A DNA stretch of 8,345 bases, from the IMG/VR virus record IMGVR_UViG_2778261591_000009; one strand, written 5' to 3'. Source of the stretch: a virus (lineage: Duplodnaviria; Heunggongvirae; Uroviricota; Caudoviricetes). The notes below the pieces were generated by a model. That model worked only from the letters and a program-made list of their open reading frames with translations, did no database searches and had not been told where the DNA came from. Position numbers and translations under genes: made by a program. Positions within the stretch are counted from its first letter, which is position 1. Each line of letters begins with the position of its first letter. Shown one piece after another: positions 1-8,345 of this stretch.

Positions 1-401
1 TCTTGTATTTTTGTTTCGATAGCGCCAGATCTTTTAATGTCTTTTTCAGCACGATAATATGCCTGATCTGGGTCATACTTAAGAACATTAGGAAAATAGA
101 ACTGCTTCGCACCATATGCATCATAAACAGCCATAGAATGGCCTTGCACAGTTACGAATTTAGCAATCTGTCCGTTATATACCGGATATCCAGCAGCGTT
201 AATGATGATTGGTTGCGAAACAGGAACGTGAGAGCCGTCTTCGTTCTCTACATAAACCGGAATCTGGTTTTCAGGATTTACCGGGTCCGTGTCAATTTTA
301 CCGATATAAATTTTGCCATTGGCAACCGCTTTAAAAGAACGCGCCATAGTGAAAAGTTGCGAAGGCATCGATACGATCACATTGGCTGTAATGTCTGTCA
401 T
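1..401 (-). CDS. Tailspike protein, N-terminal head-binding domain (start codon in window; gene continues beyond position 1)
   Basis: Minus-strand ORF starting at ATG 399-401 (GGAG about 9 nt upstream) and running off the window edge with no stop; it is absent from the supplied ORF track, presumably because it is open-ended. My translation is [121 protein letters not shown]... This matches the conserved N-terminal head-binding domain of P22 gp9-type tailspikes as I recall it, and the resemblance stops after KYDPDQ. Confidence 0.88.
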
Positions 402-533
402 TTAATTTGCTCCAGATACAATGAATCGCCGCAGCGTGGCTACGGTTGGTATTTGTTGCATACCGAAACGGTACGATTGTTGATTTGTACAGTAGGTTTT
501 ACGATGCCATTCCACCCATTTGGTGAGGCATTG

Positions 534-791
534 ATGATGTACAGCAAATACGATGAGGCGCAGTTCCACTTGAGGCTTACGCACGAGTTGCACGCCAAGA
601 TTAAACAGCGTGCAAAAATGAATAACAGGTCTATCAATTCCGAAATTGTGGCTACGATGGAAGAATCACTCTCCAAACCATCACCTGTAAGCGGGTATCG
701 TGATGAAGAAGAGAGGCTGGCCTCATTAATCTCGGAACGAGTAAAAGAAGTTGCGGCTGATATCCTTAGAAAAGAAAAAACCCGCGATTAA
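534..791 (+). CDS. mnt: Mnt-like ribbon-helix-helix repressor (Arc/MetJ fold), 85 aa, second orphan copy
   Basis: Same frame as track ORF 3..791 but starting at ATG 534 (GAGG at 525-528). Protein is MMYSKYDEAQFHLRLTHELHAKIKQRAKMNNRSINSEIVATMEESLSKPSPVSGYRDEEERLASLISERVKEVAADILRKEKTRD. It has the RHH signature (FxLRL beta strand, NxRSxNSEIV helix), and the LSKPSPVSGYR...ERLA tail closely resembles the P22 Mnt C-terminal region as I recall it. The upstream part of the track ORF (3..533) looks non-coding in this frame and is occupied on the other strand by the tailspike start. Stop TAA 789-791 lies in the loop of the terminator hairpin. Confidence 0.8.
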   Translation: MMYSKYDEAQFHLRLTHELHAKIKQRAKMNNRSINSEIVATMEESLSKPSPVSGYRDEEERLASLISERVKEVAADILRKEKTRD

Positions 792-799
792 GCGGGTTT
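778..799. terminator. Intrinsic terminator hairpin shared by convergent genes (strong for the minus-strand ant operon, weaker for plus-strand mnt-like gene)
   Basis: Stem aaacccgc (778-785) pairs with gcgggttt (792-799) around a 6-nt loop. On the minus strand the hairpin is followed by UUUCUUUUC and lies 6 nt after the stop of the 73-aa ORF (806). On the plus strand it is followed by a weaker U-containing tract (aguugguuaguu). Confidence 0.7.
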
Positions 800-805
800 A
801 GTTGG

Positions 806-1027
806 TTAGTTATCAAAAAGTCCGTACGTTTCTTCTTCTTCAGGTGTAAGGGGAAGAATCTCTACTCTATCTATAGATACCTTTTCAATGTACCCATGAG
901 GTCTACTTAAAATTAAAGCTCTCTCATGCCACAGAACTCCAAGAATGTGATACCTCCCAGCATCGCCTTTTACCCTGGCTCTTCCTTTGATTCTTGGCGG
1001 CATAATGCCATATTTTTTCTTTGCCAT
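806..1027 (-). CDS. Hypothetical small protein (73 aa), translationally coupled to the upstream antirepressor-like gene
   Basis: ATG 1025-1027 overlaps the TAA stop (1027-1029) of the upstream gene as TAATG on the minus strand; it is the last gene before the terminator. Protein MAKKKYGIMPPRIKGRARVKGDAGRYHILGVLWHERALILSRPHGYIEKVSIDRVEILPLTPEEEETYGLFDN has a lysine/arginine-rich N-terminus and an acidic C-terminal tail. I do not recognise the family. Confidence 0.55.
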   Translation of the reverse strand: MAKKKYGIMPPRIKGRARVKGDAGRYHILGVLWHERALILSRPHGYIEKVSIDRVEILPLTPEEEETYGLFDN

Positions 1028-1755
1028 TATGCAACATTACTCCCATGAATCAGGTGTTGTAGTGCTTTAACACCTTCCGCATTGTAGCGGAATACTTCCA
1101 CCTGTTTGCTGGAATGCGCAGATTTATCCAGGAAGAACTTACCGTACTGCTCAGTTTTGAGGTTGTTTGCGTTAGCAATGCGACCAATCTTGTTGGCCGT
1201 TACTCCAAGCTGCTCTGCAACCTCCCCTGCTGAGTAGTAATGCTCTTCTATTGCTGGAAGAGGTATTGCATTAAAACCAACGATCGGGTTGATTATGCTT
1301 GCTGCCGCAGTCTGCTTTGCTTCCGGCGCAAGATTTGGCATCAAATCGAACAGATTGGTAACAGCTTCAACCGTCATTTTCAATGTTCGCGCCTGGCGAT
1401 ACTCAACAAGTCCACTCGACGATTTACCGCTTTTAATGTGCGCTTCTTGCATACTTTCAAGTTGGTCTACAAGTGAGCGGCGAACAGCTTTAGATTCACG
1501 AGCAGCCACTCGAAGGGCTTGCTTAATTGACATAACAACTTTTTCAGAAGTTGTCTTGTTTGATTTTTGAACTACGAAAATTTCGTAGTGCTCACCTTCA
1601 AGTTCATCCTTAATGCGTGCAATAAAGTCGTTATTTCGGACTTCTTTTTCCCCGCACTGTCTACGAGCATGATTGACCATCTCTAACAGGTACTGGCTAT
1701 CAATGGTTTTATCCGTGACAACGGATCCGATGTTTGCTACATTCTTAAAAGTCAT
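1027..1755 (-). CDS. Antirepressor-like phage regulatory protein (242 aa), second gene of tandem ant pair
   Basis: Track ORF 1027..1842 trimmed to the ATG at 1753-1755, which is preceded by AAGGAA (plus-strand ttcctt 1762-1767); the longer N-terminal extension has no ribosome-binding site. It sits immediately downstream of the Bro-N antirepressor in the same operon. The C-terminal segment YSAGEVAEQLGVTANKIGRIANANNLKTEQYGKFF...VEVFRYNAEGVKAL looks like a helix-turn-helix region of the kind found in phage antirepressor C-terminal (KilAC/ORF6C-type) domains. The family assignment is from memory and position only. Confidence 0.6.
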   Translation of the reverse strand: MTFKNVANIGSVVTDKTIDSQYLLEMVNHARRQCGEKEVRNNDFIARIKDELEGEHYEIFVVQKSNKTTSEKVVMSIKQALRVAARESKAVRRSLVDQLESMQEAHIKSGKSSSGLVEYRQARTLKMTVEAVTNLFDLMPNLAPEAKQTAAASIINPIVGFNAIPLPAIEEHYYSAGEVAEQLGVTANKIGRIANANNLKTEQYGKFFLDKSAHSSKQVEVFRYNAEGVKALQHLIHGSNVA

Positions 1756-1823
1756 TAGGCATTCCTTATGTGGTAGTAAGGGTGTGACATAGGCCGCCAG
1801 CAGCACACTGGCGGTTTTCTTTT
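1750..1823 (+). ncRNA. Candidate sar-like antisense RNA (about 74 nt) opposite the start codon and ribosome-binding site of the second antirepressor gene, ending at an intrinsic terminator
   Basis: Plus-strand promoter-like elements lie inside the first codons of the minus-strand gene: GTGACA (1715-1720), a 14-bp gap, then extended -10 TGcTACATT (1735-1743). The predicted start is near 1750. A GC-rich hairpin (ccgccag 1794-1800, loop cagcaca, ctggcgg 1808-1814) is followed directly by UUUUCUUUU (1815-1823). On the minus strand the same hairpin is not followed by a U-tract, so it is oriented for a plus-strand transcript. Ends are approximate. Confidence 0.45.
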
Positions 1824-1842
1824 GCGCCGTCCTGTGCGCCAA

Positions 1843-2481
1843 TCAATGAATCCATTCCTCGCCGCGAAGTTTTGCCAGCATTGGCTGAGCGTTCTTTACG
1901 ACAAAATTGTTGGGATCAAGATTCTTCATTTCACGAAGAAGCGATTTCTTGGTTTCTTCTGACATGTAGCGAGTCTCATATGCAATATCGTAAATCTTTC
2001 CTGAAAGCTCAGAACCAATTTGCTTCATTCCAGGGTAGATGTGTTTGCACATTTGTTGACTCTTCTCCATCCACAATTGTAAGTAGCAGAGATTAACCAG
2101 TTCTTCGTCAGTAAACTGTTTTGCAATCGGTGAGCATTCTGCCTGCCGATCCAAAATATCCAGCACCCAGCGGCGGAACTCTTTGGCCTTGGGCGTAGAA
2201 GCAAACATCGCCACCAAGTGAGCGCCTCGGAGTGAGTAAACTCTGACCGATTTGTTACGTAAGCTATTGTTTATTCCGTTGACCTTCATATTGAGGGTCA
2301 ATGACATTGAGTCAGAAAATTCGTCAGCATTACGGGCATAAATTTGGCTGATGGCATCAGTTTTTTTATAGCCGAGAGCCTTAGCTAGTTCGGTGGAGGT
2401 AAACCAGATAGACCCGCCCTCTGTTACAGGGTTAAAAGTGAATCCTTGGAAGTTATAATCTGATTTTGCTACAATATTCAT
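1843..2481 (-). CDS. Bro-N domain antirepressor (Ant-like), 212 aa
   Basis: Track ORF 1843..2565 trimmed to the ATG at 2479-2481, preceded by AAGGAA at 7-nt spacing; upstream in-frame ATGs lack a ribosome-binding site and would overlap arc. The N-terminus MNIVAKSDYNFQGFTFNPVTEGGSIWFTSTELAKALGYKKTDAISQIYARNADEF...VRVYSLRGAHLVAMFASTPKAKEFRRWVLDIL matches the Bro-N pattern (F-F ... W-F ... LGY ... F-RW) that I recall from phage antirepressors. It is the first gene after arc, as ant is in P22 immI. Confidence 0.75.
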   Translation of the reverse strand: MNIVAKSDYNFQGFTFNPVTEGGSIWFTSTELAKALGYKKTDAISQIYARNADEFSDSMSLTLNMKVNGINNSLRNKSVRVYSLRGAHLVAMFASTPKAKEFRRWVLDILDRQAECSPIAKQFTDEELVNLCYLQLWMEKSQQMCKHIYPGMKQIGSELSGKIYDIAYETRYMSEETKKSLLREMKNLDPNNFVVKNAQPMLAKLRGEEWIH

Positions 2482-2556
2482 GTTAGTTTCCTTGAGTACG
2501 GTTACTGACATAGAGGCCCGGTTTGTGTTCGCGCACTTCCGGGCTTCACTATTTTT
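2482..2556 (+). ncRNA. Candidate sar-like antisense RNA (about 75-90 nt) across the arc-ant intercistronic region and the ant ribosome-binding site
   Basis: Two plus-strand promoter candidates lie inside the 5' end of the Bro-N ant gene: TTAAAA (2432-2437) with 16-bp spacer and TATAAT (2454-2459), and an extended -10 TGcTACAAT (2467-2475) with TTGGAA (2446-2451) 18 bp upstream. A hairpin (2513-2521 pairing with 2539-2547, including one G-U) is followed by UAUUUUU (2550-2556) abutting the arc stop codon. The position and size correspond to P22 sar RNA, which is established knowledge. Ends are approximate. Confidence 0.45.
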
Positions 2557-2731
2557 ACTGGGCATTAGCTCTTTCCTCTCTCAGGCTTTTAGCCAGTCGC
2601 TGCACAATCGCAGAGTTGATAGAAATTCCATCCATTTCAGCTACGCGTCTGATCTCCTCCTTCATTCGCGCTGGCAAACGAAGCTGGAAACTCTGACTTT
2701 TACGACCACTGTAAAGAACATCGCTCATCAT
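2555..2731 (-). CDS. arc: Arc-like ribbon-helix-helix repressor (58 aa)
   Basis: Track ORF 2555..2746 with the start moved to ATG 2729-2731, which has GGAG (plus-strand ctcc 2738-2741) 6 nt upstream; the track start at 2746 would abut the operator palindrome with no ribosome-binding site. Protein MMSDVLYSGRKSQSFQLRLPARMKEEIRRVAEMDGISINSAIVQRLAKSLREERANAQ aligns with P22 Arc as recalled (QFNLRWPREV...NGRSVNSEIYQRVMESFKKEGR). It is the first gene of the antirepressor operon and divergent from mnt. Confidence 0.8.
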   Translation of the reverse strand: MMSDVLYSGRKSQSFQLRLPARMKEEIRRVAEMDGISINSAIVQRLAKSLREERANAQ

Positions 2732-2742
2732 CAATATCTCCG

Positions 2743-2798
2743 TCATAATGACATCACCATGATGTCATGACACCATTATGATGCCATTGCTCATAATG
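2743..2798. repeat. Cluster of TCATAATG / CATTATGA repeats in the arc-mnt divergent control region
   Basis: TCATAATG occurs at 2743-2750 and 2791-2798, and its reverse complement CATTATGA at 2774-2781. Each contains a CATAAT -10-like hexamer, two on the plus strand and one on the minus strand, interleaved with the 9-bp palindrome arms. Confidence 0.55.
2748..2768. promoter_or_regulatory. Operator-like perfect inverted repeat ATGACATCA-cca-TGATGTCAT at the predicted start of ant-operon transcripts
   Basis: Two 9-bp arms (2748-2756 and 2760-2768) are exact reverse complements separated by 3 bp. The repeat lies between the candidate Pant -10 and the arc ribosome-binding site, where a repressor would block initiation; in P22 the Mnt operator overlaps the Pant start point. 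The flanks hold further related repeats: TCATAATG at 2743-2750 and 2791-2798, and the inverted copy CATTATGA at 2774-2781. Confidence 0.6.
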
Positions 2799-2802
2799 TC
2801 AA
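2775..2802 (-). promoter_or_regulatory. Candidate Pant-like sigma-70 promoter for the arc-ant operon (-35 TTGACA, 16-bp spacer, -10 CATAAT)
   Basis: On the minus strand there is a perfect TTGACA (plus coordinates 2797-2802), a 16-bp spacer, then CATAAT (2775-2780). The predicted start is near 2767-2769, inside the palindrome, about 36 nt upstream of the arc ATG. A divergent plus-strand candidate for mnt (ATGACA 2767-2772, 19-bp spacer, CATAAT 2792-2797) overlaps it, giving face-to-face overlapping promoters as in P22 immI. Confidence 0.5.
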
Positions 2803-2851
2803 TATGATGCTACTGTGTTTTTTATTGCTCATATGCCTTGCGAATAAGAAA

Positions 2852-3103
2852 ATGTCAGAAAAAGACGAATCAAATTTCATAGAAAGATTTACGGTTAGAA
2901 TGCCTGACGGCATGCGTAGTGCTATTGCGGAAAGGGCTAAACGAAACGGTCGATCTATGAACTCAGAGATAGTTCAAATTCTTGAGGATGCGTTATCATC
3001 TGACGTCTCATCAGTAGACAAATCATTAGATCTTAAACAAATAAAATCTTTACTTGATAAAATTTCCAACGAGTTACTGGATAGAATCCCAAAAGACACA
3101 TAA
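2852..3103 (+). CDS. mnt: Mnt-like ribbon-helix-helix repressor, 83 aa (positional mnt)
   Basis: Track ORF 2804..3103 trimmed to the ATG at 2852-2854; the 16-aa upstream extension MMLLCFLLLICLANKK is hydrophobic and implausible for a repressor. Protein MSEKDESNFIERFTVRMPDGMRSAIAERAKRNGRSMNSEIVQILEDALSSDVSSVDKSLDLKQIKSLLDKISNELLDRIPKDT. The N-terminal half matches the Mnt/Arc RHH motif (P22 Mnt ...FRMPMEVREKLKFRAEANGRSMNSELLQIVQDALS as recalled), and the C-terminal half is heptad-like, consistent with a coiled-coil oligomerisation tail. It is transcribed divergently from arc, as mnt is in P22. The region is AT-rich. Confidence 0.8.
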   Translation: MSEKDESNFIERFTVRMPDGMRSAIAERAKRNGRSMNSEIVQILEDALSSDVSSVDKSLDLKQIKSLLDKISNELLDRIPKDT

Positions 3104-3153
3104 CAAAACATTATCATCCGGTGTTCTGCTCAAAACTAAGGAGTGGCTACTCA

Positions 3154-3792
3154 ATGAAAAAAATAGATATATATAGCGATACATCAGCCTATGTCATAGG
3201 CTCATTGGGTTTTTTAATTTTTTTTGTTTGGCAGTACCAGTCACTATCTCCAGGATGGCGATTTTTGGGGATGTCTTTGATATCACTTGGTGCAGGAATA
3301 GCAACGCAGGTGTTGATGTATCTCTTTAATGGATGGCTCTCAAAAAGAGTTGAGAAAAAAAGAGCTACTTCAATATGTAGAAGCCTAGCTATTCCAGAAG
3401 ACTCTACAGATCAGGATGATATTGCAAAATGTTGGCGGTATATGATTGCAAGATACTCAAATGAGTTACTGGCAAACAGACTGTCCGACTTAATCGGGAT
3501 CGTAGTTACCTCTGTTGGAACAATCATCAGTATAGGGATATCAATTTGGTATGTCGGGATGATTGTCTATTTTGTTTGGAATAGAGACTTCAATGAACCT
3601 TCCCTTCTTTTTATACCTTTATTTTTCAGGGTATTAGCATTCATATGTGAGTTATTGCTCTCTTTTTTCTGCAATGTTTTGTTCAACAGATACCCAGGTG
3701 AAGCAAGAAAGTTTAATAAAAACTATGATGAGTTAAGGAGAACAGATCCTTTTCTATCAAGCAAAGAGTTCCGCGATTCCATTCGCAATTAA
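3154..3792 (+). CDS. Polytopic inner-membrane protein (212 aa) at the sieA position; candidate superinfection-exclusion protein
   Basis: Track ORF 3121..3792 trimmed to ATG 3154-3156, with AAGGAG at 3138-3143. The protein has at least four hydrophobic helices (AYVIGSLGFLIFFVWQY, FLGMSLISLGAGIATQVLMYLF, LIGIVVTSVGTIISIGISIWYVGMIVYFVW, LLFIPLFFRVLAFICELLLSFFCNVLF). The gene is very AT-rich (about one-third GC in sampled stretches against about 45-50% in the late genes). It lies between the ejection gene gp16 and mnt on the mnt strand, which is the slot P22 uses for sieA. The functional call is positional; I cannot confirm sequence similarity to SieA from memory. Confidence 0.7.
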   Translation: MKKIDIYSDTSAYVIGSLGFLIFFVWQYQSLSPGWRFLGMSLISLGAGIATQVLMYLFNGWLSKRVEKKRATSICRSLAIPEDSTDQDDIAKCWRYMIARYSNELLANRLSDLIGIVVTSVGTIISIGISIWYVGMIVYFVWNRDFNEPSLLFIPLFFRVLAFICELLLSFFCNVLFNRYPGEARKFNKNYDELRRTDPFLSSKEFRDSIRN

Positions 3793-3813
3793 CAACATCC
3801 ATGACATCAACCC

Positions 3814-5655
3814 TTAGCGATCAGTTGCATCATTGGCAAGTATTGGTCTGATGGCATTTGCGGCGTTATTCAGCGCTCTTTCATAGGCTGGTGTTCCTGC
3901 TTTGGTGTTTGCCAAACGTAAGAGAGCATTCCTTGCTGCTTTAGACTCATACAAACGCATCATTGCACCAAAGCCAGCCTCAAGCCCCATTGATACGCCA
4001 AGAGTCGCAGTTGCGCCAATCGTCCTTATCCGGTTGGCTTGCGATTGCCCCGTCTGAGTTACTACATTTGCGGTGTCTGACCTTGCTGTTTGCTGTAGAA
4101 CTTCATGAAGAGAATCAAGCTCTTTCATGTGCTTTCCAGAAAAAATAGTGTTGTAAATTTCACCACCTGACTGAGATTTCAGCTTATTAACTTCAGTGAT
4201 GAACTTGGCTGGAGAATCACCGGCCTTTTCCGCTATTTTGCTGACGTAAGCTGCACGCATAGCATCTTTCCCTTTATCATCCAATGCGCTCCAGATTCGT
4301 TTCACGTCAGATGGTTTTCTGCTTAATACAACGGTATTTATAAGTTCAGGACTGGCTTCACTGCTTGCCTTGTTGAGCTTGTTAGCAATGTTTTTATTAA
4401 GCACCTTATTATAAACGTTTGCATAATCTGAATTTGCTTTAAGGTATTTTGCTGCGTCTGATGCACCGAGGTTTTTAGCAACTGCGTTACGAAGGTCTTT
4501 TGACATTGCATTCTCTACCATATTGGTAGCTGCTTTTGCCTGGTTGGGGAAGACCATAGAATCTCCCTGAACATTAGATCTAAATGCTGTTCTGTGCTGA
4601 CGCAAGAGATCAAACGTAACATCCAAATCAGTTGCAGGGTTTGCTAATTCTTCACGTAGGTTACGCAAGGATGTAAGCAGGCTTTGATTGGCTGAAGTCC
4701 CAAGCCGTTCCTGTCTTGCGATCGCTGTATTCAGAGCATTCATGGTATTTGTGGTATCAACTGCGGCATTACCCATTTTATTGGTGACGTCATTGATAAC
4801 AGCGCCAGCAGCATCCTTCCGCCCCCTTAACGTGGTGGTCAGAGATTTCACCACATCATCAGGGTTGTACTCACCAAAACGGTCAAAATAATTGCTTACC
4901 AGCTTACTACGCGTTGCATATTGCTCCGCTCGCTTTGAGCCTGTCCCGAGCAAAGCCCCCTCGGCATCCTGAGTAAGGCCGCGAGTGAAAGCATTTTTCG
5001 GCGGGATAACATCAGATGTCATTGGTGTCACGCCCATCGATTCTGAAGTGGCAATTTTCTTCGCCACTTCTGGCGCAATATCACCTTTTATAGCCGTTAT
5101 TCCACGCCCTATTCCCTTTGCTGCTGCGGAAAGAACACCCTGAGCGGCAAGGTTAACTCCGGCATTTTTAGCTGCATTTTGTGCGAAATCGCCTTTCTGA
5201 TTTGCGGCCTCTGCCAGTGATCCAATAGCCATGCTTCCTGCCGTTCCAATTCCTGGAACTAAATACCCGCCAATTGTTTCTCCAGCTTGAGCGTAGGGGT
5301 CTGTCGGTCTGTCTACTGGACGATAAACATCATCCAAAACTTTTGGCCCACCAAGCCCCTGACTGATTGCATTAATCAGACTTGCGCCACCCTGCAATAC
5401 GTCAAATGGTATGTTTACCAGACCACGACCAGCCTGTTCTGCAATTTGCCCTGCACTTTGACCACCAGTGAGCCAATCGCCAGCTTGTTGCATCAATGAT
5501 GGTTCTTCCCGTGTTGGTGCATTATTGGCCTGATTAACTGTTTGTTGCTGAACAGCCTGACCAGCAAAATACTCATCAATGGCGGTGCCAATATCTTCGG
5601 TGCTCGTACCATCAGGAAAGGTAAATGTCTTACCGTTTGCAGTTACTTTCATCAT
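3814..5655 (-). CDS. Ejection (DNA-transfer) protein, P22 gp16-like, about 613 aa
   Basis: Long minus-strand ORF with late-gene composition. Its tandem ATGs at 5653-5655 and 5650-5652 overlap the TGA stop of the upstream gene (ATGA-type coupling). It is third in a run of 224, 490 and 613 aa that matches the size and order of P22 gp7 (229), gp20 (471) and gp16 (609) immediately upstream of sieA/mnt. The sequence is Gly/Ala/Gln-rich with no obvious enzymatic motif. The assignment rests on synteny and size. Confidence 0.8.
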
Positions 5656-7124
5656 TCCACCGTAAATTGAATGCCTGATTTTGAGGTATATGATCCGGAT
5701 TGACTCTGCTGCTGTTGGGTATTTGTCGGTTGTTGGCTATTGCTCTGTTGTTGACTATTTGCAGCACTTGAAACCACCAAAGCATCATAAACGCGACCAG
5801 ACTGACCACGTAATGAGTTATATTGGCCCTGCATTTTTCGCATTTTTGTTTCAGTAGCAGCCTTGGAATCACCGGGCTGAGGCAGGTACATTTTGGAATA
5901 CTCCTGCATCTCTGGCAGAGTAATTGCTGCACCTGTTTCTGGGCGCAAAATTGCATACAAGGCGTCTCTCGCATTTACCATATATTGCTGCTCCGCTGGT
6001 GATAGGCTTAAATTTGCAATAGTCCCATCACCAAGAGAGCGATTTATTAATGCAACTCGCTTAGGGTCAATGCTTTTACTAAGCTGATTCATTGAGTCCA
6101 TTGAATCTTTTAATCGCAAAGCAAATCCCGCCGCCTTCTTGGAACCCTCATTAGCCTTATCTATGATGCTTTGCGCTTGTGGCAAGCTAATTGGTTTAAT
6201 GCCATCACCAGATATAGGTTGGTTTAGTTTTCCGGCTTCCTCGCTGCCATCGGTGTAATACTTAGTTACCGAGCCATCAGGATTGGTTTCAACCTTAAGT
6301 AATTTCTTAGCATTGGGATTAATTCCCGCCGCTGCCGCAAATGCCGCTGCACCATCTGGATCTACCTTTAACATTTGCGCGTACTGATTGTAATTCTGCA
6401 TTGCGGCTGTTGGTGCATATGCTGACGTTAACGCATTTGCTCGGCTAATATCCTGCCCTCTCGCCTGAAGTGCTTCACCAGCCTGATTGCTGCGGATTGT
6501 CTCTGCCAGTCTGCCTCGGTCAATCTCACGACCCGCCATCTTGTCCTGAACATTGAAGTAATCAATCGGACCAAGCGCGGCCATTCCAAGATGATCAACA
6601 AACTCACCAAATCCTGAAGGGTTCTGCTGATACATCTGAGCAACGTTGTTAGGGTCAACACCGACGCGAGTCAGTTCCTTGGCGTTGTTTTGCAGCCATG
6701 ATTGCATTGCTTCTGGAGACGAGGCTGCAAGGCGTGCGCCAGCCGCTAAGGTGCCGATAGAATTGCGCTGGTCTTCGTCTGCCCACTTCATACCAGACTG
6801 AATCTTCTCTAATTGACCAGGATATTTGGTCATCAGATCTCGCACCTGCTGTCGATCACCTGACTGGATGGCTGCCGCATATTCTTTTTGGAATGCAGCA
6901 TCCACTTCCTGTTGCTTTGCGGCTTGATATGTTTGAGCGACACTACCAAGCCCCTGCAACGCCTGAAGGCCGATGTTATTGCGACCTGAGCGCTCCATTT
7001 CGTTGTTCTGGCGAATATAGGCCAACGCCTCACTTACATCACTTGCCTTTGGCGCATTTGAGTTTTGCCCACCGATACCAGCAAGAAAGCCGCCTGAGTT
7101 GATTCCTTGTTGCCAAGTAGCCAT
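5652..7124 (-). CDS. Ejection (DNA-transfer) protein, P22 gp20-like, 490 aa
   Basis: Minus-strand ORF with ATG 7122-7124 and GGTGG 5-6 nt upstream; the stop at 5652-5654 overlaps the next start. It is the middle member of the 7-20-16 block by order and size. The C-terminus is Gln/Ser-rich ([21 protein letters not shown]). Confidence 0.8.
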
Positions 7125-7133
7125 ATTCCCACC

Positions 7134-7808
7134 TTAAAACAATGATCCAAGACCACCGATAATGCCGCCACCAATAGCGCCAACAGCCGTACCTATTCCT
7201 GGCACCACAGAGCCAATCATCGCCCCTGATGCCGCACCGCTCATGGCACCTCCCAAGGCTGATTGCAGTCCTGATGGTCGGTTAGCATTCGCCGCAGATG
7301 CTGCCGCCTGCTGTTGATACAGTTGGCTGACGTTGTTAGCGTAGTTCTGTCCGGCATTTGCCTGACCTGTAAGAGCACCAAGGCCGATATTTGCCAGATT
7401 GTTGTAGTTGTTCATCTGACCTGACAGCCAGTTTTGACCGAGTGTAGGTGCGATTGCTGCTAACTGGTTTCCTGTTGCTGTAGAGCCTAATCCACCCGTT
7501 GCCTCTGCTGCTGCCAGACTCTGGTAACGCGCCTGACCTGCAAGGTCTTTATACTGCTGAGAGTTGTAATACTGGTTAAGCGCCTGACCTTGCCCCTGAA
7601 GAGAGGAAAGATTCTGCAACTCTGATACGTACTGTTGAGCGAGTGGCGTGAACGGTGCGAGGTTTTGCATGTTCGTTTGCCACATTTCACGCTGCAATTC
7701 GATACCCTTTTCAGTTGCGCGTGCCTGGGCTTTTGAACCGCCATCACTGCCGCCTTTGCAGTAAACAGCTTTGCTGAGGTGCTTATTGGCAATCTGGAAA
7801 ATTAACAT
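7134..7808 (-). CDS. Ejection (DNA-transfer) protein, P22 gp7-like, 224 aa
   Basis: Minus-strand ORF with ATG 7806-7808 and GAGGAG 7 nt upstream. It has a glycine-rich hydrophobic C-terminus (GAMSGAASGAMIGSVVPGIGTAVGAIGGGIIGGLGSLF). It is the first of the three ejection genes by order and size. Confidence 0.8.
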   Translation of the reverse strand: MLIFQIANKHLSKAVYCKGGSDGGSKAQARATEKGIELQREMWQTNMQNLAPFTPLAQQYVSELQNLSSLQGQGQALNQYYNSQQYKDLAGQARYQSLAAAEATGGLGSTATGNQLAAIAPTLGQNWLSGQMNNYNNLANIGLGALTGQANAGQNYANNVSQLYQQQAAASAANANRPSGLQSALGGAMSGAASGAMIGSVVPGIGTAVGAIGGGIIGGLGSLF

Positions 7809-8262
7809 TCTTTAGCTCCTCGTATTTTGAGCGCGGTAACTGATAAATCGTGATGCCTACAGGCTTTCCATTGCTGGTATAAGCATCATCAAGGTGACCA
7901 ACACGGGTAGCGCCAAGCAAACGGATAATTGACCGTCCGTATTTCGTGGTGTCAGGAACCATGGTAATGCTGTTAAGGAATGGTGAGTTTTCGAGAAGCC
8001 ATTTGCAGAATAATCGATGCCCTTGCAGTGCATATTCGCCACGGAATCCGGGGTCGTACACCGCATGGCATTCAACAACGCTATGCCAGAAGTTACGCAC
8101 TTCATGCACTCCGACCAGCATCAGTCCTTCGTAGATGCCGAGGTATACCGCATCAGGCTTGATGTAGTATTTGTCTCCACTGTCTACGATATTCCCCGTG
8201 TTTGCCGGGTTGTTGAGGAATTCTGCAAGCTTCACCGGATTATCGATGAGCTTTATTTCCAT
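7783..8262 (-). CDS. Late protein at the gp14 position, 159 aa
   Basis: Track ORF 7783..8265 begins at a GTG; I place the start at the adjacent ATG 8260-8262, which has GGAG 5 nt upstream and overlaps the upstream TGA stop (TGATG). The 3' end overlaps the gp7-like start by 26 nt. Identity is by synteny only (P22 order 26-14-7-20-16). Confidence 0.7.
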   Translation of the reverse strand: MEIKLIDNPVKLAEFLNNPANTGNIVDSGDKYYIKPDAVYLGIYEGLMLVGVHEVRNFWHSVVECHAVYDPGFRGEYALQGHRLFCKWLLENSPFLNSITMVPDTTKYGRSIIRLLGATRVGHLDDAYTSNGKPVGITIYQLPRSKYEELKNVNFPDCQ

Positions 8263-8345
8263 CACTGCTCCGCAATGATTTTGATGGTTGTGGCAGTAAA
8301 TGCCGCACCATTAGACTGAATGGTTAACGTGCTGCCATTTGTGGC
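8262..8345 (-). CDS. C-terminal end of an upstream late gene (tail-needle gp26 position by synteny); 5' part lies beyond the window
   Basis: Open minus-strand frame entering from the right edge, reading ...ATNGSTLTIQSNGAAFTATTIKIIAEQ and ending at TGA 8262-8264, which overlaps the next start codon. It is absent from the ORF track because it is truncated by the window. The functional call is positional only. Confidence 0.5.
   Translation of the reverse strand, partial: ATNGSTLTIQSNGAAFTATTIKIIAEQ

Follow-up and report, generated by a model that had tools for sequence, protein, structure and literature searches.

In phage P22, the immI region occupies the slot between genes 16 and 9: mnt is divergent from arc-ant, the promoters lie face to face with an operator on the start region of Pant, the repressors are ribbon-helix-helix proteins and sieA is located nearby. 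The promoter of the antisense RNA sar falls in ant codons 2-4. In the immI region of phages P1 and P7, the antisense RNA c4 controls icd-ant1/ant2 and is processed from the same transcript; Ant1 and Ant2 of P1 are in-frame products of one gene. The locus described here may be analogous in that a small antisense RNA would hold down an antirepressor operon, but a sequence relationship is not expected. The P22-like E. coli phage CUS-3 provides a precedent for a pair of Mnt-like repressors at this site, having two annotated mnt genes and ant between gene 16 and the tailspike gene. Its mnt genes are in tandem on one strand, and it has one ant gene and no arc, Ant2 or orf73. Salmonella phages L, ST64T and ST104 carry mnt-only ant morons (PMC8022706, PMC2629481); in these phages and in VSe13, a lone mnt homologue adjoins the tailspike gene and lacks an arc-ant neighbour. 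The ant moron region shows high genetic flux and degraded genes, with ten types in sixteen genomes (PMC2629481). Trans-acting (Gifsy-type) antirepressors of Salmonella cross-induce co-resident prophages (PMC3121763). By analogy, the two Ant proteins might act in this way, as the earlier note on this DNA proposed, but the Gifsy-type proteins are small, LexA-controlled and encoded at another genome position (PMC3121763).

The window, i.e. the whole 8,345-nucleotide stretch of DNA that was analysed, represents the gene 16-to-tailspike "ant moron", or immI (secondary immunity) region, of a P22-like (Lederbergvirus) E. coli prophage, which agrees with the earlier assignment to the immI type. It is flanked by homologues of genes 14, 7, 20 and 16, a SieA-like gene and a tailspike head-binding domain, and all of its open reading frames are intact. 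The outer features are:

3 to 401, minus strand: tailspike gene with N-terminal head-binding domain, running off the window (Pfam Head_binding PF09008, E 3e-67; 72% identity to P22 gp9)
3154 to 3792, plus strand: SieA-like membrane protein for superinfection exclusion, neighbouring gene within the same moron (PHROG 7745; 28% identity to P22 SieA, E 4e-24)

Two Mnt-like genes, Arc, two antirepressor-class genes and two antisense units, as listed in the earlier note, were all located at the positions given there. They had been regarded as duplicated components of one skeleton, but sequence comparison led to the rejection of this idea: Ant1 and Ant2 show no similarity (E 2.2), and the 45% identity of Mnt1 and Mnt2 extends over just 38 residues, the ribbon-helix-helix domain only. 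The region as a whole is probably a mosaic "ant moron" of three separately inherited modules. Module A (2446-3103) would be a canonical immI switch. Module B (806-1842) would be a mobile cassette comprising an antisense terminator, a leader and ant2, within which the antisense promoter is embedded; orf73 would be an optional part of it. Module C (402-799) would be mnt2 as an independent unit, equipped with a promoter and an operator of its own. The gene identities, the homology to P22, the module boundaries, and the conservation and covariation of the RNA elements and operators are established.

The features of module A and its antirepressor gene are:

2852 to 3103, plus strand: Mnt1, Mnt-like repressor of the ribbon-helix-helix class, whose C-terminal helical tail is unrelated (Pfam Arc PF03869, E 1.4e-17)
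2781 to 2808, plus strand: candidate mnt1 promoter, ATGCCA-16-TATGAT, face to face with Pant (consensus scan)
2775 to 2802, minus strand: Pant-like promoter, TTGACA-16-CATAAT, 11 of 12 consensus positions (consensus scan)
2748 to 2787, no strand: tandem candidate Mnt1-type operators covering the Pant -10 and start region (motif count, covariation)
2555 to 2731, minus strand: Arc homologue, 58 aa from 2731 (Pfam Arc PF03869, E 1.1e-11)
1843 to 2481, minus strand: Ant1, antirepressor homologue (Pfam BRO-N PF02498 and P22AR_C PF10548)
2482 to 2556, plus strand: predicted antisense RNA 1, sar homologue (fold, alignment with P22 sar, covariation)
2446 to 2475, plus strand: Psar-like promoter, TTGGAA-18-TACAAT, with upstream TG (consensus scan, comparison with P22 and relatives)

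Layout and hexamers of module A match the annotated immI region of P22. Mnt1 is 57% identical to P22 Mnt, restricted to residues 13-49, so that the two have only the DNA-binding domain in common; one RefSeq genome flags the gene as partial. The Arc homologue (42% identity to P22 Arc) has an upstream limit of 2731/2746 and is annotated in RefSeq from 2728; its start is most likely 2731 or 2728. Ant1 resembles the C-terminal domain of P22 Ant (32% identity, E 8e-9) but has BRO-N in place of the N-terminal domain found in P22. The operators also differ from those of P22, and the Mnt1 operator is tandem here, with ATGACATCACCATGATGTCAT at 2748-2768 and ATGACACCATTATGATGCCAT at 2767-2787. Four matches to this motif were counted versus 0.03 expected. 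Where the Mnt1 recognition strand differs, the operator sequence is replaced by TTGGTTCTAGAACCAA, while the Arc strand is identical there; the two locus classes have identical Arc recognition strands and very different intergenic sequences. These operators and the candidate Mnt2 operator described below lie in the two regions (2743-2802 and 402-533) that had been named for mobility-shift assays. The Pant-like promoter is predicted to drive arc-ant1-ant2-orf73.

Promoter-like matches as a class occurred at chance level in the consensus scan (8 seen versus 6.0 +/- 2.7 expected), and the support for the two predicted antisense units is comparative, consisting of conservation and compensatory changes. 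The -10 of the Psar-like promoter falls in ant1 codons 2-4, as in P22. The unit had previously been placed at 2432-2556; it is present, but the conserved -35 is TTGGAA at 2446 and not the hexamer at 2432. Antisense RNA 1 is predicted to form a 5' hairpin with an anti-Shine-Dalgarno sequence in the loop, followed by a terminator hairpin GAGGCCCGG..CCGGGCUUC. This hairpin with its T-run (2513-2547) was missed by the consensus scan because the loop is too long for the scan. Unit 1 aligns directly with P22 sar, both fold into two hairpins (z = -5.4 here and -5.3 for P22 sar), and the terminator stem GA(A/G)GCCC..GGGCTTC is common to them. It is present with compensatory changes in 38 distinct related sequences, and both helices are preserved by such changes in 13 variants. 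The Rfam model RF00262 matched end to end with 18.1 bits, which is below the gathering score of 43, so that the unit is not called sar there. Position, two-hairpin fold, terminator stem and compensatory changes identify unit 1 (2446-2556) as a homologue of P22 sar that has diverged.

An additional, unrelated antirepressor-class cistron, a non-homologous antisense unit and orf73 distinguish the locus from that of P22. The respective features are:

1750 to 1823, plus strand: predicted antisense RNA 2, about 72 nt, with predicted ends (scan, conservation, fold)
1715 to 1743, plus strand: antisense promoter 2, GTGACA-17-TACATT with upstream TG, within ant2 codons 4-14 (consensus scan)
1027 to 1755, minus strand: Ant2, putative antirepressor-class protein (end-to-end match to PHROG 1726 "anti-repressor", E 6e-100)
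806 to 1027, minus strand: orf73, translationally coupled to Ant2 (PHROG 4977, a family without function label)
778 to 799, both strands: bidirectional terminator between the convergent mnt2 and ant operon, strong for the minus strand (consensus scan)

Antisense RNA 2 would span the start codon and Shine-Dalgarno sequence of ant2 and terminate at the GCCGCCAG..CTGGCGG terminator (1791-1817 in the consensus scan) and its T-run. About 47 of 50 distinct relatives retain promoter, leader and terminator along with Ant2, and sequence similarity stops just past the T-run regardless of the upstream gene. The -10 remains TAnAnT in relatives, where the encoded residue varies between V, L and I through the codons GTA, TTA and ATA. 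The terminator stem is conserved with one double change; since it hardly varies, the covariation support is thin. The fold is modestly more stable than that of shuffled sequence (z = -2.0), and an Rfam search of unit 2 found nothing. Unit 2 (1715-1823) is an antisense promoter-terminator cassette of another kind, without homology to sar.

Neither a minus-strand promoter nor an efficient minus-strand terminator was found between ant1 and ant2 by consensus scan and inspection of the sequence, and another ant-type gene lies directly upstream on the same strand in 73 of the 80 Ant2 loci. It is likely that ant2 is the next cistron of the arc-ant1 operon, and we therefore propose that it is transcribed from Pant. 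The coupled 73-aa reading frame described earlier was confirmed, its start overlapping the Ant2 stop codon as TAATG.

The "antirepressor" label of Ant2 is putative and derives from fold class and genomic position. N-terminally, the protein has an alpha/beta domain and C-terminally a MerR/Par-like winged helix-turn-helix, along with long helices; searches against Pfam, NCBIfam and PDB sequences gave no match, and no characterised relative was found. As its top structural match is a DNA-binding winged helix, Ant2 may not be an antirepressor. It could be a DNA-binding regulator or accessory protein (KilA/Roi/Bro class) riding in the ant operon and acting, for example, on host or competitor DNA, the antisense RNA silencing a harmful product. 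The 120 homologues listed of 1992 found all lack a Pfam domain and are nearly all named "hypothetical", the homologues in Stx phages are located in the early-left operon without an antisense unit, and the experimentally studied Ant of Phi24B is of the P22AR_C type, a family other than that of Ant2 (PMC3064807). On the other hand, PHROG 1726 and the BFVD structural neighbours (E down to 1e-9) are labelled antirepressor or KilAC, Ant2 is the sole gene in the ant slot beside a Mnt-like gene in three loci (L073, L154 and L155), and its predicted control is the same as that of ant. The regulator reading deserves some weight, short of an even chance.

The tailspike side of the region comprises:

534 to 791, plus strand: Mnt2, full-length Mnt homologue (Pfam Arc PF03869, E 4e-15)
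476 to 504, plus strand: candidate mnt2 promoter, TTGTTG-17-TACGAT, at the P22 Pmnt position (ungapped comparison with P22 14798-14826)
460 to 474, no strand: candidate Mnt2 operator ATACCGAAACGGTAC, a near-palindrome (gapless alignment to the P22 Omnt position)
425 to 450, minus strand: tailspike-leader hairpin CCGUAGC-CAC-GCUGCGG (conserved in 65 distinct relatives; fold z = -3.1)

Mnt2 contains the ribbon-helix-helix and the C-terminal SKPSPVSGYR region; over 73 aa, its identity to P22 Mnt is 47% (E 6e-22). The Mnt of VSe13 is 96% identical to Mnt2, those of L and ST64T only 49%. The adjacent intergenic region aligns gaplessly to Pant/Omnt/Pmnt of P22, and the leader hairpin has its homologue in P22 upstream of gene 9. 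In relatives with the P22-like Mnt N-terminus RDDPQFNLRLP, the candidate operator becomes AGACCACAGTGGTCT. The tailspike-facing equivalent of Pant is degenerate here (ATGGCA .. CAAATC), and therefore no clear Mnt2 target is present there. The distance of about 132 bp between Mnt2 and the tailspike gene recurs in 125 loci (65-100% identity), with or without ant genes. Three loci (L004, L005 and L070) have a full P22-like mnt-arc-ant in the Mnt2 position after orf73, and L149 retains an ant fragment there. Unlike in P22, a second mnt of apparently different specificity adjoins the tailspike gene, and unlike in L, ST64T, ST104 and VSe13, this orphan mnt is accompanied by an entire immI switch, the specificity of which apparently differs.

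The layered anti-immunity circuit suggested previously, in which Mnt1 and Mnt2 both regulate the ant operon and the antirepressors, each with its own RNA brake, hit different repressors, is unlikely. Both ant-class genes lie in one predicted operon with an antisense unit for each, the combination recurs across many prophages, and cross-inducing antirepressors are documented in Salmonella (PMC3121763). However, the components are not duplicates, the Mnt1 motif was not found within 402-533, and many loci have Mnt2 beside the tailspike gene without ant1 or ant2 homologues. The window contains a single copy of the candidate Mnt2 operator, as does the complete genome of Escherichia phage JEP4, in each case beside its own gene; a role of Mnt2 in the ant switch is not supported, as no further copy of this operator exists in the Pant region or elsewhere in the window.

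That Mnt2, orf73 and unit 2 are decaying recombination leftovers without present function is very improbable: the region is known for flux and degraded genes (PMC2629481), orf73 is optional and narrowly distributed, and partial Mnt1 and an IS element occur in single genomes, but Mnt2 is intact in 130 loci and under strong purifying selection (dN/dS 0.01-0.33 versus relatives at dS up to about 3), the mnt2 promoter with its -10 and the operator show conservation as well as covariation with the protein, constrained codon choice keeps the unit 2 promoter, and no reading frame is broken.

The layout is common among sequenced prophages. It was found complete in 25 of 5426 complete E. coli genomes, where identity over the entire 2.7 kb is 95-100%. 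Of the 80 IMG/VR loci that were retrieved with Ant2, 17 have it in full. One strain carries an IS element within the locus. JEP4 (MT740315) matches window positions 402-2561 at 94% identity and possesses mnt2, orf73, ant2, ant1 and both antisense units, but Mnt1 and Arc are replaced by a 189-aa C2-like repressor and a 57-aa reading frame. The JEP4 genes carry the annotations "Rha protein" and "KilA protein". The earlier note had considered that this architecture might already be common and characterised; it is common, but no functional study of the stacked layout, or of the JEP4-type and E. coli genome copies, was found in the literature.

For the mosaic of three modules, the following course is proposed. 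In the lysogen, Mnt1 would be produced, occupy the tandem operators at 2748-2787 and shut Pant. Upon infection, Pant would fire and afterwards be repressed by Arc. The sar RNA, beginning within the first ant1 codons, would pair with the ant1 ribosome-binding site and block translation, and Ant2 translation would be throttled by its own antisense RNA. Mnt2, located where phages L and ST64T have their "mnt-only" module, would autoregulate and exert no control over ant1 or ant2; it probably acts in trans on incoming phages that share its operator, or else on transcription that runs into the tailspike gene.

The window comes from a P22-like (Lederbergvirus) prophage and covers the end of its late operon in reverse orientation. 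Homologues of the P22 genes 14, 7, 20 and 16 were found on the minus strand; next come a plus-strand SieA-like gene, the studied region and the start of the tailspike gene, of which the window holds the first 133 codons (P22 head-binding domain, Pfam PF09008, E 3e-67). The immI region of P22 is located between its gene 16 and tailspike gene, and the region studied here occupies the same slot. The term "ant moron" was coined for it by Villafane et al., and sixteen P22-like genomes showed ten different gene contents (PMC2629481). Every gene listed in the earlier note is present according to Pfam and PHROG matches and ORF coordinates:

Genes of the studied region
534-791, plus strand: Mnt2, the mnt product beside the tailspike gene (Pfam Arc, E 4e-15)
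806-1027, minus strand: orf73, a 73-aa ORF whose start overlaps the Ant2 stop codon (TAATG)
1027-1755, minus strand: Ant2 (PHROG 1726 "anti-repressor", matched end to end, E 6e-100)
1843-2481, minus strand: Ant1 (BRO-N and P22AR_C domains)
2555-2731, minus strand: Arc (Pfam Arc, E 1.1e-11)
2852-3103, plus strand: Mnt1 (Pfam Arc, E 1.4e-17)

These genes had been regarded as one immI-type circuit expanded by duplication. The immI-type skeleton was found again, but the components are not duplicates of each other and do not form a single circuit. Ant2 showed no similarity to Ant1 (E 2.2) or to P22 Ant in protein comparisons, and Mnt1 and Mnt2 are alike over 38 residues only (45% identity). Ant1 matches the C-terminal domain of P22 Ant (BLASTP E 8e-9; P22AR_C, PF10548, E 5e-14). 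Mnt2 is a full-length Mnt homologue (47% identity to P22 Mnt over residues 7-79, 73 residues, E 6e-22); its alignment takes in the C-terminal SKPSPV(S/T)GYR region, and the similarity thus extends over both Mnt domains, the ribbon-helix-helix and the C-terminal tetramerisation domain. In Mnt1 the similarity to P22 Mnt is limited to the DNA-binding domain (57% identity, N-terminal 37 residues). Three modules are stacked in this locus: an immI switch that includes a sar homologue, an Ant2 cassette with its own predicted antisense unit, and an independent, conserved Mnt2 module.

In the upper switch mnt1 and arc-ant1 are divergent, and Mnt1, Mnt2 and Arc are all ribbon-helix-helix proteins (Pfam Arc); Arc is 42% identical to P22 Arc. 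The best promoter of the region (TTGACA-16-CATAAT, 2802-2775, minus strand) reads into arc and resembles the P22 arc-ant promoter Pant. A candidate Pmnt1 faces and overlaps it, and operators are predicted on Pant: a 21-bp near-palindrome (ATGACATCACCATGATGTCAT) at 2748-2768 and a second copy with two mismatches at 2767-2787 overlie its -10 and start region (4 matches versus 0.03 expected). In relatives with the same Arc recognition strand (SQSFQLRLP), in which the Mnt1 strand ERFTVRMP is replaced by DRFNIRLP, the site becomes TTGGTTCTAGAACCAA at the same position. Since the site changes with the Mnt1 strand while that of Arc is constant, the predicted operator pair is most probably that of Mnt1. 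Between ant1 and ant2, neither a minus-strand promoter nor an efficient minus-strand terminator was found by consensus scan and sequence inspection, so that co-transcription of both genes from Pant would be the simplest arrangement.

Three 25-nt direct repeats (2746-2815, spacing 19 and 26 bp) extend across the Pant/Pmnt1 region. The third (2791-2815), which overlaps the -35 element of Pant, might serve as another operator, possibly for Arc. In E. coli UTAK-1 (8451-8603, corresponding to 2852-3004 of the window), RefSeq lists Mnt1 as a pseudogene, incomplete and 'missing C-terminus'. The ORF, of 83 aa, is intact, equals P22 Mnt in length and is identical in many loci. In phage JEP4 (14133-15047) a gene for a 189-aa 'C2 repressor'-like protein and a 57-aa ORF stand in for Mnt1 and Arc, and the same sar-ant1 cassette follows downstream, so that the repressor/promoter module is exchangeable.

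Two antisense promoter-terminator units had also been proposed, one at each ant gene. A consensus scan recovered plus-strand promoter-like sites and one terminator at the places claimed and missed the other terminator. As a class, promoter-like matches were not enriched (8 found versus 6.0 +/- 2.7 expected), and the scan alone thus proves nothing. The comparison with relatives was more informative. P22 sar is annotated at 15021-15090; the opening codons of ant contain its promoter, and the arc stop codon marks the place of its terminator. Unit 1 (2446-2556, plus strand) is likewise antisense to the arc-ant junction, with a promoter in the first ant codons, two hairpins and an intrinsic terminator at the arc stop codon. 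Window positions 2432-2565 align directly with the P22 sar stretch (TTGCTA(C/T)A(A/C)TATTCATGTT, TTACTGAC and the terminator arms GA(G/A)GCCC..GGGCTTCA). The predicted RNA (2482-2556) forms two hairpins as in P22 sar, with z = -5.4 versus -5.3 for P22.

Among 38 distinct upstream regions of Ant1-like genes (protein identity 37-100%), the -35 element TGGAA, the -10 element TACAAT/TACACT and the terminator are kept, and the leader has diverged. When folded singly, all 13 variants compared, including P22, showed a 5' hairpin and a terminator hairpin, and both stems are kept by compensatory changes among these variants (GAGGCCCGG/CCGGGCTTC, GAGGCCCAG/CTGGGCTTC, GAAGCCCC/GGGGCTTC and GAGACCCGG/CCGGGTTTC). 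These folds per sequence were used because RNAalifold on the MAFFT alignment, in which the left terminator arm was misaligned, returned no structure. The Rfam search of window 1-3800 gave nothing at E ≤ 1. A weak full-length alignment to the sar model RF00262 surfaced only in a narrow search of 181 nt: positions 2482-2550 match the whole model (1-68 of 68) with 18.1 bits (E 0.22), below the gathering score of 43; the P22 control reached 97.8 bits. The direct alignment, the shared fold and this sub-threshold match argue that unit 1 is a diverged sar homologue outside the reach of the curated model. Positions 2479-2550 (plus strand) also gave a weak full-length match to Rfam SymR (RF01809, 18.6 bits), which probably reflects only the common hairpin-plus-terminator shape.

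Unit 2 (1715-1823, plus strand) overlies the 5' end of ant2. About 47 of 50 distinct upstream regions of Ant2-like genes keep GTGACA-17 nt-TGCTA-A-T, a leader and the hairpin GCCGCCAG..CTGGCGG with a T-run. The similarity among these regions ends a few bases past the T-run, whether the gene upstream is of the Ant1 type, the P22 Ant type or another type. The -10 element occurs as TACATT, TAAATT, TAAAGT or TATATT, and the residue encoded there is Val (GTA), Leu (TTA) or Ile (ATA), a pattern which selection on an antisense promoter would produce. The terminator stem is nearly invariant, with one double change. Two hairpins are predicted for the RNA of most variants, with a z of only -2.0. Unit 2 gave no match to RF00262; the only sequence it has in common with unit 1 is a stretch of 14 nt around the -10 hexamer (family D16), and the terminators differ. 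Judged from these sequence comparisons, unit 2 is a separate predicted antisense cassette belonging to Ant2, analogous to sar and outside the sar family.

Ant2 itself gave no sequence match in Pfam, NCBIfam or PDB. The Pfam search, which included KilAC/ANT (PF03374) and BRO-N/KilA-N, returned nothing at E ≤ 10 except HTH_31 (E 0.13). The family comprises about 1992 proteins; the 120 listed are without Pfam domains and, with few exceptions, carry the name hypothetical. In the AlphaFold model (pLDDT 72), an N-terminal alpha/beta domain is followed by long helices and, at the C-terminus, a helix-helix-strand-strand-helix domain. Among predicted viral structures, its full-length neighbours are labelled antirepressor, KilAC or KilA (E 1e-9 to 1e-4, with low TM-scores). 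In 73 of 80 loci Ant2 lies behind another ant-type gene; in a few it is alone in the ant slot, beside an Mnt-like gene. On account of this class and context, candidate antirepressor is a reasonable label. The antirepressor of the Stx phage Phi24B, which was tested experimentally, is of the P22AR_C type (PMC3064807) and was therefore discarded as a guide to Ant2.

Homologues of Ant2 also occur in Stx2a-converting phages (L075-L079 and L166 among the retrieved loci, the last being Stx2a_F451, 4509-5243), where they lie in the early-left operon near int. They adjoin other antirepressor genes, have a different N-terminus and do not possess the antisense unit. For orf73 only 8 related clusters were found; it is missing from many Ant2 loci, and a low-confidence model used as query gave no fold match.

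The third module goes with the tailspike gene. In 125 of the loci that were retrieved by Mnt2 or Ant2, Mnt2 (65-100% protein identity) adjoins the tailspike start, with a gap of about 132 bp, and many of these 125 have no ant1 or ant2 homologue. Mnt2 is divergent from the tailspike gene with no arc-ant in between, which is the mnt-only moron arrangement (L/ST64T type) described for phages L, ST64T and ST104 (PMC8022706, PMC2629481). Alignments of Mnt2 were gapless in 130 of 131 loci; measured against the window copy, dN/dS was 0.01-0.33 with dS up to about 3. Mnt2 is thus not decaying but under strong purifying selection. In the window, an L/ST64T-type orphan mnt is therefore joined to a full immI of other predicted specificity, inserted upstream.

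The gap consists of a conserved tailspike leader, homologous to P22 16155-16203, and a part which aligns without gaps to P22 Pant/Omnt/Pmnt. At the position of Pmnt lies TTGTTG-17-TACGAT, a candidate mnt2 promoter, and at that of Omnt ATACCGAAACGGTAC (460-474), a candidate Mnt2 operator. In five relatives whose Mnt starts with MGRDDPQFNLRLP as in P22, the operator site is AGACCACAGTGGTCT, which closely resembles the P22 operator. The window and the 39-kb JEP4 genome have one copy each of the candidate operator. No further copies were found in either, and control of Pant by Mnt2 was rejected for this reason. The Mnt1 operator motif was absent from 402-533 in a motif search. A promoter directed towards the tailspike gene over the Mnt2 operator was likewise rejected: the equivalent of P22 Pant is degenerate (ATGGCA .. 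CAAATC), and the scan found no minus-strand promoter in 402-533.

The same place is variable in relatives. Three loci (L004, L005 and L070) have a complete P22-like mnt-arc-ant there, after orf73, and hold three ant-class genes (Ant1-like, Ant2 and P22-like Ant); another (L149) retains an ant fragment between Mnt2 and the tailspike gene. In six loci (L096, L010, L086, L021, L092 and L013) the gap measures 683 bp instead of the usual 132 bp. Arc-ant remnants were rejected as its content, since it holds an inserted endonuclease-like ORF. This ORF is intact (about 180 codons, on the mnt2 strand), is inserted just past the first tailspike codons and by eye looks like an HNH/AP2-type homing endonuclease. 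The tailspike leader contains a conserved hairpin (CCGUAGC-CAC-GCUGCGG; window 425-450, minus strand). The sequence around it is present twice in P22 (16045-16070 and 16155-16180), and the CUS-3 record labels this zone 'boundary sequence'. In the predicted fold of the window, RNA from the Mnt2-operator region base-pairs with the tailspike Shine-Dalgarno sequence in the leader.

A joint reading of the three modules is offered tentatively and is rather unlikely to hold. Antirepressor-class genes in P22-like prophages would travel as self-contained, antisense-gated cassettes (terminator, leader and gene with embedded antisense promoter), stackable behind any repressor/promoter module. Ant2 would represent a new antirepressor family, directed at the repressors of other prophages and provided with a non-sar antisense RNA of its own. 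The strongly conserved orphan Mnt2, as a module for immunity alone, would guard the lysogen against antirepressor-bearing superinfecting phages with a matching operator type, or it would gate transcription into the tailspike gene.

The 2.7-kb region occurs in 25 of 5426 complete E. coli genomes (95-100% identity, at least 80% of the length), and parts of it in 441 of the 5426; carriers include bovine or O111 isolates. JEP4 shares window 402-2561 at 94% identity, and the full pattern was found in 17 of the 80 IMG/VR loci retrieved with Ant2. In one carrier, E. coli O111:H- 110512 (NZ_AP019761.1), IS1203 (IS3 family) is inserted in an otherwise 100% identical region. CUS-3, with two mnt genes in the same slot, is a precedent for the two-mnt content. 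Functional work on this layout was not found in the literature, only general accounts of ant-moron variability.

The immI region of P22 is a textbook case of layered control, in which an antisense RNA acts beside two repressors. As the present locus shows, the ant slot of natural E. coli prophages is filled by stacked, exchangeable cassettes. One or more of these carries a second predicted antisense regulator, of which no earlier description was found; in addition, a lone mnt persists under strong purifying selection without a visible target. Worth following are the second antisense regulator, what Ant2 may do as a candidate antirepressor, and what the orphan Mnt2 is for. The role of Ant2, if established, would give a function to a family of about 2000 members, almost all of which are named 'hypothetical'. 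Should the orphan Mnt2 work in trans, it would amount to a simple defence against induction, and should Ant2 prove to be an antirepressor whose target range differs, such stacks would set which co-resident prophages are cross-induced in polylysogens.

Follow-up and report, generated by a model that had tools for sequence, protein, structure and literature searches.

A stand-alone mnt gene and its predicted operator beside the tailspike gene of a P22-like prophage

In phage P22 the immI region consists of divergent mnt and arc genes with overlapping promoters and two operators, followed by ant, and includes an antisense RNA, sar. The Mnt repressor, a ribbon-helix-helix protein with a C-terminal tetramerisation helix, represses the strong divergent arc/ant promoter (Pant), and its repression also reaches the ant gene on superinfecting phages. 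Relatives of P22 differ in this region: a variable 'ant moron' has been described, with only mnt present in ST64T and ST104, and a possible effect of Mnt and Arc on late transcription that enters the P22 tailspike gene has been put forward (Villafane et al. 2008, PMC2629481). A stand-alone mnt is also reported in the phage L genome paper, in which its function, and the possibility that such genes are remnants, were left open (PMC8022706).

Here, we describe a module of this kind in a prophage of Escherichia coli that holds two mnt-like genes, mnt2 beside the tailspike gene and mnt1 in an antirepressor cassette. The stand-alone mnt module is known already; what is new is a specificity class of a well-known repressor family, a finding that is ordinary in kind. 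From sequence comparisons we consider it probable (roughly 0.6) that mnt2 is the native P22-type mnt, left by the tailspike gene after the loss of arc and ant, and that it still encodes a working repressor with the mechanism proposed below.

Two mnt genes in one prophage

The window (the whole stretch of DNA analysed, 8,345 nucleotides, IMG/VR record IMGVR_UViG_2778261591_000009) belongs to a P22-like (Lederbergvirus) prophage of E. coli, in which it lies between the genes for DNA ejection and that for the tailspike. Over positions 300-3200 strains UTAK-1 and OkiPb01711 have exactly the same sequence (100% identity). The late genes are on the minus strand, with homologues of gene 20 (7124-5652) and gene 16 (5655-3814) at one end and the 5' part of the tailspike gene (1-401, start codon the complement of 399-401) at the other. 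This part encodes the head-binding domain (Pfam Head_binding PF09008, E=3e-67), and the gene continues past the window edge. Between them lie a SieA-like gene (3154-3792, plus strand), mnt1 (2852-3103, plus strand), arc1 (2746/2731-2555, minus strand), the gene for Ant, a Bro-N/P22_AR_C antirepressor (2481-1843, minus strand), a second antirepressor gene (phrog_1726; 1755-1027, minus strand), an open reading frame of 73 amino acids (1027-806, minus strand) and mnt2 (537-791, plus strand); the genes at 806-2746 were assigned through Pfam and PHROGs matches. Rfam gave no match anywhere in the window at E-values up to 1.

As an earlier note on this DNA had it, whose statements on the sequence all proved correct, mnt2 converges with the antirepressor operon on a common terminator, a hairpin at 778-799 that serves both strands. 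Its minus-strand version, of 8 pairs plus a T-run, is strong; on the plus strand, for mnt2, the T-tract is weaker. The mnt2 stop codon (789-791) sits inside its loop. The same note's 132-bp region between mnt2 and the tailspike start agrees with the tailspike start codon at 399-401 and the intergenic stretch 402-533.

The product of mnt2 is an 84-amino-acid ribbon-helix-helix protein of the Mnt family and, as had been proposed, a real and intact homologue. It matches Pfam Arc (PF03869) over residues 8-53 (E=4e-15), and its best solved structure is that of the Mnt repressor (1MNT, residues 6-78, E=2.9e-16). Identity to P22 Mnt is 47% over 73 amino acids, which include the segment LSKPSPV(S/T)GYR and the C-terminal helix; the alignment runs to residue 78, so that a homologue of the P22 Mnt tetramerisation helix is present, and Mnt2 is probably a tetramer. 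The alignment of Mnt1 to P22 Mnt, in contrast, is limited to 38 amino acids of the ribbon-helix-helix domain and shows no homology in the C-terminal helix, which bears out the earlier impression that the tail of Mnt2 is nearer to that of P22 Mnt than the tail of the positional copy is. Mnt1 and Mnt2 are 43% identical over 37 amino acids of the DNA-binding domain only, and their best PHROG families are phrog_1287 for Mnt1 and phrog_795, the P22 Mnt family, at full length for Mnt2. Two ATGs stand at the 5' end of mnt2, at 534 and 537; relatives keep the one at 537, and the one at 534 is found in part of the family only.

The cassette of mnt1, arc1 and the two antirepressor genes spans 806-3103. 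A promoter and two dyads unlike that of mnt2 belong to it, and by position it shows the immI layout, which mnt2 does not. Its leftward promoter (TTGACA-16-CATAAT, 2802-2775, minus strand) faces a rightward promoter-like site at 2781-2808. A perfect 19-bp palindrome, TGACATCA-cca-TGATGTCA (2749-2767), falls where transcription from the leftward promoter is predicted to begin, and a dyad, CATTATGA-N9-TCATAATG (2774-2798), between its hexamers; both are putative operators judged by position and by analogy with P22, and neither is related in sequence to the site at 459-475 discussed below.

In its DNA-binding domain Mnt1 shares approximately 72% identity with proteins of the Arc family from SPN3UB and Stx-converting phages. 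The last 35 residues of Mnt1 bear no relation to P22 Mnt and have no phage match, and the cassette ant gene is 94.9% identical to that of phage SPN3UB. Lambdoid phages, those that convert to Stx production among them, encode Arc-family repressors with the same fold as Mnt2, but Mnt2 falls outside their lineage. Given these relatives, the cassette looks imported and mnt2 looks native. The earlier note had described mnt2 as the orphan second copy; the history now appears reversed, as the C-terminal sequence and the layout of promoter and operator point to mnt2 as the P22-type mnt. The repressor at the usual mnt position, 2852-3103, would then have arrived with a foreign antirepressor cassette.

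Spread and intactness of the mnt-tailspike module

The module of mnt, operator-like palindrome and tailspike start is also found in ST64T, L, ST160, Sf101, IME10, JEP4 and VSe13, and mnt2 itself is present in 102 of 5426 complete E. coli genomes. At the protein level Mnt2 is 98.8% identical to its counterpart in JEP4, 96.4% to that in Salmonella phage VSe13, 63-65% to those in IME10 and Sf101, 57.5% to those in ST160 and SE1 and 46.6% to P22 Mnt. In every case inspected mnt is the immediate upstream neighbour of the tailspike gene and is read in the direction away from it, and it is the other flank that varies: a complete mnt-arc-ant cassette in the window and E. coli 55989, a helix-turn-helix repressor with ant genes in E. 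coli HS and JEP4, gene 16 directly in Sf101 and W13-16, and other genes in ET776, VSe13, ST160, ST64T, Gally and Proteus phage Brookers. The window shares with the 'ant moron' phages L, ST64T, ST104, ST160 and SE1 an mnt, a palindrome and a tailspike leader without arc or ant among them. It differs from them in that their modules belong to a QFNLRL / GACCAC-N-GTGGTC class (see below), and in that its own module stands behind a second, complete antirepressor cassette, giving three Arc-family genes in all.

From a DNA pattern scan of IMG/VR and other loci we collected 107 copies of mnt2, all but two of which (105/107) are intact. In the DNA-binding domain (47 codons) pN/pS averages 0.105, and over the whole gene the window copy differs from that of VSe13 by a pS of 0.62 and a pN of 0.025. 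The low ratio and the intact copies argue against a decaying duplicate, a prospect that the earlier note had raised against its own proposal, and point to purifying selection. Selection on a stand-alone mnt sharpens the question that comes from the phage L and epsilon34 papers, namely what role Mnt has without an adjacent antirepressor.

Among copies with the same DNA-binding domain the C-terminal 30 residues are mosaic and come in three types, that of the window, a P22-like one and an ST64T-like one. The block downstream with the 73-amino-acid open reading frame accompanies 9 of 16 distinct sequences with the window-type C-terminus and 0 of 72 with the P22-like type, and was found with the window-type C-terminus only. 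This pairing, together with the mosaic C-termini, places recombination joints inside mnt.

Predicted control region and operator classes

In an alignment of the upstream regions of 15 modules with the P22 record, positions 459-475 of the window (CATACCGAAACGGTACG; core dyad 461-473, centre 467) align column for column with the annotated P22 mnt operator, and positions 477-505 (plus strand; -35 TTGTTG at 477-482, 17-nt spacer, -10 TACGAT at 500-505) align with the annotated P22 promoter Pmnt (TTGAGA-17-TATCAT). The predicted mnt2 promoter is weak, with 7 of 12 consensus positions by our count, and falls under the threshold of our promoter scan; its predicted transcription start is at about 512, which places the predicted operator at about -45. 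As in P22, the predicted operator abuts the -35 hexamer, and the distance from dyad centre to mnt start codon is 67-70 nt for mnt2, compared with 66 nt in P22 and 71 nt in ST160. Mnt2 and P22 Mnt are alike in fold, in a homologous C-terminal helix, in being transcribed against the late operon and in a palindromic operator, predicted for Mnt2, 66-70 nt before the start codon next to the -35 of the mnt promoter. On the tailspike side the window has the leader common to P22 (402-458, minus strand, with the inverted repeat CCGCAGCGTGGCTACGG at 429-445); positions 382-458 match the P22 gene 9 start region at 85.7%, and P22 homology stops at approximately 458, just left of the predicted operator.

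Two small dyads had been pointed out in the 132-bp region, TACCG-AAA-CGGTA at 461-473 and CACC-N5-GGTG at 513-525. Both are present at these positions, but the window sequence alone lends neither of them statistical support: one dyad with 5-bp arms is observed where 0.71 are expected (45% of shuffles match or exceed this), and three with 4-bp arms where 2.77 are expected. The dyad at 461-473 therefore gains meaning only through comparison across phages. The dyad at 513-525 is not an operator candidate. It spans approximately +1 to +13 of the predicted mnt2 mRNA, whose leader (513-528, plus strand) includes the ribosome-binding site GGTGAGG (522-528) that the dyad overlaps. Its arms are CACT/AGTG in P22, CACTT/AAGTG in ST160 and GTCC/GGAC in Buttiauxella, partly compensatory changes, and its CCAC core is common to all three of the classes described next, so it is not a class-specific operator. 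Nor is it a strong RNA structure, with a predicted hairpin of -4.2 kcal/mol in the window and -0.4 to -4.6 in other modules that is not uniformly kept. At best it may form a weak hairpin that covers the ribosome-binding site near the 5' end of the transcript.

Across the modules, each of three beta-strand classes has a palindrome of its own at the operator position. In P22 and epsilon34 the strand HFNFRM goes with GGTCCAC-C-GTGGACC, in ST160, ST64T and Gally QFNLRL goes with AGACCAC-G/T-GTGGTCT, and the strand of Mnt2, QFHLRL, goes with (A/G)TACC-N5-GGTAC. Both members of the pair thus differ between Mnt2 and P22 Mnt, and dyad symmetry is maintained at this position in three different sequence versions. 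The base-contacting positions of Arc and Mnt are reportedly those of the beta-strand that align with P22 Mnt residues 6, 8 and 10, from work of Knight, Raumann and Sauer. At these positions the P22 class has H-N-R, the ST64T class Q-N-R, Mnt2 Q-H-R and Mnt1, whose strand is RFTVRM, R-T-R.

Pattern scans of IMG/VR gave the same pairing. Of the 100 informative loci with GTCCAC-N-GTGGAC, 98 encode HFNFRM next to it, all of which adjoin arc. GACCAC-N-GTGGTC is followed by QFNLR[LM] in 82 loci, 70 of them next to a recognisable tailspike start; the remainder have variant tailspike starts or, in at least four (L370, L375, L400 and L406), arc and ant. Among the first 80 loci with CATACC-N5-GGTAC, 65 have QFHLRL after it and 15 are chance matches without mnt. 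As this last set was chosen by operator, sets chosen by gene or protein were added. The TACC-N5-GGTA core is present in 13 of 13 individually inspected relatives chosen by gene or protein similarity; these include Serratia and Buttiauxella, whose predicted operators, ACATACCTAAACGGTAC and GTACCAAAATGGTAC, accompany proteins of 61-70% identity. In the set ascertained by protein in IMG/VR, 68 of 78 copies have the exact core and 9 more have a single change in the left arm, with an invariant right arm; as the right arm abuts the -35 hexamer, part of this conservation could be owed to the promoter and not to binding of Mnt. In the QFHLRL class the entire stretch from operator to ATG is conserved, so the conservation of the dyad is not dyad-specific, and the weight rests on the comparison between classes.

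The proposal that the two Mnt-like proteins have distinct specificities held up well. Aligning both to P22 Mnt and comparing the beta-strands sets Q-H-R in Mnt2 and R-T-R in Mnt1 against the H-N-R of P22, and the predicted Mnt2 site is found at 461-473 and not near 2743-2802. Judged from these residues and sites, Mnt1 and Mnt2 very probably have different operator specificities. RTACC-N5-GGTAC is a concrete, testable predicted operator for a third natural Mnt specificity class, which would add to the classic model of DNA recognition by beta-sheets.

We consider it very improbable that Mnt2 is a second controller of the upstream cassette, repressing the mnt1-arc1-ant promoter region at 2743-2802 or cooperating with Mnt1 there. 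Both proteins belong to the Arc/Mnt family, and the beta-strand of arc1, SFQLRL, resembles the QFHLRL of Mnt2. However, a search near 2743-2802 found no TACC-N5-GGTA, and Mnt2 is unchanged beside helix-turn-helix-repressor cassettes and where any cassette is missing. As Mnt1 and Mnt2 differ in their DNA-contact residues and show no relation in their C-terminal helices, the two should neither share operators nor co-assemble. Neither the window nor the 49-kb prophage region has a perfect Mnt2-type site other than 459-475; the search for a second one gave only a near-match at 890-904, with one mismatch, which lies inside an open reading frame and is at chance level.

The same comparisons bear on whether mnt2 is a functionless leftover of a degraded immI, kept because the conserved 5' end of the tailspike gene serves as a recombination anchor, a possibility raised in the phage L paper (PMC8022706). 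The decay of the divergent antirepressor promoter and of the arc operator (see below) would fit such a remnant, as would the copy in Klebsiella phage phiKp_30, which is 5'-truncated and lacks the beta-strand, and the left-arm operator variants in 9 of 78 copies. Nevertheless, we find this improbable: pN/pS remains at approximately 0.1 at synonymous divergence of up to 0.6-0.75 with nearly all copies intact; Escherichia, Salmonella, Serratia and Buttiauxella all preserve the promoter hexamers, the ribosome-binding site and the dyad; and the dyad has retained its symmetry through the changes of sequence between classes.

What the predicted operator may control

A hallmark of P22 Mnt is repression of the strong divergent arc/ant promoter. 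At mnt2 this promoter is missing, arc, ant and sar are not adjacent, and the neighbour is the tailspike gene. By our reading of the alignment the Pant hexamers are now ATGGCA and CAAATC, and the arc operator is represented by the fragment CAGTAG only. A promoter scan found no leftward sigma-70-like promoter in 402-533 of the window or in the modules of ST160, IME10 and Brookers; the same scan recovers both P22 promoters (Pant 11/12, Pmnt 10/12). With its hexamers altered and no leftward promoter detected, the strong promoter that P22 Mnt represses is gone from the window, which leaves Mnt2 without an obvious repression target.

The earlier note had also suggested that mnt2 may control transcription entering the tailspike gene. 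The position of the predicted operator fits this, but a leftward sigma-70 promoter for the tailspike gene that overlaps it was found neither in the window nor in the three other modules, and the spacing is fixed towards mnt. The operator-to-mnt distance is 63-70 nt throughout, whereas the distance from operator to tailspike start varies (45, 57 or more nt). From the loss of Pant, the fixed spacing to mnt, the variable spacing to the tailspike gene and the presence of a single site, we conclude that the predicted operator belongs to the control region of mnt itself.

We propose that mnt2 lost its own arc and ant partners and was left directly upstream of the tailspike gene, where it would be transcribed from the weak predicted promoter at 477-505. 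Mnt2 would bind the single predicted operator RTACC-N5-GGTAC (459-475), which abuts the -35 hexamer. As the strong divergent promoter of the antirepressor genes, the target of Mnt in P22, has decayed in the window, binding at about -45 would most plausibly set the level of Mnt2 itself. Conceivably, in a lysogen bound Mnt2 may also halt polymerases that read through the terminator at 778-799 before they reach the tailspike gene; this roadblock role is conjectural, and it would be an obstacle to late transcription of that gene as well. The comparisons show the homology, the selection, the positional agreement of operator and promoter with P22 and the pairing of operator type with beta-strand type, whereas DNA binding by Mnt2, its oligomeric state and its physiological role are all inferred.

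A role in immunity towards other phages is unlikely in our view. Here, Mnt2 would repress the antirepressor promoter of incoming related phages with the matching operator, so that their Ant cannot induce the prophage; in one part of this explanation the two Mnt specificities would cover two phage classes, with the operator by mnt2 serving self-regulation only. P22 Mnt does repress arc and ant expression (PMC11016777), and diversification into specificity classes is expected of immunity functions. The GACCAC-N-GTGGTC operator occurs both in stand-alone tailspike modules and in at least four full mnt-arc-ant regions, so matching targets on other phages exist for that class. For the class of Mnt2, however, we found no antirepressor promoter with RTACC-N5-GGTAC in 107 loci found by operator and 78 found by protein (overlapping sets) or in the phage database, and every readable RTACC-N5-GGTAC module lies beside a tailspike start and none beside arc. 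Phage L, which has a stand-alone mnt, is without a functional immI region according to genetic evidence cited in PMC8022706. A pattern scan for operators of this class before antirepressor genes, run without the mnt promoter flank, returned mostly chance matches, and its two P22-like matches were tailspike modules.

We give little credence to a stronger form of tailspike control, in which the stand-alone Mnt and its operator would form a gate that also acts on incoming phages, blocking late transcription into their tailspike gene and yielding tail-less progeny. If true, a resident Mnt would act on relatives with different main immunity by binding the same operator on them, a new superinfection interference, and the three or more operator/beta-strand classes would be immunity types.

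For genome annotation, the practical effect of the self-regulated P22-type mnt that we favour is small and amounts to better annotation. The three-Arc-family-gene arrangement of the window is present in at least 25 complete E. coli genomes, in which it is annotated generically only: PGAP names all three genes "Arc family", and RefSeq labels many "partition protein ATPase". PGAP starts mnt2 at 504, which we judge unlikely because this start overlaps the predicted -10 hexamer and the added stretch carries non-conservative substitutions.

Operator half-sites and the tailspike 5' end

Natural variants of the predicted Mnt operator beside mnt2 (459-475 in the window) differ by a single change, always in the left arm (CATACAG, CATAAC or CATATC; loci L276, L287, L295, L305, L326, L328, L331 and L337), and among these loci we see no variation in the right arm, which lies beside the -35 element. 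On sequence comparison, this one-sided pattern suggests that the two half-sites would be under unequal constraint. In phage IME10 a 9-bp inverted repeat, ATGCAATCA-N5-TGATTGCAT, is placed immediately against the operator (L004 ~3402-3428); it recurs with one mismatch in Sf101 (L005) and is a feature of the shorter tailspike leader type found in these two phages.

In several relatives the tailspike frame runs for approximately five codons before a plus-strand ORF, whose end reads ...AANMVADHLLSR, interrupts it (left of the operator in L035, L054, L061, L066, L069, L074 and L094; also in E. coli AR_0058, match H142). The corresponding gene is named HNH endonuclease by PGAP, and the arrangement in these relatives has the look of a homing-endonuclease gene inserted into the 5' end of the tailspike gene.

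Probable exchange of the mnt2 region

The Klebsiella phage phiKp_30 (L006) shares 97.8% identity with window 597-1864 and, inside this common block, carries a 5'-truncated copy of mnt2 (L006 3956-4198) that lacks the beta-strand and is distant from any tailspike gene. The near-identical block and the truncated gene together point to a recent move of the block between hosts and to the phiKp_30 mnt2 being a true remnant copy. In P22 (L003), between the ant terminator and gene 9, the direct repeat G(C/T)(A/G)TGGCTACGGTGAATTTT, at ~3553-3572 and ~3664-3683, brackets 110 bp of sequence. The motif GGCTACGG, which is also part of this repeat, marks the junction of stand-alone mnt modules with the tailspike leader and may be a recombination joint.

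Antirepressor cassette and a candidate antisense RNA

Within window 806-2481, two distinct antirepressor genes lie in tandem, namely Ant (2481-1843, minus strand; phrog_245), with Bro-N and P22_AR_C domains, and a second antirepressor (1755-1027, minus strand; phrog_1726 anti-repressor), followed by a conserved 73-aa ORF (phrog_4977). Mnt1, the Mnt-like repressor of the same cassette (2852-3103, plus strand), has homologues in the phage collection for residues 1-47 only. For UTAK-1, whose gene is identical, PGAP records a partial pseudogene with a missing C-terminus, despite which the ORF in the window is open over 83 codons.

A sar-like antisense RNA is possibly encoded at 1715-1828 on the plus strand. 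A TG-extended promoter-like site, GTGACA-17-TACATT (1715-1743, plus strand), lies inside the second antirepressor gene, at its 5' end, with a terminator hairpin and T-run downstream (1791-1817, plus strand), and the predicted fold of RNA 1750-1828 has an energy of -27.6 kcal/mol (z = -2.1). Promoter-like site and terminator have the same layout as Psar/sar of P22, but it is the second antirepressor, rather than the first, whose ribosome-binding site the candidate would target.

Follow-up and report, generated by a model that had tools for sequence, protein, structure and literature searches.

The window analyzed here, an 8,345-nt stretch of DNA from a member of Caudoviricetes (IMG/VR record IMGVR_UViG_2778261591_000009), carries the immI/accessory region of a P22-like (Lederbergvirus) Escherichia coli prophage, which is reversed relative to the usual P22 map. 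The gene at issue, ORF73, codes for a protein of 73 amino acid residues (MAKKKYGIMPPRIKGRARVKGDAGRYHILGVLWHERALILSRPHGYIEKVSIDRVEILPLTPEEEETYGLFDN) and occupies the last position in an arc-ant1-ant2-ORF73 operon. The genes and signals of this region are as follows.

Start at ~402, minus strand: N-terminus of the tailspike protein
534-791, plus strand: second ribbon-helix-helix gene of the Mnt/Arc family (85 aa), convergent with ORF73
778-799, minus strand: intrinsic terminator that ends the arc-ant1-ant2-ORF73 transcript, shared head-to-head with the convergent mnt-like gene
806-1027, minus strand: ORF73 (73 aa, phrog_4977), with an ATG start, the last cistron
1025-1029, minus strand: TAATG stop/start overlap of ant2 and ORF73, kept in 42/42 related loci
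1040-1044, minus strand: GGGAG, a Shine-Dalgarno-like element 12 nt before the ORF73 ATG, inside the last ant2 codons
1027-1755, minus strand: ant2, the second antirepressor gene (phrog_1726, E = 5.9e-100)
1843-2481, minus strand: ant1, an antirepressor gene with Bro-N and P22_AR_C domains
2555-2746, minus strand: arc-like ribbon-helix-helix gene, the first cistron of the operon (longest open reading frame; the real start may be a later ATG)
2775-2802, minus strand: Pant-like promoter upstream of arc (TTGACA-16-CATAAT, 11/12 matches)
~2852-3103, plus strand: canonical mnt-like gene adjoining Pant
3121-3792, plus strand: sieA
Beyond sieA, minus strand: genes 16, 20, 7, and 14

Over this stretch, the closest deposited phage is Escherichia phage JEP4, in which the same 73-aa gene is annotated as hypothetical (JEP4_18) and encodes a protein identical to that of the window. 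A 100%-identical copy of positions 700-1150 is present in E. coli O111:H- strain 110512, with the gene product listed as the RefSeq hypothetical protein WP_001085227.1. The prophage region of that strain (L064) is decayed, with IS1203 copies interrupting ant1 and the gene 16 homolog (10396-11609 and 14787-16000); ORF73, ant2, and the mnt-like gene are still intact there, and the region is otherwise identical.

The N-terminal part of Ant2 resembles Ant1 of phages P1 and P7 (63% over residues 15-107), and no Pfam match was found for Ant2. The convergent mnt-like gene at 534-791, which has a good GAGG sequence 5 nt before its ATG at position 534, is outside the ORF73 transcript and is an optional neighbor: Klebsiella phage phiKp_30 carries it without ORF73, and some IMG/VR loci (L034 type) carry ORF73 without it. 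A type II toxin-antitoxin pair formed by ORF73 and this gene was considered and rejected, since the two genes are convergent and each occurs without the other (phiKp_30; L034 and similar loci).

Several promoter-like sites were also seen on the plus strand of the operon. One of them, GTGACA-17-TACATT with a TG element (1715-1743), is followed by a 10-bp G+C-rich hairpin with a T-run at 1791-1817 of the same strand, the fold z-score of which is only -2.1. The 1715-1825 segment, which takes in the ant1-ant2 spacer and the first part of ant2, would yield an antisense RNA of ~70 to 80 nt over the start of ant2, arranged as sar is in P22; a scan of positions 400-3200 against Rfam gave no match to sar-like or other RNAs. 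Two overlapping sites, TTAAAA-16-TATAAT (10/12 matches) and TTGGAA-18-TACAAT, are found inside the 5' end of ant1 (2432-2475), pointing toward arc, a position that corresponds to that of Psar in P22.

Expression signals at the ant2-ORF73 junction

On the minus strand, the junction of the two genes reads ...CAT GGG AGT AAT GTT GCA TAA TGG CAA..., and the TAA of ant2 (1029-1027) and the ATG of ORF73 (1027-1025) share one base, giving TAATG. A first-pass annotation of this DNA, made from the sequence alone, had described a TAATG stop-start overlap with the upstream gene and had placed ORF73 as the last cistron before a strong terminator. Both descriptions hold: the overlap is confirmed at 1029-1025, and the terminator is found at 799-778, beginning eight bases past the ORF73 stop codon. 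It is formed by an 8-bp stem, in which five of the pairs are G-C, and the UUUUUU run after it, and has a free energy of -12.4 kcal/mol (z = -4.5 compared with shuffled sequences, with 0 of 200 shuffles folding as well).

The same arrangement recurs in the 42 related IMG/VR loci described below. All of them retain both TAATG and GGGAG and have an intrinsic terminator directly 3' of ORF73, which comes in two unrelated versions according to what lies downstream. No promoter-like site was detected by a consensus scan of the minus strand between positions 1027 and 2775. With these sequence signals, ORF73 is positioned for translation by termination-reinitiation at TAATG and/or from the GGGAG element within the end of ant2. 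Being coupled into the Pant operon, it would be made whenever this operon is transcribed.

The last ant2 codons of phiKp_30, a phage that has no ORF73, encode the same HGSNVA sequence, and GGGAG is missing there because this sequence is spelled with the codons GGC TCA AAT GTG GCG. The synonymous codons thus make up a ribosome-binding site only where ORF73 is present, which is minor but independent evidence for translation of ORF73.

A short palindrome (TGGCATTATGCCA-like) at 995-1010 of the plus strand, within the Y-G-I-M-P codons of ORF73, was picked out as a terminator-like element of the antisense strand. It recurs in two loci of relatives, L075 (5017-5031) and L079 (5017-5034), the proteins being only ~40% identical, and is probably a by-product of coding for YGIMPP.

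ORF73 is a protein-coding gene under purifying selection

A scan of IMG/VR identified 42 loci that encode the ORF73 protein at 97 to 100% identity, with the reading frame intact in every one of them. Together with the window and JEP4, these loci comprise 17 distinct nucleotide alleles, in which 22 of the 219 coding bases are variable; 14 of the 22 variable sites fall into codon position 3 (binomial P = 0.0035). The substitutions include 17 synonymous and 6 mostly conservative nonsynonymous ones (K5R, P10S, R18M, A37S, V50I, and V55I), 3 of the latter being singletons. The Nei-Gojobori pN/pS ratio is 0.080 in the ORF73 frame, the lowest of the six frames, compared with 0.21 to 3.9 in the other five. 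These substitution patterns establish ORF73 as a genuine coding gene subject to purifying selection, and we infer its translation from this conservation. The first-pass annotation had proposed conservation and dN/dS in related prophages as a check on the gene and had named premature stops in close relatives as a finding that would speak against it; the allele set, along with the distant relatives described below, bears out the former, and no such stops occur in any of the 42 loci.

The view that ORF73 is an untranslated frame, due to chance or left over from a decaying gene, is hardly tenable in light of these data. It could draw on the database variants P0003, P0004, P0006, and P0008, which have either frameshifts within the first 20 codons (scrambled N-termini) or truncations, and on a single E. 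coli strain (3CM) in which most of ORF73 is deleted. However, these four variants are clusters of only 1 or 2 sequences each, and three of them (P0003, P0004, and P0006) regain the ORF73 frame before residue 20. A nonfunctional frame is also at odds with the low pN/pS ratio and the 42 intact loci, with the invariant P10 and W33 residues shared by relatives that have only 31 to 49% protein identity, and with the confident fold predicted from the family alignment. Apart from the P0003, P0004, and P0006 variants, the N-terminal arm is conserved across the family. There is an A6 run in codons 3 to 5 of ORF73 (AAG AAA AAA TAT; the site is placed at 1015-1004 of the minus strand, codons 5 to 8). The scrambling in these three variants could reflect paired sequencing errors at homopolymers or tolerated changes, errors at the A6 run being only a guess.

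ORF73 is an optional cassette behind the second antirepressor gene

In all 42 E. coli phage loci, ORF73 is found directly behind ant2, whose alleles are 86 to 100% identical, compared with 97 to 100% for ORF73; variation is much greater in ant1, in mnt, and in the surrounding virion genes. Outside these loci, the two genes come apart. Phage phiKp_30 encodes an Ant2 that is 98.8% identical and shares the terminator and the convergent mnt-like gene with the window but lacks ORF73, so that only 20 nt separate the ant2 stop codon from the terminator stem. Other ant2 homologs (in Stx phages, Klebsiella KP12, and E. coli O39) precede unrelated genes. In E. coli strain 3CM, a deletion of ~440 bp (L070 positions 1330-1530 compared with window positions 560-998) extends from ORF73 codon 11 through the terminator to the 5' part of the mnt-like gene and leaves ant2 adjoining the tailspike gene. 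In P22 itself, ant (15091-15993) is followed by the terminator (16012-16035) and then by gene 9, in agreement with the statement of the first-pass annotation that nothing lies between ant and the terminator in this phage. Its suggestion that ORF73 is an acquired accessory gene is likewise supported, as regards acquired or optional status, by the absence of ORF73 from phiKp_30 and P22. In P22-like E. coli prophages, ORF73 is thus shown to be a cassette that may be present or absent in the interval from the second antirepressor gene to the terminator of the operon.

The cassette is not confined to P22-like genomes. In L026, L032, L044, and similar IMG/VR loci, an mnt/arc-ant1-ant2-ORF73 block, which in the L026-type loci ends in a different terminator (CCCAGC-TTCG-GCTGGG), is located between tape-measure/lytic-transglycosylase-like and baseplate-like genes, that is, inside a non-P22-like (myovirus-type) backbone, so this module moves between phage types.

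The main rival to the autonomous role that we prefer (see below) builds on this linkage and holds that ORF73 is a dedicated partner of Ant2 (a cofactor, chaperone, specificity factor, or damper), kept at a fixed ratio by translational coupling. The constant position immediately 3' of ant2 with TAATG in 42/42 loci, the range of 97 to 100% identity in ORF73 while the ant2 alleles span 86 to 100%, the joint travel of the ant2-ORF73 pair into a myovirus-like backbone, and a Serratia relative that adjoins Ash-like and ORF6N (KilA-N-type) genes would all fit such a partnership. Overlapping stop and start codons, however, are common in compact phage genomes whatever the function, and phiKp_30 retains a nearly identical Ant2 without ORF73, while the ant2 homologs of Stx phages and others precede unrelated genes. 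In addition, most of the distant relatives have no antirepressor nearby and no neighbor in common. On balance, a dedicated Ant2 partner appears unlikely.

The phrog_4977 family, its predicted fold, and candidate roles

ORF73 was called unrecognized in the first-pass annotation. That label has to be withdrawn: besides being annotated as hypothetical in JEP4 and in RefSeq E. coli (WP_001085227.1), ORF73 is a full-length member of phrog_4977, with residues 1 to 73 aligned to positions 1 to 73 of the profile (E = 5.5e-54). Among the gathered relatives, 72 of 73 match phrog_4977 and no other PHROG; the family carries no assigned function, and every name given to a retrieved relative is "hypothetical" or "uncharacterized." The close family is small: among 5.8 billion proteins, it is represented by only eight clusters at the 90% identity level, none of them below 80% identity. 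ORF73 is found in a single deposited phage (JEP4) and in ~50 of 5,426 complete E. coli genomes (about 1%), and no relative was confirmed among the GTDB representatives (one genome per species).

More distant relatives, at 35 to 49% identity, were recovered by an exhaustive HMMER search, and a profile built from these retrieved 89 protein clusters, which outside the E. coli/Salmonella clade are 31 to 49% identical and share the family motif. The named sources are Serratia, Klebsiella, Citrobacter, Salmonella, Vibrio, Aeromonas, Pseudomonas, Stutzerimonas, and Burkholderia. The motif can be written as M-x-[RK]-K-x-K-Y-G-x-M-P-P ... A-x-V-K-G-D-A-G-x-Y-x-V-W-G-x-D-W ... V-L-x-D-R-x-G-x-E-W-x-x-I-x-K-V, followed by a short acidic tail, with P10 and W33 invariant across the alignment. 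In the enterobacterial subfamily, the tail is conserved as well (FVEPTEEE-x-ELL), and the LPLTPEEEETYGLF sequence of the window aligns with it. These searches show phrog_4977 to be a small uncharacterized family on mobile elements of gamma- and betaproteobacteria.

Comparisons with curated collections gave no functional assignment. There were no Pfam families at E values up to 0.1 for ORF73 and eight relatives, no NCBIfam matches for ORF73 and its relatives, no PADLOC defense-protein profiles at E values up to 0.1 for ORF73 and five relatives, and nothing in the PDB sequence search with the family profile at E values up to 10. The Pfam and NCBIfam sets include ArdA, KlcA, and some Acr families, none of which was matched. 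A literature search for WP_001085227.1, phrog_4977, and JEP4 found no study of this gene.

Some relatives contain extra domains, namely P0011 and P0017 (153 to 164 aa), P0014 (192 aa), P0012, P0013, P0047, and P0060. One group shares a C-terminal domain of ~90 aa (YTVWGG...RIIVATKTKK...); in a second group, the additional domain is N-terminal and ~75 aa long. No Pfam match was found for the extra domains of P0011, P0014, and P0017, and they give no functional clue.

The genomic neighborhoods of the distant relatives are diverse. In podovirus-like prophages of the Klebsiella and Serratia type, the relative is found just after large ejection/internal-protein genes and a gene for a small membrane protein or lipoprotein and precedes lysis or tailspike genes, which is the same variable slot as that of P22 immI/sieA; in one Serratia genome, it precedes the Ash-like and ORF6N genes mentioned above. 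In Stutzerimonas (L053/L054, positions 4034-4798), the relative directly follows a gene for an SprT-like metalloprotease with a HEMAH motif and lies near two DNA methyltransferase genes, a neighborhood reminiscent of the ArdC-type anti-restriction regions of conjugative elements. The Pseudomonas, Burkholderia, and Vibrio relatives are part of long same-strand arrays of small unannotated genes, whose other members include genes for an IS605-type transposase (Pseudomonas and Vibrio), GmrSD_N (Burkholderia and Pseudomonas), Fic (Burkholderia), and HigB and DUF2786 (Vibrio). In Salmonella, the relative is located on a plasmid-like contig between genes for TIR-domain proteins and those for RelB/YafQ, Hha, and ProQ; a search of a plasmid collection with this protein returned only two weak Pseudomonas matches. 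The enterobacterial-type profile had 15 matches in viral contigs, and the Pseudomonas-type profile had none among 2.9 million such contigs.

Across 10 or more contexts, no shared neighbor was found, nor was there one in an all-against-all BLAST comparison of the proteins flanking eight distant relatives or in a tblastn search of 15 further viral loci with the immI proteins of the window. The relatives occupy accessory slots in podovirus-like prophages or belong to arrays of small genes that are ICE- or plasmid-like. Since no neighbor is conserved and the elements are varied, the family is generic mobile-element cargo rather than a component of antirepression.

The slot occupied in the Klebsiella- and Serratia-type prophages brings up a different explanation, a late or virion-related role that would follow from the position of ORF73 in the late-transcribed interval separating the ejection-protein genes from the tailspike gene. 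The relatives in these prophages are co-oriented with the ejection/internal-protein genes that they follow and are succeeded by tailspike or lysis genes, with an intrinsic terminator 3' of the relative in one such contig, and ORF73 in the window has the same overall slot and orientation. Accessory genes such as sieA and mnt, however, are typically found in this slot, and the non-phage-like arrays around the Pseudomonas, Stutzerimonas, Burkholderia, and Vibrio relatives, as well as the lack of viral-contig matches to the Pseudomonas-type profile, do not fit a virion function. Furthermore, ORF73 is dispensable in phiKp_30, a phage isolated from sewage. A late role of this kind is improbable.

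With a 73-sequence alignment as input, all five AlphaFold2 models of ORF73 agree (pLDDT of 87 to 90.5, pTM of 0.72); in the run without an alignment, one model reached a pLDDT of 73 and the other four stayed at 46 to 55. The predicted strands span residues 16 to 19, 26 to 32, 37 to 41, 47 to 51, and 55 to 58, with a 3-10 turn before the last strand and a helix at residues 62 to 67. In the models, the five antiparallel strands form a closed barrel of SH3 topology, as in SH3-like small beta-barrels. ORF73 is accordingly predicted to be an SH3-like five-stranded barrel that carries the conserved KYGxMPP arm at its N-terminus and has a short helix, both acidic and amphipathic, in its C-terminal part. 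The arm is modeled with moderate confidence (mean pLDDT of 81 over residues 1 to 10), which fits its sequence conservation and suggests that it is not a floppy basic tail.

Residues 1 to 58 of ORF73 have a net charge of +8 and the last 15 residues one of -5, with a whole-protein pI of 9.4, matching the earlier description of a Lys/Arg-rich N-terminus and an acidic C-terminal tail. Among 61 short members of the family, the core is positive in 58 and the tail acidic in 57, with mean charges of +3.4 and -2.9, respectively. The predicted fold is compatible with binding of nucleic acids or of peptides and does not favor one over the other, and an SH3-like barrel with a basic core would likewise suit either of the two roles, nucleic acid binding or host targeting, that had been floated in the first-pass annotation.

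A precedent for an SH3-like protein acting as an antirepressor is offered by CarS of Myxococcus xanthus, which has an SH3 topology and mimics operator DNA (PMC2926617). Given this precedent, the predicted topology of ORF73, its acidic C-terminal helix, and its location in an antirepressor operon, ORF73 could be imagined as a third small antirepressor or regulator-binding protein that sequesters a repressor of the C2, Mnt, or Arc class in a CarS-like manner. We consider this to have a low probability: ORF73 is net basic (core charge of +8, pI of 9.4) and not an acidic DNA mimic, and its relatives occur in elements that have no recognizable repressor/antirepressor module.

In the reading that we prefer, ORF73 would be an autonomous stoichiometric binding protein, whose barrel and arm would engage a protein or nucleic acid of the host or of a competitor. 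It would serve an accessory function of the host-takeover or anti-defense type, expressed when the element enters or exits the cell, and would not be an obligate subunit of an antirepressor. This reading is preferred mainly because the family has no fixed partner, sits in varied accessory slots, and can be lost without touching Ant2. By analogy with the immI region of P22, Pant should be active at an early stage of infection and on any loss of Mnt control, and ORF73 would then be made with Arc and Ant. Late transcription may reach ORF73 as well, since the operon runs in the same direction as the late genes, which must be read through to the tailspike gene.

Such an autonomous accessory protein, aimed at a host or competitor macromolecule, is a possible rather than a probable explanation. 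No specific homology and no neighbor conserved in the wider family supports any particular target, and ORF73 matches no PADLOC defense protein; a mean core charge of only about +3 in the wider family is weak for a dedicated nucleic acid binder. Within the E. coli phages, moreover, ORF73 is never found apart from ant2 and is always coupled to it (42/42), which fits a partnership too. More speculative, and rather doubtful, is the wider proposal that this family of SH3-like proteins of ~65 to 75 aa with the KYGxMPP arm and the acidic helix represents a new kind of host-takeover or anti-defense effector, interchangeable among the podovirus and myovirus prophages, ICEs, and plasmids that carry it, and would have been captured into the antirepressor operon of E. 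coli P22-like phages and be made at entry and induction.

If the proposed role is true, many mobile elements would deploy a compact protein family of this type on entering or leaving the cell. ORF73 would be an easy candidate for anti-defense or host-takeover screens: it is small and soluble-looking, phiKp_30 is a natural isolate that lacks it, and JEP4 is an isolated phage that has it. As things stand, ORF73 is one more conserved hypothetical phage gene that holds no surprise for a phage specialist; its family is on record as one of hypothetical proteins, and the evidence presented here does not assign it a function. What has been gained is a confirmed gene call, a confident predicted fold, a definition of the family beyond E. 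coli, and evidence that this family is not tied to antirepressors outside the E. coli clade.

Among the known systems, ORF73 resembles morons in being present or absent between otherwise nearly identical neighbors (as in phiKp_30 and P22, which do not have it), in being flanked by a terminator (42/42 loci), and in lying within the known variable region that extends from the ejection genes to the tailspike gene, where P22-like phages carry morons at the immI/sieA slot. However, the consensus scan detected no promoter of its own, ORF73 riding on the Pant operon by coupling, and its composition is not distinct (GC content of 0.41 to 0.42, compared with 0.39 to 0.49 in the flanks). Another comparison is with Icd of P1 and P7, also a 73-aa open reading frame in an immI operon that is translationally coupled to ant1/ant2 and overlaps an antirepressor gene, and the antirepressor of that operon is the one related in its N-terminal part to Ant2 (63%, residues 15-107); Icd, however, is encoded upstream of ant/ant1, the expression of which depends on Icd translation, and ORF73 is encoded downstream of ant2. 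Homology with Icd was considered and rejected, as alignment of the family profile with P7 Icd by hhalign gave a probability of 0.08% (E = 0.64). The likeness to CarS (PMC2926617) is that of a small SH3-like protein, predicted in the case of ORF73, in an antirepression setting; the acidic surface with which CarS mimics operator DNA has no counterpart in ORF73, with its core charge of +8 and pI of 9.4. Finally, Tudor domains, the C-terminal domain of retroviral integrases, the KOW domains of NusG/Spt5, and SH3 domains have only 7 to 17% identity to ORF73 and give no profile match; the resemblance to them is at the level of the predicted fold and says little about function, and the ORF73 family is distinguished from all of them by its own KYGxMPP arm and acidic C-terminal helix.

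Follow-up and report, generated by a model that had tools for sequence, protein, structure and literature searches.

Two tandem antirepressor-class genes in the immI region of a P22-like E. coli prophage, each with a predicted sar-type antisense unit

The DNA analyzed here (the window, all 8,345 nucleotides of the stretch from virus record IMGVR_UViG_2778261591_000009) comes from a P22-like E. coli prophage and includes its immI region, the "ant moron". Two antirepressor-class genes, ORF1 and ORF2, stand in tandem in this region where P22 has one. Both genes are intact two-domain genes, their arrangement recurs in many other genomes, and promoter and terminator sequences oriented against them are conserved at the nucleotide level. 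We consider it fairly probable that the region is a two-slot form of the P22 immI module in which each gene is gated by a sar-type antisense RNA of its own. This reading would entail production of the RNAs, a block to translation, co-transcription of the two genes, and antirepressor activity of their products.

Location was judged by the published definition of immI, or the ant moron, a region already known to be highly variable (PMC2629481). The genes run in the order gp7-gp20-gp16, sieA-like, mnt-like, arc-like, ORF1, ORF2, ORF3, a second Arc-family gene (504-791), and tailspike, which matches the order in annotated P22. As in P22, the region lies between ejection gene 16 (plus sieA) and the tailspike gene, divergent mnt-like and arc-like genes for ribbon-helix-helix proteins with overlapping divergent promoters are found upstream of the antirepressor gene, and the antirepressor gene follows arc. 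P22, however, has a single ant between arc and gene 9, whereas two effector genes, a small third gene, and the second Arc-family gene are present here. The mnt-like repressor gene (2852..3103, plus strand; Pfam Arc domain, E 2.1e-17) diverges from arc just as it does in P22. Its open frame begins at 2804, an 83-aa product is the likely form, and positions 2852-3004 are annotated as a partial Arc-family gene in the RefSeq entry for an identical prophage. The arc-like repressor gene (2555..2746, minus strand; Pfam Arc, E 1.1e-11; Arc family protein in RefSeq) heads the operon. Promoter scanning and an inverted-repeat search of the control region (2747..2851) identified a Pant-like promoter on the minus strand (TTGACA-16-CATAAT, 2802-2775, 11/12 matches), a Pmnt-like promoter on the plus strand (ATGCCA-16-TATGAT, 2781-2808), and a candidate operator in the form of a perfect palindrome, ATGACATCA-CCA-TGATGTCAT (2748-2768).

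ORF1 and ORF2 are both encoded on the minus strand, a point left unstated in the preliminary description of this sequence. What that description did report has held up: two antirepressor-like genes where P22 has one, the first encoding a Bro-N-type protein of 212 aa and the second, after an 87-nt spacer, a 242-aa protein with a different N-terminal domain and a helix-turn-helix-like C-terminal region. ORF1 (1843..2481, read from 2481 to 1843; 212 aa plus stop) has a Bro-N domain at its N-terminus (PF02498, E 1.3e-10, profile positions 5-93 of 96) and a P22_AR_C domain, not mentioned in that description, at its C-terminus (PF10548, E 5.4e-14, profile positions 5-72 of 73), and it matches PHROG 245/5060, "anti-repressor Ant". 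NCBIfam yielded no family for it, and sequence searches against PDB chains with ORF1, ORF2 and the ORF2 family profile returned nothing of significance beyond designed repeat proteins and weak CAP helix-turn-helix matches. The N-terminal part of P22 Ant is a P22_AR_N domain (PF10547, E 4.6e-44), which was not found in ORF1 with Pfam; Bro-N stands in its place. Only the C-domain is homologous between the two proteins, with BLASTP similarity restricted to Ant residues 206-274 (30% identity, E 1e-9). The same P22_AR_C domain is shared with the Ant proteins of the Stx phages Phi24B and 933W (38-42% identity over the C-terminal part), and JEP4_16 is 99% identical to ORF1. Both RefSeq and JEP4 use the 212-aa form, while an alternative ATG upstream at 2565, annotated as the start in phage SPN3UB, gives 240 aa. 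Judged by its domains, ORF1 is a complete Bro-N plus P22_AR_C protein and a domain-swapped relative of P22 Ant. It most likely inactivates a C2/CI-type prophage repressor by binding to it. For Bro-N plus P22_AR_C proteins, the evidence of such activity is of an indirect kind, a delay of induction in Phi24B when Ant is knocked out (PMC3064807).

ORF2 (1027..1755, read from 1755 to 1027; 242 aa plus stop) matches PHROG 1726, "anti-repressor", from end to end (positions 1-264 of 264, E 5.8e-100). The family it matches comprises more than 2000 proteins; of the 120 nearest to ORF2, almost every one is 241-248 aa long. Two domains can be delimited, an N-domain at about residues 15-110 and a C-domain at about 115-240 that ends in a winged helix-turn-helix. 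No Pfam or NCBIfam model matched either domain; P22_AR_N, P22_AR_C and Bro-N were specifically not found with Pfam, and ORF2 resembles neither P22 Ant nor ORF1 in sequence. The domain-level comparison that had been proposed gave Bro-N and P22_AR_C matches for ORF1 and no Pfam match for ORF2. Profile comparisons gave a partial match of the ORF2 N-domain when set against Rha and Bro-N domains (hhalign probability 75% over 31 columns, to Rha N-domains) and a weak link to the Bro-N domain of ORF1 (probability 16%). Other proteins combine the N-domain with KilAC/ANT, or the C-domain with Bro-N, Rha, ORF6N or KilA-N. Both ORFs display the two-domain architecture of the class that joins Bro-N, KilA-N, Rha or ORF6N to KilAC (ANT), P22_AR_C or ORF6C. 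ORF1 bears two named domains of this class. ORF2, whose domains have no Pfam or NCBIfam match and recombine with named domains elsewhere, is a probable member. Iyer, Koonin and Aravind reportedly described this domain-shuffling class of phage regulators in 2002. Names given to ORF2-type genes are inconsistent ("KilA", "Rha", "Roi", "antirepressor", "hypothetical"). The "Roi" label on one homologue was traced to annotation transfer, because no similarity was detected at E 1e-3 to the likely HK022 roi ORF (241 aa, Rha plus KilAC-like), which we picked in an unannotated nin region. Its family alignment marks ORF2 as a full-length member of PHROG 1726 with two domains, unrelated to P22 Ant.

The possibility had been raised that the two ORFs are halves of one modular Ant, or a single ant gene broken by a stop or frameshift and hence a pseudogene. 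Proteins of this class are modular, and Bro-N is indeed fused to the ORF2 C-domain in the single proteins P0125 and P0219. Nevertheless, the domain and family alignments refute this explanation, and we regard its chance of being right as negligible: the N-domain and P22_AR_C of ORF1 are both complete, and ORF2 has its own N-domain, an end-to-end family match, and no resemblance to P22 Ant. In addition, the spacer is conserved, with its Shine-Dalgarno sequence and a hairpin, and the whole tandem is present with the pair intact in 60 of 5426 complete E. coli genomes (92-100% identity) as well as in an isolated phage. At some loci a full P22-type Ant gene is itself followed by an ORF2-type gene. 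The tandem arrangement is common. Phage JEP4 carries it, as do at least 165 IMG/VR contigs. A related-locus search with the single ORF2 protein returned only 11 genome loci. In the 165 IMG/VR loci, nearly every gene with the leader (hairpin, Shine-Dalgarno, and first ~14 codons) comes after an antirepressor-like gene. The preceding gene encodes at least 180 aa wherever it is whole in the contig, and is of the ORF1-like type in 139 cases (125 complete, at least 180 aa), P22-Ant-like in 15, and of a third type in 8.

ORF2 is most likely a further antirepressor or regulator, directed at a target other than that of ORF1. Its best Foldseek matches in BFVD are antirepressor, KilAC and KilA proteins (E 3.7e-10 to 1e-6), names that are annotation labels only. 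It occupies the slot directly behind ant, with predicted sar-type gating (see below) like that of a proven antirepressor, and its homologue in Stx2a phages likewise adjoins P22_AR_C Ant genes. On the other hand, ORF2 may be a DNA-binding transcription factor, or a Rha/KilA-like host-takeover or anti-defence protein that shares the immI expression window, and we hold this to be a serious if somewhat less probable alternative. Both of its domains are winged-HTH-like, and the best matches among solved structures are the DNA-binding domains of pSK1 Par, RacA and the MerR family. The related Rha, Roi, KilA and Bro classes have varied functions, and no experimental paper on the ORF2 family was found in the literature. 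Moreover, the Stx2a homologue lies outside immI; the genes of the Stx phages are in the early-left operon near int and not behind arc. An antirepressor or regulator encoded in the second slot is still the reading we prefer.

Downstream of ORF2 lies ORF3 (806..1027, minus strand; 73 aa; PHROG 4977, E 5.5e-54), whose ATG overlaps the ORF2 stop codon (TAATG). A tight functional pairing of ORF2 and ORF3 was considered and rejected because ORF3 trails just 36 of 67 ORF2-type genes and is never seen behind a second-slot gene of another type, even one that shares the ORF2 C-domain. ORF3 is an optional accessory of the operon. A sense-strand intrinsic terminator on the minus strand at 778..799 (AAACCCGC-TTAATC-GCGGGTTT, then TTTTCTTTTCT) closes the arc-ORF1-ORF2-ORF3 operon at the position of P22 T-ant; it follows ORF3, whereas in P22 the terminator follows ant. 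Neither a sense promoter nor a sense terminator was predicted between ORF1 and ORF2 by the promoter and terminator scans, so the two genes are most likely co-transcribed from Pant and gated separately at translation.

Control in P22 immI is layered, a textbook example in which two repressors work alongside one antisense RNA. A homologue of the P22 sar unit is found at ORF1. This unit, sar1 (2446..2556, plus strand), has its promoter in ORF1 codons 3-12 (TTGGAA-18-TACAAT with TGn, 2446-2475), and the predicted RNA (about 2482-2556) is complementary to the ORF1 ribosome-binding site and ends at a terminator with a stem at 2513-2547 plus a T-run. The layout is that of annotated P22 Psar/sar, with the promoter in the first ant codons and the terminator in the arc-ant spacer. 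Like P22 sar, sar1 folds as two stem-loops (z -5.6), and the two have short sequence blocks in common, namely TTACTGACA and a GAAGCCC/GGGCTTC-type terminator. A sar1-type unit is present in 80 of 143 related loci, compared with 2.6% of control windows. The Rfam sar model (RF00262) matched neither sar1 nor the sar2 spacer described below at E <= 10 in the scanned interval 500-3300, although it detected P22 sar in a positive control with 97.8 bits against a gathering score of 43. Other Rfam matches in the interval (SymR, Trp and Leu leaders, U7) were at chance level.

Within the 87-nt ORF1-ORF2 spacer (1756..1842) lie the Shine-Dalgarno sequence of ORF2, on the minus strand, and, as had been noted before, a terminator antisense to the operon. 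The latter (1791..1826, plus strand) consists of GGCCGCCAG-CAGCACA-CTGGCGG, then TTTTCTTTT, and forms a 10-bp stem with 6 GC pairs and a 7-nt loop. It scored as a terminator in the antisense orientation only; the sense strand is without a T-run. A promoter that would feed this terminator was identified in ORF2 codons 5-14: GTGACA (1715-1720), a 17-nt spacer ending in TGC, and the -10 element TACATT (1738-1743). Together they define the candidate unit sar2 (1715..1823, plus strand), with a predicted RNA of ~72 nt (about 1750-1823) that is complementary to both the start codon and the Shine-Dalgarno sequence of ORF2. Both units have the geometry of sar RNA, a cis-antisense RNA of ~70 nt running from the start codon of its target over the Shine-Dalgarno sequence, with an extended -10 promoter of the TGC-TAnnnT type in the first target codons (codons 3-5 for sar itself) and a terminator in the upstream spacer. 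Unlike sar, sar2 has a target unrelated to ant, a different terminator stem, and a less well defined 5' stem-loop. Its predicted fold is only modestly better than that of shuffles (z -2.0); the leader types show no clear conservation of the 5' stem-loop, and their 5' halves align poorly. The ORF2 homologue of Stx2a phages, located outside immI, differs in having neither the antisense promoter nor the antisense terminator. The promoter and terminator at ORF2 look like a second sar-type antisense RNA unit, positioned ahead of a second gene that P22 immI does not have. The spacer terminator had been taken to argue for independent regulation. It does appear to mark gene-specific control in conjunction with the promoter inside ORF2, but regulation is probably not fully independent because no sense promoter or terminator was predicted between the genes.

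The elements of sar2 are widely conserved. The spacer is near-identical in JEP4, and SPN3UB and phiKp_30 retain the hairpin with one of the two flanking genes different or missing. Among 97 unique leaders picked without regard to the hairpin, 95 have the hairpin with its T tail, as opposed to 5% of shuffles, and the sense strand has it in 0 of 97. The leaders contain 41 distinct stem-loops, and compensatory changes are found in the stems. The promoter motif, an extended -10 promoter with the consensus GTGACA-N17-TAnnnT embedded in the opening ~15 codons of the second-slot gene, is present at 116 of 116 loci selected by the hairpin versus 2-3% of controls. A second viral scan was chosen by the promoter motif, and from that set only the hairpin statistics are unbiased. 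Conservation is focused on the -35 and extended -10 elements: GACA and TGCTAnnnT are invariant, while the sequence between the two elements varies. Promoter and terminator are kept across ten second-slot protein clusters (70% identity) from about five distinct families (the ORF2 type, three Rha-like groups, and the ORF6N type), but many of the loci are near-identical prophages and the independent lineages effectively number perhaps 5-10. The residues encoded over the -10 element vary (N/T/K, V/L/I, A/T) while the codons are fixed as nTA and GCA/ACA, the valine over the -35 element is without exception encoded by GTC, and a T invariably closes the preceding codon; the background frequencies of these four features are 15%, 31%, 12% and 28%, respectively. 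This pattern suggests that a synonymous-codon constraint acts on the promoter stretch of second-slot genes.

The spacer hairpin might have a purpose other than ending a small RNA. It could terminate a long plus-strand transcript that starts at the Arc-family gene (504-791) and crosses ORF3 and ORF2, act as a stem-loop that stabilizes or processes the sense mRNA, or serve as a recombination linker, with the "promoter" reflecting a conserved N-terminal leader peptide. The hairpin forms in the sense RNA too, the 778-799 hairpin has a poor T-run on the plus strand such that transcripts from the Arc-family gene could read through, the spacer hairpin is located at exact mosaic junctions, and the N-terminal peptides of second-slot proteins are alike (MT..NVA....VVT). 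Against these points, promoter and terminator are kept at 28 of 28 loci where the second slot is filled by another type of gene, and no Arc-family gene lies in the 900 nt downstream at any of these loci. The T-run is on the antisense side in 95 of 97 leaders versus 0 of 97 for the sense side. Moreover, it is the promoter-critical bases that are conserved while residues vary, the 17-nt spacing with TGn is constant in 116/116 loci, and the geometry equals that of the experimentally defined P22 Psar/sar. We therefore view these explanations as unlikely and favor a sar-type unit. The leader could nonetheless be a recently spread recombination linker, in which case part of its conservation may stem from common descent rather than selection.

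In the mechanism we propose, the Pant-like promoter, controlled by the Mnt-like and Arc-like repressors, would drive arc, ORF1, ORF2 and ORF3 as one minus-strand operon whose transcript would stop at the 778-799 terminator. ORF1 would act as the counterpart of P22 Ant with a swapped N-domain, binding and inactivating the C2/CI-type prophage repressor. ORF2 would be a second, unrelated and complete regulator of the Bro/Rha/KilA/ANT class with two winged-helix-type domains and a different target; full domain and PHROG coverage shows the two genes to be separate and complete, and the domain partners, BFVD matches and winged helix-turn-helix of ORF2 suggest that it belongs to this class. In each gene, a sigma-70 promoter of the extended -10 type within the first 5-14 codons would fire backwards. 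The resulting antisense RNA of ~70-75 nt would span the start codon and Shine-Dalgarno sequence and end at the terminator in the spacer upstream. If these RNAs act as P22 sar does, each would keep its own target from being translated once transcription from Pant drops, such that the two proteins are co-transcribed but gated separately.

One sar-type unit per gene is apparently a common, so far undescribed variant of the P22 immunity-I switch. The chances are about even that many P22-like prophages carry a plug-and-play, two-slot immI in which the second gene, drawn from at least five unrelated families, is gated by a dedicated sar-type RNA, with the promoter set in its first ~14 codons by synonymous choice. 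Should the RNAs not be produced, the region would amount to an ordinary mosaic variant of a moron already known to vary greatly. If they are, the leader would offer a clear example from nature of a portable antisense "translation lock", one that moves with the slot and not with the gene. It would also supply a testable example of a coding-embedded promoter maintained by codon choice across unrelated genes, and annotation resources would gain one sRNA family and two uncharacterized domains, ORF2-N and ORF2-C. The P22 immI model would be extended by a widespread form that has two effectors and antisense gating in duplicate. One immunity region could release two differently targeted antirepressors on separate schedules, and a second effector aimed at another target could matter for prophage cross-induction or resistance in polylysogens.

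The window (8.3 kb) spans, in reverse orientation, the end of the late operon in a P22-like (Lederbergvirus-type) prophage, as seen from its ORF list and profile searches. Equivalents of the P22 ejection-protein genes gp7, gp20 and gp16 (7808-3814, minus strand) are followed by a sieA-like gene (3121-3792, plus strand; PHROG 7745), a Mnt-like ribbon-helix-helix gene (2852-3103, plus), an Arc-like gene (2746-2555, minus), ORF1 (2481-1843, minus), a spacer (1756-1842), ORF2 (1755-1027, minus), ORF3 (1027-806, minus; 73 aa, PHROG 4977) and a second Mnt/Arc-family ribbon-helix-helix gene (504-791, plus; 95 aa, Pfam Arc E = 7e-14). This is the P22 order 16-sieA-mnt-arc-sar-ant-9, except that P22 has one ant, and in E. 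coli UTAK-1 an identical stretch runs on into the tailspike gene and the prophage end. Sixteen P22-like genomes were found to carry ten gene sets in this segment, named the 'ant moron' by Villafane et al. (PMC2629481). RefSeq lists the mnt-like gene of an identical E. coli prophage (10826-10978 there) as an incomplete pseudogene covering 2852-3004 only; the frame is actually intact up to 3103 and encodes 83 aa, as many as in P22 Mnt; its C-terminal half is divergent. In Escherichia phage JEP4, a 'repressor protein C2' gene (8198-8767) replaces the mnt-like and sieA-like genes, and a CI/C2-type repressor gene therefore lies within the ant moron, adjoining arc.

The preliminary description of two tandem antirepressor-like genes (212 and 242 aa, 87-nt spacer) proved exact in coordinates and lengths. 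Pfam confirmed the first protein as Bro-N-type (E = 1.3e-10) and also revealed a P22_AR_C domain (E = 5.4e-14), whereas P22 Ant combines P22_AR_N with P22_AR_C. Alignment of ORF1 with Ant is confined to Ant residues 206-274 in the C-domain (30% identity), and its N-terminus is a complete Bro-N, so ORF1 alone is a full domain-swapped Ant relative. ORF2 has no match in Pfam or NCBIfam and no similarity to P22 Ant or ORF1; PHROG 1726 'anti-repressor' (E = 5.8e-100) matches its entire length. Its family comprises 2050 proteins from Enterobacterales, and nearly all of the 120 closest are 241-248 aa long. An exhaustive HMMER search found the halves of ORF2 apart in other proteins, the N-half (about 15-110) joined to KilAC/ANT domains and the C-half (about 110-240) to Bro-N, Rha, ORF6N or KilA-N domains. 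Moreover, a true P22-Ant-like gene can stand ahead of an ORF2-type gene at related loci. The suggestion that the pair represents two halves of a single modular Ant is not borne out, and this domain, family and related-locus evidence therefore refutes a split-gene or pseudogene reading. The two families also travel together outside the immunity-I region: in Stx2a phages (F451, 4492-6705), a gene of the ORF2 family, a fragment of a degraded antirepressor and an Ant gene with P22_AR_C are neighbours in the early-left operon near int.

JEP4 shares the ORF1-spacer-ORF2-ORF3 block at 94% identity, with the ORF1 and ORF2 counterparts annotated as 'Rha protein' and 'KilA protein'. Among 5426 complete E. 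coli genomes, 60 have at least 80% of the block's length and 380 have parts of it. In Salmonella phage SPN3UB, ORF1 (98.6% identity) precedes a gene for an ORF6N protein in place of ORF2. ORF2 recurs in Klebsiella phage phiKp_30 at 98.8%, and the spacer hairpin is kept in all three phages. Upstream of the hairpin and ORF2 gene in phiKp_30 (about 4850-4900), ORF1 is reduced to its final ~24 nt (..GEEWIH*), the scar of its deletion from a two-slot ancestor. When IMG/VR was scanned for the exact hairpin pattern, 112 contigs matched, in which the flanking pairs were ORF1-type with ORF2-type (71), ORF1-type with ORF6N-type (13), P22-Ant-type with ORF2-type (11) and a third type of 293-295 aa with ORF2 or ORF6N types (about 6); locus counts throughout include many near-identical prophages. 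The second-slot proteins form ten clusters, including Rha-N + ORF2-C and ORF2-N + KilAC-like chimeras. Given this variety of pairs and clusters, the tandem is a recurring arrangement of two slots whose cassettes can be exchanged.

The antisense terminator claimed for the spacer also stood up: the terminator scan found a 10-bp hairpin (6 GC pairs) that precedes TTTTCTTTT and qualifies as an intrinsic terminator on the plus strand only. Within ORF2 codons 5-14, the scan found a plus-strand promoter (1715-1743: GTGACA, a 17-nt spacer ending in TGC, TACATT). RNA from this candidate unit, which we call sar2 after P22 sar, would start ~7 nt past the -10 (around 1750), end at 1818-1823 and, at ~72 nt, include the complement of the ORF2 Shine-Dalgarno sequence and start codon. 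The geometry is that of the experimentally defined Psar/sar of P22, with a promoter at ant codons 3-12, an RNA start beside the ATG and a terminator in the spacer between arc and ant. Of the hairpin-selected loci with enough sequence, 116/116 carry a motif in which a -35 hexamer (GTGACA or TCGACA) is separated from TAnnnT by exactly 17 nt, TGn included; its frequency is 3.1% in shuffles and 1.8% in other windows. Across 28 unique promoter segments, information content peaks at GACA and TGCTA..(..)T and is low in the intervening spacer. The peptide over the -10 is variable (N/T/K, then V/L/I, then A, or T in Proteus), and its codons are nTA and GCA/ACA without exception; over the -35, Val is GTC throughout and the preceding codon ends in T for any residue (V, H, G, A). 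In the remainder of these genes, the frequencies are 15% for nTA, 31% for GCA, 12% for GTC and 28% for xxT. A second scan was keyed on the gene start and promoter motif only, with the hairpin not a criterion. Nevertheless, 95 of the 97 unique leaders that it found (hairpin, Shine-Dalgarno and first ~14 codons) have, at 29-44 nt from the start codon, a hairpin whose T-tail is on the antisense strand, compared with 5% of shuffles and 0/97 on the sense strand. These leaders hold 41 distinct stem-loops with many changes on both stem sides, for example GCCGCCAG/CTGGCGGC, GCCGATAG/CTATCGGC, GCCAGCAG/CTGCTGGC and GGCCAGTGG/CCACTGGC. The ORF2 homologue in the early-left operon of Stx2a phages lacks both the promoter (Ile ATT, no GTC-AC) and the antisense terminator, and the ORF2 protein therefore does not require these elements. 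In all but three of the 165 loci from both scans, an antirepressor-like gene lies upstream of the leader, and the upstream gene encodes at least 180 aa wherever it is whole on the contig. By its position, the predicted sar2-type unit is a property of the second slot.

A corresponding candidate unit, sar1, lies at ORF1. Its promoter (2446-2475: TTGGAA, an 18-nt spacer ending in TGC, TACAAT) falls in the arc-ORF1 spacer and first ORF1 codons, and the predicted 75-nt RNA (2482-2556) has two stem-loops exactly as in P22 sar, similar fold z-scores (-5.6; P22 sar, -5.3) and sequence blocks in common with it. The Rfam sar model, which scores 97.8 bits on P22, matched neither sar1 nor sar2 at E <= 10, which by this measure places both outside RF00262. 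Even so, sar1 is plainly a diverged P22 sar homologue. With a crude detector, a sar1-type unit was found at the first-slot gene in 80/143 loci and in 2.6% of control windows. The ORF1 frame is open upstream (2482-2565, minus); starting from the ATG at 2565, as annotated in SPN3UB, the protein would have 240 aa and its gene would overlap the arc stop codon. This extension is probably not coding, because its apparent conservation ('SKNSEA') falls where the sar1 terminator has its A-tract and stem.

The scan predicted no sense-strand promoter or terminator between ORF1 and ORF2, a strong sense terminator follows ORF3 (778-799), and the region separating arc from the mnt-like gene has a Pant-like promoter (11/12 matches) and palindromes that are candidate operators. 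From these signals we infer a single, Mnt/Arc-controlled arc-ORF1-ORF2-ORF3 transcript. Between the Pant-like -10 and the arc start is a perfect 9+3+9 palindrome, ATGACATCA-CCA-TGATGTCAT (2748-2768), accompanied by repeats of TCATAATG/CATTATGA. Palindrome and repeats may serve as Arc/Mnt operators and differ in sequence from the operators of P22. The ORF3 ATG overlaps the ORF2 stop codon (TAATG), suggesting translational coupling. ORF3 is optional, following 36/67 ORF2-type genes and absent behind other second-slot types. The second Arc-family gene, labelled 'regulatory protein mnt' in JEP4 and without a counterpart at this position in P22, points towards the end of the ant operon and away from the tailspike gene; an Arc-family match lies behind 48/67 ORF2-type operons.

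Liao, Wu, Susskind and McClure reportedly found in 1987 that P22 sar builds up after Arc turns off the convergent Pant, and thereby restricts Ant to a short early burst. By analogy, this logic would apply to ORF1 and ORF2 each, with an antisense RNA of its own preventing translation of either gene. Likewise, we infer that the RNAs are expressed, that the genes are co-transcribed and that both proteins act as antirepressors; experimental support among relatives comes only from P22 Ant itself and from Phi24B, whose Ant shares the P22_AR_C domain and whose ant knockout delayed induction (PMC3064807).

The ORF1-ORF2 pair is already in public genomes, 'ant moron' mosaicism is known, and the tandem genes are ordinary mosaicism; the leader may have spread by recombination. 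Full-text searches, with partial coverage that left the older P22 literature largely outside, found neither a second antirepressor slot nor a second sar-type RNA described for P22-like phages. The part that merits experiment is the conserved, codon-embedded candidate antisense unit attached to the second slot.

Follow-up and report, generated by a model that had tools for sequence, protein, structure and literature searches.

In phage P22, immI is a textbook case of layered control, in which Mnt, Arc and the sar RNA all act on one antirepressor. Many relatives of the prophage described here carry two antirepressor-type genes in a row, and it may be asked how the second of them is kept silent. 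The window examined in this study, that is, the whole stretch of 8345 nucleotides (IMG/VR record IMGVR_UViG_2778261591_000009), covers the immI or 'ant moron' region of an E. coli prophage that is P22-like (Lederbergvirus) and whose late operon runs on the minus strand. Our data suggest a dedicated antisense RNA for the second antirepressor-type gene (gene 2), belonging to a sequence family that is absent from Rfam: positions 1715-1823 of the plus strand (unit 2) form, in our view quite probably, a short gene whose product, a cis-encoded antisense RNA, has ∼74 nt and would regulate gene 2. The features discussed below are listed in Table 1, together with another unit (unit 1) at the start of the preceding antirepressor gene, ant1.

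Table 1 Positions of genes and predicted regulatory elements in the window
Feature	Positions	Strand	Basis or remark
Ejection-protein genes	7134-7808, 5652-7124, 3814-5655	-	
sieA-like gene	3154-3792	+	
mnt-like gene	2852-3103	+	
arc	2555-2746	-	Pfam Arc, E = 1e-11
Unit 1, sar homologue	2446-2556	+	Promoter TTGGAA-18-TACAAT with TG (2446-2475), predicted RNA 2482-2556; consensus scan
ant1, Bro-N + P22_AR_C antirepressor	1843-2481	-	Pfam matches; ATG at 2481
Unit 2 intrinsic terminator (predicted)	1791-1823	+	Hairpin 1791-1817, core 1794-1800 with 1808-1814, run TTTTCTTTT at 1815-1823
5' stem-loop of unit 2 RNA	1751-1788	+	Predicted fold; carries anti-SD UUCCUU (1762-1767)
Unit 2 predicted antisense RNA, ∼74 nt	1750-1823	+	Inferred +1 at A1750, 3' end within T run
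Target, gene 2 translation initiation region	1753-1767	-	SD AAGGAA 1762-1767, ATG 1753-1755; read from sequence
Unit 2 extended -10 TGcTACATT	1735-1743	+	Consensus scan; inside gene 2 codons 5-7
Unit 2 -35 GTGACA	1715-1720	+	Consensus scan; inside gene 2 codons 12-14
Gene 2, 242-aa antirepressor-like protein	1027-1755	-	PHROG phrog_1726 'anti-repressor', E = 6e-100
orf73	806-1027	-	phrog_4977 match, function unknown; start overlaps gene 2 stop (TAATG)
Second Arc/Mnt-like gene	537-791	+	
Tailspike gene, N-terminus	1-402	-	

Gene 2 had no Pfam match. Over its C-terminal ∼170 residues, the gene 2 product shared 51% identity with the C-terminal part of a Bro-N protein encoded behind the same type of cassette. 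Translation of orf73 is probably coupled to that of gene 2, and, judging from the TAATG overlap, the two genes would be co-regulated. Neither a LexA box nor a sense promoter was seen in the spacer between ant1 and gene 2, either by reading the sequence or by consensus scanning. The hexamer TGACAT, considered as a shared operator half-site, occurred 13 times in the window (6 expected), scattered through coding DNA. A longer open reading frame for ant1, extending up to 2565, was an artefactual extension that runs through unit 1. Phage JEP4 was 93.7% identical to positions 780-2600, with 98% of the query length covered, and a 221-nt piece around unit 2 had 100% identity with a prophage carried by E. 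coli O111:H- 110512. E. coli 55989 (NC_011748, at about 2,672,095-2,672,316) is a further carrier. The layout with both units was found in JEP4, the Salmonella phage SPN3UB and KP12 as well.

Consensus scanning of the plus strand gave a promoter of the form GTGACA-17-TACATT with a TG extension at 1715-1743, and reading of the sequence placed both GTGACA and TGcTACATT exactly where a first, sequence-only reading of this DNA had located them. The hexamer TACATT matches the consensus at just four of six positions, so promoter activity would depend on the TG extension and the -35 element. The +1 position was set 7 nt past the -10 by analogy with the annotated start of P22 sar. The terminator hairpin contained 10 pairs, 6 of them G-C, with a loop of 7 and the tail TCTTTTG (consensus scan), and the T run past the hairpin was absent from the minus strand, in agreement with the earlier claim that the terminator faces the antisense direction only. 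The usual elements of an intrinsic terminator (a GC-rich stem, a short loop and an adjoining T run) were all found, and the stem covaries. The predicted RNA has 74 nt, close to the ∼75 nt proposed at first, and covers the Shine-Dalgarno sequence (SD, 1762-1767) and the ATG of gene 2; it would be fully complementary to the SD, the AUG, the leader and the first two codons. The calculated duplex energy was -151 kcal/mol for the cognate gene 2 region vs -42 kcal/mol for the non-cognate ant1 region. As to a peptide encoded by the unit 2 RNA, just ATG-TGG-TAG was present, and the palindrome CGGATCCG in the promoter spacer was not conserved among relatives. It should be noted that promoter and terminator scans of the window alone did not rise above chance (7 promoter-like sites vs 6.2 expected, and 4 terminator-like sites vs 2.8). 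Thus, the case for unit 2 rests on comparative data.

Relatives of gene 2 were collected by protein similarity rather than by RNA features, which yielded 26 distinct N-terminal peptides. Within codons 2-22, third positions were invariant (26/26) solely at codons 2, 5, 6, 7, 12 and 13. On the antisense strand these correspond to A1750, to A4 and T1 of the -10 hexamer, to the T of the TG extension, and to the A and G of GTGACA, whereas third positions varied in codons 8-11, which form the promoter spacer, and in codons 14-22. The residues encoded at the promoter codons differed (N/T, V/L, A/S and V/I/S) while the promoter bases stayed the same. In the -35 region, GTGACA was found in all 26 versions; the Val codon was always GTC, and the third position of the preceding codon was always T though the residue was V, I or S. 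In the -10 region, the TG and hexamer bases T1, A2, A4 and T6 were invariant in all versions and positions 3 and 5 alone varied, giving the forms TACATT, TAAATT, TAAAGT and TACAGT. A1750, which pairs with the third position of codon 2, was retained in all 26 across codons for T, L and A. By our own calculation, the chance that all five promoter third positions fall among the 6 invariant ones of 21 is 16/54264 (∼3e-4), a figure that is indicative only, because the sequences are related and the statistic overstates the number of events. The ORF6N family showed the same synonymous-site pattern. Common descent accounts for the NVA and xxT-GTC codons that occur in both families A and B, which are not independent replicates. 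The pattern shows nucleotide-level selection on the predicted antisense promoter of unit 2 and offers a tidy case of a promoter that can be recognized from conserved synonymous sites alone.

Covariation across related prophages, which the sequence-only reading had proposed as a check, was found in the terminator. All 270 cells of the stem were paired among 30 distinct variants, 5 of which came from a finder that requires pairing and therefore introduce a mild bias. Three pairs displayed compensatory changes, with 16 double-change cells in total: the first changed from C-G to G-C, G-U or U-G, the second from C-G to U-A or U-G, and the third from G-C to A-U. None of 500 shuffles reached this covariation score, and sliding the 3' partner destroyed the pairing. 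The loop varied freely, while the stem sequence GCCGCCAG/CTGGCGG was itself kept in most copies; such conservation beyond what a terminator needs hints at an added or different role for the stem. When folded, the predicted unit 2 RNA (1750-1823) reached -25.1 kcal/mol (z = -2.5) with two hairpins, the 5' one that contains the anti-SD and the terminator. The predicted RNA of unit 1 (2482-2556; -31 kcal/mol, z = -5.6) and P22 sar (-29.5 kcal/mol, z = -5.3) each formed two hairpins alike. Exactly two hairpins, including a 5' stem-loop, were predicted for all 66 representative RNAs of the family, with leaders of several unrelated kinds. The 5' hairpin was not alignable across leader types.

A hairpin scan of viral contigs, combined with protein-based sets, gave 127 distinct cassettes of this kind, most of whose hairpin variants (L100-L219) had been collected by a pattern for the hairpin itself; nine further hairpin matches were set aside by eye as unrelated chance terminators. 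A strong promoter match lay 38-53 nt upstream of the hairpin in each of the 127; such a promoter score was attained by just 1.1% of segments of 130 nt drawn at random from these loci. The promoter had the form [G/T/A][T/C]GACA-17-TAnnnT with TG (TGnTAnnnT) in 123 cassettes and TTGACT-16-GATAAT in the other four, and the predicted RNAs ranged from 63 to 82 nt (median 74). The unit was present in every version of gene 2 with an intact N-terminus, down to 58-65% protein identity (Proteus, Dryocola and Intestinirhabdus). For the ORF6N family (the SPN3UB type), sequences were fetched by protein so as to avoid circularity with the hairpin, and both promoter and terminator were found in 48 of 58 distinct contexts. 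The remaining ten comprised L283 and L289, which had the promoter and no detected terminator, seven relatives at 50% identity with a different N-terminus, and one partial match. Altogether, the cassette was seen in more than 100 viral contigs, and copies occurred in dozens of 5426 complete E. coli genomes.

The sequences on both sides of the cassette were diverse. Sense genes behind it belonged to at least five domain families, their products being of the gene 2 type of the window or ORF6N, Bro-N, Rha, Rha+ANT and KilA-N+ANT proteins, and at least eight unrelated kinds of sequence followed the T run. Mosaic borders lay directly past the T run as well as 20-60 nt into the gene. Some cassette genes started with the first 8-12 codons of another family, and the cassette therefore includes these codons and moves as a unit. 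Between the conserved promoter and the conserved terminator, at least six unrelated leader versions were found. Hypervariability of the leader was considered and rejected, as its mean pairwise identity (0.65) was just mildly below that of the coding part (0.75). The gene that precedes the cassette in the sense direction, past the T run, was nearly always an antirepressor gene, usually of the Bro-N/P22_AR_C and sometimes of the P22_AR_N type, and in every context checked it was an antirepressor gene or a remnant of one; in phiKp_30, the cassette was kept with a mere stub of ant1. In L144, the cassette might have been taken as a replacement of sar right after arc, an assignment that was rejected on reading the DNA, since arc is still separated from the cassette by a terminator of the sar type and by an ant1 stub of two codons. 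In the sample examined, the cassette was always a second unit and never replaced sar.

The sequence-only reading had further held that the promoter motif of unit 2 was duplicated from the unit between arc and ant. In the alignments that it had called for, unit 1 was clearly homologous to P22 sar (z = 8.9; none of 2000 shuffles reached the score); unit 2 showed no significant similarity to P22 sar (z = 1.0; 327 of 2000 shuffles). Between the two units the similarity was marginal (z = 3.5; 4 of 2000 shuffles) and confined to functional motifs, namely the core TTTGCTACA, the anti-SD, and the 3' half of the 5' stem with the sequence TGACATAG, and local duplication of unit 1 was rejected as the origin of unit 2. 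The window contains the 9-mer TTTGCTACA only at the two places already noted, 1733-1741 and 2465-2473, each time on the plus strand; 0.12 copies were expected, two copies were reached in 2 of 200 shuffles, and with 86% identity the repeat can be followed over 14 nt. Its position in the two units is equivalent to within two codons, with the -10 in codons 5-7 of gene 2 vs codons 3-5 of ant1. The shared TTTGCTACA is the extended -10 core (TGcTA) that the two promoter families have in common, and no local copy. On its alignment unit 1 is a true sar homologue, and unit 2 belongs to a separate, widespread travelling cassette; it is sar-like by design, outside the sar family and no local duplicate of unit 1. 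The sequence statements of the first reading were all correct, and its central proposal also stood, a second sar-like antisense unit opposite the second antirepressor gene, for which synonymous sites, fixed geometry, covariation, fold and complementarity all argue.

Neither unit matched the Rfam family RF00262 (positions 1650-2650 at E ≤ 10, and the whole window at E ≤ 1; gathering threshold 43 bits, positive control P22 at 97.8 bits), and no meaningful match of any Rfam family was obtained in these two scans. The failure of unit 1 to match RF00262 was observed despite its alignment to sar at z = 8.9. Cross-pairing of each RNA with the start of the other gene (-42 and -48 kcal/mol, compared with about -33 ± 5 for shuffles) was rejected as too weak for cross-talk.

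With regard to known systems, the P22 record annotates sar with the same design as unit 2, one gene upstream. In both (by prediction for unit 2), the first codons of an antirepressor gene contain an antisense promoter of the extended -10 type, the spacer before the upstream gene is occupied by an intrinsic terminator, and an RNA of ∼70 nt with two hairpins covers the ribosome-binding site; both also belong to the immI or 'ant moron' region, which separates the ejection genes from the tailspike gene. Unlike P22 sar, unit 2 lies between two antirepressor genes rather than between arc and ant, covers the start codon besides the ribosome-binding site, has a different and highly conserved terminator stem, shows neither significant sequence similarity (z = 1.0) nor an RF00262 match, and co-occurs, within one operon, with a true homologue of sar. 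The small RNA c4 of P1/P7 (immI) is alike in that it blocks the ribosome-binding region of an antirepressor operon. That RNA is processed out of a transcript of the same strand, upstream of its targets, and its pairing relies on short loops. In contrast, unit 2 is on the opposite strand, has a predicted promoter and terminator of its own, and is fully complementary to its target; it is not of the c4 type.

Several publications bear on the novelty of such a unit. The action of sar on ant translation has been summarized (PMC12197685), and for the established role of sar the literature cites Liao et al. (1987) as well as Wu et al. (1987). The epsilon34 genome paper (Villafane et al., 2008; PMC2629481) described the diversity of the 'ant moron' in P22-like phages, with ten moron types in sixteen genomes. 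The 'ant moron' occupies the same variable region as here, bordered by the gene 16 and gene 9 homologues, and contains mnt, arc, sar and ant; in that paper only Sar and Q antisense RNA appear, and no antisense unit is given for a second antirepressor gene. A 2026 survey of P22 small RNAs and a 2025 review named, as RNAs acting on antirepressors, sar and, elsewhere, c4 and 24B_1. In the literature searched, most subscription journals being outside the search, no description of a second antisense unit was found, and P22 sar, c4 and 24B_1 were the only RNAs found to act on antirepressors.

On the preferred reading, a sigma-70 extended -10 promoter in codons 5-14 of gene 2 would fire against that gene, probably at A1750, and the RNA would end at the intrinsic terminator in the spacer between ant1 and gene 2, where the hairpin at 1791-1817 is followed by the T run up to 1823. 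If it acts as P22 sar does, the RNA would pair with the gene 2 mRNA and block ribosome binding, possibly with cleavage of the duplex. The target mRNA might come from Pant or from read-through of the late operon toward the tailspike gene. In this way, gene 2 and the coupled orf73 would be held down independently of ant1, which has its own sar homologue in unit 1. We infer that the RNA is made, that its ends lie at these positions and that it represses translation. The P22 promoter Psar is intrinsically weak and context-dependent, with stimulation by convergent sense transcription having been reported for it, and the promoter of unit 2 could be conditional in the same manner. Since an antisense RNA acts only on the matching start region and late transcription toward the tailspike gene crosses both antirepressor genes, one RNA per gene would be a sensible arrangement, and it would explain how both genes stay silent.

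Three other explanations need to be weighed against an antisense RNA gene. Constraints on coding and translation start alone might conserve the promoter-like bases, the hairpin being a structural element of the polycistronic sense mRNA, such as a stabilizer or processing site, and no small RNA being made. Such a reading would suit the position of the motif inside conserved N-terminal codons (NVAN, VVTDK), the synonymous constraint that is often seen at the 5' ends of genes, and the scan of the single window, which was not significant. Conserved N-terminal codons had been named along with the sequence-only reading as the explanation that would undo it, and the comparative data speak against it: the residues change at the promoter codons while the third positions are fixed, the third positions that never vary are precisely those of the -35, the TG/-10 and the +1, and the spacer codons drift. 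In addition, genes whose N-termini are unrelated carry the same motif at an unchanged distance from the hairpin, and the T run follows the hairpin on the antisense strand only. We consider this explanation very unlikely.

A second explanation is a conserved block that functions mainly in the swapping of antirepressor genes between phages, as a recombination joint or a protein-binding site, with any promoter and terminator activity incidental. Most copies retain the sequence of the stem GCCGCCAG/CTGGCGG, with variation in the loop and on either flank, the mosaic borders fall right past the T run and a short way into the gene, and phiKp_30 has retained the cassette next to the ant1 stub only. 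However, a joint needs neither a -35 and a -10 with TG extension spaced by 17 bp, nor a T run on one strand, nor compensatory changes in a stem, nor an anti-SD held in a 5' hairpin. As the main function we regard it as improbable; it is compatible with an antisense role and would be more an addition to it than an alternative. Similarly low is the probability we assign to an RNA that is made and acts mainly in trans, by which the prophage would silence the matching antirepressor of incoming or co-resident phages as a c4-like immunity determinant, or to transcriptional interference with the ant operon in place of a translational block in cis. The unrelated leader versions between a conserved promoter and terminator, a promoter that on its face needs no phage activator, and the precedent of c4, in which RNA control of an antirepressor sets heteroimmunity, would all agree with this view, whereas leader identity is not far below coding identity, expression in lysogens has to be assumed, and the terminator would limit interference to ∼74 nt.

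If the antisense reading is combined with the mobility of the cassette, a wider model can be formulated, which we regard as speculative and rather unlikely as a whole. Unit 2 would be one copy of a mobile 'antisense lock' made up of a promoter in the first codons, a replaceable specificity leader and a terminator, and its RNA would also act in trans from the prophage on phages with the same leader. In that case, each extra antirepressor gene would receive an RNA brake of its own, and a second layer of RNA-based immunity specificity would govern antirepressor cross-talk between co-resident prophages. For annotation, such units may be recognized by a -10 that has a TG extension and lies in codons 5-7, by GTGACA or TCGACA at 17 bp upstream of it, and by GCCGCCAG-loop-CTGGCGG with a T run behind it.

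Comparison of the cassette copies (L009-L299), that is, the predicted antisense promoter, leader and terminator opposite the start of the second antirepressor-like gene (gene 2), revealed that the sequence of the terminator stem itself, GCCGCCAG/CTGGCGG, was retained in most of them, despite variation in the loop and leader and in the genes on either side. Mosaic joints were located directly after the T run. In these copies, the stem is conserved beyond the needs of a terminator. We found no cassette in three gene-2 relatives with a different N-terminus (L080, L081 and L084). These loci have TGcAATATT on the antisense strand as well as a different small hairpin followed by a T-rich tail, and this combination may form a third antisense unit unrelated to the others. 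Positions of all features are listed below.

Features discussed in the text (window coordinates unless another locus is named)
Feature	Position	Strand	Remark
13-nt stretch TTACGATGCCATT	499-511		
Second Arc/Mnt-like gene	537-791	+	
Hairpin	778-799		T-rich runs at both sides
orf73	806-1027	-	73 aa; phrog_4977, function unknown
Gene-2 stop/orf73 start	1024-1029	-	Overlap, TAATG
Cassette stem (example)	1793-1814	+	
Extended ant1 ORF	1843-2565	-	240 aa
ant1 start	2481	-	SD at 2488-2493
Imperfect repeats	2746-2815		Three of 25 nt, overlapping palindromes
Candidate third antisense unit	L080, L081, L084, around 2900-3010	antisense	
ant1 loss in phiKp_30	L002, 3700-3830		
Gene-2-like fragment in P22	L004, about 6075-6165	-	Matches window 1531-1615

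Gene 2 overlaps the downstream orf73, and the two genes also occur together in JEP4, E. coli A28 and EC16. In the Klebsiella phage phiKp_30, gene 2 and its antisense unit are retained and the Bro-N antirepressor gene (ant1) is gone, its remnant being only about 25 nt of the 3' end, which adjoin the T run. In P22, the spacer between ant and gene 9 contains a fragment of ∼85 nt with 78% identity to the interior of gene 2, flanked by the direct repeat GGCTACGGTGAATTTT. On the basis of sequence comparison, the second antirepressor gene was probably once present in an ancestor of P22 and then lost.

With regard to ant1, the longer ORF returned by ORF finders is a 5' extension that crosses the predicted sar homologue opposite the ant1 start (MPSKNSEARKCANTN...), and this version appears in some annotations of SPN3UB and KP12. 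The true ant1 start is the one listed above, which is preceded by an SD sequence. The three repeats lie in the spacer that separates arc from the mnt-like gene; they presumably serve as operators for Arc and Mnt in this phage, and they are unlike the corresponding operators of P22. The 13-nt stretch upstream of the second Arc/Mnt-like gene is similar to part of these Pant/Pmnt operator repeats (2776-2788). This gene and the ant operon are convergently oriented, and the hairpin at the operon end may serve as a bidirectional terminator.

Follow-up and report, generated by a model that had tools for sequence, protein, structure and literature searches.

The window, by which we mean the whole 8,345-nucleotide stretch of DNA that was analysed, constitutes the immI region of a P22-like prophage of E. 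coli. Its antirepressor gene, ant, lies on the minus strand at 1843-2481 and encodes a protein of 212 amino acids with Bro-N and P22AR C-terminal domains (Pfam PF02498 and PF10548). The ant start codon occupies 2481-2479, placing its complement CAT at 2479-2481 of the plus strand, and a Shine-Dalgarno sequence, AAGGAAA, is found 5 nt upstream of the ATG. The upstream cistron of the arc-ant operon is arc (2555-2728, minus strand), whose 57-amino-acid product is an Arc-like ribbon-helix-helix repressor matching Pfam PF03869 (E = 8e-12); the complement of its stop codon, TTA, is at 2555-2557. Both genes are annotated in the RefSeq record of an identical prophage, where ant starts at 2481, and a divergent Mnt-like gene sits in the cassette beside Arc and Ant. 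Between arc and ant is a spacer of 73 nt (2482-2554). Of 5,426 complete E. coli genomes, 70 contain the sar-like stretch found there, as does phage JEP4.

For P22 and phages like it, sar has been described as an antisense regulator that blocks the translation of ant (PMC2629481, PMC13397905, PMC12111858). P22 sar, family RF00262 in Rfam, was the subject of Liao et al. 1987, Wu et al. 1987 and Schaefer and McClure 1997 (cited in PMC2629481). The annotation of the P22 antisense transcript derives from published mapping, and the RNA has also been detected by sRNA-seq. As annotated, it begins at the base adjoining the ant ATG and reaches the arc stop codon, with its promoter within the first ant codons and its terminator abutting arc. 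A preliminary description of the present locus proposed a homologue of this RNA rather than a novelty, and position, sequence, structure and family membership uphold that proposal. When the sequence was re-read, the extended -10, upstream TATAAT, hairpin, tail and 73-nt spacer that the description had listed were all in place.

The sar-like RNA, predicted from a P22-sar model, a family model and its fold, is encoded at 2482-2556 of the plus strand and would be ~73-75 nt long. Its predicted 5′ end, G2482, is taken from the mapped 5′ end of P22 sar, and its 3′ end is assigned to a U-run. In the fold, stem-loop 1 (2482-2509, plus strand) consists of a 6-bp stem, GUUAGU paired with ACUGAC, and a 16-nt loop. 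The 5′ side of this loop carries an anti-Shine-Dalgarno sequence, UUUCCUU (2487-2493, plus strand), complementary to the ant AAGGAAA; the DNA here reads TTTCCTT, which bears out the earlier claim that a transcript would be complementary to the ant ribosome-binding site. A G+C-rich terminator hairpin follows at 2513-2547 (plus strand), in which an internal loop separates a 9-bp outer stem (GAGGCCCGG / CCGGGCUUC) from a 4-bp inner one. After the hairpin and a CAC comes the terminator U-run, UAUUUUU (2550-2556, plus strand), which shares two bases with the arc stop codon. Read from arc to ant, the hairpin leads into UAUGUCAGUAACC, which has no U-run, and it would therefore be a terminator on the plus strand only. 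Folding of the 73-nt transcript gave two hairpins like those of P22, with a minimum free energy of -31 kcal/mol (z = -5.0), and 0 of 200 shuffles were equally stable. The sar terminator hairpin was not reported by a simple terminator scan, which we attribute to the scan's loop limit of 3-8 nt and to the break that the internal loop makes in the stem; this miss was given no weight against a terminator.

A candidate promoter for this RNA lies inside the beginning of ant. Its extended -10, TGCTACAAT (2467-2475, plus strand), comprises a TG at 2467-2468, a c and the hexamer TACAAT at 2470-2475, and a promoter scan placed a -35-like hexamer, TTGGAA (2446-2451, plus strand), 18 nt upstream of it. 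This -35 is weak, matching at four of six positions with an 18-nt spacer. A (T/G)TGGAA or TTGAT(A/T) motif recurs in relatives at the same distance; because it overlaps conserved ant codons (N-F-Q/H-G), its conservation is not assignable to the promoter alone. The scan of the plus strand yielded two candidates, TTGGAA-18-TACAAT with its upstream TG and TTAAAA-16-TATAAT. Promoter-like sites were not enriched (5 observed versus 3.1 +/- 2.0 expected in shuffles), so the hexamers alone are no evidence. Across 45 distinct upstream contexts spanning 24 different Ant N-termini, the TAnnnT of the -10 is kept in every one, exactly 3 nt from the complement of the ant start codon in 43, and a TGn precedes it in 31. 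Throughout these contexts, -12T and -11A fall in an ant codon that reads GTA, ATA or TTA (xTA). The -10 hexamer is thus conserved at the nucleotide level, at synonymous ant sites and at a fixed distance. In alignment, TGcTACAAT of the window corresponds to TGcTATACT of P22, after which both continue identically as ATTCAT-G. By sequence, the site is a candidate promoter of the Psar type with a predicted 5′ end. On the minus strand, the scan picked out a Pant-like promoter, TTGACA-16-CATAAT (2775-2802; 11 of 12 matches), which would drive arc-ant and yield the target mRNA. Its location agrees with that of the annotated P22 Pant, divergent to mnt, and it is convergent with the candidate sar promoter. 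Liao and colleagues (1987) are reported to have found that Psar is activated by convergent transcription from Pant.

Pairwise alignment to P22 sar, by which the preliminary description had suggested checking the homology, found shared blocks at the promoter and 5′ arm, the 3′ arm and the terminator. The block TTGCTAyAmTATTCATGTTrGTTT covers the -10, the complement of the start codon and the 5′ arm; TTACTGACA is the 3′ arm, and GCCC...GGGCTTC is the terminator. A covariance model built from P22 sar only (R1) gave a full-length match at 2482-2553 of the plus strand, with 19.7 bits and an E-value of ~0.003 on a rough calibration, and this was the best match in the window (8.3 kb, both strands, filters off). 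Other R1 matches in the window, at 263-299 (E = 0.11) and 1501-1566 (E = 0.33), were discarded as partial or poorly paired and were gone with the family model. That family model (R2), seeded on P22 and trained only on lineages other than the window type, scored the element at 56.1 bits (E ~1e-12) and returned nothing else below E = 0.8 in the whole window. Applied to loci fetched via the Arc protein alone, R1 produced a graded series of matches at the arc-ant junction, from 105 down to ~18 bits. Rfam itself did not find sar in the whole window at gathering thresholds or in 601 nt at E <= 10. RF00262 aligned to the element over its full length, with 18.1 bits (E = 0.1), only when 86 nt were searched, and this score does not reach the gathering threshold of 43 bits; P22, as a positive control, scored 97.8 bits. 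Weak Rfam matches to SymR, AaHKsRNA82, MIR837 and Vax2os1 fell far below their cut-offs and were set aside as generic matches of shape. By these scores, the element is a diverged member of the sar family, not a close copy, and is missed by the standard Rfam model.

The architecture extends well beyond the window. All 42 distinct spacers have the two-hairpin fold, an anti-Shine-Dalgarno loop and then a terminator, with a pyrimidine-rich anti-Shine-Dalgarno at the loop 1 position in each (42/42), and the terminator T-run is kept in relatives. In a structural alignment of 36 distinct sequences made with the covariance model, 95.8% of cells were paired, a percentage inflated by the fitting of the alignment to the P22 structure. 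Covariation extends to both helices: changes on both sides were seen at 16 of 20 pairs, and at 6 of 6 pairs of stem 1, among sequences that are related and hence not independent observations. None of 500 shuffles attained the observed values, and slid controls were only 28-50% paired. RNAalifold recovers both helices unaided from the model-based alignment. In a structure-blind MAFFT alignment of 38 spacers, compensatory changes are already visible in the terminator and only there; RNAalifold recovers the terminator alone from this alignment because stem 1 is out of register. Pairing also differs by strand, at 95.8% when read on the plus strand versus 77.9% on the mRNA strand, and the plus-strand reading contains 129 G·U cells and 0 A·C cells. 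The abundance of G·U and the absence of A·C therefore point to selection on the plus-strand RNA. Among the relatives, L006 (= SPN3UB), L088, L075, L058 and L052 score above the Rfam sar cut-off, and others are sub-threshold or undetected. In the phage records examined, no RNA feature is annotated at the arc-ant junction, which four of the records include in the ant CDS; sar is likewise unmentioned in a paper on prophage transcriptomics (PMC7067206).

The preliminary description had put forward two promoters for the antisense RNA. Its extended -10 stood, with conservation in 45 of 45 contexts; its upstream TATAAT (2454-2459, plus strand) is present, but just 4 of 45 distinct relatives have it there, and it is probably incidental. 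Initiation from TTAAAA-16-TATAAT (2432-2459), as the true or an extra start, would give a longer RNA, beginning at ~2466 and complementary to the ant start codon as well. This is the better hexamer match, with 10 of 12 positions and a consensus -10, and a published P22 sar sRNA-seq contig (AUUCAUGUUGG...) reaches a few bases further upstream than the annotated 5′ end. However, the sequences that relatives carry instead at the TATAAT position include TGTAAT, TTAAAT and TGAGGT, the last of these in KP12, and the pairwise alignment offers no P22 counterpart. TGTAAT, the commonest alternative within the same Ant type, lacks the critical -11A, and its difference from TATAAT is silent in ant, where the codon specifies Tyr either way (TAT or TAC). 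We therefore regard an upstream start as unlikely, though the site may still be active in the present prophage. An appeal to chance, with the A+T-rich beginning of a coding sequence mimicking a promoter and a G+C-rich palindrome mimicking a terminator, fits the shuffle-expected rate of promoter-like hexamers and deserves almost no credence. The fold z-score of -5.0, the model matches (with the best R1 match at 2482-2553), the covarying conserved features and conservation over 24 Ant N-terminal types are more than chance would give, and the comparative data refute it. It is only slightly more credible that the structure works in the sense strand alone, as a cis element of the arc-ant mRNA (a hairpin presenting the Shine-Dalgarno, a processing site or an attenuator) with no functional antisense RNA. 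The complements of the hairpins can form in the ant leader, where 77.9% of cells pair and the ant Shine-Dalgarno would lie in a loop. Against such an element stand the G·U and A·C counts, the U-run 3′ of the hairpin on the plus strand only, the -10 conserved at synonymous ant sites and a fixed distance, and the P22 antisense transcript, which has been mapped and seen by sRNA-seq.

A coding role for the spacer is also improbable, although less so than either chance or a purely sense-strand element. Here ant would begin at an ATG at 2565, 11 nt inside arc, and encode 240 amino acids, its translation possibly coupled to that of arc, and the hairpins would be by-products of an N-terminal extension. 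The ORF at 1843-2565 is indeed open and in frame, with a GAGGAA motif ~8 nt upstream of the ATG. An equivalent ATG, overlapping arc, is annotated in KP12, vB_SosS_Oslo, SPN3UB and ST11-VIM1phi8.1, and the frame is open back to such an ATG in 32 of 42 distinct spacers. Yet in the remaining 10, P22 included, it is out of frame, closed or without an ATG, and the spacers display no three-base periodicity (mean entropies of 0.99, 1.00 and 1.10 at codon positions 1, 2 and 3). The ATG is explained by a conserved Asn-Gly/Ala at the Arc C-terminus (AAT-G..) and the GAGGA by Arg-Glu-Glu, and the conserved peptide stretches (SEAP...GAS) coincide exactly with the two arms of the palindrome that forms the terminator stem. 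A strong Shine-Dalgarno and the ATG at 2481, which is also the RefSeq start, are kept in all lineages. Finally, an extended Ant leaves unexplained both the strand asymmetry of G·U pairs and the conserved -10. The lack of codon periodicity and the 10 incompatible spacers led us to judge it unlikely; an extended ant and an antisense RNA are not mutually exclusive.

It is thus highly likely, on the sequence and comparative evidence, that a diverged homologue of P22 sar, a cis-antisense RNA of ~73-75 nt, is encoded on the plus strand between arc and ant. The element is very probably an unannotated new member of a known family that the Rfam model misses. Transcription would be driven by a sigma-70 promoter inside the first ant codons, with its -10 TACAAT at 2470-2475 and an upstream TG, and would start, by homology with P22, at G2482, adjoining the ant start codon. 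The 5′ stem-loop would present the anti-Shine-Dalgarno in its loop, and the transcript would end at the intrinsic terminator (2513-2547 plus the U-run) abutting the arc stop codon. Being cis-antisense, the RNA is by construction fully complementary to the ant leader, and it would pair with arc-ant mRNA arising from Pant or from late read-through. Such pairing, presumably initiated by loop-loop contact, would mask the ant ribosome-binding site and thereby prevent translation of the antirepressor, by the mechanism described for P22 sar. That this prophage transcribes the RNA, where precisely its two ends fall and that it represses ant translation are inferences.

The assignment gives a function to a short unannotated stretch and corrects a recurrent annotation error, in which four phage records run ant through the sar region into arc. 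Rfam's sar model captures only a part of the actual family, the rest of which a broader model seeded from the present alignment would recover. It is the antirepressor that determines whether repressor immunity gives way to a P22-like phage, resident or incoming, and a full Mnt/Arc/sar control layer in this prophage helps to predict its inducibility and its interplay with other phages. Our understanding of how sar acts is unchanged. A more speculative reading, which we hold tentatively and think somewhat more likely wrong than right, is that sar is the best-known member of a larger, fast-evolving and largely missed family, in which the -10 is hard-wired into antirepressor codons 3-4, the hairpins are swapped as modules and two antisense units stand in tandem here. 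In such a family, the antirepressor genes that carry the -10 may be otherwise unrelated, and hairpin modules may be swapped between phages. A second unit at ~1715-1822 of the plus strand, non-homologous to sar, may be built alike and may lie opposite the ribosome-binding site of the KilA-like gene that comes next. If this larger-family reading is true, the 'ant moron' would be a two-gene operon with each cistron gated by its own antisense RNA.

Elements of the same cassette and RNA architecture are found in SPN3UB, vB_SosS_Oslo, the Klebsiella phages KP12, KpnBHU6 and ST11-VIM1phi8.1, and IMG/VR contigs, and the sar-like junction sequences of other temperate phages grade between P22 and the window type. 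In these relatives, stem 1 and the terminator come in several interchangeable sequence versions, the window combining the GUUAGU/ACUGAC stem with the GAGGCCCGG terminator. The nearest counterpart is P22 sar, which lies in the same arc-ant intercistronic region of immI and on the same strand relative to ant. In both, the -10 sits inside ant codons 3-4 with a TG upstream, the 5′ end (mapped in P22, predicted in the window) is adjacent to the ant ATG, and the tail of the terminator runs into the arc stop codon. Both fold into two hairpins, a 6-bp stem with a 16-nt loop holding the anti-Shine-Dalgarno and a G+C-rich terminator; stem 1 is GUUGGU / ACUGAC in P22 versus GUUAGU / ACUGAC in the window, and P22 sar is of comparable stability (-29.5 kcal/mol, z = -5.3). 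The two differ in length (a predicted ~73-75 nt in the window versus 68-70 nt in P22), in the -10 (TACAAT versus TATACT) and in the sequence of loop 1 (UUCCUUGAGUACGGUU versus UUUUCUCCAAGGAUUU). The window terminator, with its 9-bp outer stem, internal loop and 4-bp inner stem, replaces 14 continuous pairs in P22 and precedes a longer U-run (UAUUUUU versus CUUUA), and the target is an ant of 212 amino acids with a Bro-N N-terminal domain rather than one of 300 amino acids. Resemblance of the window element to SymR (18.6 bits) and of P22 sar to ctRNA_pGA1 is weak and sub-threshold; homology to either was rejected, as the scores are far under the cut-offs (61 and 45 bits) and the two-hairpin shape is generic. 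In a wider sense, the element resembles OOP of lambda and P22, P22 sas, SymR and the ctRNAs, which are likewise short, structured, terminator-ended RNAs that lie opposite a translation start and mask a ribosome-binding site.

The window belongs to a P22-like (Lederbergvirus-type) prophage and corresponds to its immI region, also called the "ant moron"; an identical stretch lies in the chromosomes of two E. coli strains of bovine origin, UTAK-1 and OkiPb01711. The minus strand encodes the tailspike 3′ end (1-401), two genes of unknown function (806-1027 and 1027-1755, the latter with a homologue named KilA in phage JEP4), ant (1843-2481; 212 aa, Bro-N and P22AR C-terminal domains), arc (2555-2728; 57 aa, PF03869) and homologues of the ejection proteins gp16, gp20 and gp7 (3814-7808). 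On the plus strand lie a second Arc/Mnt-like gene (537-791; PF03869), an mnt-like gene divergent from arc (2852-3103; PF03869) and a gene of unknown function that occupies the sieA position (3154-3792). The two plus-strand Mnt/Arc-family genes of this immI region thus flank the ant-containing block on either side. A Pant-like, near-consensus promoter (TTGACA-16-CATAAT, 2802-2775, minus strand) sits in the same place as P22 Pant. In the arc-mnt intergenic region (2745-2800), this site overlaps a divergent promoter-like site (ATGCCA-16-TATGAT, plus strand), and repeated palindromic motifs (ATGACATCA / TGATGTCAT) are candidate Arc and Mnt operators. RefSeq treats the mnt-like gene as an incomplete pseudogene (2852-3004) where the ORF list has an 83-aa frame to 3103. 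Likewise, the uninterrupted 490-aa frame at 5652-7124 (minus strand) in the ORF list appears in RefSeq only as 6474-7124, a partial 'phage DNA ejection protein' pseudogene.

Between the stop codon of arc and the start codon of ant lies a 73-nt spacer (2482-2554), which together with its margins carries a sar-like element on the plus strand. Its parts are an extended -10 (TGCTACAAT, 2467-2475), an upstream TATAAT (2454-2459), the complement of the ant Shine-Dalgarno sequence AAGGAAA (2487-2493), a hairpin (2513-2547) and UAUUUUU (2550-2556), which overlaps the arc stop codon. Re-reading of the sequence found each part where the preliminary description had placed it. A consensus scan recovered both plus-strand promoters; promoter-like sites in the window were no more frequent than in shuffles, so the hexamers alone are no proof. 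The 73-nt RNA folds into two hairpins (MFE -31 kcal/mol, z = -5.0). A U-run follows the hairpin 3′ on the plus strand only; read from arc towards ant, the sequence after the hairpin is UAUGUCAGUAACC.

The Rfam sar family, RF00262 (gathering cut-off 43 bits), scores P22 at 97.8 bits. It gave no window match in wide searches, and 18.1 bits for the window element when 86 nt were searched. A covariance model built with both helices from P22 sar as sole sequence (R1), run with filters off on both strands, placed its top window match, full-length, at 2482-2553 (plus strand) with 19.7 bits and E about 0.003 on a rough calibration. Relatives were collected as 80 IMG/VR loci retrieved with the Arc protein as sole bait, together with phage records located by DNA similarity. 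R1 matched the arc-ant junction in almost all loci, and its scores form a graded series: P22 stands at the top with 105 bits, intermediate loci score 55, 48, 38 and 30, and the window type stands at about 18-20. Five sampled loci pass RF00262, seven more are sub-threshold but significant, and the rest are missed. From the graded series and this pattern, the window type is the far end of a continuum and no separate family. A family model (R2), from whose training set the window type was excluded, scored the element at 56.1 bits (E about 1e-12); no further match in the window fell below E = 0.8. The proposal that the element is a P22 sar homologue is supported by this score, by the best R1 match in the window and by the common fold.

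Folding returned the two-hairpin shape in 42/42 distinct spacers. Stem 1 differs in sequence among them, with at least six versions (GUUAGU/ACUGAC, GUUGGUU/AACCGGC, GUCGA/UCGAU, GUCAAUA/UGUUGAU, GUCGAUUA/UAGUUGAC and AUCAGUUGU-type). Compensatory changes in the terminator are visible in a structure-blind MAFFT alignment, with six pair types at one pair. When 36 distinct sequences were aligned with the model, pairing held in 95.8% of cells, and 16 of the 20 pairs had changed on both sides, including all six of stem 1. None of 500 shuffles reached the observed pairing and covariation values, a control that yields no probability, since the alignment was fitted to the P22 structure and its sequences are related. 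Sliding the partners by 1-3 columns left only 28-50% pairing, and RNAalifold, unaided, predicted both helices from the model-based alignment. On the plus strand, G·U wobble pairs in either orientation make up 129/719 paired cells; A·C and C·A, the combinations expected where the mRNA strand has G·U, make up 0/719. Read on the ant-mRNA strand, the same columns drop to 77.9% pairing. This drop and the G·U asymmetry argue that the selected, folded molecule is the antisense RNA rather than the ant leader.

The promoter comparison took in 45 distinct upstream contexts, in which Ant has 24 different N-terminal hexapeptides and several unrelated bodies. All 45 contain a TAnnnT hexamer; in 43, exactly 3 nt separate it from the ant start-codon complement, and in 31 it directly follows TGn. 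Without exception, -12T and -11A are supplied by an ant codon GTA, ATA or TTA, all little used in enterobacteria. That Val, Ile or Leu is encoded here by the A-ending codon each time indicates selection on the -10 at the nucleotide rather than the protein level, and the -10 appears to be kept in place through codon choice in ant. The -35 of the window is a weak TTGGAA with an 18-nt spacer; since it is weak and overlaps conserved ant codons, nothing is claimed from it. The preliminary description had proposed two promoters, and both are present in the sequence, but the upstream TATAAT is found at the homologous position in just 4/45 contexts. The commonest alternative with the same Ant type is TGTAAT, a synonymous Tyr codon change; KP12 has TGAGGT, and pairwise alignment showed no counterpart in P22. 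We regard the upstream TATAAT as incidental, and it could fire in this prophage.

The spacer might instead be coding, with ant starting at an ATG 11 nt inside arc (ORF 1843-2565). This ORF is open and preceded by GAGGAA about 8 nt upstream of its ATG; four GenBank phage records annotate ant from the equivalent ATG, overlapping arc, and the frame is open in 32/42 distinct spacers. In the other 10, however, P22 among them, it is out of frame, closed or without ATG, and spacer variability has no three-base periodicity (0.99, 1.00, 1.10). The ATG and GAGGA are accounted for by the conserved Arc C-terminus, what is conserved in the putative peptide coincides with both arms of the palindromic stem, and at the downstream site a strong SD and ATG are universal. 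On these grounds, the extended ant is probably a mis-annotation, an artefact of longest-ORF calling, and a long isoform at a minor level is conceivable. An ant-frame ATG 8-11 nt inside the arc 3′ end occurs in the window (2555-2570) and at homologous sites in compared loci L004, L005, L006 (SPN3UB) and L008, each with GAGGA about 8 nt upstream and the sar region open throughout.

The sar module is flanked by mosaic joints, at about 2556 in the window versus about 4757 in JEP4 (L001). The two are 98% identical over ant and sar, and JEP4 has an unrelated arc-position gene from the terminator tail/arc stop onward. Many IMG/VR contigs (L011-L038) have arc, sar and the first ~40 nt of ant in common, followed by a different ant body, and stem 1 and terminator occur in varying combinations among loci. 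In L085 (1814-1881) and L087 (1893-1963), two further compared loci, an insertion between arc and the sar/ant unit sets the sar-like element apart from the arc homologue, about 440-520 nt further downstream; in L085 the terminator stem is quite different as well (GGGGCUUAGGCAG...).

Another antisense-like unit (1715-1822, plus strand) lies between the ant stop codon (1843-1845) and the ATG of the next minus-strand gene (1755-1753). It comprises a promoter-like GTGACA-17-TACATT with upstream TG (1715-1743), the complement of the start codon of the gene downstream (1753-1755), an anti-SD TTCCTTA (1762-1768) and a terminator hairpin of 10 bp (1791-1817) with TCTTTTG after it, all on the plus strand, with a U-run on that strand only. 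The hairpin (GCCGCCAG...CTGGCGG) and T-run are kept 3′ of ant in KP12, SPN3UB and ST11-VIM1phi8.1, and persist where the neighbouring gene differs. The unit is sar-like in build and not homologous to sar; R1 and R2 found no match to it in the window, and its fold z-score is only -2.0.

As a textbook antisense RNA, sar is already known from P22-like immI regions. New here are the E. coli variant, apparently a diverged sar member missed by the Rfam model, a sar family broader and more modular than the curated model, and the retention of the -10 through ant codon choice. The window-type element occurs in 70 of 5,426 complete E. coli genomes and in JEP4; neither the JEP4 record nor the 12 E. coli records among the matches listed carry an RNA feature under the match. 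The element is of modest interest, and the second unit, downstream of ant, is a more interesting lead and a separate finding.

In P22, sar acts by pairing with the ribosome-binding site of ant, so that Ant is not translated (PMC2629481, PMC13397905, PMC12111858). By homology, the predicted window RNA would pair with the ant leader on arc-ant transcripts (positions -1 to -73) and block initiation. Its anti-SD lies within the 16-nt loop of stem-loop 1, and the complementary mRNA loop presents the SD, an arrangement suited to a first contact that may be loop-loop. The P22 record annotates sar at 15021-15090 (complement), with its promoter within the first ant codons and its terminator adjoining arc; ant begins at 15091, which places the 5′ end of sar on the base adjoining the ant ATG. 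On the sar strand, P22 reads TTGCTATACT-ATTCAT-GTTGGTTTTTCTCC...ACTGAC...GAAGCCC...GGGGCTTC-AACTTTA and the window TTGCTACAAT-ATTCAT-GTTAGTTTCCTTG...ACTGAC...GAGGCCC...GGGCTTC-ACTATTTTTA. Pairwise alignment agrees with the suggested kinship: the two share the extended -10, the next six bases up to the start point, the arms of stem 1 and the terminator stem's base. P22 sar also adopts the window RNA's fold, with a 6-bp stem, its 16-nt loop and then the terminator (-29.5 kcal/mol, z = -5.3), and has one G·U pair where the window element has A-U.

Follow-up and report, generated by a model that had tools for sequence, protein, structure and literature searches.

A putative Mnt-type repressor gene and a type B sieA gene in the immI region of an Escherichia coli P22-like prophage

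Genes and putative control sites of the locus

Two E. coli chromosomes of bovine origin carry P22-like prophages to which the DNA analysed here (8,345 nt in full, hereafter the window) is 100% identical. Segment 2852-3792 of the window has a GC content of 36.8%, against 45.2% for the whole, with 43.6% in the left flank and 47.9% in the right flank, where the late genes lie. The GC-poorest 941-nt interval of the sequence begins at position 2786, and 1.5% of all intervals of this length are as GC-poor as the segment, every one of them overlapping it. An earlier note on this DNA had claimed that the region of about 2800-3800 is rich in AT, and it is indeed the lowest in GC of the window. The same note had described a ribbon-helix-helix (RHH) gene followed, 50 nt later and on the same strand, by a gene for a 212-aa protein, and both were found at the coordinates claimed: the RHH gene, of 83 codons, occupies 2852-3103 of the plus strand (ATG at 2852, stop codon at 3101-3103) and, after a spacer of exactly 50 nt (3104-3153), the membrane protein gene occupies 3154-3792 (ATG at 3154, stop codon at 3790-3792). 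This slot corresponds to the mnt...sieA position of P22. The sieA-like gene is convergent with a gene 16 homologue, their stop codons lying 21 nt apart (22 nt in P22), and it is located within a P22-like prophage between homologues of gene 16 and gene 9, with the tailspike gene at the left end of the immI block.

The gene 16 homologue (3814-5655, minus strand; PHROG 770) encodes an ejection protein with 75% identity to P22 gp16 over 610 aa. It represents the protein class against which SieA acts. The second ejection-protein gene, a gene 20 homologue (5652-7124, minus strand), is an intact 490-aa ORF matched over its full length by PHROG 917 (E 3e-176); its product is 48% identical to P22 gp20 in the N-terminal 238 aa only, and the C-terminal half is mosaic.

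The 83-aa product of the upstream gene appears to be a repressor of the Arc/Mnt family at the P22 mnt position, with putative roles in Pant repression and lysogeny maintenance. Pfam Arc (PF03869) matches it at E 1.4e-17, its RHH domain is 55% identical to residues 7-44 of P22 Mnt, and full-length relatives of 81-83 aa occur in Salmonella, Citrobacter, Hafnia and Cronobacter. In the structural model, the RHH helices (residues 21-32 and 36-49) are followed by a linker and a C-terminal helix (61-77), which is conserved among these relatives and in which an a/d-type spacing of L61, I64, L68, I71 and L75 can be read from the sequence. P22 Mnt is also 83 aa long and has the same predicted plan of RHH, linker and C-terminal helix; however, the C-terminal third of the window repressor is unrelated to it in sequence, no similarity to the tetramerisation domain of P22 Mnt being found, and the beta-strand recognition residues differ (ERFTVRMP against PHFNFRMP). 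Beside this repressor the window carries a second Mnt-like gene, at 537-791, whose product shows 47% identity to P22 Mnt over its full length and is closer to it overall than the 83-aa protein, which resembles Mnt in the RHH domain only. No inverted repeats were found upstream of this second gene (395-545). Either of the two Mnt-like genes may therefore provide the repressor of the Pant-like promoter.

Divergent from mnt lies an arc homologue of 57 aa (2555-2728, minus strand; Pfam Arc, E 1.1e-11), the first gene of the arc-ant operon, with 42% identity to P22 Arc and with the same coordinates as in RefSeq. Two adjacent 21-bp palindromes, ATGACATCAccaTGATGTCAT (2748-2768) and ATGACACCAttaTGATGCCAT (2767-2787), are candidate Mnt/Arc operators: such palindromes number two in the real sequence and zero in each of 200 shuffles. 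Their placement is that of Omnt and Oarc of P22 relative to a Pant-like promoter, TTGACA-16-CATAAT (2775-2802, minus strand; 11 of 12 consensus matches), which is positioned as P22 Pant and would read toward arc and ant. This putative promoter overlaps, in divergent orientation, a candidate Pmnt-like promoter, ATGCCA-16-TATGAT (2781-2808, plus strand; 9 of 12), directed toward mnt and sieA, an overlap also present in P22. By our own reading, the candidate operator ATGACATCA-N3-TGATGTCAT is unlike the annotated P22 site in sequence. These promoter and operator assignments are putative, made by matching to consensus, and promoter-like sites in the region number 6 as compared to 4.0 +/- 1.7 in shuffles. 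At that level, the window shows the layout typical of Mnt, in which mnt and arc-ant are transcribed divergently from overlapping promoters with palindromic operators. The 83-aa RHH protein would thus be the Mnt counterpart and probably binds the palindromes at 2748-2787; such binding would close the leftward Pant-like promoter of arc-ant and favour the repressor's own rightward promoter. A scan of the whole window with Rfam 15 gave no match at E <= 1. Nothing resembling the sar antisense RNA was matched in the interval from arc to ant, although one may be present there.

The membrane protein as a type B SieA

Judged from its sequence, the 212-aa protein is a superinfection-exclusion protein of the SieA family, type B, a group that has already been described. 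It corresponds to RefSeq WP_021575669.1, annotated as 'hypothetical protein'. A GTG at 3121 is an alternative start which would give 223 aa, but the start at 3154 is favoured by the Shine-Dalgarno sequence AAGGAG at 3138-3143 (the ATG follows 10 nt further on), by homologues beginning with MKK... and by the RefSeq annotation.

Homology to SieA, which the earlier note could not confirm, is now evident from several lines of comparison. The profile search proposed in that note returned PHROG 7745, "SieA-like", at E 1.6e-20 over profile positions 15-159 of 164. BLASTP aligned P22 SieA across 148 aa with 28% identity (E 2e-24), and tblastn found 38 P22-type phage records (E 3e-11, about 27-28% identity to P22 SieA), the relatives in the phage database being P22-type sieA genes only. 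The SieA family motif FxRYPxEAxxFNK, as defined in PMC10883804, is matched by regular expression as FNRYPGEARKFNK at codons 177-189 (3682-3720, plus strand). It is invariant in an alignment of 11 type B proteins and P22 SieA, and belongs to 20 invariant positions common to the type B proteins and P22 SieA. The closest characterised relative is the SieA of prophage HS1 of E. coli HS (EcHS_A0321 / WP_000717773.1), which is of equal length and identical at 211 of 212 residues, the sole difference being the conservative L62I (L62 in the window, I62 in HS1); its gene, too, belongs to a P22-like prophage and converges with gene 16. Both features of the type B subfamily were found in the window protein, as it groups with HS1 SieA and the N-terminal extension is seen in the alignment. 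Homology and synteny together thus uphold the central claim of the earlier note, namely that a Mnt-type repressor is followed by an inner-membrane exclusion protein in the P22 sieA slot.

P22 SieA (type A, 162/164 aa; NP_059639.1) is homologous to the window protein over three core transmembrane (TM) helices and the cytoplasmic motif, with an identity of just 27-28%, and P22 sieA is also AT-rich (33.7% GC) and has the same slot and orientation. Compared with P22 SieA, about 30-44 residues that include a fourth TM helix are added at the N terminus of the window protein, which also possesses the C-terminal tail ELRRTDPFLSSKEFRDSIRN. Type B proteins were described as having about 30 more N-terminal residues and one more TM helix than type A (PMC10883804).

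Kyte-Doolittle hydropathy and an AlphaFold2 model both place four hydrophobic helices at residues of about 12-28, 37-58, 111-141 and 151-176, in line with the four or more TM helices assumed previously; the predicted multi-pass layout is that of three core TM helices plus the type B N-terminal helix. The model is of moderate confidence (mean pLDDT 74.7) and was built from 11 sequences. Lysine and arginine residues cluster in the loop 59-110 (10) and in the C-terminal tail (9), and we infer that both termini and the 59-110 loop are cytoplasmic, with two loops of about 8 residues alone reaching the periplasm. The FNRYPGEARKFNK motif is predicted to lie on the cytoplasmic side immediately after TM4. 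The tail itself is a conserved stretch of 16-20 residues, and in type B proteins this putatively cytoplasmic part is strongly conserved as ELRKxDxLLSSKEFRDSI. Structure prediction had also been proposed in the earlier note. Foldseek, run with the model on BFVD and PDB, returned no hit below E 0.5 and thus no fold-level lead to mechanism.

Nothing significant was found for the 212-aa protein in the Pfam-A, NCBIfam and PADLOC libraries, so that PHROGs was the one family collection to recognise it. In a large protein database all type B matches carry a precomputed PF26849.1 tag, a family not contained in the Pfam copy searched. Megablast of the whole unit against 50,697 phage records matched nothing but a 77-nt piece of gene 16. 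Isolated phages of this collection lack the type B allele, in agreement with the report that type B SieA is known from prophages only (PMC10883804).

Transcription of sieA and its upstream contexts

P22 carries orf59a, a terminator and sieA's own promoter, PsieA, between mnt and sieA, whereas the window has only the 50-nt spacer. We found no terminator in this spacer and none between sieA and gene 16. The spacer (3104-3153) has a fold z-score of -0.93 and is without a stable hairpin. Two terminator-like hairpins within sieA (3186-3202 and 3245-3273), whose folding is not better than that of shuffled sequences, were dismissed as chance. A promoter-like site, TAAACA-18-TAAAAT with an upstream TG (3034-3063, plus strand), is located in the 3' end of mnt, and its 9 of 12 consensus matches make an internal sieA promoter possible at this place. 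As there is neither a terminator nor a convincing private promoter between the genes, co-transcription of mnt and sieA seems likely, and the rightward promoter of this prophage probably carries transcription on into sieA.

The sieA-B allele (98-100% nucleotide identity) is found downstream of four different upstream genes in E. coli prophages, these being mnt (in 13 genomes), a gene for an HTH/LexA-family protein and two divergently oriented genes, of which one has a P63C domain and the other is hypothetical. HS1 has a gene for a 213-aa HTH protein in place of that for the 83-aa Mnt-type RHH protein of the window; the two sieA genes have the same Shine-Dalgarno sequence and share about 46 nt of upstream sequence. 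Homology to other sieA-B contexts begins at 3102-3108 or later, which marks a mosaic joint at about 3102-3108, and the upstream DNA common to all contexts is reduced to about 30 nt. HS1 sieA is preceded by a good -35 element, TTGATA, but the sequence which contains it is absent from the window, and this adds to the case for co-transcription there. In an alignment of five genomic contexts, conservation starts only some 30-50 nt upstream of the gene and takes in the Shine-Dalgarno sequence and, for three contexts, a CATTAT box; no shared private sieA promoter can be claimed from it. The four upstream contexts form a natural series on how the expression of sieA is wired into prophage control regions.

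Superinfection exclusion and alternative explanations

The HS1 protein EcHS_A0321 was named "type B SieA" by Leavitt et al. (mBio 2024, PMC10883804), who introduced HS1 sieA together with 106 bp from its upstream side, as the only prophage gene, into the Salmonella chromosome. This resulted in full exclusion of P22, L, MG40, MG178 and LP7; hybrids with L, Sf6 or CUS-3 ejection proteins were also blocked, and a HK620 hybrid was blocked partially. The exclusion ranges of types A and B were indistinguishable in the tests done, a comparison that covers Salmonella P22-like phages and four hybrids only. In the same study, FLAG-tagged P22 SieA was located exclusively in the inner membrane, P22 SieA was found to stop DNA injection and K+ release, and escape from it arose through changes in gp16 and gp20. 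The data on inner-membrane localisation, injection block and escape mutations are for type A only, the evidence for exclusion by HS1 type B SieA being plating (PMC10883804).

On this background, we consider it very probable that the segment belongs to an E. coli P22-like prophage and is that arm of its immI region which is expressed in the prophage state, with a Mnt-type repressor gene and then a type B sieA. Exclusion by the window allele is predicted from the HS1 protein, one conservative residue (L62I) away. SieA-B would be made in the lysogen as a small four-TM inner-membrane protein and would halt the DNA delivery of superinfecting P22-like phages across the inner membrane, presumably being non-toxic and acting without need for the upstream gene. 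[quoted passage not shown] For any SieA, direct contact with gp16/gp20 is a proposal.

Could SieA-B act indirectly, by masking or sequestering a factor of the host inner membrane on which the conduit depends, such as YajC, rather than on gp16/gp20? Leavitt et al. raised this alternative themselves (PMC10883804). Types A and B are only about 24-28% identical, and yet their target ranges against very divergent ejection proteins cannot be told apart, which would be easier to explain by a conserved host target; moreover, nearly all of the predicted extramembrane mass of SieA-B is cytoplasmic. On the other hand, escape mutations occurred in gp16 and gp20 and nowhere else consistently, HK620 ejection proteins give partial resistance, and escape mutants are still unable to plate on a yajC- host (<10^-7; PMC10883804, Table 2), so that the escape changes do not bypass a YajC requirement. 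We regard the indirect route as unlikely.

Two further readings had been left as hedges in the earlier note. One of them is a toxin-antitoxin-like pair; in the form considered here, the RHH and membrane genes make up such a pair or an abortive-infection pair, in which a toxic membrane effector is restrained by a DNA-binding protein. Only the gene layout speaks for it, namely a small RHH gene, whose product has weak Pfam matches to the FitA-like, HicB and CopG antitoxin RHH families, 50 nt before a small membrane protein gene on the same strand. We reject it as very improbable: the sieA-B allele stands behind four different upstream genes, so the pair is not conserved, and HS1 sieA cloned without its neighbour was tolerated and gave exclusion, while P22 sieA alone hardly affected growth, if at all (PMC10883804). 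Besides, no match to a toxin or defence effector appeared in PADLOC, Pfam or NCBIfam, and the RHH gene is otherwise explained as the putative immI repressor with its candidate operators beside the Pant-like promoter. The other hedge supposes a membrane effector of another kind than SieA, here taken as an unrelated moron that merely occupies the sieA slot. This slot is variable among P22-like phages, sieA being carried by 22 of 66 sequenced ones (PMC10883804), and both the low identity to P22 SieA (27-28%) and the lack of matches in Pfam, NCBIfam and PADLOC libraries would fit such an idea. It is refuted, however, and its probability is negligible: homology is significant in the profile (PHROG) and pairwise (BLASTP) tests, the 20 invariant positions with the signature motif are shared, and the protein is 99.5% identical to one with a demonstrated, published SieA phenotype. 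Neither hedge is therefore supported.

The preferred reading, that of a type B SieA acting on DNA delivery, places the protein beside other blockers of injection. [quoted passage not shown] Like SieA, proteins of the HK97 gp15 and T4 Imm type are small membrane proteins of prophages or phages that halt DNA entry at the cytoplasmic membrane, but SieA-B showed no relationship to them in sequence or in fold (Foldseek searches of BFVD and PDB). PMC10883804 names HK97 gp15 as another prophage inner-membrane injection blocker.

The SieA reading is correct but it is already known, since the protein family, its type B branch, the genomic slot and the phenotype were all published in 2024 (PMC10883804). 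Our own analysis shows the structure and homology of the genes, their synteny, the near-identity of sieA to the tested allele and the fact that the two genes are independent of each other. The features particular to the window are minor: mnt and sieA, with neither a terminator nor a convincing private promoter between them, are likely to be co-transcribed, and databases continue to list the protein as hypothetical. It is rather doubtful, though conceivable, that the extra helix, the conserved tail and the apparent fusion to the mnt unit give SieA-B a property absent from type A; if they did, this might be a wider or different target range among further E. coli phages, or else an expression of sieA-B that is raised or lowered together with Mnt by the immI switch. 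In all 21 complete E. coli genomes with this protein the RefSeq label is "hypothetical protein", and due to this label and to its non-recognition by Pfam, NCBIfam and PADLOC, automated surveys of defence systems will miss it.

Identity and predicted topology of the membrane protein

The earlier note had described an AT-rich RHH gene followed at a short distance by a 212-aa protein, and coordinates and a GC scan of the window bore out every element of this description. The RHH gene (2852-3103, plus strand; 83 aa) matches Pfam Arc at E 1.4e-17, and a spacer of exactly 50 nt, carrying an AAGGAG ribosome-binding site, separates it from the membrane protein gene (3154-3792, plus strand; 212 aa). 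GC content is 36.8% in 2852-3792 versus 45.2% in the whole window and 47.9% in the late genes to the right, the mnt-sieA segment being the lowest-GC stretch of that size within the window; P22 sieA is likewise AT-rich (33.7% GC).

Homology to SieA, which the note could not confirm when it suggested a superinfection-exclusion protein in the sieA slot, is now established. The 212-aa protein falls into PHROGs family 7745, “superinfection exclusion SieA-like” (E 1.6e-20), and its sole relatives among 50,697 phage records are sieA of P22 and close kin (27% identity, E 3e-11). BLASTP against P22 SieA gives 28% identity across 148 residues (E 2e-24), and FNRYPGEARKFNK in the protein matches the SieA signature FxRYPxEAxxFNK exactly. 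The protein is also identical at 211 of 212 positions to the product of EcHS_A0321, the sieA of the HS1 prophage in E. coli HS; L62 in place of I62 is the only difference. Judged by its sequence, the protein is SieA, and since the near-identical HS1 SieA excludes phages (PMC10883804), the main idea of the note was right. The literature already covers the SieA family with its type B branch, the genomic slot, the predicted topology and the phenotype, and a single conservative substitution separates the window allele from the allele that was tested. Besides minor regulatory questions, an annotation gap is left: SieA-B is still a “hypothetical protein” in RefSeq and had zero matches in the local Pfam, NCBIfam and PADLOC libraries.

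At least four transmembrane helices had been claimed; hydropathy and an AlphaFold2 model (pLDDT 74.7) place four, at residues 12-28, 37-58, 111-141 and 151-176. As lysine and arginine cluster in loop 59-110 and in the tail at the C terminus, both termini are predicted to be cytoplasmic, with only two short loops (about 8 residues each) on the periplasmic side. A Foldseek comparison of this model with viral structures and the PDB returned no match below E 0.5, and structure thus gives no independent lead to the mechanism.

Probable route of exclusion

Three SieA sequence types were described by Leavitt, Woodbury, Gilcrease, Bridges, Teschke and Casjens (mBio 2024, PMC10883804), the HS1 protein being named type B, with an N-terminal extension of about 30 residues that bears an extra transmembrane segment. 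When placed alone in the Salmonella chromosome with 106 bp of upstream DNA, HS1 sieA fully excluded P22, L, MG40, MG178 and LP7; it also blocked P22 hybrids with L, Sf6 or CUS-3 ejection proteins, and an HK620 hybrid was partly blocked (PMC10883804). Type A SieA, the P22 type, is confined to the inner membrane, prevents both the injection of DNA and the release of K+, and leaves unrelated phages unaffected (PMC10883804).

In a lysogen, the prophage would make SieA-B, which would be placed in the inner membrane. A superinfecting P22-like virion would eject gp7, gp20 and gp16 to build a trans-envelope DNA conduit, whose inner-membrane end SieA would stop from forming or opening, the phage DNA thereby being kept out of the cytoplasm. 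SieA-B most likely excludes by this route, the phenotype being known from the HS1 protein one residue away. We infer direct contact of SieA with gp16/gp20 from escape genetics, in which changes in gp16 and gp20, among them those at two P22 gp16 residues, G532 and P546, help escape from SieA (PMC10883804). Indirect action by way of a host factor, for example YajC, is a live rival to such contact, and one that the same authors themselves raise. In the alignment, the gp16 homologue of the window (3814-5655, minus strand; 75% identity to P22 gp16) conserves G532 and has alanine, at about residue 549, in place of P546.

Relation of sieA to the upstream mnt gene

The mnt and sieA genes are not an obligate two-gene unit. 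The type B sieA allele (98-100% nucleotide identity) occurs in 21 of 5,426 complete E. coli genomes, and only 13 of these 21 have the window-type mnt upstream. That position is taken by an HTH/LexA-family gene in HS and H22, by a divergent P63C-domain gene in Z1322HEC0003 and by a divergent small ORF in isolate 30345_1#247, and the upstream DNA common to the contexts shrinks to about 30-50 nt. Moreover, a strain that received HS1 sieA but not the adjoining gene was able to exclude phages, and growth was affected slightly or not at all by P22 sieA on its own (PMC10883804). Taken together, the four changing upstream contexts, the short shared DNA and the tolerance of sieA alone rule out a toxin-antitoxin pair, to which the earlier note had seen a loose resemblance.

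In P22, orf59a, a terminator and PsieA lie between mnt and sieA, whereas the window has 50 nt only; HS1 sieA, by our own reading of its sequence, has a good promoter (TTGATA-17-CATTAT). Because the spacer is this short, holds no terminator or stable hairpin by terminator scan and fold test, and is preceded by only a weak internal promoter-like site (3034-3063), sieA of the window is probably transcribed together with mnt. Within sieA, codons 11-24 (3186-3225, plus strand) hold a perfect 7-bp hairpin, AGCCTAT-GTC-ATAGGCT, with two T-runs a few bases on. It was flagged by the scan as terminator-like, but shuffles fold at least as well and the T-runs encode the Phe-rich first transmembrane helix; the hairpin is probably due to chance.

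The expanded immI block and related loci

Over its whole 8,345 bases, the window matches P22-like prophages in the chromosomes of two bovine strains of E. coli (UTAK-1 and OkiPb01711) at 100% identity. Its gene order, in reverse reading, is that of the end of the late operon and the immI region in P22, with homologues of genes 14 (7783-8265), 7 (7134-7808), 20 (5652-7124; 490 aa) and 16 (3814-5655) assigned by PHROGs family on the minus strand. The left part is an expanded immI block. On the minus strand, arc (2555-2728; Pfam, PHROGs and RefSeq) is followed by two different antirepressor-type genes in tandem, one with BRO-N and P22AR_C domains (1843-2481; PHROG 245, Pfam) and one of PHROG 1726 (1027-1842, RefSeq start 1755), whereas P22 has a single ant gene; a conserved 73-aa ORF comes next (806-1027; PHROG 4977). 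A second Mnt-like RHH gene (537-791, plus strand; 84 aa; Pfam and RefSeq) adjoins the start of the tailspike gene (5' end at 1-401, minus strand; Pfam, PHROGs and RefSeq), and immI thus holds two Mnt-type repressors and Arc.

The 2852-3103 gene takes the place of P22 mnt and encodes a repressor of the Arc/Mnt family. Its RHH domain shares 55% identity with the one in P22 Mnt, full-length relatives of 81-83 aa occur in Salmonella, Citrobacter, Hafnia and Cronobacter, and the model (RHH, flexible linker, C-terminal helix 61-77) follows the domain plan of P22 Mnt; the C-terminal third has no sequence relation to P22 Mnt. The 537-791 protein is closer to P22 Mnt (47% identity over 73 residues, C-terminal domain included); no inverted repeats were found upstream of its gene, in 395-545. 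The Mnt-type label of the 2852-3103 gene is sound, and the Pant-like promoter (2802-2775) may be governed by the product of either gene. An 81-aa database protein, P0027, is a natural chimeric Mnt, resembling the 537-791 protein from its N terminus through the start of the RHH and identical to the 2852-3103 protein in its C-terminal part, which shows recombination between the two Mnt types inside the RHH domain.

Within the 123-nt arc-mnt intergenic region, consensus matching places a near-consensus leftward promoter (TTGACA-16-CATAAT, 2802-2775) and an overlapping rightward promoter-like site (2781-2808). A pattern search adds a pair of 21-bp palindromes that lie side by side and belong to one sequence family, ATGACATCAccaTGATGTCAT (2748-2768) and ATGACACCAttaTGATGCCAT (2767-2787); such palindromes never arise in shuffled sequence (200 shuffles). 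The two palindromes stand where the operators Omnt and Oarc stand in P22. Three copies of TCATAATG lie around the palindromes (2743, 2774 on the minus strand, and 2791), and together they form a candidate operator set that may differ in specificity from the P22 sites.

RefSeq/PGAP marks two ORFs as 'incomplete' pseudogenes, taking only the first 51 codons of the mnt-type gene (5852-6004 in the E. coli locus L004) and the N-terminal 217 codons of the gene 20 homologue (L004 9474-10124). Both ORFs are intact in the window and have full-length relatives; the marks are probably an artefact of mosaic C-terminal parts. In E. coli O111:H- 110512 (L002), an otherwise near-identical prophage has its gene for the BRO-N antirepressor and its gene 16/20 region interrupted by copies of IS1203 (locus 4083-5296 and 8474-9687), with mnt and sieA intact; here the exclusion gene outlives decay of virion genes. 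In two E. coli assemblies from hospital wastewater, a circular 'plasmid' of 39.9 kb (NZ_CP146561.1, 39,940 bp, and NZ_CP146567.1) carries the mnt-sieA unit of the window and P22-like virion genes; it is most likely the genome of a P22-like phage, excised or replicating, that the assembly closed into a circle.
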